Shown here: positions 1 to 64,000 of the stretch, piece after piece
Numbering within the stretch: position 1 is the stretch's first letter
Layout of the letters: every line of letters starts with the position of its first letter
From: a virus
Lineage: Duplodnaviria; Caudoviricetes
IMG/VR virus record: IMGVR_UViG_3300042446_001529
Span: 1-64,000 of that record
Length of the DNA stretch: 64,000 nt
Strand: one strand, 5' to 3'
The notes under the pieces: generated by a model
Database searches by the model: none
What the model was told of the DNA's origin: nothing
Seen by the model: only the letters and a program-made list of their open reading frames with translations
Program-made: the position numbers and the translations under genes

Positions 1-88
1 CAGCAAGTAAGGCCTTGAGCGTGGCTTCGGAAGCTGCATTTTGAGCTTCAACTTGGCCAATTCCTGGGATGTCGATCATTACTGCCAT
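1..88 (-). CDS. 5' end of a probable tail tape-measure protein (runs off the window)
   Basis: ATG at 88 opens MAVMIDIPGIGQVEAQNAASEATLKALL; late-type TAAATA box upstream at 140-145; sits next to the hub/chaperone gene. Only ~29 codons are visible. Confidence 0.45.
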   Translation of the reverse strand, partial: MAVMIDIPGIGQVEAQNAASEATLKALLA

Positions 89-116
89 GGCTTATTTTTT
101 CCTGGATAAATGCGCA

Positions 117-145
117 TATAAATACACTTGCGTATTATATATTTA
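117..145. promoter_or_regulatory. Divergent pair of T4-type late promoters
   Basis: TATAAATA at 117-124 (+) ahead of 157; GGTAAATA on the minus strand (core 140-145) ahead of 88. T4 gp55 consensus is TATAAATA. Confidence 0.65.
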
Positions 146-156
146 CCGGAGATAAA

Positions 157-1020
157 ATGGACCAAATTCCTAATTACAGTCAGCAAAAAAAGAACCCGCT
201 GGCCAGCTTTTATAGACAGCCAAAGATCTATGTCAAACTACCAAGCAAAGGTGAATTCTATCCACCTGGCAGTTTGGATGTCAGTGCCAACGGAGAATAT
301 CCTGTTTATGCAATGACTGCCAAAGATGAACTGCTGTTTAAAACTCCGGATGCGCTGTTAAGCGGACAAAGCACAGTGGAATTGATTAAAAGCTGTATTC
401 CAGCGATAACCAATCCCTGGGCCATGCCAAACATAGATCTAGACTTTGCTTTGATAGCCATACGCATTGCTACCTACGGTGACAAGATGGAAGTGGGTTG
501 TAACTGTCCTCACTGCGAAGCTGAAAACAGCTACGACATCGATCTCACTGCTTGGTTTGGTGTGTTCAACAATTTCCATTATGAAAAAGATATACCGATA
601 GATCAACTAACAGTTCATGTGCGCCCGTATACCTACAAAGAAGTTACAAAAACTGCAATCCAGACCATGGAGCAGCAGAGAATATTTCAGATCATCAATG
701 ATGACACTCTCACAGACGAAGTCAAACTAGAAAGATTTGGTGTGAGTTTTATCAAACTCACAGAACTCACCGTGGATATCATTGCAGACTGTATCACTGC
801 CATAGATGCTCCAGAAGGCACAGTCACTGATCAAGCTATGATCAAAGAGTTTATTGCAAACTGTGCCAAAGATGTATTTGAAAAAATACAGAACCATGTG
901 ATACAGATGAAAGACAATATTCAGTTTGAAGCACAAAACGTTACCTGTGGAGAATGTAATAAGTCATTTAGCTTGCCTATTACAATGGATCAGGCAAATT
1001 TTTTCGCCGTAAAATCTTAA
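157..1020 (+). CDS. Baseplate hub assembly protein / tail chaperone (T4 gp26-like)
   Basis: LPSKG..Y motif, MTAKDELL, two CxxC pairs (CPHC, CGEC), C-terminal NFF; GGAG Shine-Dalgarno upstream. Confidence 0.75.
   Translation: MDQIPNYSQQKKNPLASFYRQPKIYVKLPSKGEFYPPGSLDVSANGEYPVYAMTAKDELLFKTPDALLSGQSTVELIKSCIPAITNPWAMPNIDLDFALIAIRIATYGDKMEVGCNCPHCEAENSYDIDLTAWFGVFNNFHYEKDIPIDQLTVHVRPYTYKEVTKTAIQTMEQQRIFQIINDDTLTDEVKLERFGVSFIKLTELTVDIIADCITAIDAPEGTVTDQAMIKEFIANCAKDVFEKIQNHVIQMKDNIQFEAQNVTCGECNKSFSLPITMDQANFFAVKS
996..1005 (+). other. Candidate -1 ribosomal frameshift slippery site
   Basis: A_AAT_TTT (996-1002) and T_TTT_TTC (999-1005) are in the correct phase; the -1 frame is open from 972 through 1232. 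Confidence 0.6.
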
Positions 1021-1028
1021 CGCTGTCC

Positions 1029-1232
1029 TTGCCGGAGATTTTACGAGAATCTGATCGCTTAGACAAAGAAGGCAAGGATCTCAAAAAAGAATGCATGAAA
1101 CTGTGTTGGTATATGCGTGGACTAAGTTTTGCTGAAGTCATGCACATGAGCTGGGACGAGCGAGAAATAATTGCAGAGATTGTTAAAGAAAATCTCGAAA
1201 CTACAAGAAAAACAGGACTGCCTTTCTTTTAG
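1029..1232 (+). CDS. gp51-like / tail-chaperone C-terminal extension, probably made by frameshift from the upstream gene
   Basis: TTG start with no Shine-Dalgarno; WYMRGLSFAEVMHMSWDERE resembles the short ORFs that follow gp26-like genes. Confidence 0.6.
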   Translation: MPEILRESDRLDKEGKDLKKECMKLCWYMRGLSFAEVMHMSWDEREIIAEIVKENLETTRKTGLPFF

Positions 1233-1654
1233 AGTGTGTTTCTATAAGACTTTAGAGCAAATAAGTCTTGACTGTCAAGAGGACTGCCTCGCAGCACTTT
1301 GTCAACAGTAGCACCTACTTCTTCATCGCTGATATCTGCACGATGAATTCTTAATTTCTGTAGGCCTGCTGTGTCCAACGGCTTACCGGACATGGCTTGA
1401 TCAATCAGGGTCTTAAGTTCGTTATTATCGGTGGGTGCTGAATCAGATTTAGTTTTAGATGATTTAGTACCACTAGGTTCAAACCATCTAGACGGAGTCA
1501 ATAGCTTATCCATCTTGTCTGCACCTTTGTCATACTGTATCTTGGCGTTGGTGCCGTCTAGCCATTTACTAGGACTTAATACTTTGTCCATCTTGGACTT
1601 GCCTTTCTCGTAGGCCACTGGTCCGACTTCTACTACAATGTCACGTATTTTCAT
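1229..1654 (-). CDS. Hypothetical protein, possibly head-packaged
   Basis: 141 aa; N-terminal MKIRDIVVE; internal duplications (YEKGKSKMDKVLSPSKW / YDKGADKMDKLLTPSRW); start overlaps the upstream stop. Confidence 0.6.
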   Translation of the reverse strand: MKIRDIVVEVGPVAYEKGKSKMDKVLSPSKWLDGTNAKIQYDKGADKMDKLLTPSRWFEPSGTKSSKTKSDSAPTDNNELKTLIDQAMSGKPLDTAGLQKLRIHRADISDEEVGATVDKVLRGSPLDSQDLFALKSYRNTL

Positions 1655-2550
1655 TTTCTAAACACGCTGATAGTGCCCTTTGATAATCCAGTTTCAAATA
1701 TTTTCTGCTTGTGCATTTCCACACGAGCTGCTAATGCTTCTGACAATGCATTTCCGTAATTGATCTTACTGGCGTTTTGTTGAGATAATTGATTTGCCAT
1801 ATTACCCATCACTGCATTGCCAACTTTGGATTGTTTGGCAGCTGCTGCTCTAGTTTCACGTCTACGTACGGCACTTGGTGTCATACTTGGACCAGCGCCT
1901 TTTACTCTACCACCTCTTTTCTTAGTTTGCTGTTGATTGGAATTGTCAGCTGGTAATGTTGTTGGTTCAGGTGCTGCTGTTGTTGCCGCAGCTGGCTCTA
2001 CTGCTGTTGTTGGTTCAGGTGCTGCTGTTGTTGCCGCAGCCGGCTCTACTGCTGTTGTTGGTTCAGGTGCTGCTGTTGTTGCCGGTGGTGCTTTAGGTAC
2101 AGGAGCTGCTACTGATTTCTGCAGCAATTGCAAAATTCGTTGCTTGCCTTTTTTATCTAATTTGTTTACGTTGGCTTTAACCTGTGCGTACACAGTTTGA
2201 TTGGCTTTTTCTTGTGACTGAGCTTGCTGTTTATCTACAACTGCTGTGGTTTTTGCTAGCGCCGAGCCAGCAGGTCCTTGTGCATTGATATCCTGTGCTG
2301 TTGGAGGAGGTGTAGAAGGAGCAGGGTCAGTATAGCCAGGCTGTCCTGCATTAGGATCAGGATCATCACCTACCACAGCTTTGCCGGTCTGATACCCTTT
2401 CTTAAGAGCACGTCCAGCACCTACTACACCGCCAGCTACAGCTCCTACGCCTTTAGCAACACCACCTACAAATTTGCCTATTCCACGGCTTATTGGCCCT
2501 TCGTCTAGCTGTTCAAGTTGTGATTCAGTTAATAGTTCGTTAATTCTCAT
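1651..2550 (-). CDS. Low-complexity Ala/Pro/Thr-rich protein, possibly head-packaged
   Basis: 299 aa; MRINELLTE N-terminus, Gly-rich amphipathic segment, late promoter upstream. Confidence 0.65.
   Translation of the reverse strand: MRINELLTESQLEQLDEGPISRGIGKFVGGVAKGVGAVAGGVVGAGRALKKGYQTGKAVVGDDPDPNAGQPGYTDPAPSTPPPTAQDINAQGPAGSALAKTTAVVDKQQAQSQEKANQTVYAQVKANVNKLDKKGKQRILQLLQKSVAAPVPKAPPATTAAPEPTTAVEPAAATTAAPEPTTAVEPAAATTAAPEPTTLPADNSNQQQTKKRGGRVKGAGPSMTPSAVRRRETRAAAAKQSKVGNAVMGNMANQLSQQNASKINYGNALSEALAARVEMHKQKIFETGLSKGTISVFRK
1957..2084. repeat. 48-bp in-frame tandem repeat, about 2.7 copies
   Basis: Unit TGTTGTTGGTTCAGGTGCTGCTGTTGTTGCCGCAGCYGGCTCTACTGC starts at 1957, 2005 and 2053; encodes TTAAPEPTTAVEPAAA. 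Confidence 0.95.
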
Positions 2551-2578
2551 ATCAAGGCATTCCTATTAGGTATAACTT

Positions 2579-2586
2579 TATTTATT
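2579..2586 (-). promoter_or_regulatory. Late promoter (AATAAATA)
   Basis: One mismatch from TATAAATA, ~29 nt upstream of the ATG at 2550. Confidence 0.55.
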
Positions 2587-2608
2587 AAAAACGAGCTTTC
2601 GCTCGTTT
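2585..2608 (-). terminator. Intrinsic terminator-like hairpin
   Basis: Minus strand AAACGAGC-GAAA-GCTCGTTT continuing into a U tract; closes the structured region. Confidence 0.65.
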
Positions 2609-3040
2609 GCGTTTTCGCTTGTCGCTCAACGCCTTTGTCTTCTTTTTAATAATTATTGACATTGTAATTGCGAAGCAATTCAAGTATTATGCAGATTGTT
2701 CAGTCACACTTTGCCCAGGCCGGGCAAAGATAAGAGCATTATGCGAGTTGCACAGTACACTCTAGCGTTACAGCATTACAGAGGCGGTCATCCGGTACCT
2801 CGAGCTGCGTCTTTATACGACGGCGGTGTATACATTTACGCTAACAAATGCACACACGTAGGGTATTTCTCCCTTCTTTTTGCCTTGTTTTTCTTTTCAA
2901 ATAACCAAATCGCAGGTCTTAGTAGCGATCGTCATCCTTTCGGGTAGTGGTTAAGCACCTTTGCGGCAAGGTTTTCCATCCCTGTGTACACGTAGACCAG
3001 GTTTAGAGCGCACGAAATTAAGCCTGCGCTAGCCAAAAAA
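2585..3040 (-). ncRNA. Putative large structured non-coding RNA (~450 nt), family not recognised
   Basis: About ten stems in a gene-free gap; GAAA tetraloops and G-U wobbles work only on the minus strand (e.g. GUGUGUGCAUUUG/UAAAUGUAUACAC at 2826-2857); long-range pairs CUAGCG/CGCUAG and UAACCA/UGGUUA. Confidence 0.7.
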
Positions 3041-3045
3041 CCGCT

Positions 3046-3480
3046 TTATTTTGCCTGAGATTGTTCTAGTAGACGCTGTCTAAGTATGTTTGAACCGCCG
3101 ACTCTGACGTTTATAATGCCATTATAATAGTCATCAGTTTCTAAAACTCTGCGTTCAAACTGTTCTCTTGCCTCTAAATAACTGAGTTCTGCCTTGGATT
3201 TACAAAGGTAAAGTATTTCTCTTGTGAAGTTTTCCGGACCTAATGATTGGACGTCTGCGTTTAACCTGTCAGATGAACCATAGTATTCTCGCCAATCGCT
3301 TTCTACTACACTTCTTCTTTTGAGTTTTTTGCCTTTGAGTGGGGGTTTAGTGCGTTTGAATTGTGCTAGTTTCTTGCCTATGTACTTCTGTCCGGTAGTT
3401 TTATTCGTGATTATATAAACAAAGCCAATATAGCCTTCTGGTATTTCGTCTATTATTTGATTTTGAAACGTCCATTGCAC
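3046..3480 (-). CDS. Stand-alone GIY-YIG family endonuclease
   Basis: GFVYIIT...KYIGKK motif, YYGSS, conserved Glu (YLEAREQ) and YYN; no C-terminal DNA-binding repeats; GTG start. Confidence 0.85.
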   Translation of the reverse strand: MQWTFQNQIIDEIPEGYIGFVYIITNKTTGQKYIGKKLAQFKRTKPPLKGKKLKRRSVVESDWREYYGSSDRLNADVQSLGPENFTREILYLCKSKAELSYLEAREQFERRVLETDDYYNGIINVRVGGSNILRQRLLEQSQAK

Positions 3481-3491
3481 TCTTTAATTAG

Positions 3492-3710
3492 TTAAAGCTT
3501 CTTGCCTCTCATGCCTTTTCTGGATTCTCGCTGTGCCTTTCGTTTATCTTGTATTTCTACTCTTATGATTGATGCCTGTGTGCGTATTTCTGATAGCCAT
3601 GATCTTGCTTTGATACCTGCTTCGTTGGATTTTTTGTGATGAAATCGATCCTGCCATTTAAAGTATTCTTGAAAGGCATGGATCATACGATCGTGTGCGT
3701 CCGAACTCAT
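3492..3710 (-). CDS. Small basic helical protein (possibly histone H1/Hc1-like nucleoid protein)
   Basis: 72 aa; NEAGIKARSWLSEI...RVEIQDKRK pattern and basic tail. Confidence 0.5.
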   Translation of the reverse strand: MSSDAHDRMIHAFQEYFKWQDRFHHKKSNEAGIKARSWLSEIRTQASIIRVEIQDKRKAQRESRKGMRGKKL

Positions 3711-5485
3711 GCCATAATCTCTATGTCATTGCTATAACTAGTGAATCCATTTTCTTTGATCACTTTCAGCACGTGATTAACACGACTGGTCAAATCATCT
3801 CTATGTGAAATCAAGAACACATTCTTGTCACGCTCACGAGTCATGCGTTTCAACACAGCAATACTGGATTCAACGCCACTAGCATCCATGCCCGAATCCA
3901 CAAGTTCGTCGATAAACAACAAATTAATACTGGTGTATAGATTTTCCCACACATCACGGAACGCCCACGACAAAGATAAGATCAATCTGTTACGTTCTCC
4001 ACGGCTTAGATTGTCAAAATCTAGATCTTGTCCTAGCTGTGTGATAACCACAGTTAAATCATTCTGAAACTCCACGGTGTGAGGCAATCCGATCTTGTCC
4101 AAATAGTAGGTCAAGCGTTGATTCAAGAACGCAAGATTCTGATCTATTATTCGTTTGCGAACAAAACTATCTTTGTTGGTCAATAACTTGTGCAAGAACT
4201 CTTGGTGATCTTTAACACGCACCAACTCGTTGAGTCCGTTCCAATCTATTTCCTGTACGGCTGTTTCTTTGAGTTCAACGATCTGATCATCATAGGGATT
4301 TTCTTCTGCTGTCTTGATTGTAATGTCACGTTCTAGGCTGTCTAGAGTATTTTTATGATTCAATGCTGCTTCTAAACTGTCGTAGATCACTGAGGGACAT
4401 GCTCCAAGATCGCCTAGCAGCGATATTGCTTCAGTGATCACACTGAGCTCTTCAAGATGTTCGTTGATAGCGCCACGGCTTTCTTCAATCTGTGCAGACT
4501 TAGCAGACATGATTTCATTATGCTTGGTATCGTGCAGCTCTTGTCCGCAGGTATGACATTTGTGTTCTGTTAGACTGACTAATTCTCGTTCCAGTTTGTC
4601 TAGAATACGCTGTTCTTTTTCCAAAGCTGAAGTTTGTTTAGCACTCAGTGATGCTAGACTTTCGTGTTCTTTTTTGTTTGTATTCCAATCTGCCAAAGCT
4701 CGCTGATTTACTATTTCTTGATCGATGTCAATGTCGCTGAGTCGATCTATGCTTTTAAGCAAATTGGTCAGAGCAGTTTCTTTCTGTTCTTCCCACATGC
4801 GTTGTTTGCGTATCAGCGACTCTATGCTTTGTTGTATTCTTTCGTTACTGGCTTTGACAGTTTCTATTCTTGTGTTTTCTGTTGCAATACTGTCTTTGCT
4901 GATCCTGATTGCATCTTTAAGTGCTTCTGCTTTTTCTGAAAGTATGGTAATGCCCAACAGCTGTTCGATAATAGCACGTTGATCTGCAGCCTTCATGCTC
5001 AAGAACGGTTCTGTGTAGGTGTTTAAAGCAATGAGATGTTTGAACATTTCGTGTTTCATGCCAAACACTTCTTCAATGGCCTTTTGTGTTTCTCTGCTGT
5101 CGCCTTGACTTTCGTCGAGGTCGCTAAGTTCTTGTTCCTGATCATTGATACTGAATCTCAGTAAATTAGGCTTGCGACCTCGCTCAATATGATACTTGAC
5201 ACCATCTTTTTCAAAAGTCACTGTACACAGCATGCCTTTACAGTTGATCTTGTTAATAAGATTGTCACGCTTGATGTTGGTTAAAGCCTGGCCATAGATA
5301 GCATAGCTCAATCCGTTGATGATAGTGGTCTTACCTGTGCCGTTTCTAGCACCCGAGTCATCGCCACCTAGGTCCAAGTTTTCACCTAAGACCAAAGTAA
5401 GTTGTCCGCGATCAAAATCTATGGCCTGGGTCTGATTGCCCACGCTCATGAAGTTGCGTACTGTGAGATTGTTGATTTTAATCAT
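3707..5485 (-). CDS. Recombination endonuclease ATPase subunit (T4 gp46 / SbcC / Rad50-like)
   Basis: Walker A NGTGKTT, coiled coil with CHTC zinc hook, LSRGE signature, Walker B LFIDE, ISH. Confidence 0.95.
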   Translation of the reverse strand: MIKINNLTVRNFMSVGNQTQAIDFDRGQLTLVLGENLDLGGDDSGARNGTGKTTIINGLSYAIYGQALTNIKRDNLINKINCKGMLCTVTFEKDGVKYHIERGRKPNLLRFSINDQEQELSDLDESQGDSRETQKAIEEVFGMKHEMFKHLIALNTYTEPFLSMKAADQRAIIEQLLGITILSEKAEALKDAIRISKDSIATENTRIETVKASNERIQQSIESLIRKQRMWEEQKETALTNLLKSIDRLSDIDIDQEIVNQRALADWNTNKKEHESLASLSAKQTSALEKEQRILDKLERELVSLTEHKCHTCGQELHDTKHNEIMSAKSAQIEESRGAINEHLEELSVITEAISLLGDLGACPSVIYDSLEAALNHKNTLDSLERDITIKTAEENPYDDQIVELKETAVQEIDWNGLNELVRVKDHQEFLHKLLTNKDSFVRKRIIDQNLAFLNQRLTYYLDKIGLPHTVEFQNDLTVVITQLGQDLDFDNLSRGERNRLILSLSWAFRDVWENLYTSINLLFIDELVDSGMDASGVESSIAVLKRMTRERDKNVFLISHRDDLTSRVNHVLKVIKENGFTSYSNDIEIMA

Positions 5486-6492
5486 AGTTCGTTATAGATG
5501 TCCAACAGTAGTTTTTTGTCATAGGTATCGCTGTCTATGTTATTGATCTGATTCATCACAATGGTATCCACTGATTCGAATGTGATGTCTATGGGATTAA
5601 CAGCACTTTCTACTTCTACCTTTTCTGGAATCAGCATGAGTTCACGCAGTTTATACTGCGGCATAAACTGTTCTTTGATGAAGTTTGCTTCTTCAAAGGT
5701 TATAGGCAAGTCAATGGTCACACGACAATGCATCTTTTCACGCAGCAACTTGTCTGGAGTGTCGATGATCTGACTCAGCTTATAGGTTCTATATATAGGT
5801 TGATCAGGCCAAGAATGGTATTCGGGCTTGCCGCCCCAATCCATGATCATCATGCCACGATCATCATCACCTGCATCTGCATAGTTATGCGGAAATGCAT
5901 TGCCTATGTAAACCACATTGCCTTTTTGTTGCCGCTTGTGAAAGTGTCCAGTAAACACCAATTCTTGATGCTGAAAATGTCCAGTCTGCAACTGACCGTG
6001 ATCAGGCATCTGCACCATAGCATTCATGTAAAAATGCGGCAGTTCAAGATGACCGAATATGTATCTACTTTTCAGTTGTTTTACCGTGGTCCATTCGTCA
6101 CCTATCAGCCAAGGCATGATAGTGACATCGCCTTCTGTGTGTAATTCACGTATGGGCACAATGTTAGGAAACAACCTCATAAACTCTACAGAGTTAATTT
6201 CACGCTTGTCTTTGTAGAATAAATCGTGATTGCCCAGAATGAAATAGACTTTTTCAAAGCTCTGACTGAGTTTTTCTAAGTTACTCACAGTATAATTCAT
6301 AGTGCTGACATCAGTGGTACTGCGATTATGATGCCAGTCACCTAGAAATATAGCTGTTTCGCAGCCTTGTGCTCGAGCTGTGTCACAGAACCAAGACACG
6401 AAATCTTCGCAGTCTTGATTGTGTGTACGACTTCCGGATTTTAATCCAAAGTGTATGTCAGTGAAGCATGCAACTTTCTTAAAGAGATTCAT
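5482..6492 (-). CDS. Recombination endonuclease nuclease subunit (T4 gp47 / SbcD / Mre11-like)
   Basis: Metallophosphoesterase motifs DIHFG, GDWHH, GNHD, GHFH; adjacent to gp46. Confidence 0.95.
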   Translation of the reverse strand: MNLFKKVACFTDIHFGLKSGSRTHNQDCEDFVSWFCDTARAQGCETAIFLGDWHHNRSTTDVSTMNYTVSNLEKLSQSFEKVYFILGNHDLFYKDKREINSVEFMRLFPNIVPIRELHTEGDVTIMPWLIGDEWTTVKQLKSRYIFGHLELPHFYMNAMVQMPDHGQLQTGHFQHQELVFTGHFHKRQQKGNVVYIGNAFPHNYADAGDDDRGMMIMDWGGKPEYHSWPDQPIYRTYKLSQIIDTPDKLLREKMHCRVTIDLPITFEEANFIKEQFMPQYKLRELMLIPEKVEVESAVNPIDITFESVDTIVMNQINNIDSDTYDKKLLLDIYNEL

Positions 6493-6498
6493 AGATTA

Positions 6499-6527
6499 AT
6501 TATAACAGAATGTAAATGTAAGGTCAA
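6499..6527 (-). promoter_or_regulatory. Sigma70-type promoter for gp47/gp46
   Basis: TTGACC (6527-6522), 17-nt spacer ending TGT, TATAAT (6504-6499); ATG only 6 nt downstream. Confidence 0.8.
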
Positions 6528-6529
6528 GT

Positions 6530-7372
6530 TCAATCTAAACTATCTGTGATAGTGACTGGGCCAGGAGCGTTTTTACCACCATTGGCACTGTTTTGGCGTG
6601 TCCATGAAGGATTCATACCATTCATTTCGAGAATGTCGTCTCGAATGTTTTGATTGCGCTTCTCCAGGTTGATAATTCTAACGAATGAATTAGTGACAGC
6701 AGCAGTATAGTAAGCAAAAGGATTATCAGATTTACTTTCATCGAATTGGAGTCCTATTTGAGTTAGTTGAAGAATGGCTTGACCTTTCATTTCATCATTG
6801 TATGTGTAGCCCCTGACGTTGCCTCTAGTGGCATATCTCTCACAGAGCTTGATAAACATGCGAGCTAGGTCGTTGGTCATTTGCCCGTGATCTTTGGAAA
6901 ACTCTCCACGATCTAGATCTCCTTTCCAATGACTTTTGCCCACACAGATCAAGTTGTCGTTGTCGTCATATTTCCAATGCTGAAAAGGCGGGAAGTTTAC
7001 TTTATCATGACTGTCAGCAGTGTTTTTAAGAGTTTTCTTACGGCCCGGCGCTAATGGTATGTGTGTAAAGGTCATCACACGAAAAACTAGATCTTGTTTC
7101 TTCACTTTGCGATAGTCTACTTCAAATTCTTTTGCAGGCATTTTTTTACCAGCTGCGGTCACAGCTGCTTCGTGCGCAGCTTTGGACATTTTAGATGCCC
7201 TATTTCGTTTGGCTTCTGCAATAGTTCGGATGTTCAGTTTGTCTAAGGTAGTAACGATTAGATCGTATTCTCCGTATGCAGGATCTGTGAAACTACTGTA
7301 GGTATTTTTGCTTAGATGTATTTCTCTTAGTAAATCTTTGTTGGTTAGATACTTAATTTTAGGCACAATCAT
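6530..7372 (-). CDS. Late-transcription sigma factor (T4 gp55-like)
   Basis: YLTNKDLL N-terminus, YTYNDEM..AI, FD..KS.NPFAYYT motifs; same gp55-gp47-gp46 order as T4. Confidence 0.85.
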   Translation of the reverse strand: MIVPKIKYLTNKDLLREIHLSKNTYSSFTDPAYGEYDLIVTTLDKLNIRTIAEAKRNRASKMSKAAHEAAVTAAGKKMPAKEFEVDYRKVKKQDLVFRVMTFTHIPLAPGRKKTLKNTADSHDKVNFPPFQHWKYDDNDNLICVGKSHWKGDLDRGEFSKDHGQMTNDLARMFIKLCERYATRGNVRGYTYNDEMKGQAILQLTQIGLQFDESKSDNPFAYYTAAVTNSFVRIINLEKRNQNIRDDILEMNGMNPSWTRQNSANGGKNAPGPVTITDSLD

Positions 7373-7420
7373 TAGTTAGAATTCTCCGTTATATGTTATA
7401 TAATAGCACATTTTTATCAT

Positions 7421-7428
7421 AATAAATA
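7421..7428 (+). promoter_or_regulatory. Late promoter (AATAAATA)
   Basis: Lies ahead of the baseplate operon starting at 7457. Confidence 0.6.
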
Positions 7429-7456
7429 GTCTATATGACAAGGAAATCTGCTCAAA

Positions 7457-8722
7457 ATGGCTCGTAAGACTTATCCCAACACGCCGGAAGAGGAAGCCGC
7501 TAGCATAAATGCAAAGAGTGGCAAACCCGATAGCATCACCGCTGCACAAGTGTCCAACAATCGCGCACTTAATGAAAAATTAACAGCGGCATTTGGATTC
7601 GGCGGCGATAAAGCACCATCTTCGGGGCCCGGCAGTAATCCTGTGGCTCCTTTTTCACAACTGGTAGCAGGTATTTCAGAAAACATCAGCCAGGCCACTA
7701 ATGAAGGACAAGCATCTCTGCAAGACGCTACTTCTGTCACGGACAAACTCAAACTTGACGACAAGGTTTCTGATCTATCTGGCGGATTTAAATCAGGATT
7801 AAACCAGTTAGCAGGAGGTGCAAAAAACTTCAGCGCCAGTGCTATGGGTGGTAACAATACCATACAAAGTGCTGTGGGAGGTGCAGTTGATAAACTAAGA
7901 ACAGTTGCAGGTTCGACGAGTAACATAGCAGCAGATATCTCCGGAACAATTAACAAACTTACTGGTGGCAATCTTGCAGGTGGATTAATGAAAGCTGCCG
8001 GTGAGATCAGTGGAGCAGCAGGCATGCTCAACAATATACTTAGTCTCAAGCGAGGCATCAACATACCCAAAGGGGCAGAAGTGTTTGCACCACAAGGGCA
8101 GGCTATACAGTTGAAAGCAGGATCCAAGGATGATTGGCGAGTGCGTATAAATTGTGAATGGAATACTTTTAATAGTCCGTTATTCGGAGTTCTCAAACAA
8201 ACTGGCGGTGTGGTATGGCCATACATGCCTAGCATCACTGTCAGCACCAAGGCAGAATACAATACCATACCTATAACTCATGCCAACTATTCTCAATACA
8301 GTTATAAAAACAGTGTGGTTGATGATATATCGATCAGCGGTGAGTTCAGCTGCGAAACTGCCACAGACGGTGCCTATTGGATAGCAGCAACTACATTTTT
8401 TAAAACAGCTACTAAGATGTTTTTTGGGCAAGGTGACCTTGCAGGCAATCCACCTATCATTTGTAATCTCACAGGTTACGGTAGTCATGTGTTTGACAAG
8501 GTTCCTGTGATTATAAAATCATTCTCAGTGGATTTCAAAGACGATGTAAACTATATCAAATGTGATCCTTTCAACAACGGCAAGTACACTTGGGTGCCAG
8601 TGTTGAGCACTATCACAGTCAGTGTGGCACCTGTATACAGTAGACAAGGACTGAGAAAATTCAACTTACAAGACTATGCTAGAGGCAAAATGTCCGGTGA
8701 AGGGCAGGTGGGATACATCTAA
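7457..8722 (+). CDS. Baseplate / tail-tube initiator-like protein
   Basis: Gly/Ala-rich N-terminal half; C-terminal beta domain with WPYMPSI, GNPPIIC and VPVIIKSFSV; first gene of the baseplate operon. Confidence 0.55.
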   Translation: MARKTYPNTPEEEAASINAKSGKPDSITAAQVSNNRALNEKLTAAFGFGGDKAPSSGPGSNPVAPFSQLVAGISENISQATNEGQASLQDATSVTDKLKLDDKVSDLSGGFKSGLNQLAGGAKNFSASAMGGNNTIQSAVGGAVDKLRTVAGSTSNIAADISGTINKLTGGNLAGGLMKAAGEISGAAGMLNNILSLKRGINIPKGAEVFAPQGQAIQLKAGSKDDWRVRINCEWNTFNSPLFGVLKQTGGVVWPYMPSITVSTKAEYNTIPITHANYSQYSYKNSVVDDISISGEFSCETATDGAYWIAATTFFKTATKMFFGQGDLAGNPPIICNLTGYGSHVFDKVPVIIKSFSVDFKDDVNYIKCDPFNNGKYTWVPVLSTITVSVAPVYSRQGLRKFNLQDYARGKMSGEGQVGYI

Positions 8723-9021
8723 TGGCCAAATACGCAAAAACCAGTCCCTGGTCTGATACTAGGCAGAATAATTTTTATCTTGATCTCTTAGAGATTAGAC
8801 CGGTGCCGTCCGAACCAGACGATTTTAGATATGTGATCGAAAATCAATATAGACATCGTCCAGATCTGTTGGCATACGATGTCTACGGTAACGCCAAACT
8901 GTGGTGGGTGTTTGTGCAAAGAAACATGAGTGTGATCAAAGACCCCATATACGATTTTGAACCAGGAACTGTGATATACCTGCCTAAAAAAACAAACCTT
9001 TCAAAGTTTTTAGGAGTATAA
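8722..9021 (+). CDS. Baseplate wedge protein (T4 gp53-like, LysM-like)
   Basis: RPDLLAYDVYGNAKLWWV...N motif. Confidence 0.85.
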   Translation: MAKYAKTSPWSDTRQNNFYLDLLEIRPVPSEPDDFRYVIENQYRHRPDLLAYDVYGNAKLWWVFVQRNMSVIKDPIYDFEPGTVIYLPKKTNLSKFLGV

Positions 9022-11433
9022 ATGGTAGCAAGATTTATTCCTGCAGGTAAAGAGTTAGTTTTTAAACCAGACGGCACTCGATCTATTGAAGAATTTACTA
9101 ACAGCGTTCTCAGCATAGGTACCGCCGTGAGAAAAACTCTTGAGGTGCCAGCACGAGCCTCTGATGTGTTGGAAAATGGTAAATCTAATCAAGAAACAAA
9201 ATCAAACACCACAGCTGCGTCGGCCAAGAAAAATCTGCCCGCATTGGTTCGCAACCCCATGGAAGTGTTTGTCAGCAATAATGTGCTATGGACATTTGCT
9301 TGTTTGACTTCCGAACAATTCAATGATCCGAAATCGTATAGAAATAATCCATCAGCTTTGAAAAATATAGTGTTTTCATCTGGAGGACGGTTTGACGCAG
9401 ACAGAGTAGCGACATTTTTTGGCAGTCCAGAATACTACATTAACAACTTTGTAATGCAGACAGTGATAGGAGCCAATGAAGCCACAGGTAACAGCAATGC
9501 TGTTAAATTTTCATTTGATATAATCGAACCACATTCTATGGGACTGCTGTTACAAAGCATGCAGAATGCCGCAGTAAAAGCAGGATACCTTAGTTATCTA
9601 GACAACGCACCGTTTGTGTTACGCATGGACATTCAAGGATTCAATGAACTAGGGCAGAATTTGTCTCAGATAAAACCCAAGTATTTTGTAATGAAACTAT
9701 CGTCTACCAAGTTCACGGTCAATGAAAGCGGCAGTGTATACAAGGTAGAAGCCATCCCATATAACCATCAGGGATTTTCTGATACTATCAACACCACTTA
9801 CAGTGATGTAAAAATATTTGCTAGCGGCAAAGGCCATGTATTTGATCTGTTATCAGGCAGCGAAGGCAGTCTTGTAGCATATCTCAACAATAACGAAAAA
9901 AAACTCAAGGCCGAAGGAAAGATTACTGAAACAGATGAATATGTCATACAGTTTCCTATACTGTCCAGTGACTGGCAAAGTTCAGCAGGCAATCAATCAG
10001 AAATAAAAAAAGCCACAGTAGATCCAAATGCTGTGGAAAATAAAAAAGCTGAGGTCAAAACCTCTATGATCAAAATCGATCCACAGCTACTAGATCAGAA
10101 CAGCATAGCCTCTGCCAGTCTAGGCTTTGACCAAAGTTCTGGTGGTAGAGCTATTTTCAAACGAGCCGGCGATCAATTCGACGAAAAAACAGGTGTTTTA
10201 AAAAGAGAAGGAATGACCATAGATCCAAAAACCCGAGCCTTTCAATTTGGACAGAGTCAGTCATTGACAGCAATCATAAATCAAGTTATTCTCAGCTCAG
10301 AATATGCCACTGATGCCTTAGAGCCAAAAAATCTCACACCGCAGGGATTTATCAAGTGGTTTAAGCTAGATGTGCAGATAGAATTGTTAAAACCTGATAC
10401 GCTCACAGGCGATTATGCAAAAAGGATCACTTACAGAGTGGTGCCGTATCTAGTTCATCAAAGCATATTTGCCAACGCCACTTCCGCACCAGTGGGGTAT
10501 GCGGAACTGATGAAAGATGTAGTCAAAGAATATCAATATATCTATACCGGACAAAATGTAGATATCCTTAGTTTCAGTATTGACATCAATAATTTATTTT
10601 ATGCAGGAGCAAATCCTAAACCAGAAGCCGAGGCTGCTAAAACTGCCACACAAGATCAAAACGCATCTGAAACAAAAAATTCTTCTACTAAAACAGGCAA
10701 AGGACAGGCTGCAGAAGTGCAGTCTGCACAAACTGGTAGAGCTAGACCAAAACGTGATCCTAGACTATTAAAAGGATTCAAAGGTGGATCTGAATACAAA
10801 ACTGTTGAACAGAATGTTGCGGAGAATTTTCAAGAAGCGTTTATCAGTGGCAGCAGTGCTGACATGGTCACGGTAAATCTTGAAATACTTGGTGATCCTT
10901 ATTGGTTGATAGATTCAGGAATGAGTAATTATTTTGTAGGGGCTGCTTCTCCTACAGCTCAGATAACAGACGATGGCACTATGAACTATGAAAGCGGCAA
11001 CGTCTATATCTACATGACATTTAGAACTCCAGCTGATGTAAACACATTAACTGGGCTATATGATTTTTCAATAGCAGGAAAGGAAAGCCCATTTGGTGGT
11101 ATATATAGGGTTGTCAGCTGTGAAAATCAATTCAATGATGGAAATTGGAAACAAAAATTGAAATGTATTAGAATGCCAGGCCCACAAGGACCGGAAGTCA
11201 ACGAAACTATTACCGGAGACAAAGCATCAGTGGTAGACAAAGCAGATGTGCCAGCGGTAGAAATAGGCGACAAAGAACCGCCAAAAACATCATTGGTTGA
11301 CAGCAGTGCTTCTAGCTCTACAGTTGGAGCTGACACTGCATCCTCTAGCACAGGCGCTCAACCAACCACTACATCTAATCAACCCCAACGAAGAGTGGGC
11401 TTTAGATATTATCGAGATCTAGGACAAAATTAA
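9022..11433 (+). CDS. Probable baseplate hub protein (gp27-like)
   Basis: Position between gp53 and gp5; C-terminal LEILGDPYW and GIYRVVSCENQF..G.WKQ.L pattern. Confidence 0.55.
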   Translation: MVARFIPAGKELVFKPDGTRSIEEFTNSVLSIGTAVRKTLEVPARASDVLENGKSNQETKSNTTAASAKKNLPALVRNPMEVFVSNNVLWTFACLTSEQFNDPKSYRNNPSALKNIVFSSGGRFDADRVATFFGSPEYYINNFVMQTVIGANEATGNSNAVKFSFDIIEPHSMGLLLQSMQNAAVKAGYLSYLDNAPFVLRMDIQGFNELGQNLSQIKPKYFVMKLSSTKFTVNESGSVYKVEAIPYNHQGFSDTINTTYSDVKIFASGKGHVFDLLSGSEGSLVAYLNNNEKKLKAEGKITETDEYVIQFPILSSDWQSSAGNQSEIKKATVDPNAVENKKAEVKTSMIKIDPQLLDQNSIASASLGFDQSSGGRAIFKRAGDQFDEKTGVLKREGMTIDPKTRAFQFGQSQSLTAIINQVILSSEYATDALEPKNLTPQGFIKWFKLDVQIELLKPDTLTGDYAKRITYRVVPYLVHQSIFANATSAPVGYAELMKDVVKEYQYIYTGQNVDILSFSIDINNLFYAGANPKPEAEAAKTATQDQNASETKNSSTKTGKGQAAEVQSAQTGRARPKRDPRLLKGFKGGSEYKTVEQNVAENFQEAFISGSSADMVTVNLEILGDPYWLIDSGMSNYFVGAASPTAQITDDGTMNYESGNVYIYMTFRTPADVNTLTGLYDFSIAGKESPFGGIYRVVSCENQFNDGNWKQKLKCIRMPGPQGPEVNETITGDKASVVDKADVPAVEIGDKEPPKTSLVDSSASSSTVGADTASSSTGAQPTTTSNQPQRRVGFRYYRDLGQN

Positions 11434-13028
11434 TGGCAGAATTATCAAGACCGTCGGTTGATGATGAAGGCAGAAGCGGTGGATTAACCACGGGCATATA
11501 CATCGCCCGAGTTATTAGTCATCTTGACCCTTCCTTCATGGGATCTATCGAAGTTACCTTATTGAAAGATCAGTCAAACGCATCAGGTGACGACAGTCAA
11601 ACTTTTATTGTGAAATACGCATCGCCGTTTTTCGGTTATACTCCATTTGAATTCATGGGAAACAACGATGGATCAAAGTCAACCATTGACGGGTTCAGCG
11701 ACACACAGAAATCATACGGCATGTGGTTTGTACCGCCGGATGTTGGTGTTAATGTGTTGGTATTGTTTGTCAATGGCGATCCTGCAGCAGGTTATTGGTT
11801 TGCCTGCGTACCTGGCATCAACATCAATCACATGGTACCAGCCATAGCTAGCAGCACTGTAAACAGTTTAGATGCTGAAGATAAAAAAAGATATGGTAAT
11901 ACTACATTGCCCTTGCCTGTGGCTGAAATCAACAAACGCATCAATGGCGACACACAGGAAATTGATCCAGAAAAATATCCTAGAGTGGTTCATCCTATAG
12001 CAGATAGATTTCTTGAACAAGGCCTATTAGAGGATGATGTTAGAGGATTCAATACAAGTTCACCGAGACGAGAAGCTCCTAGCATGGTGTTTGGTATTTC
12101 TACTCCGGGCCCGCTTGATCGCAGAACCAGTGCTAAAAAACAACAGATAGGCAAATCAGACAGTCAGGCTACTGTGCCAGTGAGTAGATTAGGTGGCACA
12201 CAGTTGGTCATGGATGACGGCAATGATAGATTTCACAGAGAAAAATCTGCAGCAGAAGGTCCAGTGAAATACATCGATCTTTTAGATCCTACTAATCAGA
12301 AAAAAGGTGATACAGGATCTGCAACGATCCCTGCTAGTGAATATTTTAGAGTAAGAACAAGAACTGGGCATCAGATCCTGATGCACAACTCAGAAGATCT
12401 AATCTATATTGCCAATGCTCGTGGCACAGCATGGATAGAACTTACCAGCAACGGTAAGATCGATGTCTATGCACAAGACAGCATCAGTGTGCATACACAG
12501 CAAGATCTCAACATACGTGCTGCTCGAGATATAAATCTAGAAGCAGGTAGAAATATTAATATGAGAACTGAATCAGGTAAGTGGCACGTAGAAATTGCCA
12601 CAGACATGGAATTTTTAATCAACAATGATTCTAAACTCACAGTGGGTGCTAACCTAGATATATTAGTCGGAGCCAAGACTAAAATATCCACCAACAACGA
12701 TCTAGATATTGCATCCGGAGCAGAAACTAAAATTAGCTCCACTTCAGATATCAATCTAGGTAGTGGCGCAGAAGTCAAAGTCAACGGTACTAAAATATTT
12801 TTTAACGGTCCTACAAACGCAGAAACTGCCGAGGCTGCTGACTTTGTAAGACCCTATGATCTCAGAGACAATTTAGCCACTAGCACCACAGCAGGTTGGG
12901 ACAAGCGTTACCAAGCCGGCATTGTAAAAAGCTTCATGAAACGCATACCCATGCATGAGCCTTGGGCCTTGCATGAACATAGAGCACCGCAATTATTAAC
13001 TCCAGATAAAACTGACAGGGACACCTAA
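11433..13028 (+). CDS. Baseplate central spike (gp5 / VgrG-like), no lysozyme domain
   Basis: OB-fold with SYGMWFVPPDVG..VLV.F, RTRTGHQILM, beta-helix repeats, His-containing tip PMHEPWALHE. Confidence 0.85.
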   Translation: MAELSRPSVDDEGRSGGLTTGIYIARVISHLDPSFMGSIEVTLLKDQSNASGDDSQTFIVKYASPFFGYTPFEFMGNNDGSKSTIDGFSDTQKSYGMWFVPPDVGVNVLVLFVNGDPAAGYWFACVPGININHMVPAIASSTVNSLDAEDKKRYGNTTLPLPVAEINKRINGDTQEIDPEKYPRVVHPIADRFLEQGLLEDDVRGFNTSSPRREAPSMVFGISTPGPLDRRTSAKKQQIGKSDSQATVPVSRLGGTQLVMDDGNDRFHREKSAAEGPVKYIDLLDPTNQKKGDTGSATIPASEYFRVRTRTGHQILMHNSEDLIYIANARGTAWIELTSNGKIDVYAQDSISVHTQQDLNIRAARDINLEAGRNINMRTESGKWHVEIATDMEFLINNDSKLTVGANLDILVGAKTKISTNNDLDIASGAETKISSTSDINLGSGAEVKVNGTKIFFNGPTNAETAEAADFVRPYDLRDNLATSTTAGWDKRYQAGIVKSFMKRIPMHEPWALHEHRAPQLLTPDKTDRDT

Positions 13029-13031
13029 AAC

Positions 13032-13469
13032 ATGGCCACAAGACTATACAACCAACAAACAGCAGCGCAGCGTTCTGCTACGGTAACGCAGAATCAAGGT
13101 CAGTTCACCTATAAAGGATTCAGCTCTACTGAAGCTAATAAGAACTTTAAGCTATACGATATCAATCTTGTCAAACAGGATTTGATCAATCATTTTTATA
13201 TTCGCAAAGGCGAAAAACTGGAAAATCCGGAATTCGGCACAGTGATCTGGGACATGCTGTTTGAACCATTTACTCCAGATGTCAAAGAAATCATAGCCAA
13301 GGATGTAGAAGCTATCATCAACTATGATCCGAGATTTGCAGTCACTGAAATCAACATAGACAGCACAGATCAAGGCATGCGTATTCAAGCAGATTTGGTG
13401 TATATTCCGTTTAACATCAATGAACGCATGACCTTGAACTTTGACAAAAACAACAGTGTGATTAACTAA
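13032..13469 (+). CDS. Baseplate wedge subunit (gp25-like)
   Basis: YKGFS, KGEKLENPEFGT..W..LFEP, YDPR motifs. Confidence 0.9.
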   Translation: MATRLYNQQTAAQRSATVTQNQGQFTYKGFSSTEANKNFKLYDINLVKQDLINHFYIRKGEKLENPEFGTVIWDMLFEPFTPDVKEIIAKDVEAIINYDPRFAVTEINIDSTDQGMRIQADLVYIPFNINERMTLNFDKNNSVIN

Positions 13470-13485
13470 GCAGTTTATTTTTAAG

Positions 13486-13493
13486 GGTAAATA
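13486..13493 (+). promoter_or_regulatory. Late promoter (GGTAAATA)
   Basis: TAAATA core at 13488-13493, 5 nt before the ATG at 13499. Confidence 0.5.
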
Positions 13494-13498
13494 TTGGT

Positions 13499-16400
13499 AT
13501 GACTACAACTAGCAGACAAAACAATCTCATACTGAATCAAGATTGGACCAGGATATATCAGACCTTTAAAAACGCGGATTTCCGCAGCTACGACTTTGAA
13601 AATCTGCGCAGGGTTATTATCACGTACCTACGTGAAAACTACCCAGAAGATTTCAACGACTACATAGAATCATCAGAATACATGGCATTGATTGATGCTG
13701 TGGCGTTCTTAGGTCAGAGTCTGGCATTCCGCATAGATCTTGCCAGCCGTGAAAACTTTATTGAGCTAGCAGAAACCAAAGAAAGTGTGCTGCGTATTGC
13801 TCGCATGCTCAGTTACAATGCCAAACGTACCGCAGCCGCCAGCGGACTTTTAAAATTTGTTTCAGTATCTACCACTGATACTATCGTCGACAGTAATGGC
13901 AAGAATCTTGCTCAACAGTTGATAACCTGGAACGACCCTACCAATACTAACTGGCTAGAACAATTTCTCACTGTGTTGAACAGTGCCATGGCCGACAACA
14001 CAGAATTTGGTCGCAGCCAAGGATCCGCGATTATCCAAGGTATTCCTACTGAGCAATATAGATTCCGAACTGTGGGCACAGATGTTCCTTTGTTCTCGTT
14101 TACTAAGACTGTGGCTAGTAGAAGTGTAAATTTTGAAATAGTCAGCACATCTTTCAAGAACAGTGAAAATATCTATGAAGAGCCTCCAGTTCCGGGTAAC
14201 CAATTGGGATTTATATATAAAAATGATGGATCCGGACCAGGTAGTGCTAACACAGGATTTTTTATACAGTTCAAGCAAGGTAGCTTGGAACTAGCAGATT
14301 TTTCTATAGATGTACCAACTACCAACGAAAAAATTGCAGTGGACGCAGGTAATATCAACAATGACGATGTGTGGTTATTTTCTCTTAATTCGCAAGGTGC
14401 CCAACTGGAAGAATGGACCAAGGTGTCATCGCTAGTAGGCAATAATATTGCATATAACAGCGTAACACAAGACATACGCAACATATATGCTATCAACACC
14501 AAAGAAAATGACAATATTGATCTTGTGTTTGCGGACGGTGTTTACGGAAATCTGCCGCAAGGGGCATTTAGAGTATTTTATAGAACCAGCAATGGTTTAT
14601 CGTATACCATATATCCCAACGAATTAAGAGGTATTAATATTTCTGTATTATACAGAAACAAAAATAATGTTGAACATACACTAACTATAGGGTTGGCTTT
14701 ACAGAGCACTGTAGCAAACTCGGCAGCATCAGAAGACATAGACACCATCCGAGCAAATGCGCCAGCAGTGTATTACACTCAGAATAGAATGATCACTGCA
14801 GAAGATTACAATCTTGCTCCTTTGTTAGGATCGCAAAACATTGTAAAAATAAAATCAGTCAACAGAACCAGCAGCGGCATCAGCAGAAATTTTGACATCA
14901 TTGATGCCACAGGAAAATACAGCAGTATAAATGTATTTGGTGACGACGGATATCTTTATAAAAAAGAAGACGAGTCAGTATTGTCATTTAAATTTACCAG
15001 TAGAATAGACATCATTAACTTTCTTAGACGCAGCATAGAACCAGTTTTTACTGACGCAGAAATTTACAATTTTTATTTTACCAAGTTTGATAAAATACTT
15101 TTCACAGATACCAACACAGTATGGCAGTCTATTTCCACAGCGACCAGCACAGGCTATTTTAAAAATGTGGTAGATAACTCACAGTTGTTGGTAGGTGCAT
15201 ATTCAACTAGTAACCTAAAATATGTGTTGACTAACGCAACTGTGAAATTTACAGCCCCTGCAGGCAGTAGATTTAAAAAAGGAAAAATTGTTCCAGCTGA
15301 TGTCAATGACGCAGATCAAACAGATTATATCTGGGCAAAAATTATCAAAGTTTCCGGCGACGGCCGCTATGTCAAAGGTCTTGGTCCTATATTGTTGAAT
15401 ATTGTAGTGCCAACAGGTGCAATTGCTACACGAATCCTGCCAAGATTTATCAATGACTTACCTACGGCATTAGAAACAGAAATAGTTAATCAAGTTTTTG
15501 AAAATCAAAATTTTGGATTGCGTTATGAATCTTCTGAATCGCAGTGGAAACTAGTGACCAGTAACAATTTAAATCTTGTAGATGATTTTATTCTTGGCAA
15601 GGCAGGAGATACTACAAATACAAATATAGATAGTTCTTGGATAGTGGCATTTGTCAAACAGCCTGACAGTTACACAGTGAGAATTAGAAAGCTTGGTTAT
15701 ATTTTTGGTAGTGTTAATCAGAATAGATTTTACTTTGACTCAAATGAAAAACGTTATAATGATCAATTGGGGTTAGTAGTAAAAGATCAAATCAAGGTTC
15801 TAGGGGTCAATACCAGCAAAGATTTTGTCACGCAACTGATTCAAGATTTTCCTTTTGAAATCAGCGATACAATAAAATTCAGCGACGGCTACGAAAGCAC
15901 CAGTGAAATCAAACTAAGTTTTAGAGACTCTGACGATGACGGAGTTATAGATAATCCTGAAGCATTTGAAAATATAGTAGGCGTTGATACAGATTTAAAT
16001 TTTTTATTTTTTCAAGCTACCAACGATATCTACGGTACTAGAATCAGCACACTAATTGATAACTCTACAGATCTTATATTAATTAGAGATAAACAAGACA
16101 ACATAGATTTTACAGATGTTGTATCATATCCTGATCAACAATTGATTTATTTTTATGATATTGGTGAAAATGTAATTAAACGAGTAAATCGAACAACTAA
16201 TACCCTGGACATCGCCAGCGAATATTCTGCAGTATTGGGTAGGAGAAATCTCAAGTTTCAATATATACACAACGCTAGTGTAGATAGAAGAATAGATCCT
16301 TCCTCTAGCAACATCATTGATATCTATCTGTTAATTAGAAGTTATGATGAAAGTTATAGAACATATCTTGCAGGCGGTACATCCACCCAACCAGTAGCAC

Positions 16401-16930
16401 CTACTAGTGAAGCGTTAAGAACTACATTTGGATCTGCGCTATCATCGATAAAAAGCATCAGTGATGACATAATATATCATCCTGTAAAATATAAAGTGCT
16501 GTTTGGCGCCAAGGCTGATCCTGCGTTTCAAGCCGTGTTCAAGATTGTGAAAAATCAAAATCTGTCTATCAACGATAACGATCTCAAGGTAAGAATTATT
16601 TCAGCTATCAACGATTTCTTTGATATCAACAATTGGGATTTTGGAGACAGATTCTATATGGGCGAACTTACTACGTATATTTTAAATACTGTAGCTCCGG
16701 ACCTAGCAAATATTGTGATCATTCCAAGACAAACAAGTCAGGCATTTGGCAGTCTTTTTGAAATACAAAGCAATCCTGATGAAATTTTAATTAGCGCAGC
16801 CACAGTTGATGATATAGAAATTGTATCTGCGATCACTGCTGCTGAAATAGGTACAAGAACAAACACAAGTGTGCAATCTGAAAATGAACAAGTTACAACA
16901 TACCAGACTAGTAGCGGAGGATACGTTTAA
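13499..16930 (+). CDS. Baseplate wedge subunit (gp6-like)
   Basis: DFENLR, FNDYIESS, LARM-type SYN motif, FADGVYG.LP, QNRMITAEDY. Confidence 0.9.
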   Translation: MTTTSRQNNLILNQDWTRIYQTFKNADFRSYDFENLRRVIITYLRENYPEDFNDYIESSEYMALIDAVAFLGQSLAFRIDLASRENFIELAETKESVLRIARMLSYNAKRTAAASGLLKFVSVSTTDTIVDSNGKNLAQQLITWNDPTNTNWLEQFLTVLNSAMADNTEFGRSQGSAIIQGIPTEQYRFRTVGTDVPLFSFTKTVASRSVNFEIVSTSFKNSENIYEEPPVPGNQLGFIYKNDGSGPGSANTGFFIQFKQGSLELADFSIDVPTTNEKIAVDAGNINNDDVWLFSLNSQGAQLEEWTKVSSLVGNNIAYNSVTQDIRNIYAINTKENDNIDLVFADGVYGNLPQGAFRVFYRTSNGLSYTIYPNELRGINISVLYRNKNNVEHTLTIGLALQSTVANSAASEDIDTIRANAPAVYYTQNRMITAEDYNLAPLLGSQNIVKIKSVNRTSSGISRNFDIIDATGKYSSINVFGDDGYLYKKEDESVLSFKFTSRIDIINFLRRSIEPVFTDAEIYNFYFTKFDKILFTDTNTVWQSISTATSTGYFKNVVDNSQLLVGAYSTSNLKYVLTNATVKFTAPAGSRFKKGKIVPADVNDADQTDYIWAKIIKVSGDGRYVKGLGPILLNIVVPTGAIATRILPRFINDLPTALETEIVNQVFENQNFGLRYESSESQWKLVTSNNLNLVDDFILGKAGDTTNTNIDSSWIVAFVKQPDSYTVRIRKLGYIFGSVNQNRFYFDSNEKRYNDQLGLVVKDQIKVLGVNTSKDFVTQLIQDFPFEISDTIKFSDGYESTSEIKLSFRDSDDDGVIDNPEAFENIVGVDTDLNFLFFQATNDIYGTRISTLIDNSTDLILIRDKQDNIDFTDVVSYPDQQLIYFYDIGENVIKRVNRTTNTLDIASEYSAVLGRRNLKFQYIHNASVDRRIDPSSSNIIDIYLLIRSYDESYRTYLAGGTSTQPVAPTSEALRTTFGSALSSIKSISDDIIYHPVKYKVLFGAKADPAFQAVFKIVKNQNLSINDNDLKVRIISAINDFFDINNWDFGDRFYMGELTTYILNTVAPDLANIVIIPRQTSQAFGSLFEIQSNPDEILISAATVDDIEIVSAITAAEIGTRTNTSVQSENEQVTTYQTSSGGYV

Positions 16931-19900
16931 TGGCTGATAATACATTCCCTAAAAGCGGATTACCTATACGCAGATCAGTCGAACTACTACCTACAATTTT
17001 TCAAACTCCTACCAACGATAAATTTTTATCTGCAGTAGTTGATCCGTTGATTCAGCCTGGCGTGTTGGATAAAGTAGTAGGTTATGTAGGTCGTAGATAT
17101 GACAAAACCTACAATGGCAATGACGTGTATGTTGATACAGATGCTACTTTGAGAAGCAGCTATCAGCTTGAACCTGGAGTCATATTTAGAGATCAGGATA
17201 AAATAGAAAACTTCTATGACTACATAGATGTTAAAAATCAACTGAAATTTTTTGGAAACTCTATCGAACGCGATGACAAGCTGGCTGATCAAACGCACTA
17301 CACATGGAATCCTCCCATAGATTGGGACAAGTTCATAAACTATCGTGAATACTATTGGGAACCATTGGGCCCCCGCAGCATTAATATTACTGGTCAATCT
17401 GCGGATATAGTCAGCACATATAAAGTTGTGTTAGGCACAACAAAAAATTCCTTTGTGTTTAGTCCTGACAGCTACACAAATAATCCTACGCTAACTTTAT
17501 TCCGCGGTCAAACATATAAATTTAAAATCAATGCCCCTGACGAAGGCTTTAACTTACGCACCAATTTTGATTCCGGCTCACTACTGTTTCGACCCAATCA
17601 ACCGTATCGTGCAGGAAGTTTTGCTGTGTATGATTCAAAATTATGGAGAGCAATTCGTGATGTGTCTGTTTTAGATGCCAGTTCTATTGCCATTGATAGT
17701 CAAGATTGGCAGTTTGTTGAATCAGCTAACCAAGGCGCAGCACTTGCCTATGACAAGGGTGTTACAAACAACGGAATTGAAAACGGAACATTGACTTTTA
17801 CTGTGCCGTATGATGCACCCGATGTCCTTTATTATCAAAGCAACATCACTCCCGATGCATTTGGTAGATTTATCATTGCCGACATAGAAGAAAATACAGC
17901 GATTAATGTAGAACTAGAAATACTCGGAAAAACCACATATACCAGCGGCAATGCAGTGGAGTTTTCAAATGGAATGATTGTGGAATTCAATGGCAAAGTC
18001 ACCCCCTCGAAATATGCCAAGAACACGTGGTTGGTAGAAGGAGTAGGCACGGCTATTACCTTAACACGATTCAACGATCTAGTTGTGCCGAGATTAAGCA
18101 CAGACGTTCCTGAAATATTATTCGACAACGAAGGATTTGACACTCAGCCGTTTGATGATGCCACTGAATATGCTGCATTTAAAGATTATATCACTATTGC
18201 TAGAAACAGCCTAGACAATAATCCGTGGAGTCGATATAATCGCTGGTTCCATCGGTCAGTGTTGGAAAAAGCCTACAAACTACGAGGGCAAGATTTTCCA
18301 GCCGCAGAAACTTCCAGAGCCAAGCGGCCCATAATCGAATTCCTGCCTAATCTACAACTAGTTAATCACGGAACCACGGCAAAAATGTCTGTGGATTACA
18401 TTGATACAAATACTGCCGATGTGTTTTCAACCATTGAAGGATCAACAGGCTACAGCGTAGACGGTGAATTTTTATTCAACGGTGCAAGAATTTTAGTGAT
18501 AGCAGACACTGACAGATTAGCAAACAACAAAATCTACACAGTGCAATTTATCACACATACCAATTCAAAACAGATACACTTGCAGGAAACTGAAGATACA
18601 GAATCAATACTCGGACAAGGAGTAGTTGTTACCAGAGGTAACAAAAACAAAGGATTGATGTATCACTTTGATGGTGTAAATTGGGTAGCTAGCCAGAAAA
18701 AAACCACAGTCAATCAGTCACCATTGTTTGATGTTTTTGACAGCGATGGAATAAGTTTCGGTGATACCACAACGTATTCCGACACAGAGTTTTTAGGTTC
18801 GCATCTCCTTAGCTATAAGCCCGGGAATGGTAGAATTGACAGCGAGTTAGGTTTTAGACTTAGTTATCTCAATATAGATAATATTGGAGACATCGAATTT
18901 AATTGGAATTGGGAAACACAAACATTCAGGTATAGTGTTGATAGAAAGCCTGTGACACAAAAAATTTCCACTGGTTTTTATAAACTGGGATCTGATGTGT
19001 TTGCCAACGGTTGGCAGAAATTAAACAACACATATATCCAACCAATAATTGATAATCTCATAGTAGACACTGATACTGATACCTTGACATTTAACACGGT
19101 GAAATGGGATAGTCTCACAGCTGATCCTGAGATAAATTTTTACCTCAACGGAAACAGATATTTAGGTAATTGGACTCGAAGTCGAAACGTATTTGTATTC
19201 GATAAAACATTTGCTGCCAAAGATGCTGTGGTAATCAAGATCATTGCTGATATAGAACCTGATCAAGGATATTATGAAATGCCAATAGGCATTGAAAAGA
19301 ATCCCCTTAACACAGCAATTCAATCATTCACACTAGGGCAAGCTACTAATCATATTGCCAGTGCGATAGAATGGGACAAAGAGTTTATTGGTGTTTTACC
19401 AGGAGTCAGTAATCTAAGAGATCTTCAAGATTATAGATATCATGCGTCGAGATTTTTAAAACACAGCGGTAATACACCGTTGGCAGTAATGACCTTGTGT
19501 GACAAAACTCATAACATAGTCAAAGCTATACAATACGCTGAAAAAGAATATACAATTTTTAAAAATAATTTTTTACAGAAGTCCCTAGAAATTGATTACA
19601 ATGACACAGTAAATGATTTTGTAGATGACATCATCAACAGTCTTACCGCTGTAAAAACTGCACAGGACGCATTCTCAGATTCGGATATGATCGGAGCAGG
19701 AGCATTTACTGCGCTGACCACAGTGGTAGAGGACACAGGGATACGCACGTTTGCCCTGACACAGCCATTTGATCTTACAACTCCTAGTAGCAGAGCAGTG
19801 TATGTGTATAAAAATGACACACAGCTATTACATGGTGTTGACTATGTGTTTGATGCGACATTTAGCTTTGTGAAATTATTAGTGACACTGGAGTTATTAG

Positions 19901-22900
19901 ATGTCATAGAAATTAGAGAATATCTCAGCACAGCTACTAATCATATCCCTCCTACTCCAACCTCTATGGGTCTGTATAAAAAATACACTCCTACCAAGTT
20001 TCTTGATGACACATATCAAGAGCCTAGATATGTCATACAAGGTCACGACGGTAGTATCACAGCAGCGTTTGATGATTTTAGAGATGATCTATTGTTGGAA
20101 TTAGAATTACGTATCTACAACAATATCAAGCAGGAATATGATTCTGCGGTGTTCGACATAGATCAAATATTAGCCGGATACTACGAAGTAGGTGAATATT
20201 CTAAGGCTCAACTAGACGGCGTGATAGTCCAAGATTTTTTGAAATGGATACAAAATACCAATATCAATTATACCGTGAATGAATATTTTGACAGTGAAAA
20301 CTCATTTACGTATACCTATTCAAACATGTCCGACCCCACCAAGACCAAAAATATACCTGGTTGGTGGAGAGGAGTATATCAACATTTTTATGACACAGAC
20401 AGACCACATCGCTGTCCTTGGGAAATGTTAGGATTCAGTCAACAACCGGTCTGGTGGGAAGCCGAATACGGTGCCGCCCCTTATACCAGCAATAACTTGA
20501 TATTGTGGGAAGATCTTGAAGCCGGTATTATTCGCCAAGGCGTTCGAGCAGGTCGTTATGATAGATACAAACGACCCGGACTATCGTCGCACGTCCCTGT
20601 AGACGGCGACGGCAAGTTGCTGAGTCCGTTGGATTCGAATCTTGCAAAGGATTTTTCGTTGATTAATAATCGCGGACCTTTCGTGCTAGGAGATGTCAGC
20701 CCAGTTGAATACGCCTGGAGATCAAGTTCAGAATGGCCCTATGCGATAATCACAGCCATGTGCGTGATGAAACCATTCGAATATATTCCTGACAATTTTG
20801 ACAGATCAAAATTCTCCAAAAATAAACTAGATCAATATATAAATTCAGACACAGGATTGTTTGTGACTATTTCAGATGTTGCAAGACATGTGTCTGAAGC
20901 TAATAATATAGGCCTAGTGAGATATCTCACTAGTTACATAAAATCACAAGGCTTGCCTGTAGATAATCTACAGAAAAAAATAGAAAAATTAGATGTGGCC
21001 CTAAGTTTTAGAATGAGTGGATTTGTAGATCAGCAACAACAGAAATATCTACTAGACTCTAAAAATCCTTCTGCTACATCTAAAAGTATTTTCATACCTC
21101 CCGAAAACTATGATATCATATTCAATGTCAGCAGTCCAGTAACTACGATTAGTTACAGCGGAGTTCGATTGGAAAAAACTGGAGGCGGCTGGATAGTAGC
21201 AGGCTATGATGACATACATCCCTATTTCAATTATCATCAGCCACAGGCCAGCAGCAAAGATCCTGTAATTTCAGTAGGTGGCCTAAGTGAACCGTTTACA
21301 GACTGGGTCGAAGAAAAAAATTACAACAATGGTATATTAGTAAGATATCAAAGCAATTTTTATCGTGCGTTGAAAACACATCGCAGTACCAATGACTTTG
21401 ATCGAAGCCAATGGCAGAAATTAAGAGACGTTCCTAAAATAGGTGCAGTCGAAGCACTGAGAAGACGAATATTTAATACTATCACAGTTCGGCAGATGAG
21501 CTACGGCACATTGCTAACCAGTATACAACAAGTGGTAGATCTGTTGTTAGGTTATGACAGCTATCTTAAAACACAGGGTGTCGTATTCAATAACTATGAT
21601 CCTCAGAATGCTACCAGTCAAGATTGGTTAAGTGCTGCTAAAGAATTCATGTTCTGGACCAAACACAATTGGGAACCTGGTGCAATTATAGCTTTAAGCC
21701 CTTCGGCGCAAAAATTAGAAATTAATGTGCCTGTAGGGACACCAGATAATCTCTTAGACGGATTCTATGACTATCAGATACTCAAAGGTGATGGCACAGT
21801 ATTGCCTCCTAGATTTATTAACGTTAACAGAAGTTTTCAGAATTTCAAATTAGAAACAACAAATACCACCGACGGTATATATTATGCACGGTTACATTAT
21901 GTTATCAAAGAGCATGTGACTGTATTTGATGATCGCACAGTGTTTAATGATATTATCTATGACAAGACCACAGGATATCGGCAAGGGCGCATAAAAATGC
22001 AGGCCTTCCGTACAGTGGATTGGGACGGAGACTACACTAGTCCGGGATTTTTATTCGACAATGTTGATATACAAGTTTGGCAACCTTTCAAAGATTACAA
22101 ACTAGGGGACATCGTATCTTACAAGTCATACAATTGGACCAGCTTAGTTAACCAACTAGGTTCGGAAAACTTCATCGATGCAACATGGGCTAAATTAGAT
22201 TCCACCCCTGTTAAGCAGCTGGTATCTAATTTTGATTACAAAATAAATCAGTTCAGTGATTACTTTGAAACTACATCGCAAGGTATAAATCAAAGTCAAC
22301 GCGAACTTGCTAGACATGCTATAGGATATCAACAGCGAGATTACCTGCAAAATCTAGCAGAAGATTCTGTGAGTCAATTTCAACTATATCAAGGATTTAT
22401 CAGAGAAAAAGGCACAGCAAACAGCATAACCAAGATATTTGATAAGCTGAGTAGATCTTCAGCAGGCAGTGTTACTCTCAATGAAGAATGGGCATTTAGA
22501 CTAGGACAGATTGGCGGCACAGATCAGTTTACAGAAGTTGAAATACAGTTGGAAAAAACTAAATTTAAACTGAATCCTCAGTTGCACATTTCTAATCTCT
22601 CAGTGAATTCTAAAGTTGTAGATTCATTCTATCGTATCACTGCCAACGATTTCACTATTGCTCCTGTGCCCTACACAGTGGATTTTTTACCTACCACGAC
22701 ACAGACTGAGCCGGTGTTTACAGCTGGTTACGTGAGTGCCGGCCAGTATCAACATGTTATTCGAACCCTGAATGATTTAACTACTTTGGCCATCGACACA
22801 GTCAATGAAGCTGATCATATCTGGGTGACGTTCTATCAAGATTCGTGGCAAGTTCTACGAGTAAATGAATCGGCGCTGCTTTACGTAGTGTCGGTAGCTA

Positions 22901-25900
22901 GACCAGATGATACCACGGTGATACTAACACTCAATCGTCCACATGCTATAGCAGTTGATGACTACATAGGCATTCGTGAAATTGCAAATCTGCAAGGATT
23001 TTTCAAGATCACTGCGGCGACAAACACAACCGTAACAATCACAGTAAACGCAGATATAGATGATCCTGAGATAGACACTAGCACCACAGCTAATTTACAG
23101 TTGTTAACTCCATCAAGATTTTTTGATTATTCTAGTATAGATCAACGGTCTGCAGCACTACTAAAAAATAAATCTTTGGTCTTTGTTGATAACAATAGAA
23201 ATGATCAATGGGAAGTTATTGAAAAGAATAAAACTTATTCAGCAAAAAATATAGACGGTGCTGGTATATCTAATCCGTTAGGGTTAGGCACTAAGGTTAT
23301 ATATGACAATACTAATAAGCACACAATTGTTGCCATACCTCAGTCGGGTTTTGTAAATGTGTATGTAGAAACAGATAACGGTCTTTCGTTAAAACAGATC
23401 ATAGCACCGCCGGTAGGTTTCTTTGAAACAGCATTGGGATCGTTTGGCGAAAAAATGGCAGTTAGTCCGGACGGCAAATATCTTGTAATAGGTGCTCCCA
23501 CAGCCAGCGGAGTAACTAGTAGATATCGAGGCGAGTGGGCCGTGGATGTGTTTTATGCACAGGACGATATTGTCGTATATGGCGGTAGATTATATAGAGC
23601 TCTGAACGCCAACACAGCGGCTACTGATGGAAGTTCAGAAATAGCTATAAATTCAGATGACTGGATGCCACATTCCACTGTCATTCCTGCACAGACAACA
23701 GCAGGAAATTTTGGATACTATCAGCAGGGCATGGTTGCGGTCTATGAATTTGTCAGCGGAAGATATGTTAATGTCACAGCATTCGTGTCACCGAGACCTG
23801 CAGACAATGAAAAATTTGGTTCTGAAATTGTCATCGGTGTAAACGGATCTGAATATTATTTGGCAGTATCTGCTGTGGGATCTTATAACAACACAGGCAG
23901 GGTATATCTCATCAAGCGCACAGGAACAGAGTGGACACATATGGAAAACCCTTTGTATAAAGGCATATACAACCTATCTGATTCCTACAAGCAAGATGAT
24001 ATAGTATGGCAAGCAGCGCAAGATCCCATCTTAGAAACAGCACGTGGCAATTTATGGCAGAGTCTAGACGGATCAACCTCGGATGGCAGCACCATCACTC
24101 TCGATTCACAAAATTGGCTCAAAGTCAGCGACATATCAACACACTGCTCTCTACCAACAAATATCTCTGTGGAAGATGATGGTTCCACACAGGAGTTTAC
24201 AACCACTGGACTGTTAACCAACACTCAGAAAGCAGAACTAGTCAAGCAAGGAGATCAGTTTGGGTTTTCTATGGCCATGAGTGGCGATGGAAATATTTTA
24301 GTTATAGGTGCCCCAAACAGCGATGGACAATATTTTGCAAACTATCGAGGATTATGGAGACCAGACGTTGAATATGTCGAAGGAGAGACTGTAAGATTTC
24401 AAGGATCACCTGGCACAGCATATCAATATTATCAATTAGGTGACACATTTGACAGTACAGACAGCACATATCGCAGTTATAATGAAGATCCATCTGCTAG
24501 TGTTAATTGGCATCAGGTAGGAGACAGCACTACTACACCTAGCGGTAAGATTTTTGTATATAAAAAAACTGCATACGATTCCTATGAATTTGTTCAAATG
24601 ATCAATGCTGGCACACTGTCGTCGTTCACCGACATAGATTCTGGGTTAGTGATTAGTACTGGGGATCAGTTTGGATTTGCTATGGATTTAGATGCCAATG
24701 GAAATACACTAGTAGTTTCTAGTCCTAGATCAGATGTAAATTATCAAGATCAGGGCGCAGTATATGTGTTAGAATTAGATCAATCAACAACAGAATTCCG
24801 AGTGAAACAGCGTTTACAAAGTTATGAAATCTATGCTGATGAATATTTTGGTTTTGCCGTATCGGTGAGTCCAGACAGTTCTAAAATAGCAGTCGGTGCT
24901 AGAAATACAAAAACGCCTTTCTCTATCAATTTTGATCTACTGGAAGGCACAACATTTGATAATGCAAGAACAAGATTTTATATTGATCAAGGATTTACTG
25001 GTGGTGTCTATGTGTTTGACAACAAAGATCAAATATTCTTTCTTACAGAAAAACTGGACAGCGATCTACAGACAGACGAATCATTTGGACACAGCATAGA
25101 CTGTATAGGTTCAAAAATACTAGTAGGATCACCTTATTATAAAAACACATCTACCAAAGCATATCAAGGCATAGCACGTCTGTTCACAGCTAGTGCAGAT
25201 GCAAGTTGGACTGTGCTTACAAGCCAACGACCATTGGTAGATTTAAGAAAAATTAAAAAAATTGAACTTTATGACAATGTAAACAATGTAAAAATACAAG
25301 ACATAGATTTCGTCGATGCAGCTAGAGGAAAAATTCTTAATATAGCTGAGCAAGAAATCAAGTATAAAACACCATACGATCCTGCGGTGTATTCAGTAGG
25401 CACGGATGAAGTGGTAGTGGATACAACTATAAACTGGTTAGAAAAAAATGTAGGAAAATTATGGTGGAATACCAGCACTGCAAAATTTCAATATGCAGAA
25501 CAAAAAGATTCTGCTTATAAAACAGGAAATTGGAATCAACAGGTGTTGGGTTCGAGTATAGATGTGTATGAATGGGTTGAGACGGTGTTGTTACCTAATG
25601 AATGGGCAGCGTTGGCAGACACTAATGCAGGACTGGCTCAAGGAGTTAGCGGGCAACCATTATATCCCAACAATGATGTTTACAGTGTGAAATTTTTCTT
25701 TAGCCCAACTACTGGACTTGTCTCAGAAACATTATATTATTATTGGGTAAGAAGCAAAGCCGTCACACCCAGCAATATGCCAGACAGAACAAAATCAGCT
25801 GCTGAGGTGGCCGGATTAATTGCAAATCCAGCAGGATCGAATCTAGCTTTTGTTGCGTTGATAGAATCCAATAAATTTCTCACATATAATTTTAAAACAA

Positions 25901-28900
25901 TCATGCAGTCTGATACAGCGTTGTTGAATCTACAAATTAACAACAGCTTGGAATCACCGAGACCAATTCACAACGAATACCAATTGCTTACAGAAGGAGT
26001 GGCTGATAATTTACCATCTCCGAAATTAGAAAACAAATGGATTGACAGTCTTGTTGGTTCGGATATCGCAGGAAATAAAATTCCTGATATCGATCTTCCA
26101 GCTAAACAAAAATACGGTATACAATATAGACCTCGACAGACCATGTTTGTCGACAGATTGTTAGCATTACAAATCGTTATAGAATACATCAATGATATAT
26201 TACTAAATGAAACTTTTGCAGAAATCATAGAATATACTAATTTAAATAAAGTTGATACAGCTCCTAGTGATAAATTGAATCTTTATGACATTGCAGTAGA
26301 CACTGAAATAGATCTACAGACAGTGGGAACAACCAATACCAAACGTGCTGTATTGCGTGGTAATTTAATCAACGGTGAATTAGACACAATAGATATAATA
26401 GATCCGGGATATGGATACAAGCCTAAAGAATTATTCGATCAAGAACAACCTGGAATTTATATTGGTCCCCCGGTGATCATCACCGGTGATGGATTGAATG
26501 CCACAGCAGTATGTCACATTGATGGACAAGGCAGAGTAATAGCTGTGGTAGTTACCAATCGTGGTAAAAAATACAGTGTGATCAAGGTCGAGGTGAGATA
26601 TTTTTCTGTGTTAGTAAACAATGATGCAACGCTGAATAATTTCTGGAGCATTTATTCTTGGGATGATTTACGCAAGACATATTTCCGTAGTAGATCACAA
26701 GCGTTTGACACAACAGCATACTGGAATAAAGTAGATTGGGTTAGACCAGGATACAGTGATAATCTACGTGTTGTTAAAGAATATTCTAACATTTATGAGG
26801 TCATAGATAGCCTTGTAATGATCGGTGACATTATCAAAGTCAAAGAATATGCTGCAGGCGGATGGGCTAAATTCCAAAAAACTCAAGAAATAGGTCAAAC
26901 ATTTTTAGACAAGTATCTACTAGTTGGTAGACAAAACGGTACAATACAAATAAATTCTTCATTGTACGACACTGGTGTAACTGGAGTCGGGTTCGATAAT
27001 ACACAACCATTTGACACTACAACCTATGACATAGAAAATTCGCAAGAACTTAGAAATATTTTTGCAGCAGTAAAAGAAAATATTTTTGTAGGAGATTACG
27101 CAGTAGAATGGAACAAATTGTTTTTTGCTTCGATACGACATGTGTTCAGCGAACAGCAGTATGTGGATTGGGTGTTCAAAACCAGTTTCCTAAATGCCAC
27201 CCATAATATTGGCACACTAGCAAGCCCGCCAAATTACAAAAATGATAATCTATCAAGTTATCAAGAATACATCAACGAAGTTAAACCATTTAGAACCACA
27301 GTTAGAGAGTATATCAGCCGTTATGACCAACCAGAAACATATGCATCGTCGGCGGTTGATTTTGATCTTCCACCGTCATATTCAATCTTTGACGGCCGTG
27401 CTAATCCTGTTAATGCATCATCAACAGAAATATCACAGTATCCGTGGAAATGGTGGGCAGATAATAAAGGCTACGCAGTCACAGCTATAGAGGTATATCA
27501 GCAGGGCACAGAATACTTAACTCCACCTAGGGTGTTGATAGAAGGAGATGGAATTGGTGCCACCGCTAGAGCATTTATTTCAAATGGTAGAGTGTCGGGC
27601 ATACAGATGTTAACTCAGGGTTCAGGATATCTTAAAGCACCAACAGTGACATTGGTAGGAGGAAATCCATCTACTGCTGTACAGGCCAAAGCCACTGCAA
27701 TCATAGGAAATTCTCAAGTGCGTATGTTTGATGTCGCTTTGAAATTTGATAGACTCTCGGCCAACGGCATCTATGAAAATTTTTCGCAGACACAGACATT
27801 CATTGCCGGCGGTAGTAGTGCTGTATTCTTTTTAAATTATGCACCAACTAATGATAAAACTCGAATCAAGGTAACTAGAAAAATATCTGCCACACAAAAA
27901 ACACAGGTTGTGTTGGCTAGTGACTATCAGATATCTCTGTATTATCAACCCACAGGTGGTTATAATTTACTTCGTGGAAAACTGACATTTAATACTGCAC
28001 CAACTATAAATGATGAAATCACAGTGATCTATGACAAGAACATTTTGTTATTAGATGCTGTGAATAGAATAGAAAAGTCCTATAACCCAAAAACAGGCAT
28101 GATAGGCAAGGAACTAAACCAACTCATGACTGGTATTGACTTTGGTGGCGTAAGAATACAAGGCACTACATTCGATGTCACTGGTGGTTGGGATGCGCTA
28201 CCTTGGTTTACTGATAGTTGGGATTCAGTAGAGCTCAGTTCAGATTATTACCATGTAGCGGACGGCAGCACCGTCTCGGTGACGTTACCATATATACCAG
28301 CAGCTGGGCAGCAAATCAACATATATATCAAACGTAAAAACACAAACATCACAGTGCGTGTAGATGATGAAAATTATTCATCGGCACAAGATTCTAGCAC
28401 AGGTGTTAATCCTGCAGCAGAAATGCCAACGTTTGTAGGTGATGGGGTAAATGCTGTGGTATTAATAGGGCCGTATCTCAGCACCCAAGATGGTGATATC
28501 CTTATTTTCCGTCCGATAGACAGCGACGGATCTGTGGTAATTACAGATGATAACATATTAGATACCAAACTCAGCGGCGGATCGTTGTCAGCTATTAGTT
28601 CTGCTTATGCCACTGCCACCGGTGCAACTGCAGAAGAAATTGCTATTACAGGTGGAAAGTTCATTGACAAAGATAACATTCCGGCGCCTGAAGAAAATAT
28701 ACCAGGACAGGTAATAGACAGTGTTTCGATAAAAGTATACAACAACAAAACATCCGGAGCAGCTGCGTTACAATCAAAGATTACTATTTCTAATGGTCAA
28801 GACACTGTGTTTGCTATAGGTCAGACAGTTTTAGAAAATTCCTCAGTGTTTGTTTATGTTGATAACACTGCAAAAGCGTTGAATCAACATTACACTATAG

Positions 28901-30747
28901 ACCGTTCCGCCGCAACTGTGAATTTTATTTCAGCACCAGCAATAGGTGAACTAGTGGAAATATTAAGCATAGGTATTGGCGGTCTTGGTATATTAGATTA
29001 TCAAAGTTATATAGCAGATGGCACCACTGGATTATTTCTTACTAATGCAGGCTATGATGTTACTAGTGGTGTATTTGTTACATTAAATGGATCTCGGGTT
29101 GATGTAGGATTCCGCAACAGCACAGATATTATAGATGCTGTGGGAAAAACTTTAGTTGAATTTGCAATAAAGCCTCAGGCAGGTGATGTGATCAAAATCG
29201 TATGTCTAGCAGCATCGTTGGATGTAGATTCATTGGGTCTGTCTCTAGTAAATGTAAATACCCAAACATTTTATTACGAAGGCAGCACACGCAGTTTTGA
29301 TCTCAACGGATTCAGTGAGTTAGCTAGAGGATCGGCTTTAAGTTCTGTGATTGTGGAAGTTAACGGTCAATTGCTTAACGGTCCAGACACCGACTATGTA
29401 ACTTATGACGGCACCAACAACCAGTTCATACTTGGAGTAGATCCGTTTGAATCAGGAGGTAGCATATTACCTTCTAATCTAAGAGTTTACATCAATGATG
29501 ATCCCAGCACGTTTGTGATTGATTATACATTCAACGGTCCTACTAAGGAATTGATCATCAAACCAGAAAAGCTATCAGTAGGCGATAAAATCAAAATTGA
29601 AAACGATTTAAATGCACAGTATTTTATACAAGGAAATAATGTAATTATTGACAGTGGATTTGATTTTGGATTTCCTGGAGATTCCACAATATCTGATTCA
29701 ACATACCCTGCAATTAATGTTACTTGGTTTGGTGAATATCCTTCTATGGATATTATTCAAGATGAAACCAAAGGCGGCAAAGTGAATTATCAATTGTCTA
29801 GATCTCCTATATCGGCCAGTTATGTATGGGTATACTTAAACGGCATCAGACTTCAACAAGAAAAAGATTACTTTGTGAGCCTGCCAAGAGCAGTGGTATA
29901 TCTCAATGTCACGACCACCCTTGATGATACTGTCAAAATAATTACTTTTGGGAATGATATTTTCAAATTGCCCTCGGCGTACGAAATCCACAAAGACATG
30001 TTAAATGTGTATCACTTTAACAGATTTTCAAAAGCATCATGCAAATTAGTAAAGCCTTTGAGATATTTTGATACAACCATAGAAGTATCAGATGCTAGTT
30101 TGTTAGGGCAACCGATCGTATCTAGAAATTTACCAGGAACCATATTCATTGACGGTGAACGCATTGAATACATGCTGAAAACAGGCAATGTGCTTGGACA
30201 GCTGCGCAGAGGAGTGCAAGGAACATCAATCGCAGAAACGTATGCTACAAACACTGTGGTTGCTGACGTGAGTTACAGTGAAACTATTCCTTACAATGAA
30301 ACACAACAGCGGATTGATTTTACCAGCGACGGCAGCACATTACTGATTGGACCATTAGATTTTACTCCTGTAAAAAGCTCACGAAGCGGTCTCTGGTATA
30401 GAAAATCTATTCCGCTAACTTATGGACCGTGCGATCAACTTGAAGTTTTTGCAGCAGGTCGTAGATTGAAAAAAGATCCACAGGATGTATACACCGAAAC
30501 TAACGGAGCGGCAAGCCCTGATGCAGATCAAACACAAGAAGCTGAGTTTAGTGTGGACGGTGTTTCACAGCAAATTAGATTAACCGCTGCTTTGCCTGCT
30601 GGGACCAGAGTCACTGTGCTTAGACGACTAGGACAAACTTGGTATACAAGGGGCGATACTACAGCAGCAGATGGGGTGAGTCTAATAGATAGCGTAACGT
30701 CGGTGGCTAGATTCATTGTGGAAAAGACCACTGACATCCCTGAATAA
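16930..30747 (+). CDS. Giant 4605-aa baseplate wedge/adhesin (gp7 position)
   Basis: Uninterrupted ORF after gp6; YREYYW, FIREKGT, INEVKPFRT conserved-looking blocks; FG-GAP-like propeller repeats; CBM5/12-like repeats; G.GY..P.V repeats. Confidence 0.75.
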   Translation: MADNTFPKSGLPIRRSVELLPTIFQTPTNDKFLSAVVDPLIQPGVLDKVVGYVGRRYDKTYNGNDVYVDTDATLRSSYQLEPGVIFRDQDKIENFYDYIDVKNQLKFFGNSIERDDKLADQTHYTWNPPIDWDKFINYREYYWEPLGPRSINITGQSADIVSTYKVVLGTTKNSFVFSPDSYTNNPTLTLFRGQTYKFKINAPDEGFNLRTNFDSGSLLFRPNQPYRAGSFAVYDSKLWRAIRDVSVLDASSIAIDSQDWQFVESANQGAALAYDKGVTNNGIENGTLTFTVPYDAPDVLYYQSNITPDAFGRFIIADIEENTAINVELEILGKTTYTSGNAVEFSNGMIVEFNGKVTPSKYAKNTWLVEGVGTAITLTRFNDLVVPRLSTDVPEILFDNEGFDTQPFDDATEYAAFKDYITIARNSLDNNPWSRYNRWFHRSVLEKAYKLRGQDFPAAETSRAKRPIIEFLPNLQLVNHGTTAKMSVDYIDTNTADVFSTIEGSTGYSVDGEFLFNGARILVIADTDRLANNKIYTVQFITHTNSKQIHLQETEDTESILGQGVVVTRGNKNKGLMYHFDGVNWVASQKKTTVNQSPLFDVFDSDGISFGDTTTYSDTEFLGSHLLSYKPGNGRIDSELGFRLSYLNIDNIGDIEFNWNWETQTFRYSVDRKPVTQKISTGFYKLGSDVFANGWQKLNNTYIQPIIDNLIVDTDTDTLTFNTVKWDSLTADPEINFYLNGNRYLGNWTRSRNVFVFDKTFAAKDAVVIKIIADIEPDQGYYEMPIGIEKNPLNTAIQSFTLGQATNHIASAIEWDKEFIGVLPGVSNLRDLQDYRYHASRFLKHSGNTPLAVMTLCDKTHNIVKAIQYAEKEYTIFKNNFLQKSLEIDYNDTVNDFVDDIINSLTAVKTAQDAFSDSDMIGAGAFTALTTVVEDTGIRTFALTQPFDLTTPSSRAVYVYKNDTQLLHGVDYVFDATFSFVKLLVTLELLDVIEIREYLSTATNHIPPTPTSMGLYKKYTPTKFLDDTYQEPRYVIQGHDGSITAAFDDFRDDLLLELELRIYNNIKQEYDSAVFDIDQILAGYYEVGEYSKAQLDGVIVQDFLKWIQNTNINYTVNEYFDSENSFTYTYSNMSDPTKTKNIPGWWRGVYQHFYDTDRPHRCPWEMLGFSQQPVWWEAEYGAAPYTSNNLILWEDLEAGIIRQGVRAGRYDRYKRPGLSSHVPVDGDGKLLSPLDSNLAKDFSLINNRGPFVLGDVSPVEYAWRSSSEWPYAIITAMCVMKPFEYIPDNFDRSKFSKNKLDQYINSDTGLFVTISDVARHVSEANNIGLVRYLTSYIKSQGLPVDNLQKKIEKLDVALSFRMSGFVDQQQQKYLLDSKNPSATSKSIFIPPENYDIIFNVSSPVTTISYSGVRLEKTGGGWIVAGYDDIHPYFNYHQPQASSKDPVISVGGLSEPFTDWVEEKNYNNGILVRYQSNFYRALKTHRSTNDFDRSQWQKLRDVPKIGAVEALRRRIFNTITVRQMSYGTLLTSIQQVVDLLLGYDSYLKTQGVVFNNYDPQNATSQDWLSAAKEFMFWTKHNWEPGAIIALSPSAQKLEINVPVGTPDNLLDGFYDYQILKGDGTVLPPRFINVNRSFQNFKLETTNTTDGIYYARLHYVIKEHVTVFDDRTVFNDIIYDKTTGYRQGRIKMQAFRTVDWDGDYTSPGFLFDNVDIQVWQPFKDYKLGDIVSYKSYNWTSLVNQLGSENFIDATWAKLDSTPVKQLVSNFDYKINQFSDYFETTSQGINQSQRELARHAIGYQQRDYLQNLAEDSVSQFQLYQGFIREKGTANSITKIFDKLSRSSAGSVTLNEEWAFRLGQIGGTDQFTEVEIQLEKTKFKLNPQLHISNLSVNSKVVDSFYRITANDFTIAPVPYTVDFLPTTTQTEPVFTAGYVSAGQYQHVIRTLNDLTTLAIDTVNEADHIWVTFYQDSWQVLRVNESALLYVVSVARPDDTTVILTLNRPHAIAVDDYIGIREIANLQGFFKITAATNTTVTITVNADIDDPEIDTSTTANLQLLTPSRFFDYSSIDQRSAALLKNKSLVFVDNNRNDQWEVIEKNKTYSAKNIDGAGISNPLGLGTKVIYDNTNKHTIVAIPQSGFVNVYVETDNGLSLKQIIAPPVGFFETALGSFGEKMAVSPDGKYLVIGAPTASGVTSRYRGEWAVDVFYAQDDIVVYGGRLYRALNANTAATDGSSEIAINSDDWMPHSTVIPAQTTAGNFGYYQQGMVAVYEFVSGRYVNVTAFVSPRPADNEKFGSEIVIGVNGSEYYLAVSAVGSYNNTGRVYLIKRTGTEWTHMENPLYKGIYNLSDSYKQDDIVWQAAQDPILETARGNLWQSLDGSTSDGSTITLDSQNWLKVSDISTHCSLPTNISVEDDGSTQEFTTTGLLTNTQKAELVKQGDQFGFSMAMSGDGNILVIGAPNSDGQYFANYRGLWRPDVEYVEGETVRFQGSPGTAYQYYQLGDTFDSTDSTYRSYNEDPSASVNWHQVGDSTTTPSGKIFVYKKTAYDSYEFVQMINAGTLSSFTDIDSGLVISTGDQFGFAMDLDANGNTLVVSSPRSDVNYQDQGAVYVLELDQSTTEFRVKQRLQSYEIYADEYFGFAVSVSPDSSKIAVGARNTKTPFSINFDLLEGTTFDNARTRFYIDQGFTGGVYVFDNKDQIFFLTEKLDSDLQTDESFGHSIDCIGSKILVGSPYYKNTSTKAYQGIARLFTASADASWTVLTSQRPLVDLRKIKKIELYDNVNNVKIQDIDFVDAARGKILNIAEQEIKYKTPYDPAVYSVGTDEVVVDTTINWLEKNVGKLWWNTSTAKFQYAEQKDSAYKTGNWNQQVLGSSIDVYEWVETVLLPNEWAALADTNAGLAQGVSGQPLYPNNDVYSVKFFFSPTTGLVSETLYYYWVRSKAVTPSNMPDRTKSAAEVAGLIANPAGSNLAFVALIESNKFLTYNFKTIMQSDTALLNLQINNSLESPRPIHNEYQLLTEGVADNLPSPKLENKWIDSLVGSDIAGNKIPDIDLPAKQKYGIQYRPRQTMFVDRLLALQIVIEYINDILLNETFAEIIEYTNLNKVDTAPSDKLNLYDIAVDTEIDLQTVGTTNTKRAVLRGNLINGELDTIDIIDPGYGYKPKELFDQEQPGIYIGPPVIITGDGLNATAVCHIDGQGRVIAVVVTNRGKKYSVIKVEVRYFSVLVNNDATLNNFWSIYSWDDLRKTYFRSRSQAFDTTAYWNKVDWVRPGYSDNLRVVKEYSNIYEVIDSLVMIGDIIKVKEYAAGGWAKFQKTQEIGQTFLDKYLLVGRQNGTIQINSSLYDTGVTGVGFDNTQPFDTTTYDIENSQELRNIFAAVKENIFVGDYAVEWNKLFFASIRHVFSEQQYVDWVFKTSFLNATHNIGTLASPPNYKNDNLSSYQEYINEVKPFRTTVREYISRYDQPETYASSAVDFDLPPSYSIFDGRANPVNASSTEISQYPWKWWADNKGYAVTAIEVYQQGTEYLTPPRVLIEGDGIGATARAFISNGRVSGIQMLTQGSGYLKAPTVTLVGGNPSTAVQAKATAIIGNSQVRMFDVALKFDRLSANGIYENFSQTQTFIAGGSSAVFFLNYAPTNDKTRIKVTRKISATQKTQVVLASDYQISLYYQPTGGYNLLRGKLTFNTAPTINDEITVIYDKNILLLDAVNRIEKSYNPKTGMIGKELNQLMTGIDFGGVRIQGTTFDVTGGWDALPWFTDSWDSVELSSDYYHVADGSTVSVTLPYIPAAGQQINIYIKRKNTNITVRVDDENYSSAQDSSTGVNPAAEMPTFVGDGVNAVVLIGPYLSTQDGDILIFRPIDSDGSVVITDDNILDTKLSGGSLSAISSAYATATGATAEEIAITGGKFIDKDNIPAPEENIPGQVIDSVSIKVYNNKTSGAAALQSKITISNGQDTVFAIGQTVLENSSVFVYVDNTAKALNQHYTIDRSAATVNFISAPAIGELVEILSIGIGGLGILDYQSYIADGTTGLFLTNAGYDVTSGVFVTLNGSRVDVGFRNSTDIIDAVGKTLVEFAIKPQAGDVIKIVCLAASLDVDSLGLSLVNVNTQTFYYEGSTRSFDLNGFSELARGSALSSVIVEVNGQLLNGPDTDYVTYDGTNNQFILGVDPFESGGSILPSNLRVYINDDPSTFVIDYTFNGPTKELIIKPEKLSVGDKIKIENDLNAQYFIQGNNVIIDSGFDFGFPGDSTISDSTYPAINVTWFGEYPSMDIIQDETKGGKVNYQLSRSPISASYVWVYLNGIRLQQEKDYFVSLPRAVVYLNVTTTLDDTVKIITFGNDIFKLPSAYEIHKDMLNVYHFNRFSKASCKLVKPLRYFDTTIEVSDASLLGQPIVSRNLPGTIFIDGERIEYMLKTGNVLGQLRRGVQGTSIAETYATNTVVADVSYSETIPYNETQQRIDFTSDGSTLLIGPLDFTPVKSSRSGLWYRKSIPLTYGPCDQLEVFAAGRRLKKDPQDVYTETNGAASPDADQTQEAEFSVDGVSQQIRLTAALPAGTRVTVLRRLGQTWYTRGDTTAADGVSLIDSVTSVARFIVEKTTDIPE

Positions 30748-30750
30748 ATA
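30743..30750 (+). promoter_or_regulatory. Late promoter (AATAAATA)
   Basis: Overlaps the stop codon of the giant gene, just before ATGATG at 30752. Confidence 0.55.
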
Positions 30751-30751
30751 C

Positions 30752-31426
30752 ATGATGGAACAAAAAGAGATAAAAATGCCTAAAAATCAAGATCAATCAG
30801 CTCAAAATACACAATCTCGACCCAACGAAACAGGCGGATTTAATTTTGAAGGTCATATCAAGATTCACGATCCTGAGACCAAAGAAATTTTTGTAGACAA
30901 ACGCAATGCTATTCACTATGAAAATATGAGTGTGGCCATGGTCAATAGTCTTAGTAATCAAGGATACGGCACAGTGTATCAGATGATTTTTGGTACAGGC
31001 GGAACCACAGTCGACCCCACAGGTCTTATCACTTATCTTACACCCAATACTGTTGGTGTTAATTCTAGCCTCTACAATCAAACCTACCAAAAAGTAGTTG
31101 ATCAAAATGCTATTGAAAATCAAGATCCTGTGAGAAATAAAATGGAAATTAGACATATCAGCGGAGCGACTTATAGTGATATTGTGATCAGCTGCTTGTT
31201 AGATTATGGAGAACCATTAGAGCAAGAAGCATTTGACAACAGCGTTGACATGAATGGTGAATTCGTATTTGATGAATTAGGATTAAAAAGCATCGGCCAA
31301 AACGGCGCTGAAGGAAAACTATTAACACACGTGGTGTTTCACCCTGTGCAGAAAAGTCTTAACAGACTGTTACAGATTGACTACACTATCCGTGTGCAGA
31401 GTTTAACTGGATTCACTGAGATATAA
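30752..31426 (+). CDS. Virion structural protein (baseplate-associated)
   Basis: EGHIKI.D, NAIH, FGTGGT, FDELGL, HPVQKSLNR..IDY; start probably 30752, 30755 or 30776 rather than the GTG at 30716. Confidence 0.65.
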   Translation: MMEQKEIKMPKNQDQSAQNTQSRPNETGGFNFEGHIKIHDPETKEIFVDKRNAIHYENMSVAMVNSLSNQGYGTVYQMIFGTGGTTVDPTGLITYLTPNTVGVNSSLYNQTYQKVVDQNAIENQDPVRNKMEIRHISGATYSDIVISCLLDYGEPLEQEAFDNSVDMNGEFVFDELGLKSIGQNGAEGKLLTHVVFHPVQKSLNRLLQIDYTIRVQSLTGFTEI

Positions 31427-31428
31427 TC

Positions 31429-33546
31429 ATGCCATATATTGTTAATTTCACAGACAAAGAAAATAAAAGTCCAATCACAGTGTTTGATAATACATCCAGC
31501 ACAGATACCAGTTTGACATTTCCTGGTAGAAATGTCACAGGTTACGGGCAGATTATCGCAGAGAATTTTTTATCACTACTGGAAAATTTTGCATCTACTA
31601 ATCAACCAGTTAATCCTGTAGAAGGACAGCTTTGGTATGATAGCACAAGCGGAACACAAACTCTAAAAATATGGGATAACACTGCATGGAAGGCAGCATC
31701 TGGAATACAAAAAGGAGTTAGCCAACCTTCAGTAGAAACCAGTAAAGTAGGAGAGTTATGGGTAGACACTACTAATCAACAACTGCGGATATTTACAGGC
31801 ACACGTTGGATATTAGTTGGCCCAGTTGAGAGTTCAGTTGGTGGTTTGAGATATGGACCGGTTATAGAAAAAATATCAGATTCTGATAACTTAGATAAAT
31901 TTATTCTAACATTTTATATTGCAGACATTCCTGTAATTATTTTTAGTAAAGACAGTTTTACACCAAAGACTCTGATCACTGGATTTGATCTGATAAAATC
32001 AGGTATTAACATCAGTGCTCCTGCAACTTCGGGTGAAATTGCAAATTTTGTAGGGGGATTTTTACCTGTTCTGAACGGTACAGCAAGAAATGCTCAAGCA
32101 TTATTGGTAGGCGGAGTAGAAAAAGCTGCAGGAACATTTCTTAGATCAGATACCATCAATACCACTAATTTTGAAATAAAGATCAAAAACAATAACGGTA
32201 TTTCTATCGGGGCCGACGAGACATTTAAGTTATCAGCTACAACAACATCTAGTAACATCTATAATTCTTCTGCAGGCAGTTCTATTGATCTACAGACAAA
32301 CCGAAACGGTATCCCAGCAACAGTTTTAAGAATTGTTGACAACAAAGTTGGAGTAAATCAAAGTAACCCATTAGAAGCGTTAGACATCCAAGGCAATGCA
32401 AAAATCACAGGTTCTTTTTTTACTACCAGTAGCTTAGCCAGCACTAATTTAAATAATGGTAGCATGGTCACTCAAGGTGGAATTGCAGTTGCAAAAAATA
32501 TAATTGTCGGTGACGGCATTGACGTCACTGGCGTCCTACAAACCGCGGTTATAATACCAAAAATCACAAACACGTATGATATAGGCACTACAACAAGACG
32601 CTTCAATAATATACGTGCCAAAACAATCATTGCAGATACTATACAAGGCGTGCTCGAGGGAAACATCAGTGGCAACGCCAATACTGCTACATCTCTCAGC
32701 ACAATCACCAGTTTTCAACTAGCAGGAGATGTGATCTCACCGGCTGTGCAATTTGACGGGCAAGTTGGTAGTTCTACAAAAATTCTTAATGCCACACTCA
32801 CAGCAAATATTATTGCGGGTAAAGAAACTCCAGTACCTAATCGTGGCAAAAAAGGGGATTTTGTTTTAACCTACAGGCCTAGTGAAAGCACTTTAGCTAG
32901 TTCTGGTCTTCTTAAACAAACTAGAGAAGTATTTCTCGGTGATCTAGCAGTGCCGATAGGAGCTATTCTTCCGTATGCGGGTATTACTGCTCCTGATGGT
33001 TACTTGTTCTGTGACGGCTCAGAAATTGAAAGGGTAAAGTATACAGACCTGTATGATGTGATCGGCACCACATATAATGGAGTCACAGCATTGCTGGGAG
33101 TGAACACATTTAGATTACCTGATCTCAGAGGTAGATTCGCACTTGGTAAGGATAATATGGATAATGCAGGCACTGTGCCAACTATTACAGGTCCTTACGT
33201 AGATGCAGGTGGCGGTGTTGCAGGCCGGGTTCCAGACGTGCAGGCCACAATACTTGGAGGCTCAGCTGGACAAAGTTCTGTAGCGTTAACATTGCCAAAT
33301 CTACCAGAACACAGTCATTCTCTGTCAACCCCCACTCAAGACTATTCTGCAGTCGCACTTACAACAACACTTGATCCGTTGGCCACCTCTGGACCTGGAC
33401 CGACAGCTCCGGGACAGGCACAATATCTCAAAGACAGCGGCGGAGTAAAAAAAGCCGTAGGAGTGACACTAGCAACACCAGTAGGTTTAATGAATCCTTT
33501 CTTGGCAATGAATTATATTATAAGATCTGGACCACCAGCTTTCTAA
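31429..33546 (+). CDS. Tail fibre protein with C-terminal tail-collar domain
   Basis: Collar motif VPIGAILPYAG..APDGYLFCDG...F.LPDLRGRF and NPFLAMNYII; shared fibre N-terminus ENFLSLLENFA. Confidence 0.85.
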   Translation: MPYIVNFTDKENKSPITVFDNTSSTDTSLTFPGRNVTGYGQIIAENFLSLLENFASTNQPVNPVEGQLWYDSTSGTQTLKIWDNTAWKAASGIQKGVSQPSVETSKVGELWVDTTNQQLRIFTGTRWILVGPVESSVGGLRYGPVIEKISDSDNLDKFILTFYIADIPVIIFSKDSFTPKTLITGFDLIKSGINISAPATSGEIANFVGGFLPVLNGTARNAQALLVGGVEKAAGTFLRSDTINTTNFEIKIKNNNGISIGADETFKLSATTTSSNIYNSSAGSSIDLQTNRNGIPATVLRIVDNKVGVNQSNPLEALDIQGNAKITGSFFTTSSLASTNLNNGSMVTQGGIAVAKNIIVGDGIDVTGVLQTAVIIPKITNTYDIGTTTRRFNNIRAKTIIADTIQGVLEGNISGNANTATSLSTITSFQLAGDVISPAVQFDGQVGSSTKILNATLTANIIAGKETPVPNRGKKGDFVLTYRPSESTLASSGLLKQTREVFLGDLAVPIGAILPYAGITAPDGYLFCDGSEIERVKYTDLYDVIGTTYNGVTALLGVNTFRLPDLRGRFALGKDNMDNAGTVPTITGPYVDAGGGVAGRVPDVQATILGGSAGQSSVALTLPNLPEHSHSLSTPTQDYSAVALTTTLDPLATSGPGPTAPGQAQYLKDSGGVKKAVGVTLATPVGLMNPFLAMNYIIRSGPPAF

Positions 33547-33557
33547 CAGAGTAAAAC

Positions 33558-35372
33558 ATGGCATATCAAATAAACAAAACTGACGGCACAATTGTAGCAA
33601 CTGTAGCAGACGGCCAGGTCGATGACCTTTCCACTGATATCACTCTTATAGGAAAGAATTTCAGCGGATTTGGCGAAGCGTTTAATGAGAATCTTATAAA
33701 ATTACTAGAGCATTTTTCTGGTAACACAGCCCCTATGCGCCCGATCAAGGGTCAAATATGGTTTGATACTAGCCAGTCAAAATTAAAAGTCTATAATGGC
33801 ATCTCTTTCGTTCCGGTAAGTTCAGCTACAGTATCGAGCTCTCAACCAAGCACATTAGCTGCAGGCGACCTCTGGTATGACGATGTTGGAAAACAACTAT
33901 ACTTTTTTGATGGTCTTTCGGCGGTGTTACTTGCACCAGCGTATAGTAGTGTGCAGGGTCTCAGCGGACTGCGAGTAGACACCATTTTAGATACATTGAA
34001 TCAAACCAGAGTAGTAACTAGTCTTTATAATAATGGTGTGTTACTGGGAATTTTTTCCAAAGACAGTTTTACACCTAAAGTAGAAATCGTAGGATTTAAT
34101 GGCAATATAGAACCTGGTTTCAATGCAGGCACGTTATCTAATTTTAAAATACGTGCGACCTGTATAAACAGCGACAGTTTAGGCGGATCTCCGGCAACCA
34201 CCTATGTTAGAACTGATACTTCTAACAGTATAAATGGACAATTACAGATTACCAGTGATTTAGGTATCATAGTAGGTTCAGCAGGCCAGGCAAATTTATT
34301 TGTCAGTGCTGGAGATGTATTAATAAGCAATGCTGCAACTGATAGAAACATTCAGTTGAGTGTACGCAAGGGTATTACACAAGAAGCAGCTATTACTATT
34401 AATGCAGCAACAAGAAACATCAACCTATATTCTGGATTTACCAGCAGCACAGTGACCACCGGCGGCGATCTAATAGTCAGTGGTAATCTCACAGTTGAAG
34501 GTACAACCACAACTATAAACACTAACACAGTAGAGATAGAAGATAAAAATATAGTCATAGCCAATGTTGCCAGTCCCACAAATCTTACAGCCGATGGTGC
34601 AGGTATTACAATTAAGGCATCTACAGATAAAACTATAATATACAGCAATAGCAGTAATTGGCTTGATGTATCCGAGACATTGAATTTAGCTGCCGGCAAA
34701 GCAATGTATATTGGCGGAACTAAGGTAATAGATGGCAATAGTTTAGGTTCTGCTATCACAAGTATCCCAGGGGTTAGTTCTTTTGGTACACAGACTGTGG
34801 TCAACATCGGACCGGGCGTGCCTGCAGTTACTCAGATGAGACTGGAAAATCACAGAATCAGCACTGTGAGTACAAATTTTGATATTGAATTAGAACCAGA
34901 TGGCACAGGAAATGTTGCATTGATCGGGGCTCCAAGAATCACCGGCATGCAAGATCCTGTGTCTGCTCAAGATGCTGCTACTAAAGAATATGCAGATAAC
35001 AAAGTGGAATCAAGACCTGTGATTTTTACTATTGATTTATCTGATGGTAAATCCAATACGTATATTATTACAAATATATTGAATAATCTTGCTCCTGTGA
35101 GTGAGTATAGGCCAAGCACATATGCCAGAATTTTATGTAATTTGATAAGCAACAACGCTCAATCTTTAAGCATAAATTCATTGCCACCATCGATTTCCAC
35201 AGCACCATTTTTAACCAATCTTGGTGGAGCCAGTAGCCAAGCAATTACAAACATCAGCTTCCCCACAGCTAACATAGCCGCAGCAAGTGTCTCGGTAACA
35301 AGAATTATCAAAGTATTTCAAATAATCGGAGGAGTGTGGATATGGCAGTCAGATCTACCATTACCTCCATAA
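33558..35372 (+). CDS. Tail fibre protein, paralog 2
   Basis: Same N-terminal domain (GKNFSGFGE..NEN..LLEHF, GQIWFD); GNLTVEGTTTTIN and DAATKEYAD fibre motifs. Confidence 0.75.
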   Translation: MAYQINKTDGTIVATVADGQVDDLSTDITLIGKNFSGFGEAFNENLIKLLEHFSGNTAPMRPIKGQIWFDTSQSKLKVYNGISFVPVSSATVSSSQPSTLAAGDLWYDDVGKQLYFFDGLSAVLLAPAYSSVQGLSGLRVDTILDTLNQTRVVTSLYNNGVLLGIFSKDSFTPKVEIVGFNGNIEPGFNAGTLSNFKIRATCINSDSLGGSPATTYVRTDTSNSINGQLQITSDLGIIVGSAGQANLFVSAGDVLISNAATDRNIQLSVRKGITQEAAITINAATRNINLYSGFTSSTVTTGGDLIVSGNLTVEGTTTTINTNTVEIEDKNIVIANVASPTNLTADGAGITIKASTDKTIIYSNSSNWLDVSETLNLAAGKAMYIGGTKVIDGNSLGSAITSIPGVSSFGTQTVVNIGPGVPAVTQMRLENHRISTVSTNFDIELEPDGTGNVALIGAPRITGMQDPVSAQDAATKEYADNKVESRPVIFTIDLSDGKSNTYIITNILNNLAPVSEYRPSTYARILCNLISNNAQSLSINSLPPSISTAPFLTNLGGASSQAITNISFPTANIAAASVSVTRIIKVFQIIGGVWIWQSDLPLPP

Positions 35373-35391
35373 TGAATCAGGAGTGGCATAA

Positions 35392-37494
35392 ATGGCCTAT
35401 GTAATTAACAAGTTCAACAAGGAACAATTAGTGGTGCTGCAGGATGGCACCATTGATACTACCACAAGTCTGGGATTGGTTGGCAGAAACTATGTGGGCT
35501 ATGGTGAAATACAGAATGAAAATTTTGTGTTTCTCTTGGAAAATTTTGCTAATACAGCTCCTCCATCGAGGCCTTTAACTGGACAGATATGGTTTAATAC
35601 CACAGACTCTATAACCTATGCCTATGATGGCACACAGTGGAATCCCATAGGATCTGCTGTTGTAAGCGCCACAGTCCCTGTCAGCGCCAACCCGGGTTCT
35701 TTATGGTTTAAGACTCCGATTAATCAACTGTTTACATATACTGGTACAGCATGGAGATTGATAGGTCCAGAAGCTGTGGAAGGATTTGGATCTACTAAAG
35801 CAAGATCAGGAACCCTGGACGACAACACCGGTAATCCTCGCCCAGTGATATTCTTAGAAACCAATGGCGTGATATTTGCTATCTGCACTGCGACAGCTTT
35901 TACTATCAACACAAACGATCAAGTTACAGGATTCAGCGACAGTCTATTAGCGGGAATCAATCTTTCTAGCACGGCTAAGATCAATGGCAGCGTAACCGGC
36001 AATGCTGCCACAGCTGATCAGTTATCAACAGCTAGACTAATTAACGGAGTGCCATTTACAGCCGCGTCAAATATCACAATCACAGCAAATACCACCAATG
36101 CATTGAAAAAAGGTGATTATATCCTAGGATCAGATTTCAATGGTTCGGTAGAAAGAACATGGAATGTGGATGCATCTCCTGCCAATCTCATAGGTAAGAT
36201 AGTCGCTAGAAATTCACAAGGCGGATTTTCAGCAGGCACTATCACAGCAGATCTAGTTGGCAACCTTACTGGAAATGTCACAGCAACCAGTGGAACCAGC
36301 ACATTTAACATAGTTCAGGCCACCCAATTTATCGGCGCACAGTTGTCTGGAAATTCATCCACTGCTACACGATTAGCCACTTCTAGAACCATTAACGGCG
36401 TGGGATTTGATGGTTCTAATAATATCACAGTCACAGCTGATGCCGCAACCTTGACCGGAAGCAGTCTTAATAATTCTGTGACACTGAGTGGTTTGACACA
36501 GTTAGGAACATTGAGTTCTTTAAATGTCAGTGACACAGGAATAGTGTTAGGCAGTGGAAATCAACTGCGAGTGTTTGTTCATTCAACTGGTCCTACTATA
36601 AGATCTACTAGCGGAAAATTAAAATTTGATATGTTAGGAATAGGACCTGAGTTATCATTTATAGGTGCTCCAGAATCATTATCTTTAGGCGGTCCCAACG
36701 ATCCTGCAATTATTTCTGATAATCTATCAAATTTGGGTATTCCGAGTCATAAATTTAAAAATGTGTATGCAACATATTTTAAAGGTACCGATGCTGAAGT
36801 TACTAGCATAACGTCAGCAGATCCTAGTAATAATATAACTGCCAACGGCAATTTAATTGTAACTGGAAATTTAACAGTTCAGGGAAATGTAACAGCAGTC
36901 AATTCCACAGAACTTACAATCGAAGACAAATTAATAACACTAGCCAGCGGAGCAGCTACAGCAGCTGAAGCTAGTGGTGCTGGTATATTCATTAACGGGT
37001 CTGGCGCTTCGGTTATGTATTCAAGCACAGGCAACAAATGGGTTTTAAACAGAGTTTTAGATACAGGTAGTAATGATATTTTCACTACTGGTTTGTTTAG
37101 GGGAACAGCAACAACTGCTCAGTATGCAGATCTAGCAGAAAATTATGTAGCTGACAGAGAATACGAACCCGGCACAGTTTTAGAAATTGGCGGAGAATAT
37201 GAAGTTACTCTAGCTCGACCAGAAACTAATAAAATTGCTGGTATTGTTTCTACTGACCCCGCATATTTAATGAATTCTTCATGTGCAGGTAACCATGTAG
37301 TTGCTGTAGCATTACAAGGACGAGTTCCGTGTAAAGTTACAGGAAAAATTAATAAGGGTGATATATTAGTAAGCGCCGGTAACGGGTTCGCTAAATCAAC
37401 TAATCAACCGCAGTTTGGTAATATAGTAGGTAAATCTTTAGAAAATTTTAACGGAACTGACGGAATTATTGAAGTTTTAGTTGGAAGAAACTAA
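35392..37494 (+). CDS. Tail fibre protein, paralog 3, with probable C-terminal chaperone-like domain
   Basis: Shared N-terminus; two GNA.TA..L.T.R.ING..F repeats; C-terminal YADLAENY...VALQGRVPCKV. Confidence 0.75.
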   Translation: MAYVINKFNKEQLVVLQDGTIDTTTSLGLVGRNYVGYGEIQNENFVFLLENFANTAPPSRPLTGQIWFNTTDSITYAYDGTQWNPIGSAVVSATVPVSANPGSLWFKTPINQLFTYTGTAWRLIGPEAVEGFGSTKARSGTLDDNTGNPRPVIFLETNGVIFAICTATAFTINTNDQVTGFSDSLLAGINLSSTAKINGSVTGNAATADQLSTARLINGVPFTAASNITITANTTNALKKGDYILGSDFNGSVERTWNVDASPANLIGKIVARNSQGGFSAGTITADLVGNLTGNVTATSGTSTFNIVQATQFIGAQLSGNSSTATRLATSRTINGVGFDGSNNITVTADAATLTGSSLNNSVTLSGLTQLGTLSSLNVSDTGIVLGSGNQLRVFVHSTGPTIRSTSGKLKFDMLGIGPELSFIGAPESLSLGGPNDPAIISDNLSNLGIPSHKFKNVYATYFKGTDAEVTSITSADPSNNITANGNLIVTGNLTVQGNVTAVNSTELTIEDKLITLASGAATAAEASGAGIFINGSGASVMYSSTGNKWVLNRVLDTGSNDIFTTGLFRGTATTAQYADLAENYVADREYEPGTVLEIGGEYEVTLARPETNKIAGIVSTDPAYLMNSSCAGNHVVAVALQGRVPCKVTGKINKGDILVSAGNGFAKSTNQPQFGNIVGKSLENFNGTDGIIEVLVGRN

Positions 37495-37507
37495 TAATAT
37501 CTGAATA

Positions 37508-37515
37508 GATAAATA
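37508..37515 (+). promoter_or_regulatory. Late promoter (GATAAATA)
   Basis: In the short gap before 37543, upstream of a GAGG Shine-Dalgarno. Confidence 0.55.
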
Positions 37516-37542
37516 TAAAACATAGCAGAGGTTCTTAACAAC

Positions 37543-39345
37543 ATGGCATATGAAGTCAACAAATTTAACGGTGTGTTTTTAACGTCTGTAGCTGACGGCA
37601 CTATCGACACCACCACTGATCTAAGGCTAGTGGGCAAAAATTACGCAGGCTACGGCGAAGTGCAGAATGAAAATTTTGTTCATCTATTAGAAAATTTTGC
37701 TAATAACACAGCACCTCCAAAAGCTATTACCGGGCAAGTTTGGTTTGATACACAACTTAAAAAACTAAAGTTCTATGATGGTGCCAAGTTCAAAACAGCT
37801 GGCGGTGCTGAAGCCAGCGCATCAGCACCTAGTGGTTTGTCTGTAGGTGATTTTTGGTGGGACACATTAGCCAAACAGTTATATACCTATACCGGTAATG
37901 ATTTCACTCTTATTGGACCTATAGCCAGTCCCGATTTAGGCACATCAATTATCAGCCCGGCAGTGGTATATGGAACACTGACTACTGCAGAAGGCCCACA
38001 TACTATACTTAAAGTCATAGCAGACAGCAAGACCATAGCTGTGATCAGCAAGACTGCGTTTACTCTTGATAATAGTAAAAATGCCATAGATGATTTCACA
38101 GTGATTAAGAAAGGTATAACATTAGTAAAATCACAGACTGGTGTTTCTACGGATGATTTTACGTTTTGGGGCACTGCAAGCAATGCCACCAAGCTAGGCG
38201 GATTCACAGCTGACCAATATATCAAAACAGGTGAAAGCGCATTTATTTCGGAAGTTGGTTTCAAAGATCCTGGCTTTCAAGTAGGCGACGGCAATGATCT
38301 TAGAGTTAGAGTTGAAAACGGCAGCGATGTAATTGTAGAAAATCGTTTAGGCAATGATATAACATTTAGGATCACAGTACAAGACGCTGTCGATGAGAGA
38401 GATATTGCAATTATAAAACGCACAGGAATAGAACCTGGTATCTCTAACGCATATGCTTTAGGATCGACTACCAAAAGGTGGAGTAATGTTTTCGCTACAG
38501 CATTCAATGGTGCCTTAACTGGAGCAGTGACGGGAAACACCACAGGTATACACAAAGGCAACGTATTGGCCAATGATGATACAGTGTTGATAGATGCTAC
38601 AACAAAACAGATAGGATTTGCCGGAGCTAACATTGTTGGTACTCTTACTGGGTCGGTTACCGGGTCTGCGTCAACAGCAGTAAATGCTGGTAAACTAAAC
38701 AATTTAGATCCCAGTGCTGTTATACCCGGATCAGCAATTTCAACAGTAGCTGTACGAAACGCCAACGGTGATATATTAGCCAATCAATTTGTTGGTACTG
38801 CAGACCGCACCGATAGAACATTTATCGATAGAACCAATGCAATATCTGATCCTACATGGGCAGATGGAACAGTCAGCACCCAATATAGAACCGCAAGAAT
38901 TACAGCCACAGCTTACAGCATTGCGGCAAGAGATGTCAGCGGTAACATCACTGCAAATATTTTCAATGGCACGGCCACAGCTGCTCGTTATGCAGACTTA
39001 GCTGAAAAATATCTTGCTGACAAAGAATACGAAGCAGGCACAGTGGTAATGATAGGCGGTGAAAAAGAAGTCACAGCTAGCGATGTCAATACTCGCGCTG
39101 TAGGAGTAGTTAGTGCAGATCCTGCTTTTATGATGAACAAAGATCTTGAAGGTGGAATATACATTGCTCTCAAAGGCAGAGTTCCATGTAAGGCATACGG
39201 TTCAGTAGCAAAAGGTGATAGGCTGATAGCTGGCCCAGGCGGCACAGCTATGGCAGCTCACGGTAATTATGCCAACGTGTTTGCAGTTGCTCTAGAATCA
39301 ACCGGAACACGAACTGGCAACATCATTGAAGTATTGGTGCTGTAA
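37543..39345 (+). CDS. Tail fibre protein, paralog 4
   Basis: Shared N-terminus; C-terminal YADLAEKY...IALKGRVPCK as in paralog 3. Confidence 0.75.
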   Translation: MAYEVNKFNGVFLTSVADGTIDTTTDLRLVGKNYAGYGEVQNENFVHLLENFANNTAPPKAITGQVWFDTQLKKLKFYDGAKFKTAGGAEASASAPSGLSVGDFWWDTLAKQLYTYTGNDFTLIGPIASPDLGTSIISPAVVYGTLTTAEGPHTILKVIADSKTIAVISKTAFTLDNSKNAIDDFTVIKKGITLVKSQTGVSTDDFTFWGTASNATKLGGFTADQYIKTGESAFISEVGFKDPGFQVGDGNDLRVRVENGSDVIVENRLGNDITFRITVQDAVDERDIAIIKRTGIEPGISNAYALGSTTKRWSNVFATAFNGALTGAVTGNTTGIHKGNVLANDDTVLIDATTKQIGFAGANIVGTLTGSVTGSASTAVNAGKLNNLDPSAVIPGSAISTVAVRNANGDILANQFVGTADRTDRTFIDRTNAISDPTWADGTVSTQYRTARITATAYSIAARDVSGNITANIFNGTATAARYADLAEKYLADKEYEAGTVVMIGGEKEVTASDVNTRAVGVVSADPAFMMNKDLEGGIYIALKGRVPCKAYGSVAKGDRLIAGPGGTAMAAHGNYANVFAVALESTGTRTGNIIEVLVL

Positions 39346-40247
39346 TGACTAGCGGAACATCAATATTTGCTTCGCAGTATGTGGCCATACAAGACAAAGC
39401 AGAGTCTTTGTTAGGCATTGGATCTACCACTAGGGGGTATGGTCAGACCGTGCAATCTTCAGATGTTTTCATTGGTAATGCTATAACCAAAGCACAATGG
39501 GATCTGTTGAGATTTGATATTATCAATATAAGACTGCACCAGGATGGAGTAATTCCCTCGATAGTACAGGTCGCTGTCGGTGATGCAATTGGATTTGGAC
39601 CAAGTTCTCCAAACACAAATTACGACATATTGTTAGAACAGGCCATTACAAATAGATTCAATCTTGCCGACAACCAATCAGTAGTCACAGCTAAAGCCAC
39701 ACAGACATTCAGTTCTTCGTGGTCAACTCAAGCACAGACCACATTGACTTGTAATTTTGCTGATGCTACCACAGCTAGGTATTTTTTCAACAGTGGAGGA
39801 AAAATTAGAATTACTTCGGCGTTGACAGCTGGCGCACCAACAGCACAAGTTACAGCTTGGGTAAACTTTTTGAACAGTGTTGGAACACGAAGTTTTGGTG
39901 CCAATACGAATCCTACTGTCAATTATTACACATTGACTAATGTGTATCAGACATTTTATCAAGATTCTCTCAGTAGCCCGTATTCTGCAAACAATTATAG
40001 ACTTGAAGCCAAGTCTGATGTAGCAAATAACTCCACAGGCACAGCCACTCAAGTCCAGATACGTATTACATTAACAGACACGTATACTGATCCCGGCCCA
40101 GAACCCAGTCCACCACCGGGGGATTCTGTAGTGGGCACGTTAACAGTGAATGTGGCAGAAGTCAAAGCTTCTGGACTGTTACAGCCATCGGGCAATTTCA
40201 CAATCACTAGTCCGACATATTCACTTTCAAGTATTGTAGCAGCATAA
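39345..40247 (+). CDS. Virion structural protein (paralog of next gene)
   Basis: GYGQ, W..LR.DIIN, ARYFFNSGGKIRI, PYS.NNYRL shared with 40264-41244. Confidence 0.65.
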   Translation: MTSGTSIFASQYVAIQDKAESLLGIGSTTRGYGQTVQSSDVFIGNAITKAQWDLLRFDIINIRLHQDGVIPSIVQVAVGDAIGFGPSSPNTNYDILLEQAITNRFNLADNQSVVTAKATQTFSSSWSTQAQTTLTCNFADATTARYFFNSGGKIRITSALTAGAPTAQVTAWVNFLNSVGTRSFGANTNPTVNYYTLTNVYQTFYQDSLSSPYSANNYRLEAKSDVANNSTGTATQVQIRITLTDTYTDPGPEPSPPPGDSVVGTLTVNVAEVKASGLLQPSGNFTITSPTYSLSSIVAA

Positions 40248-40263
40248 TCTCTTAAATATTCTC

Positions 40264-41244
40264 ATGCCAGCTGTTAACAGTGTAATAGTCCAAGCAGACT
40301 ACAATTCAATAAGAAACAAAATCATTGCTGTGTTAGGTTCCGGCAGTGGAAACTCTGGATACGGTCAACAAATCAGAATCCAATCTACGGCTGTAACAGA
40401 AGGCACTAAAGTCACTATCAACGAGTGGGCAAATCTGAGATATGACATTATCAATGCCTACAAGCACATTAACGGATCTAACCCAGTTACCGCTGTGGTC
40501 GCAGACGGTAATACTATTCGATATTCCAGTTCATTTACTCCCGATATCGGAACCCTCGACGTACCGCAAAAGCAATATGATGATTGGGCCGATAATATCA
40601 CAGCTAATAGATTCACAATAGCCACTAGTGAATCGGGTACCACAGCAGTGACCACATCAAGCAGAACCGGAGCATGGGTTAGCCAGTGCGAATGCGTCAT
40701 ACAATTTTATTGGTCCAATGCCAATGATGCTAGATATTGGTTCAACAGTGGCGGTAAAATTAGGATCAGTGCGAGCCGAACCGGTGGGGTGCTTGGCACG
40801 GCTCAAAATACTAGTTGGACTAGTCTTCTCAGTGCCGCAGGCACACAGAGTTTTGGAGGCGCAGCGCCTAACGCAAGTCTTGTAACTTCCCCTAACGACG
40901 GTACAAACTGGTATAGAACCACTAACTCTTTCCAGACATTTTACACAGCCACAGCCAGCAGTCCCTATGGTTCTAACAACTATCGTCTACAGGCTAGGTG
41001 TGTTGATGTGCCTTCAAACAGCGGAGGCACCGCGGCCAGCGGTGAAATACGAATATTGTTCACAGACGGATACACCGACTCGGGTGCAGGGGGTAGTCCT
41101 AACCCACCCCCAGGTGATGACATAGATGGAACACTTACAGTAAGTGTTTCTACACTGTTTGCTACAGGTATTATGGTGCCTAGCAGCGCAGTATTCACTG
41201 TGACTCAACCCACAGTTTCTATTGGTGCTGTCACTGGCTCGTAA
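40264..41244 (+). CDS. Virion structural protein (paralog of previous gene)
   Basis: GYGQ, WANLRYDIIN, ARYWFNSGGKIRI; TAAATA at 40253-40258, 5 nt before the ATG. Confidence 0.65.
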   Translation: MPAVNSVIVQADYNSIRNKIIAVLGSGSGNSGYGQQIRIQSTAVTEGTKVTINEWANLRYDIINAYKHINGSNPVTAVVADGNTIRYSSSFTPDIGTLDVPQKQYDDWADNITANRFTIATSESGTTAVTTSSRTGAWVSQCECVIQFYWSNANDARYWFNSGGKIRISASRTGGVLGTAQNTSWTSLLSAAGTQSFGGAAPNASLVTSPNDGTNWYRTTNSFQTFYTATASSPYGSNNYRLQARCVDVPSNSGGTAASGEIRILFTDGYTDSGAGGSPNPPPGDDIDGTLTVSVSTLFATGIMVPSSAVFTVTQPTVSIGAVTGS

Positions 41245-41268
41245 TTTATTTCAGACCACATAATTCTC

Positions 41269-41276
41269 TATAAATA
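41269..41276 (+). promoter_or_regulatory. Late promoter (TATAAATA) heading the modification island
   Basis: Exact T4 late consensus followed by AAGGAG Shine-Dalgarno and ATG at 41304. Confidence 0.75.
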
Positions 41277-41303
41277 AACTACGCAGTTTATCAAGGAGAA
41301 CTC

Positions 41304-41651
41304 ATGAACGAACAGTTGAAAGCTGTATTGGATTTCGCCAATTATCAGCAGACTTTTTCAATCCACAAAAAAATTCTCAAAGAACGCACAGCTGCCAAAC
41401 TGATGTATGGTTTCTCTGGCGGGCTGTTTGCCATTGATAGAAATCTGTTGACATTTGTTGAAATGCTGTGTAGCAAAGGCAGAGTTTCTGGAACAGTGCT
41501 GTTGGACAGCAACGAAAATCCCATTTTGATAGAAAATCTAGAAGCTTTTCGTGATGAAATCTTCAGCAGATATTTCGAAGTCACCAATGAATACTTTCAA
41601 GAATTTGACAAGATCAAGAAATCTAGATCTGTAGAAAAACTTATCGCATAA
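41304..41651 (+). CDS. Hypothetical protein
   Basis: 115 aa, strong Shine-Dalgarno, stop overlaps next start. Confidence 0.7.
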   Translation: MNEQLKAVLDFANYQQTFSIHKKILKERTAAKLMYGFSGGLFAIDRNLLTFVEMLCSKGRVSGTVLLDSNENPILIENLEAFRDEIFSRYFEVTNEYFQEFDKIKKSRSVEKLIA

Positions 41652-42511
41652 TGACCAATGGCATTTTAATTTTCGCACATAATAATCGTGAAGTAGATTA
41701 CGGATTATTAGCAGTGATCAGTGGCGGGCTTGCAAAAAAACATCTTAATGTTCCAGTGTCATTGGTCACAGACCTTAGCACCAAGGAATGGTTGATCGAA
41801 TCCCGCACATGGCAGCAGGTTGAAACAGTATTCGAACATGTTATAATTGTTGATAAGCCTGTTACGGATAATCAACGTGGATTGCACGACGGTGTAATTA
41901 ATAAAAAAATACCGTTTTGCAATACCAACAGACATTCTGTATGGGACCTTACACCCTATGATAGAACACTGCTGATAGACAGCGATTTTTTAATATTCAG
42001 TGATAATCTAAACAAATATTGGAATGTAGAAGCTGACGTTATGATAGGAGATTCGATCAACGACATATATAGCGAAGATAGATTAGGATACCTTGATAGA
42101 TACGTCTGTGAAACCAGCTGTAAAATGTATTGGGCAACCACAGTGATGTTCACGAAAAATCCACAGTCCAAACTGTTTTTTGATACGGTGAATTTAATCA
42201 AAGAAAATTACAAGCACTATGCTGATGTCTTTCGATTTGATCATAGACAATATAGAAATGACATAGCGTTTAGTGTTGCCAAGCATATGCTAGATGGATT
42301 TGAAAACATGAACACACCAACGCTGCCGCCTGTGTTATCAGTGATGGACAAAGACATACTCACAGCCGTCGACAAGGACAAATTGACATTCTTGATCGAT
42401 CATCGATTGGATGCCACATATTGTGCAGCATCAGTGACTGGAGTTGATATACATGTGATGAATAAACAAAGTATATTGAGACATCAACAACAGTTAATGG
42501 AGTTGATATGA
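41651..42511 (+). CDS. GT-A fold glycosyltransferase-like protein (GT8-like)
   Basis: TPYDRTLLIDSD (DxD), RNDIAF, late HVMNK. Confidence 0.7.
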   Translation: MTNGILIFAHNNREVDYGLLAVISGGLAKKHLNVPVSLVTDLSTKEWLIESRTWQQVETVFEHVIIVDKPVTDNQRGLHDGVINKKIPFCNTNRHSVWDLTPYDRTLLIDSDFLIFSDNLNKYWNVEADVMIGDSINDIYSEDRLGYLDRYVCETSCKMYWATTVMFTKNPQSKLFFDTVNLIKENYKHYADVFRFDHRQYRNDIAFSVAKHMLDGFENMNTPTLPPVLSVMDKDILTAVDKDKLTFLIDHRLDATYCAASVTGVDIHVMNKQSILRHQQQLMELI

Positions 42512-43347
42512 ACTTTGGGTATCTGTTATTTGTAGCACACAATGATGACATTGATTATCTCAAGTGCGCCTATGCTCTAGCTCTGAGTATAAAAACCACA
42601 CAAAAACCAGGGTATGACAAGGTGGCATTGGTAATTGACAACAAAAAATCGCTTGAAAAATTATCAAGTCCGTGGGTGTTTGACACAGTGATAGAATGGG
42701 ACCAAGAGAAATATTGGGATGGTAGATCGTGGATGGATCAACTGTCTCCGTTTGATCACACAGTATGCCTTGACGCTGACATGTTATTCCTACGAGATTA
42801 CAGTCATTGGATTGATTATTTTATTGCTAACAGTGAATTATATGTGGCCAACCAAGTCTATACCTATAGGGGCGAAACAATCACAGATCGCACATATAGA
42901 AAAACCTTTGACAGAAACTGCCTGCCAGATTTATACTCTATGTGGACTTTTTTCTCTAAAGGATCTGTGCTATGCCAAGAATTTTTTGATTTAGGCCGAC
43001 AGATTATAAAAAATCCCAATGAATTCACTAATCAGTTTCTAAATGAACATAGACCCAAGGTCGTTGGCACAGATGAAGCATTCGCACTGGCTGCTAAAAT
43101 ACTAGATATAACTGATGACGTCGCATACGATTTACCATTTCCTCGAGTAGTGCATATGAAACCAATGCTGCAAAATTGGCCGTGGCCGGCTGACACTTGG
43201 AGCGATCATGTGGGATTTTATCTCAATGCAGATGCTAGACTAAAGATAGGAAATTTTCAACAGAATGATATTGTGCATTACGTAGAGAAAAATTTAATCA
43301 CAGATGAGTGCATACATATCTTGGAGACCAAAGCATGGAAACTATAG
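42508..43347 (+). CDS. GT-A fold glycosyltransferase-like protein (GT8-like)
   Basis: SPFDHTVCLDADM (DxD), TDEAFALA, HMK, HY; paralog of upstream gene. Confidence 0.7.
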   Translation: MNFGYLLFVAHNDDIDYLKCAYALALSIKTTQKPGYDKVALVIDNKKSLEKLSSPWVFDTVIEWDQEKYWDGRSWMDQLSPFDHTVCLDADMLFLRDYSHWIDYFIANSELYVANQVYTYRGETITDRTYRKTFDRNCLPDLYSMWTFFSKGSVLCQEFFDLGRQIIKNPNEFTNQFLNEHRPKVVGTDEAFALAAKILDITDDVAYDLPFPRVVHMKPMLQNWPWPADTWSDHVGFYLNADARLKIGNFQQNDIVHYVEKNLITDECIHILETKAWKL

Positions 43348-43952
43348 AAGATTTTGATAAATGGCTGAAAGAATACAAGCCACCGATTATACAATATGTA
43401 GCGGTGTTTGATCCAAATACGGGTCGAGTTATCAGCGTAGGACCAGATCATGCTTTTGCAGATCAAAAACATACAGTGCAGATATCACAAGAAATTGCTG
43501 AATCTATAATCACAGCTGAAACACAGATACACAACTGTCAAATAAATGTAGAGTCAGGACAGTTAGAGATAGCTGAAAAAAAGACACTAAACAAATTAGA
43601 TGATGTATTGCATAGAATTCCTGACATCAAATATTTGGAAGAATTTAAATCGGACATACATCTAACATACAGTTCGAAAAGCAAATATTTGAAAATTCAA
43701 CTGTCTACAGAATACGGTGGAACTAAAAAACACAAAGGCAGCATCGGAACAAGACAATTTATTTGGGATGGTTCTACCGATATGGATTTTTTAATCACCG
43801 ATTACAACGATCCCAACTTGATTTTTCAGATGTTTTCTGTTAAACTAAATGAACTAGTTGGGCATAATGTAACAATTAAAAACATTGAATATGATAGATT
43901 CAGTGTGTATACAAGACGCCTATTTAAGAATTATGTGATCGAATATAAATGA
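43335..43952 (+). CDS. Hypothetical protein
   Basis: GGAG Shine-Dalgarno before ATG 43335; coupled to both neighbours. Confidence 0.65.
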   Translation: METIEDFDKWLKEYKPPIIQYVAVFDPNTGRVISVGPDHAFADQKHTVQISQEIAESIITAETQIHNCQINVESGQLEIAEKKTLNKLDDVLHRIPDIKYLEEFKSDIHLTYSSKSKYLKIQLSTEYGGTKKHKGSIGTRQFIWDGSTDMDFLITDYNDPNLIFQMFSVKLNELVGHNVTIKNIEYDRFSVYTRRLFKNYVIEYK

Positions 43953-44866
43953 AAGTAATCGAGTTTGATGTAGTTTTTTTAAGTTACGATGAGCCTAATG
44001 CAGATCTGCATTATGCTGATTTGTGTAACAAAGTTCCGTGGGCTAAACGCATTCACGGAGTCAAAGGATCTGACCATGCCCATAAAGCCGCAGCAGAAGC
44101 CAGTGAAACAGATTGGTTTATCACAGTTGATGCTGACAACATTGTAGATCCTAGATTTTTTAACATCGACCTTGACATGAGTGATCCCAAGATACAGGTC
44201 TATGGTTGGTGTGGTCGTAATGCAATTAACGGTCTTCGATATGGCAATGGTGGATTAAAAATCTGGCGTAAGGATTTTGTCTTGAACATGAAGACACATG
44301 AAAATTCCAACAGTGATCGCGGCCAAGTAGATTTTTGTTGGGAAGATGGATATAGAAATTTTCCATTAACGTTCAGTGAAAGTGTTATTACAGGATCATC
44401 ATTTCAAGCATGGAGAGCAGGATTTCGAGAAGGTGTTAAAATGACCTTGCTTGACGGCGTTAAAGTTCCTCCGATGGAAATTAAAGAACGCATATGGTGG
44501 CATAATATTCACAGACTGCGCATGTGGTCAACTGTGGGTGCTCACGAAGAAAATGGAATCTATGCAGTCTATGGTGCTAGACTAGGAACATGGATGGCCA
44601 ACTGCACTGAATGGAATTATGTTGATGTTCGAGATTTTGAAATACTCAGAGATATATGGAATCAATATGGAAAACCTTATCAAGAAGTAAACGGTGACGG
44701 ATTAATAGATGAGATTAAAAATTTAGGCGATAAAATAAAAATGAGTCTGGGATTAGATTGGCCTTTTCTTGATGCACAGCAGAGCAAATTTACTTTAGAT
44801 TTGTATAATGAAACCATGAATCTCAACGACACTTATTTTAAGATGCCGGTGCCTACGAATGTATGA
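43949..44866 (+). CDS. GT-A fold glycosyltransferase-like protein
   Basis: DVVFLSYDEPNA, VDAD (DxD), YGNGGLK, AWRAGFREG. Confidence 0.7.
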   Translation: MKVIEFDVVFLSYDEPNADLHYADLCNKVPWAKRIHGVKGSDHAHKAAAEASETDWFITVDADNIVDPRFFNIDLDMSDPKIQVYGWCGRNAINGLRYGNGGLKIWRKDFVLNMKTHENSNSDRGQVDFCWEDGYRNFPLTFSESVITGSSFQAWRAGFREGVKMTLLDGVKVPPMEIKERIWWHNIHRLRMWSTVGAHEENGIYAVYGARLGTWMANCTEWNYVDVRDFEILRDIWNQYGKPYQEVNGDGLIDEIKNLGDKIKMSLGLDWPFLDAQQSKFTLDLYNETMNLNDTYFKMPVPTNV

Positions 44867-47162
44867 TATTTTTTATGTTTCAGCAAGCAACGGAAATGAC
44901 AAAGACTGGTCAACAATAAAGTCTAGGTATCCACTTGCTCAAAAATTAACAAACATAAAATCTTACGAAGAAATTCAATCTAAATCCTTTACAAAAATGT
45001 TCTGGGTTATCTGGGACGATATAAATCTTACAGAATTTAATTTATTAGATTATAAAGCCACTAAGTGGGATGACATGTATGTTCACGTTTTTAAAAACGG
45101 AGAACACTATGATGGTATTTGTTTGTTTCCTAAATCGTTGACGATTTCTCAGCGTGAATTTCATCATAGATTTTTTACAGCTAAAAAAGAAATTGATATT
45201 GTTGCTAGTATTCCAAAACAATATAAAACATACAGTCCTAATACATTCAACGAATACCAACACATAACCGACGACATGTTTTGGCTAGTATGGCCAGAAG
45301 TTACTGTAACTGACAAATCAATTTTTGACATATATTTTAGTCATCATAATAGTTATGACCGCAGAGAAAATCATGTATTTAAAAATCTCTGCAATAGTGT
45401 TGAATCTTATCTCAGCGGAGTAATCCTTTGCAGCAAATATAAACCTTTATCAAATCGAGAGTTTGATAAACAGTATGCTGTAGATAAAAAAGAGCACAAC
45501 AAAGTTGTCAGCAAATATCAATACCCAGTTTATAAAATTAATTCTTATGCTGATTATTTAGAGATTATTGACAATGAAAAACAACAAATGTTTTGGTGTC
45601 AGTGGCCTAGTATAGAAATTATTGACGATACAATATTTGATTTTTATCTTGATCCTAACAATGGTGCATTAGATTATGATAGGCAAGAAAATCATGTATT
45701 TAAAAATTTATGCAATGATAAAGAATCATATCTAAGCGGAGTTGTTTTATTTTCTAAATCTAAAATTATTTCTAAGAAAGAATTTGATAGAAAATATTTA
45801 ATTGACAAAAAAGAACATACCCGCATAGTTAGTAGGTATAGATATAATCGATACAATATTTCCAGTTACGAAGAATATAAACAAATTATAGAAACAGAAA
45901 CTCAACCTTTATTCTGGGGTATATGGCCCGAAATAAACATTATAGATGAAACAATTTTTGATTTATATTTTGATCCCAACGATGGAAAGTATGATCATGA
46001 TAGAAAAGAAAATCACGTGTTTAAAAATCTATGCAATGACAAAGAAACATATTTGTGCGGGCTAGTTTTATTCTCAAAAGAAAAAGTTATTTCGCAAAAA
46101 GAATTTAACCGTAGATATTTAATAGACAAAAAAGAACATACAACTGTTGTTAGTCGGTATAGATATAATAGATATGTTCTTTCGTCATACGACAACTACA
46201 CAGACATTTTAAAAAATGAAACACAGCCGATGTTTTGGGGGATATGGCCTGAGATAGATATTGTAGATGAATCTGTATTTGATCTATATTTTGATCCTAA
46301 TGATGGAAAATATGATCATGATAGAAAAGAAAATCATACATTTAAGCATCTGTTTAACGGTAAAGAAATTCATACCAACGGACTAGTATTATTGTCTAAA
46401 GATAAAATTATAGGACAACGAGAATTTAAACATAGATTTTTAATTGAGAAAAAAGAACATGATCGACTAGTATCTAAACATCGTTTATATGATGTTGTTT
46501 TTATTTCTTATAACGAGCCCAACGCTGACGAGAACTATAAAAAATTAATAGATATGTGTCCTAGGGCCAAACGAGTGCGTGGCGTGAAAGGAATTCACAA
46601 TGCACATATTAAAGCAGCAAGTATATGTGATACTGATATGATATGGATAGTCGATGGCGATGCAATAATTGAAGACAGTTTTAGTTTTGATACAGTGATG
46701 TCAAGCTATGATATAGATTGTGTTCATGTGTGGCAAAGTAAAAATCCTATTAACAATTTAGAATACGGTAACGGTGGTGTTAAATTATTACCAAGACACC
46801 TAACATTGAATATGAATGTTAATACTTCGGATATGACAACAAGTATATCTGACAAGTTTAAAGCCATGAATACTGTGTCTAATATTAACTCTTTCAATAC
46901 TGATGAGTTTGCAACATGGAGATCGGCCTTTAGAGAATGTTGTAAACTAGCTAGTCGTATTATTGAAAGGCAGTACGAAGAAGAAACTAAACTACGATTG
47001 GACATATGGTGTTCAGCTGGTGTTGAACAACCGTTTGGGGCATATGCAATTGCCGGGGCACAGGCGGGTAGACATTACGGCGAAACTAATAAAAATAATC
47101 CAGACGCTCTTAATAAAATCAATGACTTTGAATGGTTACAGGAACAGTTTAGTGGAATATAA
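44859..47162 (+). CDS. Glycosyltransferase-like protein with tandem degenerate domains and an intact C-terminal GT-A domain
   Basis: C-terminal DVVFISYNEPNA / VDGD / YGNGGVK / WRSAFRE matches the upstream gene; preceded by ~107-aa repeats. Confidence 0.7.
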   Translation: MYDIFYVSASNGNDKDWSTIKSRYPLAQKLTNIKSYEEIQSKSFTKMFWVIWDDINLTEFNLLDYKATKWDDMYVHVFKNGEHYDGICLFPKSLTISQREFHHRFFTAKKEIDIVASIPKQYKTYSPNTFNEYQHITDDMFWLVWPEVTVTDKSIFDIYFSHHNSYDRRENHVFKNLCNSVESYLSGVILCSKYKPLSNREFDKQYAVDKKEHNKVVSKYQYPVYKINSYADYLEIIDNEKQQMFWCQWPSIEIIDDTIFDFYLDPNNGALDYDRQENHVFKNLCNDKESYLSGVVLFSKSKIISKKEFDRKYLIDKKEHTRIVSRYRYNRYNISSYEEYKQIIETETQPLFWGIWPEINIIDETIFDLYFDPNDGKYDHDRKENHVFKNLCNDKETYLCGLVLFSKEKVISQKEFNRRYLIDKKEHTTVVSRYRYNRYVLSSYDNYTDILKNETQPMFWGIWPEIDIVDESVFDLYFDPNDGKYDHDRKENHTFKHLFNGKEIHTNGLVLLSKDKIIGQREFKHRFLIEKKEHDRLVSKHRLYDVVFISYNEPNADENYKKLIDMCPRAKRVRGVKGIHNAHIKAASICDTDMIWIVDGDAIIEDSFSFDTVMSSYDIDCVHVWQSKNPINNLEYGNGGVKLLPRHLTLNMNVNTSDMTTSISDKFKAMNTVSNINSFNTDEFATWRSAFRECCKLASRIIERQYEEETKLRLDIWCSAGVEQPFGAYAIAGAQAGRHYGETNKNNPDALNKINDFEWLQEQFSGI
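45200..46480 (+). repeat. Four in-frame repeats, three with a 321-bp period
   Basis: Equivalent VS codons at 45507, 45828, 46149 and 46470; repeated FW..WP....D..FD.YF...YD..ENHVFKNLCN...KKEH. Confidence 0.9.
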
Positions 47163-48585
47163 TCGTAATATAAAAGGCAATGAACTTAAAGAGATTAATG
47201 GTAGATATGAATCTCGTTATCTTGCCGACGCTGAATATGTGTATAAAGAACTAAACAAGGTTAGTCCTAGTTTCTGTCTTGCCAAATGGTATAACGTTAG
47301 TATACATATTCCCACAGGAAAGACTCATAGTTGTTATCATCCTAGAGCACATCAAATTCCATTAGATGAAATAGTGATCGATGTAAGTGCGTTGCATAAT
47401 ACCAAGTATAAAAAAGAACAACGTAAATTAATGCTAGAAGGGACTCGTCCTAAAGAATGTGAATTTTGTTGGCAAATCGAAGACAGTGGCAATCAACTCA
47501 GCGATCGCGCATATCGCAGTAAGGACGTTTACGAAGACGGACTAATTGAGGAAGCCAAGGCATTGGGATTTGAAGGTGATGCAATACCTCGATATGTTGA
47601 AGTAAACTTCAATCAGGCCTGCAATTTTAAATGCAGCTATTGTAGTCCGCACCTAAGCACAGCATGGCAACAGGATATAGAACAAAGCGGTGCTATCACT
47701 TTATCTGATCGCTGGCACAATGACATTACATGGGTAAAAAAACTCAATATCGACAACGGTCCTGACAATCCTTATCTAAAAGCCTTTTGGAAATGGATGC
47801 CTGTAGTTTATCCAAAGCTACAAACGTTCCGTATGACTGGTGGCGAACCGTTGATGGATAAAAATACTTTTAAAATGTTTGATTATGTATACGAGCACCC
47901 ACATCCTGCCTTAAACCTGTCTATAACGTCAAATTGCTGCCCGCCTGGAAATCAGTGGAATAAGTTCATGATATCATTGAAGAAAATCACTGAAAAAAAT
48001 GCAATTGACCACTTTATGTTGTTTTGCAGTTTAGACTCGTGGGGCAAACAGGCTGAATATATACGTAACGGCATGAACTTTGACATGCTATACACCAATG
48101 TAACTGATTATCTCCAAAACAGCGATAAACATAGTTTGACATTTATTATCACTTTTAATGCGTTGTCGTACACACGATTTTACGAATACATGGAAAATAT
48201 ATTAAAATTACGCAAACAATTTAACAGTGGTCGTCAGTTGGTTTGGTTTGATGTGCCTCAGTTAATTGATCCCGATTTTTTGAATCCTAAATTATTACCT
48301 GATTTAGTTTCTGAGTTAGAACGCACAATTGAGTTTATGAAATATAATCCAGAAACCAAATGGAACGAGTTTAAAGGATTTAGCGACTTTGAAATTAGCA
48401 AAGTACAGAGATTGATCGATTGGATTAAATCAGACACTGGATTTAACAGTGAATTAGCTAAAGAGAATTTTTATTTATTTTTTAGCCAGCAAGACAAGCG
48501 TCAAGACACAAATTTTTTAAATACATTTCCAGAGTTAGAAACTTTCTGGAAAGAATGCGAGGCAAAATGCAAGAAAACAGAGTAA
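47152..48585 (+). CDS. Radical SAM protein with N-terminal SPASM/twitch-like Cys cluster
   Basis: CNFKCSYC, TGGEP; N-terminal FCLAKW, HSCYH, CEFCW; GTG start at 47152 fits better than 46963. Confidence 0.85.
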   Translation: MEYNRNIKGNELKEINGRYESRYLADAEYVYKELNKVSPSFCLAKWYNVSIHIPTGKTHSCYHPRAHQIPLDEIVIDVSALHNTKYKKEQRKLMLEGTRPKECEFCWQIEDSGNQLSDRAYRSKDVYEDGLIEEAKALGFEGDAIPRYVEVNFNQACNFKCSYCSPHLSTAWQQDIEQSGAITLSDRWHNDITWVKKLNIDNGPDNPYLKAFWKWMPVVYPKLQTFRMTGGEPLMDKNTFKMFDYVYEHPHPALNLSITSNCCPPGNQWNKFMISLKKITEKNAIDHFMLFCSLDSWGKQAEYIRNGMNFDMLYTNVTDYLQNSDKHSLTFIITFNALSYTRFYEYMENILKLRKQFNSGRQLVWFDVPQLIDPDFLNPKLLPDLVSELERTIEFMKYNPETKWNEFKGFSDFEISKVQRLIDWIKSDTGFNSELAKENFYLFFSQQDKRQDTNFLNTFPELETFWKECEAKCKKTE

Positions 48586-49922
48586 CGTTTATTAAAAACG
48601 TAAGAGATAGATTAAACAAAGTTGGTTCGGGATTCTGTGCAATGAAGTGGTTGCACCAAACTCTGTATCTACACACCGGTGATAATCATAGTTGCTATCA
48701 TCCACGCCCGCATCATATTGGCTTAGATGAAATTGCAGCAGATCCTAGTGCGTTACACAATACAAGATGGAAAAAAGAACAGCGTAAAACTATGTTAGAA
48801 GGAGGTCGCCCTAACGAATGCCAATATTGTTGGAATATTGAAGATCTACCAGGCGAGCATATCAGTGACAGAATGATACATAGTTCAAGTGATTTTAGCG
48901 AACCGCTGATTGAAAAACTAGCAGAGCTTCCCTGGGATGCACCAGTTAATCCTCGTTACCTAGAAGTTAGTTTTGGTAATGGCTGTAATTATCGTTGCGG
49001 TTATTGCTGCCCACAAGCAAGCACCATGTGGACAGAAGAAATCAAGAAGCATGGTAATTACGATCTAACCTATAATCAGTATGGCATTGAGTTTATGACC
49101 AACGGAACATACTATGGTCCTAAAGACGAAAATCCCTACATTGAAGCATTCTGGAAATGGTGGCCCAGTCTGCGTAAAGATCTACACACACTCCGCATCA
49201 CAGGCGGTGAACCTCTAATGAATCCAGGTGCAATGCAGTTTTTTGATCTGTTAGAAGACGAACCAGCCCCTCACTTAGAAATTACATTAAACAGTAATCT
49301 AGGTGTAACATTCGATCGTGTTGACAGACTTATTCAAAGAGTAACTAGTCTGGTTCGTCAAAAGAAAATTCGTAAGTTTAGTTTCTTTACCAGCATTGAT
49401 AGTTGGGGCGAGCAAGCAGAGTATATGCGTACAGGACTTAAATGTGATCACTGGGAACGCAACATGATAGAAGTAATCAAAGCAGGTGCTACTGTAAACT
49501 TAATGTGTACATATAATGTTCTTTGTGTAACTAACTTTCAACAACTATTAGAAAAGGTGATTGAATGGCGTGAGAAGTTTGGATTTGAATCAGTCTCCTT
49601 TGATACCCCTTACTTAAAAGAACCACCACACTGGATGATTAATATTCTTACAGACGATTTCATAAAACATCAAGAACGTCAACTACAATTTATTGTAGAT
49701 AATAAAAAATGGTTTACAGATGTTGAATATGAAAAAATGCTTCGTGTTACAGATTATATGAAGGAAAAAACAATTCCTGCAGAAAAAATTCGTGCTGGTC
49801 GCAGAGACTTTTACAGCTTCTTTTCAGAAAACGACAAGCGGTTAAATACTAACTTATTAAAGACCTTTCCAGAATATAAAGATTTTTACGAATTGTGCAA
49901 AACAGTTTACAATGAATATTAA
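48567..49922 (+). CDS. Radical SAM protein, paralog of upstream gene
   Basis: CNYRCGYC, TGGEP; FCAMKW, HSCYHPR, CQYCW. Confidence 0.85.
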   Translation: MQENRVTFIKNVRDRLNKVGSGFCAMKWLHQTLYLHTGDNHSCYHPRPHHIGLDEIAADPSALHNTRWKKEQRKTMLEGGRPNECQYCWNIEDLPGEHISDRMIHSSSDFSEPLIEKLAELPWDAPVNPRYLEVSFGNGCNYRCGYCCPQASTMWTEEIKKHGNYDLTYNQYGIEFMTNGTYYGPKDENPYIEAFWKWWPSLRKDLHTLRITGGEPLMNPGAMQFFDLLEDEPAPHLEITLNSNLGVTFDRVDRLIQRVTSLVRQKKIRKFSFFTSIDSWGEQAEYMRTGLKCDHWERNMIEVIKAGATVNLMCTYNVLCVTNFQQLLEKVIEWREKFGFESVSFDTPYLKEPPHWMINILTDDFIKHQERQLQFIVDNKKWFTDVEYEKMLRVTDYMKEKTIPAEKIRAGRRDFYSFFSENDKRLNTNLLKTFPEYKDFYELCKTVYNEY

Positions 49923-50661
49923 AAAACATCTTGGAATTTTTGGAGATAGCTTTGCAAGTAAAGACCTATCTCCTCTACCCATATCTGGAGAGCCATGGGC
50001 GAAAACTCTTTCTGATTTATTAAATATTGATTCTACTTTATACGCACTACATGGAACAAGTATCTGGTGGAGTTTTAATAATTTTATAAAACATTACAAA
50101 GACTACTCACACATAGTATTTGTATATAGTCAGCACAATCGGTGGCATAGTCTCCAAAAAGAATACGAAACAATGCACCATATTACTGTAAATAAATTAT
50201 TCGTTCCTAATATAGCCAAAGAAAAACGTGATGTTGCAAAAATTCTTTTAGATACATACCCCATCGTAAACTCGGAAGAGTTTGATCTTTTTGTATATCA
50301 AAAAATATTTAATGATGTGAATCAACTATGTCGCGATAATAACATAAAATTGATAAATTTCATGCCGTTTGATAACGGTACGTTGATTAATTATGAAAGC
50401 AGAGCAGGATTTTGCATATATAATGCTATTGACCTAATCCAATTTGAACAACAACAATTAACACCTGTAGAACAAGAACAATTTATAAAAATGATATACT
50501 CAGGCGATATGCGATATTGCCACATGAATTGGAAAAATAATAAATTAGTTGCCGATCGCATGTATGAAAATTTAAATAATACATCGACTATGATAGATAT
50601 CCTTAAAGATAAAAATGTTTCAAACGACCCAAACTGTATTAGAGAACTATTAAAATTATGA
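49912..50661 (+). CDS. SGNH/GDSL-like hydrolase or acyltransferase
   Basis: IFGDSF nucleophile block; D..CH near the C-terminus. Confidence 0.6.
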   Translation: MNIKKHLGIFGDSFASKDLSPLPISGEPWAKTLSDLLNIDSTLYALHGTSIWWSFNNFIKHYKDYSHIVFVYSQHNRWHSLQKEYETMHHITVNKLFVPNIAKEKRDVAKILLDTYPIVNSEEFDLFVYQKIFNDVNQLCRDNNIKLINFMPFDNGTLINYESRAGFCIYNAIDLIQFEQQQLTPVEQEQFIKMIYSGDMRYCHMNWKNNKLVADRMYENLNNTSTMIDILKDKNVSNDPNCIRELLKL

Positions 50662-51875
50662 TAAACGAACAAAATAAAACTACCTGGTGTGTAAACGCTG
50701 ACCACGCAATGAGTGGAAATAATACTGGTACAACAAAAATTTGTTGCATGTATCGAGATCAAGATCTAAAACATTCATTAGGTGCTGAACCTATTGCAAT
50801 TAATTTTAATCAGAAAGCATTTCAGGAAGTGAGAGATACATTGGGTTCCGGAAAGAGACACGATAAGTGCAGTTGGTGTTTCGAAGAAGAAGACGCTGGT
50901 CGTAAAAGTAAGCGTCAGCGCGATAACGACAAATACGTTGACTGGTTACGTAAAGGAAATGCACCCTTTAAAGGTCTTGCCAAAGTTGAATTAAACTTGG
51001 GCAATACCTGCAATTTAAAATGCAGAACCTGCGGAAGTCATTCTAGTAGTACTTGGATGGAAGAGGACTACGATGTTTATGAAAACCAGAGATATTCTAC
51101 ATATAAATTATTTGCTCAAAGTATGAAAAAGTATCATCAGCACTACGATGACGAAAGTCCGTTTTGGGATGATCTAGAAAATAACTTAGCAACGATTAAA
51201 CAGTTCGACTTCTATGGCGGTGAGCCTTTCATGAGTAAAAAAATGTGGCGTATCTTAGAAGTTGCTGTTGAAAAAGGATATGCTAAAGATATCGAAGTAC
51301 ACTATGCTACCAACGGCACACAGTGGCCTGCTGAAAAAGTTGAAATATTCAAACATTTTAGACACGTACATTTATCATTCAGTGTCGACGGTATAGGAGA
51401 ACAATTCGAATACATGCGTTATCCTGCTAAATGGAGCGAAGTAAAAGAAAATATGAAAAAGGCAGTAGAACTTAGTAATAGAACAGGTAACATCTATCTA
51501 GGTTGGTGTATTACTTTGAGTACAATAAACATTACAGGATTGCCAGCAATATTAAAAGAACACAATACAAATTTTAAAGAATTTGGACCCTATCTTAATT
51601 TAGTACACGGACCAATACAATATAACTTAACTCAACTGCCAACGGACGTAAAATCCTATGTTGTTGATATACTCAAGTCAATTCCTAAAGAAGATGTTGA
51701 TGGGTATATGTATGAGTATCATATTCCAGGAATTATTAATTTTATTATTAACGGCACTGCTAAATCAGAAAATTGGGAAAAGTTTAATCGACATGTAAAA
51801 GCACACGATGAATATCGAGGACAAAATTTTGCAACAGTATATCCAGAATATGCAAAGACAATAAACTATGAATAA
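50658..51875 (+). CDS. Radical SAM protein with N-terminal SPASM/twitch-like cluster
   Basis: CNLKCRTC, YGGEP, TNGT; N-terminal WC...ICC...CSWC. Confidence 0.85.
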   Translation: MINEQNKTTWCVNADHAMSGNNTGTTKICCMYRDQDLKHSLGAEPIAINFNQKAFQEVRDTLGSGKRHDKCSWCFEEEDAGRKSKRQRDNDKYVDWLRKGNAPFKGLAKVELNLGNTCNLKCRTCGSHSSSTWMEEDYDVYENQRYSTYKLFAQSMKKYHQHYDDESPFWDDLENNLATIKQFDFYGGEPFMSKKMWRILEVAVEKGYAKDIEVHYATNGTQWPAEKVEIFKHFRHVHLSFSVDGIGEQFEYMRYPAKWSEVKENMKKAVELSNRTGNIYLGWCITLSTINITGLPAILKEHNTNFKEFGPYLNLVHGPIQYNLTQLPTDVKSYVVDILKSIPKEDVDGYMYEYHIPGIINFIINGTAKSENWEKFNRHVKAHDEYRGQNFATVYPEYAKTINYE

Positions 51876-53130
51876 TAACTTTTTTAATTTTGATCAACTA
51901 GATCAATTACACATCGAGCTGTCTAATGCGTGTAATGCTGCGTGTCCAATGTGTACTCGATTTCATGTTAACAGTCCACTTACTCGTCCAGATTTAGAAA
52001 TAGATCAAATTACTATTGAAAAATTTAAACAATATTTTCCACCAGAAGTTGTTAACAAGTGTGAAGTAATTTTGTTTTGCGGTGTTCACGGTGACCCCGG
52101 CATGGCAAAAGATCTATACGAGATTTGCGAATACATAGATCAAGTAAGTCCAACAACTGTCATTCGTATGAATACGAACGGTGGAATGCGTAAACCAGAA
52201 TTCTGGGCTAAGATGGGAACTTTGTTTTCAAAGAAACTAAGAGATCACTGGTCATGGCAAATTACATTTAGTATCGACGGACTAGCAGACACAAACCACT
52301 TGTACAGAAGAAACGTAGAGTGGGATAAGCTCATAGCAAATGCAAAAGCATTCATAGATGCAGGTGGTCGTGCAGAATGGGACTACTTGATTTTTAAACA
52401 TAACGAACATCAAATCGACGAAGCTAAACAACTTTCTAAAGACATGGGATTTCATGCATTTGTTCCTAAGAAAGCATTGGGCGTTGATAACGGTACAAGT
52501 TTAGTACGCATGAGTGCAATGACTCGCGAGGGTGAATTTGATTATTGGATCGATGCTCCTGTAGACCCAAAGAATAGAAATTTGGAAAATCCTCAAGGAC
52601 AAGTACAAGATCAATTTTGGAAATTTAGTATAGATGATTACAAACGTCTTAAAGAAAATAAACTAACACACAACAATCATCCTGAACGTGTTGCCAACGT
52701 ATATGACATGCTACGTTCAGAAGATAATTCTATATTAGATAGTGCTAGCATCAAGTGTAAAGCCGAAACTAGAAATGGTGGTAGAGAAATATTTGTTGAT
52801 CAAAAGGGTCGTGTTATCCCTTGTTGTTACATGGGCACACACTTAAACGGCGTACATTCAGATAGCCAAAGCCTGCAACTGCATTACGAGATTGAAAAGT
52901 ACGGCTGGGATCACTTCGACCTTAACAAACATAGCCTTCAAGAAATCATGGAAGGTCATCACCTGGATCGGGTGTTTACGGACTCATGGACCAAGTCTAG
53001 CTGTGCCGAAGGCAAAATGGCATATTGTGCTAACATATGCGGAACCTTTAGTCGAGTAGATAGAATTTATACACACGAAAAGATGGACGACAAATCTAGA
53101 AATTGGCGGGAAATAAAGGTATCTAAATGA
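51868..53130 (+). CDS. Radical SAM protein with C-terminal SPASM/twitch domain
   Basis: CNAACPMC, GDP, TNGG; C-terminal C...PCC...CANIC. Confidence 0.85.
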   Translation: MNNNFFNFDQLDQLHIELSNACNAACPMCTRFHVNSPLTRPDLEIDQITIEKFKQYFPPEVVNKCEVILFCGVHGDPGMAKDLYEICEYIDQVSPTTVIRMNTNGGMRKPEFWAKMGTLFSKKLRDHWSWQITFSIDGLADTNHLYRRNVEWDKLIANAKAFIDAGGRAEWDYLIFKHNEHQIDEAKQLSKDMGFHAFVPKKALGVDNGTSLVRMSAMTREGEFDYWIDAPVDPKNRNLENPQGQVQDQFWKFSIDDYKRLKENKLTHNNHPERVANVYDMLRSEDNSILDSASIKCKAETRNGGREIFVDQKGRVIPCCYMGTHLNGVHSDSQSLQLHYEIEKYGWDHFDLNKHSLQEIMEGHHLDRVFTDSWTKSSCAEGKMAYCANICGTFSRVDRIYTHEKMDDKSRNWREIKVSK

Positions 53131-54260
53131 ACAAAGAAACATTTTGTTCTTTGCCGTTCACTGAGATTTTCTTAGGACCGGATGGCCACGTCAAGACTTG
53201 TTGTTCGGCATCTAATTCTATAGGATCGTTACATACAAACACAATTGACGAACTAATCAACGGAAAGGTTGCAACCGATATTCGACAGCATATTCTTGAT
53301 GGTAAATGGCATGAGTCTTGCAGACAATGTAAACAACAAGAATCTCAAAATGCTAGATCAGAAAGAGACAGTGATTTGGAAAGATTTCAAACTGACTACG
53401 GACCTGTTGATAATTCTTTTTTTAAATTGAGAAGATTAGATCTACGCTGGAGTAACACTTGTAATTTATCTTGTACTTATTGTTATGAATATTTTAGTTC
53501 TAAGTGGGCAACGTTGAAGGGTTTAAAAATTAATACAATCAAAGATGAAAACGAAAATAGTTTATTTCTCATGATTGAAAAAAACATAGACTCTATAGAA
53601 AATATCTTAATGTTAGGCGGCGAACCGTTATTACAAAAACAAAATCTACGATTAGTTAATACTATAACAGATGATAGAAGTTTTTACATCTTATCCAATC
53701 TAGCAATACCATTAGAATCTAACTCAATTGCACAAACATTAATAAATGAACGAACTACAAAATGGGGAGTTAGTTTTGAAACAGTTGGCAACAGATACGA
53801 GTATGTAAGACGAGGAGCATCTTGGGATCTATTTGCAAAAAATATAAATTACATACAAGAAAAAACATCCAATAATATAGATGCACATAGTTTATATTCG
53901 ATATATTCTGCATTTAATCTTGTTGAATTTTATGAGTTTATACAGGAAAATAAAATTAAAAATGTATTTTGGAATTTATTAGAGTCGTCGGGAGAAAATT
54001 CTACAGCTAGTGTTCTTAAATTATCTCCTGAATTAAAGCAACGTGCAATCGACGAAATCACTCAATGTGAAAAATTATTTCCAGATGCTCCCGGATTAGA
54101 GTGGTTATTGACTTTTAAGAAAAATCTCACATTAAAAACAAAATCAACAAATAAAAGTTTTGTAGAAGAAATATATTCATTAGAAACTACCTATTTAAAA
54201 AATGAAACTTTAAAATTTGAAAAATTGTGGCCTACTGAATGGGAGTTATTAAACAAATGA
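53127..54260 (+). CDS. Radical SAM protein with N-terminal SPASM/twitch-like cluster
   Basis: CNLSCTYC, LGGEP; FCSLPF, TCC, CRQC. Confidence 0.85.
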   Translation: MNKETFCSLPFTEIFLGPDGHVKTCCSASNSIGSLHTNTIDELINGKVATDIRQHILDGKWHESCRQCKQQESQNARSERDSDLERFQTDYGPVDNSFFKLRRLDLRWSNTCNLSCTYCYEYFSSKWATLKGLKINTIKDENENSLFLMIEKNIDSIENILMLGGEPLLQKQNLRLVNTITDDRSFYILSNLAIPLESNSIAQTLINERTTKWGVSFETVGNRYEYVRRGASWDLFAKNINYIQEKTSNNIDAHSLYSIYSAFNLVEFYEFIQENKIKNVFWNLLESSGENSTASVLKLSPELKQRAIDEITQCEKLFPDAPGLEWLLTFKKNLTLKTKSTNKSFVEEIYSLETTYLKNETLKFEKLWPTEWELLNK

Positions 54261-54982
54261 AACTATGGGCATACGGTGATAGTTTTGTAGCAGGTGATCA
54301 GGATATTCCTGATCGGATCGACGCTATACTAGAAAACATGGAATATAATAGATATAATGTTAGTTTTGCATCAGTACTAGCAAAAAAACTTAATGTAACT
54401 TTAACAAATCGAGCAATTAGTGGGTGTAGTAATTTTGTTCAATTAGATCAGTTATGGTTAGATTGCACTAACATGTCTTCTGATGATCTAATATTGTTTG
54501 GCATTACTACACCTCTGCGTGATAGATTTATGATACCTCATCTAGCTCCTGAATTTTTAAGAAAAACTCGTGGACCGGGATTAATAAATCGATCATTATT
54601 ACACGACCACCCTGACACTAGGATTTGCACAATTGACACATTCTATACATTTTCTGTATTAGAAAAACTAGAAAAAATGTATAATCTTAATATAGTTAAA
54701 TTTAATTTGTTTCATGACCCATTACAAGATGCATCAGAAGAAGATATAAAAAAATTTAATTTCAACAACTATATTGGGCTTGCCACGCCGGGAAACACCC
54801 TACTCGATATATTAACTGACAATTGGGGCAACGGTGTTCCAAGGATTTCTGATCACAGCAAGTGGAAGCCCCCAGTTGAATACAAACATTTATTCACTCA
54901 AAATTCTCATCCCAATATCGAAGGCCACAAAAAAATAGCTGTATGGTTGGAAAATGAATTAAAAAAAATGCAGGCTATTTAA
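54257..54982 (+). CDS. SGNH/GDSL-like hydrolase or acyltransferase
   Basis: YGDSF, NRAISGCSN, SHPNIEGHKKIA blocks. Confidence 0.75.
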   Translation: MKLWAYGDSFVAGDQDIPDRIDAILENMEYNRYNVSFASVLAKKLNVTLTNRAISGCSNFVQLDQLWLDCTNMSSDDLILFGITTPLRDRFMIPHLAPEFLRKTRGPGLINRSLLHDHPDTRICTIDTFYTFSVLEKLEKMYNLNIVKFNLFHDPLQDASEEDIKKFNFNNYIGLATPGNTLLDILTDNWGNGVPRISDHSKWKPPVEYKHLFTQNSHPNIEGHKKIAVWLENELKKMQAI

Positions 54983-54983
54983 A

Positions 54984-55760
54984 ATGGAATTTACATTAGA
55001 TCGAAATTGGCGTAAAGGGTTGGGAACAGAGTTAATAGTCTTATGTACCTTACTAGACTATAAAGTTTCACAGCTTAATATTAATAAAAGTTTAAATAAC
55101 ACCAATTTTGAAAAATATAAAAAAATTTTTAATATCTCAGACGATATATTACGAATACATCAAACAACTGATTTACAAAATGAAATAGAACCTAGCGATA
55201 TTTTTAAAATCTATAGTCCCTATTACAAACTATCAAATAATAAACAAAACAAAAGATTTATCGGTATTGCCGCTTATCAAGATAGTCAAGCATTTGAAAA
55301 TCCAGGACTAGTATACCCTGAATCAAAATACTATCCTATACAAAAATATTCAGAATTATACAAACTTTTAAAATTATTTGGTTGGGAAGTAATTACATTA
55401 GATAGTAAAGATGTTTCTGTAGAAGAAAAAGTTAATCTAATATCAAATTATTGTGAATGTGTTATTGGATACGAAGGTGGTATTGCTCATTTGTGTCATA
55501 TGCTAGATGTACCTTACATAATGTTTCCTTGGAAAACTTCATTTGACGCCAAATTGCTTCACTTAGATAAAAAAACTTTTTTCTTAGATTCATTTGATCG
55601 AATACTATCTTGGACCAAGGAAGATCTAGATAAATGTATTAATGACTTACACAGCGGAATAACTAACAATGAGTTAGTAAATAACAAACAATTAATAACA
55701 AAAAGACTAATTGGCCATTCAGTGTCTAACGAAGAAAAAAAATTTCTATCATCTAAATGA
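54984..55760 (+). CDS. GT-B (GT9-like) glycosyltransferase-like protein
   Basis: KYYP and VIGYEGGIAHLCHMLDVP resemble the GT9 DSG..HLA.A...P motif. Confidence 0.5.
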   Translation: MEFTLDRNWRKGLGTELIVLCTLLDYKVSQLNINKSLNNTNFEKYKKIFNISDDILRIHQTTDLQNEIEPSDIFKIYSPYYKLSNNKQNKRFIGIAAYQDSQAFENPGLVYPESKYYPIQKYSELYKLLKLFGWEVITLDSKDVSVEEKVNLISNYCECVIGYEGGIAHLCHMLDVPYIMFPWKTSFDAKLLHLDKKTFFLDSFDRILSWTKEDLDKCINDLHSGITNNELVNNKQLITKRLIGHSVSNEEKKFLSSK

Positions 55761-56428
55761 ATAAAATAAATTTTACATACAACAACATACGTGAAGAATT
55801 AAAACAATGTTTCTTAGAAAAACCATTTAGTTGTACTTATGGGTGGATTATTAATTGGATTAATTTAGAAATTTCTAAATTGCCGCAAGGATCTTTGATT
55901 TTAGAAATGGGTACGTTTGTTGGAGGATCTACTTGTTTATTAGCGAAAGATAATCAACACGTGATTATACATACAATTGATTTAAATAAATTCGAAGAAA
56001 ATAACCATATGTTAGAATCAATGAGGAGTTCACATAATCTACCTCTACTAACATCCTTAGATTTATTAGAAATTCAAAAAATGCATATTGAAGATTTTCC
56101 AAATATTATACCTCATACAGGAGATAGTAAATCTTTAGATCTTAAAGATCTTTCAGTGGTGTTTATTGATGCTGGACACAGTGAAGATGAGGTTACTGCA
56201 GATTTAAACTATGCATGGGATCGATTATTAGACGGCGGCTGCATATTTGGCGACGATATTAATTCTCCTATGGTTTATAATGCTTTTACAAAATTTGCAA
56301 GAACAAAAGATGTAGAATTAACCTTATACAGTAAATGTGCTAGGATTCGAAAAACTGATAAAATAAGTCCAGATATTAGATTTTTTGATTTTGAACTTTC
56401 TAGTGATATATTAATTGCAAAATTTTAA
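55757..56428 (+). CDS. Class I SAM-dependent methyltransferase (Methyltransf_24-like)
   Basis: LEMGTFVGGST, FIDAGHS, L..GG.IFGDD. Confidence 0.8.
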   Translation: MNKINFTYNNIREELKQCFLEKPFSCTYGWIINWINLEISKLPQGSLILEMGTFVGGSTCLLAKDNQHVIIHTIDLNKFEENNHMLESMRSSHNLPLLTSLDLLEIQKMHIEDFPNIIPHTGDSKSLDLKDLSVVFIDAGHSEDEVTADLNYAWDRLLDGGCIFGDDINSPMVYNAFTKFARTKDVELTLYSKCARIRKTDKISPDIRFFDFELSSDILIAKF

Positions 56429-58470
56429 TGAAAAAAAATATTCCAATAGTCAAAGCAACACTACACAAACCTGTAGATTTAGATGATAAACATTTAAAAA
56501 TAATGGAAGCTATACTTCCTTATGCTAGATCTACACCTCAGAAAAATCTCACAGAAGTAGTTATTAATAATGTTACTAGAAAATCTAAAGTAAGATTTTT
56601 CTTATTGCCTGAATGGGCCATTAATTTTCCACCTTACAATCTAGCAAGATTGATATCGGTTGCCAAAGAAGCAGGATACAGTGCTGACGGAGTTGATTTA
56701 AACATCAAAGCATACAAAGATAAATCTAATTGGGATATCGACTTTAATCCTTGGCACGGCAGCAAAGAGTGGAGATGGATGGGAGAGTCATATCATCAGC
56801 ACCTGCACAAATATATGCAGCCATTGATGGAAAAATATATAAAACAAATTGAAACAGACAGGGTGGATATTGTTGGATTCAGTTTATATTACTGCAATCA
56901 AGAACCAACGGATTGGATGGCATCTGAAATTAAACGAAGATATCCGCATGTTAAAATTATGGTAGGCGGCCCGCAGTGCCACGCATTTCCTCCTGGACCA
57001 GATAAACCGTATTATGATTATGTTGTATCTGGAGAAGGCGAAGAAATGCTGCTTAAAGTTTTAGATGAAATAGAGACAGATAACGCATCGTCTTTACAGG
57101 TAACTATAGCACAACAAGAAGGACAGAGATTAGATCTAGATCGATTACCTTGGGCAGATTACAGTCATTTTGAGTTGTCAGAATATCAAATGCCCAACGG
57201 AGTTAACGCTGAATTTAGTAGAGGATGTACTGCCAAGTGTGTGTTTTGCAGTGAAACACATTTTTGGAAATACAGAGGACGATCGGCTAAAAACACCTTA
57301 AATGAAATTGTTCATTTGTACAACAACTACGGAATAGATTTTGTTTGGTTCCTTGACAGCCTAGTGAATGGTAACATAAATGAATTAAGAGCATTTTGTA
57401 AAGGAGTCATTGCCAGCGGAATTAAAATTAATTGGACTGGATATGCTCGTTGTAATGAAAAGATGGACTTTAAATATTATCAAGACCTTGCAGGATCTGG
57501 ATGTAAGATGTTGAGTTACGGAATAGAATCTGGGTCTAACAAAGTTCTTAAAGACATGGATAAACGTGTTACTGTTGATGAAATAGAACAAAACCTGTAT
57601 CACGGGTCATTGGTCGGAGTAGAAGCTCATACTAATTGGATCATAGGATTTCCTACAGAAGAGATGCAACACTTTTACGAGTCTTTGAATCTAATATGGC
57701 GTAATCGTTCTTACATAGAAGTAATTGCGTGTGGACACGGATTCACAGAGCCGCCCGATACAATTTTATCTCAAAACTCTGAAAAATACGGAATGATAAA
57801 AGCCTATTATATGAATAATTGGATCACACATGATTTTAGAAATTCAAAAGTTCATCGAGCAATAAGATTAGTTACATTTAATATCTTTTTAGAACATACT
57901 CCAAAAGCTGGATTGGTTAATAAACTAACAGGCGGTAATTTTGCTAATTTTAGCACAGACAAATATCACAAAATTAAATTTCACAAGAATAGGGTATTAA
58001 ACTCTATAGAATATGAAAATTTTGATTTTAATATAATTAACCCTAATATTAATCCGTTGGCCGATAGCGTAGTAAATGAAATATGGCCTTTGTTACGATT
58101 GCTATGGAGAGCACGTGGAGGATACGAAATTGACGTAGCAATTACTCCAGACGATATTAATAACGAGTTTGGAACTAGACTAGGGTGTAATTTAACAGCC
58201 ATTTACAATTTTAAAATAACAGCCTCAGGAGAATGGTTGGCCGATTTTAAATTTAATTTTAAACAAGATACCGATGCTTGGAAATATCAGGATTATTCTA
58301 GAGAAACTTCTATGTCGGCTAAACGTGCTAGAACATTAGCAGTGCCAGGGAGTAATGGTGAAAGTGATTGGACTACAGCAAAGTATGACGTGCATTTAAA
58401 ACTAATTGAAGAATTAAAAGACACAGATTTCAGTTTTAATTACCACTACCAAGATTCTGGTAAATGGTAA
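56428..58470 (+). CDS. Cobalamin-binding radical SAM enzyme (class B methyltransferase-like)
   Basis: B12-domain motifs PP..LA.L, VGFS, VGGP, GEGE; SRGCTAKCVFC; GIESGS; IIGFPTE. Confidence 0.9.
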   Translation: MKKNIPIVKATLHKPVDLDDKHLKIMEAILPYARSTPQKNLTEVVINNVTRKSKVRFFLLPEWAINFPPYNLARLISVAKEAGYSADGVDLNIKAYKDKSNWDIDFNPWHGSKEWRWMGESYHQHLHKYMQPLMEKYIKQIETDRVDIVGFSLYYCNQEPTDWMASEIKRRYPHVKIMVGGPQCHAFPPGPDKPYYDYVVSGEGEEMLLKVLDEIETDNASSLQVTIAQQEGQRLDLDRLPWADYSHFELSEYQMPNGVNAEFSRGCTAKCVFCSETHFWKYRGRSAKNTLNEIVHLYNNYGIDFVWFLDSLVNGNINELRAFCKGVIASGIKINWTGYARCNEKMDFKYYQDLAGSGCKMLSYGIESGSNKVLKDMDKRVTVDEIEQNLYHGSLVGVEAHTNWIIGFPTEEMQHFYESLNLIWRNRSYIEVIACGHGFTEPPDTILSQNSEKYGMIKAYYMNNWITHDFRNSKVHRAIRLVTFNIFLEHTPKAGLVNKLTGGNFANFSTDKYHKIKFHKNRVLNSIEYENFDFNIINPNINPLADSVVNEIWPLLRLLWRARGGYEIDVAITPDDINNEFGTRLGCNLTAIYNFKITASGEWLADFKFNFKQDTDAWKYQDYSRETSMSAKRARTLAVPGSNGESDWTTAKYDVHLKLIEELKDTDFSFNYHYQDSGKW

Positions 58471-58776
58471 TTAAAATAGTTTGTTTGTTTCGCTAGCAAT
58501 ATCGTTTTTCAAACGAGATATATCAACTTTAAAATCGATCTTTTTGATTTCATCCTTGTATTCTTGGAGTGTGTTAAGCAATACGTCAGCAATGCTTTCG
58601 GAAGTTTGTTTGGTCAATTCGCTTTTCACATCGATTTCCCATACTCTGCCATCTATAAAATCCAGTCGTACTGAATCCAGATACGCCACAGGCATGGTAT
58701 TCATATAAAGATCTTCAAAAACCTCCGGCCATTCTTTCACAAGATGGCGTGGAGGTTTGAACAAAGGATTAGGCAT
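58471..58776 (-). CDS. Hypothetical protein
   Basis: Likely start MPNPLF at 58776, overlapping the upstream stop; EWPEVF motif. Confidence 0.65.
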   Translation of the reverse strand: MPNPLFKPPRHLVKEWPEVFEDLYMNTMPVAYLDSVRLDFIDGRVWEIDVKSELTKQTSESIADVLLNTLQEYKDEIKKIDFKVDISRLKNDIASETNKLF

Positions 58777-59410
58777 CAGCAGTTTCTTCTGCCTTTTTAA
58801 CCTTCTTGACTGTGGGATCAAGATCTTCTGCTTCTTTACGTAATCTTGCTGCTTCTTTATACATGGCATCAGCTTGACTGCGATAGCTCTTGGCAATATC
58901 TTTATCAGATAATGCTTCGTTTGATGCAGCTTGAGCACGTAATGGTGCAGGAATGTCTGAATCTACTGCAGGAGCGATATCATTTACTGAAGCTACATCG
59001 GCTTTAGCGGACGGAGCACCTGCTACAAATGTGCATAGATCATCTACGGTGCAGTTCTTCTGTTCTGCTATCAGTGTGTTAAGATTAGCTAACAGCACAG
59101 TATCGTTGGTAGTAGGAGTCATCATCACAGCATCAGTGGCTACTTTTACTAGTCTGTTATCAGCCTGCATGGCCCGCAGCATAGGTCTGCCGTCTGGGAA
59201 TGGGCGTATGTGCATGATTTCGCCAAACTCAAATGCGTCCTGCGCTTGATCAGTTTCTATCAAAGTCATAATTGAATCATGATACTGATCTGGCAGTTGC
59301 GCTACCGGTAATACTAGAGCCATATTTGACTCTCCTGGCAGAGTTCTAAACACCACTATGACTTTAGCACCTGTGTTTTGAATTCTGCCTATGTGTTTTA
59401 AGCTTCTCAT
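58769..59410 (-). CDS. Hypothetical protein
   Basis: 213 aa; KHIG...VVFRTLPGE N-terminus, coiled-coil C-terminus. Confidence 0.7.
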   Translation of the reverse strand: MRSLKHIGRIQNTGAKVIVVFRTLPGESNMALVLPVAQLPDQYHDSIMTLIETDQAQDAFEFGEIMHIRPFPDGRPMLRAMQADNRLVKVATDAVMMTPTTNDTVLLANLNTLIAEQKNCTVDDLCTFVAGAPSAKADVASVNDIAPAVDSDIPAPLRAQAASNEALSDKDIAKSYRSQADAMYKEAARLRKEAEDLDPTVKKVKKAEETADA

Positions 59411-59650
59411 TTAGGCTTCCTTTTTAGATACAGCTTCAAGGAAGGCATTTAGTTTGTTGAAACTTTTACCAACTGCTTCCAATTCTGCTGCTTTGAACGC
59501 TCCTCTACTTGTTGCAACTTCGATGATATTTTTTACGGCTAACAGATCGCTGATATTTAAATCAGGACCTTGTGCTGCAGGTGCTTCTGTTGCCGCAGGC
59601 GCTGCTTGGGCTGGTGTCTCTACGACTTGATCTTTAACTTCTTCTGACAT
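59411..59650 (-). CDS. Hypothetical protein
   Basis: AAGGAG Shine-Dalgarno before ATG 59650; LNISDL...II..A..RGAF.A.E...VG..NKL motif. Confidence 0.7.
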   Translation of the reverse strand: MSEEVKDQVVETPAQAAPAATEAPAAQGPDLNISDLLAVKNIIEVATSRGAFKAAELEAVGKSFNKLNAFLEAVSKKEA

Positions 59651-59919
59651 TAGTTTCTCCTTAGATGTGGGCATGCAAGCATGAAATAGGTTAATTCTTT
59701 TTGATCTTCAAAACCTACGAAATGCGAAGATCTTAAATTTCCACTCTGGTCTAGAGCAGGTTTTTTGCAGATATAATATCTGCCCTTGAGTTTGACTTTG
59801 ATCCAATCTTCGATGCCTTCAAATATTTCAGATTCTGAAATATTCAATTCAGTGAAATGTGGGGCCACAGTCTTCAGCTTGCGCTGTTGCAGTACGTCCA
59901 TTGGATTAAGGTCAAACAT
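59650..59919 (-). CDS. Hypothetical protein
   Basis: 89 aa; TATAAATA 8 nt upstream. Confidence 0.65.
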   Translation of the reverse strand: MFDLNPMDVLQQRKLKTVAPHFTELNISESEIFEGIEDWIKVKLKGRYYICKKPALDQSGNLRSSHFVGFEDQKELTYFMLACPHLRRN

Positions 59920-59927
59920 AGTGAAAA

Positions 59928-59935
59928 TATTTATA
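59928..59935 (-). promoter_or_regulatory. Late promoter (TATAAATA)
   Basis: Exact consensus in a 24-nt intergenic gap. Confidence 0.7.
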
Positions 59936-59943
59936 CAGGGGGA

Positions 59944-60342
59944 TTATTCGGGGGTGGATTCTTGGCTAAGTCTTTTGCTCATGGCTCTATTGTGCCCTAG
60001 CTTTCTAACATCACCACTGAGTAGATATAGTTCAAAAGCAGCTTTTTCCTTCATTACTATGATGTGTTTTTTATTGACGAAGAAAGGTGAATCGATATAG
60101 TTGTCTAACCAAAGCAGTACCTGTGGAGTAAATGCAAATTCTTTGGGGAATTCTATCTTGTAGGTTTTAATTTTGGCATGTTTCTCAATGAATTCGAGAG
60201 CCTGTTCGGTTAGTCTTAAACCGCCTTGATCTTTTTTTCGAAAACTCCACCACCATACAGCTTTGTAGTCTTTGATGTTTTTTTCATTAACGGGTAATTC
60301 TGCTGCCTGCAAGAACGCCTTAGTGTAGGCATCTTTGTTCAT
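59944..60342 (-). CDS. Hypothetical protein
   Basis: Likely start MNKDAY at 60342; WWW..R....GGLRLT motif. Confidence 0.65.
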   Translation of the reverse strand: MNKDAYTKAFLQAAELPVNEKNIKDYKAVWWWSFRKKDQGGLRLTEQALEFIEKHAKIKTYKIEFPKEFAFTPQVLLWLDNYIDSPFFVNKKHIIVMKEKAAFELYLLSGDVRKLGHNRAMSKRLSQESTPE

Positions 60343-60343
60343 G

Positions 60344-60628
60344 TCATTTAATCTCTTCACCTGCAGTGAGTTTATATACAGCAAAGTCTTTGGTCTTGAA
60401 TAATCGATTTAATTTTTTTGCCAAATTATGTGCGTGACCTGGATTTGAAAAAGAAACTTTTTTATATTTGGGTCCAGGATAACTAGCAATTAAACTACCG
60501 CTCTTGAGATTGAAAGGCTGGCCGTTGTAGAACACAGCCCAGATAGCTTCTGAATCGAGAATTTGCTCAACCTTGTAGGTTTCTTTGTTAGCATATTCTA
60601 AAAGAATTTTAGGTTTGGGTCTACTCAT
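60344..60628 (-). CDS. Hypothetical protein
   Basis: 94 aa basic protein; PGPKYKKVSFSNPGHA. Confidence 0.7.
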   Translation of the reverse strand: MSRPKPKILLEYANKETYKVEQILDSEAIWAVFYNGQPFNLKSGSLIASYPGPKYKKVSFSNPGHAHNLAKKLNRLFKTKDFAVYKLTAGEEIK

Positions 60629-60655
60629 ATACGTGTTCCTAATTAACCACGTATA

Positions 60656-60663
60656 TATTTATA
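60656..60663 (-). promoter_or_regulatory. Late promoter (TATAAATA)
   Basis: Exact consensus in the gap before 60628. Confidence 0.7.
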
Positions 60664-60668
60664 TCTTT

Positions 60669-60917
60669 TTAGAACTTGCCGCCGTCGAATTTTACGTCTA
60701 TTTGAGTGGTTGATTCTTTGATTGCTGCTAGCATTTGATGTATTTCGCCCACAGTCTTGCTTAGTTTAGCAGACATGAGTGCTAGTTCTGTGGTCAGATC
60801 ACGTGCTTCTTGTAAACTAATGCGTATTTCTTTTTGTTGACTGCGTTCAGCTACTTGAATTCTCTGCAACAGTTTCTGTATAGTGGGCAGTGTATCTGGT
60901 AGATTATTTTGCGACAT
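60669..60917 (-). CDS. Hypothetical protein
   Basis: 82 aa, helical, ends DGGKF. Confidence 0.6.
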   Translation of the reverse strand: MSQNNLPDTLPTIQKLLQRIQVAERSQQKEIRISLQEARDLTTELALMSAKLSKTVGEIHQMLAAIKESTTQIDVKFDGGKF

Positions 60918-61380
60918 TAGCCAACACCTGTTTCATTTCTAATTCTGTTTTGAACGGACCTTTATATGGATATCGTTCCAGCGTGATTTTTTTTGGACAA
61001 AAACTTTTGACCCATCCTTTGTCAAATTTTATACAGTAGTAACCTGCACAGTATAAACTCTTGGAATCGCTGCTCTTAGTGAATAGCGGCAGCTTCTTAC
61101 GAATATCAAACATGGCATTGTGAGGTTCGGCACTGGTGGCGTATCCATGAACCTCATTAGGTAGAGCTGTGTCGGCTTCCTTGACAATTTTTACTGTGAA
61201 AAACTTTTTACCAAACTGACGAGTTAGACTGTCTTTGGTTTCGTAAATTGTTACCCCTGTCTCATTGCTCATAAAAAATCTATTGTCGTCGTCTTTTCTT
61301 AGAGTGGCAATCTTTTCACCGTTCTCCTCTACGATCCAAAATTTATTTGCTATGATAGGTTTAGCATGTATGTCTGTCAT
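60904..61380 (-). CDS. Hypothetical protein
   Basis: 158 aa; SLYCAGYY, FCPK..TL.RY.YKGPF. Confidence 0.7.
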   Translation of the reverse strand: MTDIHAKPIIANKFWIVEENGEKIATLRKDDDNRFFMSNETGVTIYETKDSLTRQFGKKFFTVKIVKEADTALPNEVHGYATSAEPHNAMFDIRKKLPLFTKSSDSKSLYCAGYYCIKFDKGWVKSFCPKKITLERYPYKGPFKTELEMKQVLANVAK

Positions 61381-62363
61381 TGTGTATATCTCGCATTAAG
61401 TGGTTCTGCATAACTCTGTGCCTGATCAGCAATCTTTTTCAAATCCCATAGATTACAGAACTTGATTAATCTTATACCAACTTGACTCACGTTCTTTTGT
61501 TCAGCAGTGGCAGTGGCAATAGTGTTTACAATTATCTCTTTGATGTCGTCGGGTTGGTGACTTAGATCGATCAGTCGACGATTGCGTTCATAATCTTCTA
61601 ACACACGATGTTCTTCACCGTTGTGATCAGACCACCTCTGAAGCATGAGATTGTTCCACGCATATCCTTTGCTGTTACGATCTTCGAACGCTTCACTAAG
61701 ACCCACTTTTTTGCTTGTGCCTTTAGTACGCACACCTGGATACGCCGAGAAGACATTATCACTGGTATCACCACGCATGCATTTTTCAAACAACAACCAT
61801 TCTGGATTAGGTGCTGCTTTTGGCTCTTGTGTTTTTTTGTCAATGATGGGCTTGCCTTTGTCATCAAAAATTCCTTTGTCAGTGATAACATGTTCCATAA
61901 CACCATTGTATTGTGTGACATTGGGTGCAATCAATTGAACGAAGTCTGTGTCTGTGCTGATGATCACATGTTTGTCATTTGGATGTGTTTGTATCCAACC
62001 AGCAATTAAATCATCTGCTTCTAATTGTGAATTTTGTAAAACAGTGCAGTTAGTTTTTTCTGCGATAAAGTCTTTGAACGTGTCAAATGCTTCCCAGAAG
62101 ATTTTGTCTTCTTCTTGTTCTTTTTCTGTGTGTGCGGCACGAGCATCTGAACGATTACGCTTGTAAGGAGCATAGTAGTCCTTGCGCCACGATCTACCCT
62201 CTAAACAGAAGATAACATGACTACCTTCGAACTGCTGCCATGCTTTGCGAATACTGTTTAATGTGATGTGAAATGCCATGCCTAGTTTGATATCAGCGTC
62301 ACCGTTGATAACGTGACGAGCACGAAAGAATGTGTTTGCTGTATCAACTAAGATATAATTCAT
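61377..62363 (-). CDS. rnh: 5'-3' exonuclease / RNase H (T4 Rnh, FEN-like)
   Basis: LVD.AN, SWRK..Y..YK.NR, EADDLI, STDTDF.QL, GD.SDNV. Confidence 0.9.
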   Translation of the reverse strand: MNYILVDTANTFFRARHVINGDADIKLGMAFHITLNSIRKAWQQFEGSHVIFCLEGRSWRKDYYAPYKRNRSDARAAHTEKEQEEDKIFWEAFDTFKDFIAEKTNCTVLQNSQLEADDLIAGWIQTHPNDKHVIISTDTDFVQLIAPNVTQYNGVMEHVITDKGIFDDKGKPIIDKKTQEPKAAPNPEWLLFEKCMRGDTSDNVFSAYPGVRTKGTSKKVGLSEAFEDRNSKGYAWNNLMLQRWSDHNGEEHRVLEDYERNRRLIDLSHQPDDIKEIIVNTIATATAEQKNVSQVGIRLIKFCNLWDLKKIADQAQSYAEPLNARYTQ

Positions 62364-62803
62364 AGATTATCTTTCTTCACTGTTTTAATATCAATTACGC
62401 CTGTGTTTACAGGACCGCCGAAATCGCCATCGACTACTACATTGGCACACAGTTCACGGAACCAACGATCTATAATTTCTTCGTCTTTGTCTCCGTCCTC
62501 ACCATATCCCTCTTGCTTTAATTTTAACACAAAAAGGTCGTTCCAGTCAAGCTCAAAAAAGCCATTACGAACATTATCTTTGTTGACATGTGTTTCGATT
62601 ACGCCTACCCACGGTTCTTTTTTACGTGTTGCACGTTCTTTTGGAGATAATTTGGCCTGTGCCTCTGCTTCTGTAGCACGTTCGGCAGCTTCAGTGGCTG
62701 CTTTGGCTGTTTCAGAGGCTTGTGCTGCAATGCCTATTGATCGTTCTGCTTCTGCTCTGATCTTGTCAATACCAAATAATTTTTCAATCCATTTATTCAT
62801 CAT
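62360..62803 (-). CDS. Hypothetical protein
   Basis: EPWV.V, GFFELDWN..F, IIDRWF; exact start (62800-62812) uncertain. Confidence 0.65.
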   Translation of the reverse strand: MMNKWIEKLFGIDKIRAEAERSIGIAAQASETAKAATEAAERATEAEAQAKLSPKERATRKKEPWVGVIETHVNKDNVRNGFFELDWNDLFVLKLKQEGYGEDGDKDEEIIDRWFRELCANVVVDGDFGGPVNTGVIDIKTVKKDNL

Positions 62804-63654
62804 GTTCCCCACTCATTTTTAAATAGCGGCACTTGCAGTCTATCACTGTAACGTAGTCCCATCTTCATTGCTAATTCTGCCACCCGGCGATTATTTAGTG
62901 TATATACACTTTCAACTCCGCCCACAGGCATGAGATAACAATGTCCGGTAAATCCTTCTGCACGATATATATCTAAAGTTTCTAAGGCTTCTTCGGCATC
63001 TTCTTCTGTGGCTATTACAAATTTAAGATAGGTATAACCAGCTTCTTGATATTCACAAACAACGTCCGGCTTTATCGCTTCGTGTCTTTCCTCTCCGGAA
63101 CAGCTGAGCTTGGCACTGACTGAAAATGTAACTTCTCTAGAAGCGAATGGAGGATTCTGACCCCACTCTTGTAGGAATGTTTTAAATTCTGGAGTGAGTT
63201 TTTGAGTGCCGTTGGTTTCAAACGTAATTTCTTTAAGTTTGATCATACTAGGATGGTTAAGTAATTCTGGATAAGCACGTTGCCAACCCAACAAAGGCTC
63301 ACCGCCTGTAATAACTAGATGTTCAGCCTGCCACTGATTAAAAGGTAAGATTTCCATTATACGCTCAGCGATAGCATCACTAGTAAGCATAGGACTAAGA
63401 TCCTTAAACCTTGGATCCCAGCTTGCATAGCTATCACAGCCAGTACTGACAAGTGGTAGTTCTTCATATGTTTTAAATTTATCTACGATTTGTGCAATAG
63501 AATCAACTTCGGTACTTAGTTTATCTTTAGGCATACCAAAGCCCGCACATTTAAAGTTGCAGCCAAATGTGCGTAAGAAAACAGAAGGCACACCCATATA
63601 GCGTCCTTCACCCTGAATGCTGTAAAACAGCTCTGCAATTTTAATTTTACTCAT
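62800..63654 (-). CDS. queE: 7-carboxy-7-deazaguanine synthase (QueE-like radical SAM)
   Basis: ELFYSIQGEG...G.PSVFLR..GCN..C, CDS, VITGGEP, ETNGT, LKFV, RLQ. Confidence 0.85.
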   Translation of the reverse strand: MSKIKIAELFYSIQGEGRYMGVPSVFLRTFGCNFKCAGFGMPKDKLSTEVDSIAQIVDKFKTYEELPLVSTGCDSYASWDPRFKDLSPMLTSDAIAERIMEILPFNQWQAEHLVITGGEPLLGWQRAYPELLNHPSMIKLKEITFETNGTQKLTPEFKTFLQEWGQNPPFASREVTFSVSAKLSCSGEERHEAIKPDVVCEYQEAGYTYLKFVIATEEDAEEALETLDIYRAEGFTGHCYLMPVGGVESVYTLNNRRVAELAMKMGLRYSDRLQVPLFKNEWGT

Positions 63655-63659
63655 AGTTT

Positions 63660-63688
63660 ATTATACACTCTTTTTCTGTAATTGCCAA
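63660..63688 (-). promoter_or_regulatory. Sigma70-type promoter for queE
   Basis: TTGGCA (63688-63683), 17 nt, TATAAT (63665-63660); ATG 5 nt downstream. Confidence 0.65.
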
Positions 63689-63825
63689 GAGCCATTGCCC
63701 TGATCTATCCATTCTAATGTGTCGCCTTCGCCCCAACCTTGCAGATCCAACACTTCCTGTGGTATTGGCATAATGAGATCACCGGTATCAGGATCTTCTT
63801 CTAATACAACTGTCCAATTTTTCAA
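63661..63825 (-). CDS. AbrB/MazE-like small DNA-binding protein (54 aa, absent from the ORF track)
   Basis: AGGAG then TTG; MKNWTVVLEEDPDTGDLIMPIPQEVLDLQGWGEGDTLEWIDQGNGSWQLQKKSV. Confidence 0.65.
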   Translation of the reverse strand: MKNWTVVLEEDPDTGDLIMPIPQEVLDLQGWGEGDTLEWIDQGNGSWQLQKKSV

Positions 63826-63838
63826 TGTTAACTCCTGA

Positions 63839-64000
63839 TCAAATAGTATTGTCGTTCTTATTTTTCCAATCCAAATATCTACGTTTACGACATTCTTCTT
63901 TAACGTCAGTTGGAATATCTGGATGCCATTCTGCCATGCCGCAGTCGTAGACTCGATATTCTGGCATTTCTACTTGAGAAAGAAAGAGAATCCAAAGGAC
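63839..64000 (-). CDS. 3' end of a hypothetical protein (starts outside the window)
   Basis: Open frame VLWILFLSQVEMPEYRVYDCGMAEWHPDIPTDVKEECRKRR... to TGA at 63839. Confidence 0.55.
   Translation of the reverse strand, partial: VLWILFLSQVEMPEYRVYDCGMAEWHPDIPTDVKEECRKRRYLDWKNKNDNTI

What the first reader, a model, noticed from the sequence alone, without database searches (positions are those of the whole stretch)
2585..3480. Large structured RNA candidate directly behind a stand-alone GIY-YIG nuclease
Seen: the only large gene-free gap in this dense window (~495 bp) starts at the GIY-YIG stop and is full of minus-strand stems. These include GCGCA/UGCGC, CCUG/CAGG, CCUU/AAGG, and a UAACCA/UGGUUA multiloop holding CC-GAAA-GG and AUCGC/GCGAU. 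There is also AGGG/CCCU, a 13-bp stem with three G-U pairs (2826-2857) and CGUC/GACG. A nested GCAGC-GAGG-CGG/CCG-CCUC-GCUGU arm follows, then CUUUGCCC/GGGCAAAG and a GAAA terminator hairpin. CUAGCG (3032-3027) can pair with CGCUAG (2767-2762) to close a ~270-nt domain. Wobbles and GNRA loops favour an RNA on the same strand as the nuclease. The 144-aa protein lacks the DNA-recognition tail of Seg-type homing endonucleases and has a basic insert (KRTKPPLKGKKLKRR). Inference: possibly a nuclease-RNA complex in which RNA supplies scaffold or specificity, by analogy with HEARO/omega RNAs. Alternatives are a ribozyme, or a replication or packaging RNA. I do not recognise it as a tRNA, tmRNA, RNase P RNA or intron.
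Basis: partly seen in the sequence, partly recalled or inferred. Interest (0 to 1): 0.85.

Follow-up and report, generated by a model that had tools for sequence, protein, structure and literature searches.

The report
Large phage RNA, partly known motif
The gap behind the small nuclease gene encodes a real, roughly 455-base folded RNA whose first third is an already catalogued motif of unknown function, and the same RNA also sits in bacterial genomic islands without that nuclease, so it is probably not the nuclease's guide.

Summary
Window 2590-3044 (minus strand) is a structured RNA of about 455 nt. My 96-pair model is 85.2% paired across 37 diverse relatives, against 72.1% in shuffles (0 of 500 reach it) and 37-43% when slid.

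Its 5' third (2899-3034) is Rfam RF01718, Polynucleobacter-1, at 102.6 bits against a cut-off of 37. That refutes novelty for this part.

New here:
- The RNA continues through a pseudoknotted middle domain.
- A 3' domain carries two 16-nt boxes that change identically in every lineage.

Linkage to the nuclease is lineage-specific:
- The GIY-YIG gene precedes the RNA in 114 of 119 and 101 of 112 viral loci.
- In at least two loci a PD-(D/E)XK nuclease replaces it.
- Three cultured phages with the orthologue have no RF01718.
- 18 of 18 bacterial copies lie beside a DUF6641-family gene in tRNA-integrated islands, with no GIY-YIG.

Best reading: an autonomous RNA module of mobile elements, made as the 3' extension of the phage's gp47-gp46-nuclease operon. 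It probably acts in trans through the two boxes. Its function is unknown. The nuclease-guide idea is not excluded but is weakly supported.

The parts
2590..3044 (-). Whole structured RNA, about 455 nt. It runs from the 5' strand of pseudoknot PK1 to the end of terminal hairpin P12.
   Evidence: Conserved over its whole length in 10 of 10 loci, whatever gene follows. Covariation.
2899..3034 (-). Module A, the Rfam RF01718 Polynucleobacter-1 domain (helices P1-P4).
   Evidence: 102.6 bits against a gathering score of 37, matching model positions 1-141 of 141.
3040..3044 (-). PK1 5' strand (GCGGU). It pairs with the P3 loop at 2963-2967. It lies outside the Rfam model and 1 nt after the GIY-YIG stop codon.
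   Evidence: 79-87% of 87 phage sequences are paired at each position, gaps counted as unpaired, with several pair types. In bacteria 18 of 18 pair CUACUG with CAGUAG, with compensatory variants.
2762..2898 (-). Module B. It holds the P5 hairpin, the 13-bp P6 stem with a UUAGCG loop, the P7/P8 arm around GGUACCGGAUGACCGCC, and pseudoknot PK2 (2817-2821 with 2787-2791).
   Evidence: helices 9-13. PK2 is 97.3% paired and 3 of its 5 pairs covary. In bacteria 18 of 18 keep all 5 pairs, with one double change. There is a weak sub-threshold likeness to cow-rumen-2, at 22.4 and 23.5 bits.
2735..2750 (-). Box 1 (CAACUC-GC-AUAAU-G-C-U).
   Evidence: It changes identically with box 2 in phage and bacterial lineages.
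2683..2698 (-). Box 2 (CAAUCU-GC-AUAAU-A-C-U), 52 nt after box 1.
   Evidence: Same calls as box 1. Spacing is 52 nt in phage and 59 nt in 12 of the 17 bacterial loci where both boxes were found.
2709..2729 (-). P9 hairpin, between the two boxes.
   Evidence: helix 14. It is replaced by a different hairpin at the same place in L008 and L011.
2666..2680 (-). P10 hairpin with an invariant GCUUCGC apex.
   Evidence: The top mutual-information pair is 2678:2668, seen as CG 34, UA 26, GC 25, AU 2.
2609..2632 (-). P11 stem around GAGCGACAAGCGAA.
   Evidence: helices 16, 17. The same element is present in the bacterial form.
2590..2607 (-). P12 terminal hairpin with a GAAA loop, followed here by U5.
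   Evidence: 95.2% paired and 6 of 7 pairs covary. The scan did not call it a terminator.
2578..2586 (-). AATAAATAA, a late-promoter-like box 28 nt before the next gene's ATG.
   Evidence: Conserved in 10 of 10 loci and in most of the 58 loci. The late-promoter meaning is inferred from recalled T4 knowledge. TATAAATA is not enriched in the window.
3046..3480 (-). Gene for the 144-aa stand-alone GIY-YIG nuclease.
   Evidence: PF19835 E 8.5e-37. phrog_447 E 1.8e-40.
3492..3710 (-). 72-aa ORF with no family match, kept in synteny.
3707..6492 (-). gp46-like (592 aa) and gp47-like (336 aa) recombination nuclease genes at the head of the operon.
   Evidence: SMC_N/AAA_23 and Metallophos matches. The gp46/gp47 names come from my own knowledge of T4.
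1651..2550 (-). Downstream 299-aa low-complexity ORF. It is one of at least four different genes that follow the RNA in relatives.

Best explanation
Shown: the gap encodes a structured non-coding RNA of about 455 nt on the minus strand.
- Its 5' domain is the known Rfam family Polynucleobacter-1.
- It continues through a pseudoknotted middle domain.
- Its 3' domain carries two co-evolving 16-nt boxes, two more hairpins and a terminal hairpin.

Shown: the same full-length RNA is a portable module. It occurs in more than 200 contigs of freshwater T4-like phages. It also occurs in tRNA-integrated genomic islands in 16 of 141 genomes of one bacterial genus. I infer that genus is Polynucleobacter from the record title of one MAG contig.

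Inferred:
- In the phage the RNA is made as the 3' extension of the gp47-gp46-orf72-nuclease transcript. Its first paired nucleotides lie 1 nt after the nuclease's stop codon, and no promoter-like site lies in between.
- It folds on its own.
- It acts in trans as a folded RNA that engages a partner through the two equivalent boxes. The partner could be a dimeric protein or a repeated or shared nucleic-acid sequence.
- It does not need the GIY-YIG nuclease.
- The nuclease is more likely a recombination-module enzyme that happens to be the last gene of the operon.
For: Identity:
- RF01718 at 102.6 bits, full model.
- 47 of 50 related viral records score over the cut-off, one copy each.

Structure:
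- PK1 and PK2 are kept in phage and bacterial forms with different sequences.
- The many G-U pairs fit this strand only.

Autonomy from the nuclease:
- The bacterial form is also about 480-500 nt and conserved end to end.
- It lies beside the same gene family in 18 of 18 loci. The two members I scanned are DUF6641.
- It sits in a conserved island module in 13 of 13 20-kb loci. tRNA-derived direct repeats of 43-49 nt flank two of these.
- None of these loci has a GIY-YIG gene.
- The phage record has none of the island's specific proteins.
- GIY-YIG orthologues occur singly in 395 cultured phage records. Three of three records checked lack RF01718.
- L192 and L227 have a PDDEXK_15 nuclease in the GIY-YIG's place. 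L268 has the RNA between other genes.

Transcription:
- Contigs from 4 of 4 freshwater metatranscriptome runs that I laid cover the RNA.
- Three of these contigs bridge the nuclease's 3' end into the RNA: 2777-3162, 2784-3228 and 2857-3067.
- No sigma-70-like site lies on the minus strand before the RNA.

Boxes:
- Identical co-variation appears in at least 10 haplotypes across phages and bacteria.
Against: - No experiment or raw-read end mapping shows a discrete RNA. The laid runs are assembled contigs, and DNA carry-over cannot be excluded.
- The partner of the boxes is unknown.
- A trans role is inferred only from portability and from the lack of a conserved downstream gene.
- Adjacency to a small nuclease is very tight (stop codon 1 nt from PK1) and survives a swap of nuclease family. 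A functional link could also explain this.
- The 2010 authors scored the motif as likely cis-regulatory (table in PMC2864571, passages read).
- The window's record is only about 28% complete.
Confidence: 0.55

Rival explanations
1. Nuclease partner. The RNA binds the upstream minimal nuclease (GIY-YIG, or PD-(D/E)XK in some phages) and supplies scaffold or target specificity, with the two boxes acting as guide-like segments.
For: - The nuclease's stop codon abuts the RNA's first pairing in the window and in L192.
- The GIY-YIG gene precedes the RNA in 114 of 119 and 101 of 112 viral loci.
- Adjacency persists when the nuclease family is swapped.
- The neighbouring enzymes are catalytic domains only: GIY-YIG 144 aa, PDDEXK_15 173-188 aa, and in islands a 188-aa tyrosine recombinase.
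- The boxes vary by lineage, as specificity determinants would.
Against: - 18 of 18 bacterial copies have no GIY-YIG or PD-(D/E)XK gene next to them.
- The orthologous nuclease works in other contexts with no RF01718 anywhere in 3 of 3 complete phage genomes.
- There are few box types among more than 200 phage loci.
- The box has no second match in the 64-kb window on either strand beyond chance.
- Box sequences do not match the islands' att repeats.
Confidence: 0.12
2. Cis-acting boundary or 3'-UTR element. The fold stabilises the early operon's mRNA or controls read-through from early genes into the late genes that follow.
For: - It always sits between the operon's last gene and a gene preceded by a conserved AATAAATAA box.
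- It has a terminal hairpin, followed by U5 in the window.
- The 2010 table rates the motif as likely cis-regulatory (PMC2864571, passages read).
Against: - In bacteria the RNA is divergent from its upstream neighbour, and in 9 of 18 loci the nearest ORF after it lies on the opposite strand, so there it is in nobody's UTR.
- More than 450 nt with two pseudoknots and invariant loops is far more than a stabiliser needs.
- The scan calls no terminator, and the U-run is not conserved.
- At least four unrelated genes follow it.
Confidence: 0.15
3. Ribozyme. The conserved pseudoknotted core catalyses self-cleavage or another reaction, freeing the RNA from the mRNA.
For: - Size, two pseudoknots and blocks of invariant unpaired nucleotides.
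- The RNA must be released from a longer transcript if it is co-transcribed.
- Four RNA contigs from four studies end at 2776-2784.
Against: - No known ribozyme family matches even at E up to 1.
- The shared contig ends fall at the edge of the most conserved block, where assembly graphs of mixed strains branch, and another contig runs through them (2586-2805).
- No cleavage assay was possible.
Confidence: 0.08
4. DNA-level element. The region would be an origin of replication or transfer whose hairpins form in single-stranded DNA, with the two boxes as iteron-like protein sites.
For: - The direct repeats evolve in concert, as iterons do with their initiator.
- The element occurs in mobile DNA of two kinds.
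- Covariation alone cannot tell RNA from single-stranded DNA of the same strand.
Against: - The stretch is present in RNA libraries.
- Box spacing differs, 52 nt against 59 nt.
- No shared DNA-binding protein was found between phage and island.
- The 5' domain matches a curated RNA family with a consensus fold.
Confidence: 0.07
5. Protein-coding. The 83-aa plus-strand ORF at 2696-2947 would be a real gene, and the conservation would be coding conservation.
For: The ORF recurs with the same length in 4 close relatives (L002, L007, L010, L013).
Against: - It has no family match that I know of. I did not scan it.
- It is absent from more distant loci listed (L012, L014).
- Substitutions are compensatory in helices of the opposite strand.
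- It overlaps a 102-bit Rfam match.
Confidence: 0.01

Closest known systems
Rfam RF01718, Polynucleobacter-1 RNA motif (Weinberg et al. 2010, PMC2864571)
   Same: Window 2899-3034 matches the full model at 102.6 bits. It shows the same helices and comes from the same habitat and taxa (fresh water, Burkholderiales).
   Different: - The Rfam model is 141 positions, whereas the conserved RNA here is about 455 nt.
- PK1 starts before the model, and two further domains follow it.
- The 2010 table rates the motif as likely cis-regulatory, but the contexts found here do not fit a 5' UTR.
Rfam RF02947, cow-rumen-2 RNA motif
   Same: Module B shares the order of elements and several loop motifs: a UUAGC loop, CCGCC, a GGAUGACC loop and GUAA (alignment).
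   Different: It scores only 22.4 and 23.5 bits against a gathering score of 66. It is not a member, and at most a distant relative.
HEARO / omega-RNA systems (IscB, IsrB, TnpB)
   Same: A large structured RNA is encoded directly next to a small nuclease gene in a mobile genome.
   Different: - The nuclease family is GIY-YIG or PD-(D/E)XK, not RuvC/HNH.
- RNA and nuclease are separable in nature.
- No terminal guide segment was found.
- This comparison rests on my recalled knowledge of those systems.
SGI1 sgm-sRNA (PMC9299015, abstract and passages read)
   Same: An integrative island encodes a non-coding RNA close to a tyrosine-recombinase-family gene, and the RNA derives from the 3' end of a longer transcript.
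   Different: - No sequence or structure comparison was made.
- That RNA is a small RNA needed for conjugative mobilisation.
- The RNA here is also carried by lytic-type T4-like phages.
Seg-type free-standing GIY-YIG homing endonucleases of T4
   Same: The catalytic domain family is the same (PF19835 SegE_GIY-YIG, E 8.5e-37).
   Different: - It has no DNA-binding tail.
- It is single-copy and kept in synteny across hundreds of phages, rather than sporadic.
- It can be displaced by a PDDEXK_15 protein whose PHROG family is labelled 'RusA-like Holliday junction resolvase'.

Membership tests
Rfam RF01718 Polynucleobacter-1 | Covariance-model score at or above the curated gathering score (37 bits). 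| tested here: met
   102.6 bits, E 4.4e-21 for the whole window. The whole-record search gives the same score.
Rfam RF01718 Polynucleobacter-1 | Full-length match with the family's helices present. | tested here: met
   Model positions 1-141 of 141 are matched. P1, P4 and P4b are 90-100% paired with compensatory changes across 37 relatives.
Rfam RF01718 Polynucleobacter-1 | 5'-UTR (cis-regulatory) placement, as proposed in 2010. | tested here: not met
   In the phage the RNA follows a stop codon, and at least four different genes follow it. In bacteria it is divergent from its upstream neighbour in 18 of 18 loci, and in 9 of 18 the nearest ORF after it lies on the opposite strand. This feature is a proposal, not part of the model.
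Rfam RF02947 cow-rumen-2 | Score at or above the gathering score (66 bits). | tested here: not met
   22.4 bits in the window and 23.5 bits in L070. No hit was listed in the other four phage loci.
RNA-guided nuclease systems of the HEARO / omega-RNA kind | Obligate co-occurrence of the RNA with its nuclease. | tested here: not met
   The RNA occurs without the nuclease in 18 of 18 bacterial loci. The nuclease occurs without the RNA in 3 of 3 cultured phage genomes.
RNA-guided nuclease systems of the HEARO / omega-RNA kind | A variable guide segment with matching targets. | tested here: inconclusive
   Two lineage-variable boxes exist. No target was found in the window, in cis or at island ends. 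Host genomes of the phage were not searched.
Seg-type homing endonuclease | GIY-YIG catalytic domain. | tested here: met
   PF19835 E 8.5e-37, residues 3-123.
Seg-type homing endonuclease | C-terminal DNA-binding domain. | tested here: not met
   The protein is 144 aa, with only 21 residues after the domain. The family profile phrog_447 is itself 148 positions long.
Seg-type homing endonuclease | Sporadic, mobile distribution. | tested here: not met
   It holds the same synteny in 114 of 119 and 101 of 112 loci. There is one copy per record in 395 cultured phage records.
Group I intron carrying a GIY-YIG gene | Match to a group I intron model. | tested here: not met
   No intron family appears among the matches up to E = 1 in 2400-3700.
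Intrinsic terminator (P12) | GC-rich hairpin followed by a U-run. | tested here: inconclusive
   The window has the hairpin plus U5. The consensus scan called none, and the U-run is missing in relatives such as L007.

The most novel reading that the evidence does not exclude
Polynucleobacter-1 would be the 5' domain of a new class of doubly pseudoknotted RNA of about 0.5 kb that travels between T4-like phages and the genomic islands of their hosts. Its two concertedly evolving boxes would be programmable recognition segments. They could direct minimal, catalytic-domain-only DNA enzymes encoded nearby (GIY-YIG, PD-(D/E)XK, short tyrosine recombinase). Alternatively, they could act as an RNA weapon or decoy in phage-island conflict.
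Probability: 0.12. Interest if true: 0.9.

Novelty: new variant of a known kind. Interest (0 to 1): 0.55.

Why it matters
Polynucleobacter-1 has been an orphan motif since 2010. My full-text search found it named only in that paper.

This analysis gives it concrete handles:
- A full length of about 455-500 nt.
- Two pseudoknots and two co-evolving boxes.
- Two kinds of mobile carrier: T4-like phages and tRNA-integrated islands.

Large, complex-folded bacterial RNAs of unknown function are few, and several have turned out to have unusual biochemistry. I say that from recall.

The analysis also re-reads a widespread phage gene that GenBank and PHROGs label 'NAD synthetase'. It is a stand-alone GIY-YIG nuclease of the recombination module, and a PD-(D/E)XK nuclease can replace it.

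Tried and rejected
- DNA similarity to cultured phages found nothing for the gap or for the first 12 kb.
- ARAGORN found no tRNA or tmRNA in the window.
- A sequence search of the nuclease against PDB found nothing.
- The alternative insert in L008 gave no Rfam match worth noting. The best were 14.5 and 11.8 bits.
- Searching for a third segment complementary to the boxes within the bacterial RNA and its flanks gave no consistent position.
- Box matches elsewhere in the window were at chance level: 2 found against 1.05 expected, and 31 of 100 shuffles had at least 2.
- The islands' direct repeats are tRNA ends or palindromes, not box sequences.
- TATAAATA and AATAAATAA are not enriched in the window, so the late-promoter reading of 2578-2586 stays an inference.
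- The sigma-70 and terminator scan gave nothing useful on the minus strand.
- The downstream gene (2268-2535) has little or no cover in the laid RNA runs.
- PADLOC gave no defence-system call for the island proteins beyond generic AAA hits.
- Papers on DUF6641: none found.
- mafft-qinsi was not usable, so I used L-INS-i.
- I did not build a covariance model of the full RNA, run R-scape, scan the metagenome collection, or fold the protein.
Full report
**Setting**

The window is part of a 98.6-kb viral record that CheckV rates about 28% complete. On the minus strand the gene order is as follows:
- a late sigma factor like gp55 (6530-7372; phrog_12791, E 5e-80)
- a metallophosphatase like gp47 (5482-6492)
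- an SMC-type ATPase like gp46 (3707-5485)
- a 72-aa ORF (3492-3710)
- a 144-aa GIY-YIG protein (3046-3480; PF19835, E 8.5e-37)
- a 495-nt gap (2551-3045)
- a 299-aa low-complexity ORF (1651-2550)

The gp46, gp47 and gp55 names rest on my knowledge of T4. The gap is the largest internal non-coding stretch, once an 83-aa antisense ORF that overlaps the RNA is set aside.

Yes. The minus strand folds better than all 100 shuffles (z = -3.47).

I collected relatives in three ways:
- through the downstream protein (13 loci)
- through a 28-nt pattern of the 3' domain (at least 119 viral contigs)
- through a pattern of the 5' domain (112 further loci)

The whole gap is conserved whatever gene follows it.

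RNAalifold on 58 sequences gave 38 pairs, 26 of them with compensatory changes. A mutual-information scan of 87 distinct sequences ranked Watson-Crick pairs of hairpins at the top.

I then wrote a model of 16 helices and 2 pseudoknots and counted it on a structure-blind alignment of 37 diverse sequences:
- 85.2% of cells are paired, against 72.1% in shuffles (0 of 500 reach it) and 37-43% with slid partners.
- 61 of 96 pairs change on both sides.
- The covariation score is 0.359, against 0.145 shuffled and 0.065-0.082 slid.

Two do not:
- The CGUC/GACG hairpin fails. Its 5' arm instead pairs with the AUGAC loop as pseudoknot PK2, which is 97.3% paired.
- The CUAGCG x CGCUAG closing helix also fails.

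**What it is**

Rfam places 2899-3034 in RF01718, Polynucleobacter-1, at 102.6 bits against a cut-off of 37, over the full model. Weinberg et al. 2010 list this motif as a likely RNA, likely cis-regulatory, from Burkholderiales and fresh or estuarine water. I read passages of PMC2864571. It is the only paper that my full-text search found for the name.

So the 5' third is known. The rest is not covered by any Rfam family. Module B resembles cow-rumen-2 in element order and loop motifs, but reaches only 22.4 and 23.5 bits against a cut-off of 66.

Features that lie outside the Rfam model:
- **PK1.** The five nucleotides right after the nuclease's stop codon pair with the P3 loop. In bacteria a different sequence pair does the same in 18 of 18 loci, with compensatory variants.
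- **PK2.** It is kept in 18 of 18 bacterial copies, again with different sequences.
- **A 3' domain with four hairpins.**

**The two boxes**

Box 1 (2735-2750) and box 2 (2683-2698) are direct repeats 52 nt apart. Their variable positions change together and identically, not complementarily.
- In phages the cores are GCAUAAU, AGAUAAU, GGAUAAU and AGAUGAA. The flanks are CAA, GAA or CCA, and are the same in both boxes of a genome.
- In bacteria the cores are AGCGA, AUCAA, AGAGA, AACAA, GGAGA and AGCAA, with a mismatch in three loci.

I found no third segment that could pair with both. I also found no extra copies in the window and no match to the islands' att repeats. This remains unexplained. 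It points to two equivalent contacts with one co-evolving partner.

**Linkage with the nuclease**

Within this phage lineage the linkage is strong:
- The GIY-YIG gene lies directly upstream in 114 of 119 loci. The other five have under 330 nt of upstream sequence.
- It lies upstream in 101 of 112 loci of the second set, of which 110 have the 5' domain.
- RF01718 scores over the cut-off in 47 of 50 representative records. I searched 50 of 60 representatives because of a size limit.

Outside the lineage the linkage breaks:
- Five of about 130 loci of the first two sets keep the GIY-YIG gene and the 3' domain, but carry an unrelated insert of about 580 nt in place of modules A and B.
- L192 and L227 have a PDDEXK_15 nuclease (PF24608, E 2.5e-29) exactly where the GIY-YIG gene should be, again abutting the RNA.
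- L268 has the RNA between a 197-aa ORF and a kinase-like gene.
- Orthologues of the GIY-YIG protein occur once per genome in 395 cultured phage records, mostly T4-like cyanophages, and are often labelled 'NAD synthetase'.
- In Melnitz, S-SRM01 and ACP17 the gene sits elsewhere, with no large gap behind it. RF01718 is absent from all three genomes.

**The bacterial form**

RF01718 scores over the cut-off in 16 of 141 genomes sampled from the genus of a MAG whose contig title reads Polynucleobacter. Many copies are on complete chromosomes, and some genomes have two.

The RNA there is also about 480-500 nt and conserved to its terminal hairpin.

In 18 of 18 loci it is divergent from one gene family. 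The two members I scanned are DUF6641.

In 13 of 13 20-kb loci the RNA is followed by a fixed module:
- a 188-aa tyrosine recombinase with the catalytic domain only
- two unknown proteins
- an AAA ATPase
- a 424-aa integrase

tRNA-derived direct repeats of 43-49 nt flank two of the islands, and tRNA genes lie within 10 kb in 6 of 13. None has a GIY-YIG gene, and the phage record has none of the island's specific proteins.

Three MAG contigs that carry the phage form repeat the phage synteny, so they are probably binned phage DNA.

**Expression**

Seventeen freshwater or lake RNA libraries hold part of the stretch. I laid four, and all four cover the RNA. Three contigs bridge the nuclease's 3' end into the RNA.

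These are assembled contigs, so ends, strand and DNA carry-over are not settled. Four contigs end at 2776-2784. That is also the edge of the most conserved block, and another contig runs through it.

**How it most likely works**

Shown:
- a conserved, doubly pseudoknotted RNA of about 455 nt
- membership of its 5' domain in RF01718
- portability between phages and islands
- independence from the GIY-YIG gene in nature

Inferred:
- co-transcription with the gp47-gp46-nuclease operon
- release or persistence as a folded RNA
- action in trans through the two boxes on a partner not yet known

The swap between the GIY-YIG protein and a PDDEXK_15 protein suggests a different role for the nuclease. 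The PHROG family of the PDDEXK_15 protein is labelled a Holliday-junction resolvase. This suggests that the nuclease serves the recombination module rather than homing or the RNA.

The rival readings are a nuclease partner, a cis boundary element, a ribozyme and a DNA-level origin. Each is listed with its odds under Rival explanations.

**Novelty**

To my knowledge, and by the searches, these points are new:
- the full extent of the RNA
- the pseudoknots
- the co-evolving boxes
- the phage carriers
- the island context

Noticed in passing
L008:1752-2330, L011:1731-2310, also L075, L082, L083: In 5 loci modules A and B are replaced by an unrelated insert of about 580 nt that holds an 86-aa ORF with no family match. 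Box 1 onward is kept, with a different hairpin in place of P9.
   Followed up: partly
L192:3963-4484, L227:8819-9385: A PDDEXK_15 nuclease (PF24608; phrog_244, labelled 'RusA-like Holliday junction resolvase') occupies the GIY-YIG gene's slot between the small ORF and the RNA. This looks like a non-orthologous displacement inside the gp46/gp47 module.
   Followed up: partly
window 3046-3480 and 395 cultured phage records: The stand-alone GIY-YIG family (phrog_447) is widely annotated as 'NAD synthetase' in GenBank and PHROGs. This looks like a propagated mislabel.
   Followed up: partly
L003, L005, L006, L010 (position 1 of each contig): Four viral contigs begin inside the Polynucleobacter-1 domain. 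These are probably assembly breaks, where many strains share the conserved RNA but differ upstream.
   Followed up: no
window 1651-2550: The downstream 299-aa ORF has tandem Ala/Pro/Thr-rich repeats and varies from 283 to 386 aa among full-length relatives. Extra genes of 470-550 aa are inserted between it and the RNA in several loci.
   Followed up: no
L139:1323-1369, L142:473-519, L143:1624-1670: There is a weak, sub-threshold likeness to the potC RNA motif (23.7-25.8 bits against a cut-off of 44) near the start of the DUF6641-family gene, about 130 nt before the RNA in the bacterial islands.
   Followed up: no
L268:8399-10215: This is a third phage context. The RNA lies between a 197-aa unknown ORF and a protein like the T7 gp0.7 kinase (phrog_15752, E 2.1e-15). 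Its two boxes both read AGAUGAA.
   Followed up: partly
L160-L171 (bacterial islands): Palindromes of the type TGTCGTTTTAAACGACA and GTCCTTTTAAAGGAC recur on both sides of the islands. The island protein B3 carries a WWWAYLRRNEDYL motif, which reminds me (from recall) of regulators of integrative elements.
   Followed up: no
window 6530-7372: The gp55-like late sigma factor is 280 aa. Only residues 134-262 match the 181-position phrog_234 profile, so it carries a long N-terminal extension.
   Followed up: no
L070:583-741: There is a weak hit to the manA RNA motif, which is known from T4-like cyanophages. It scores 18.3 bits against a cut-off of 55.2, over module C of one phage locus, and is probably chance.
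   Followed up: no
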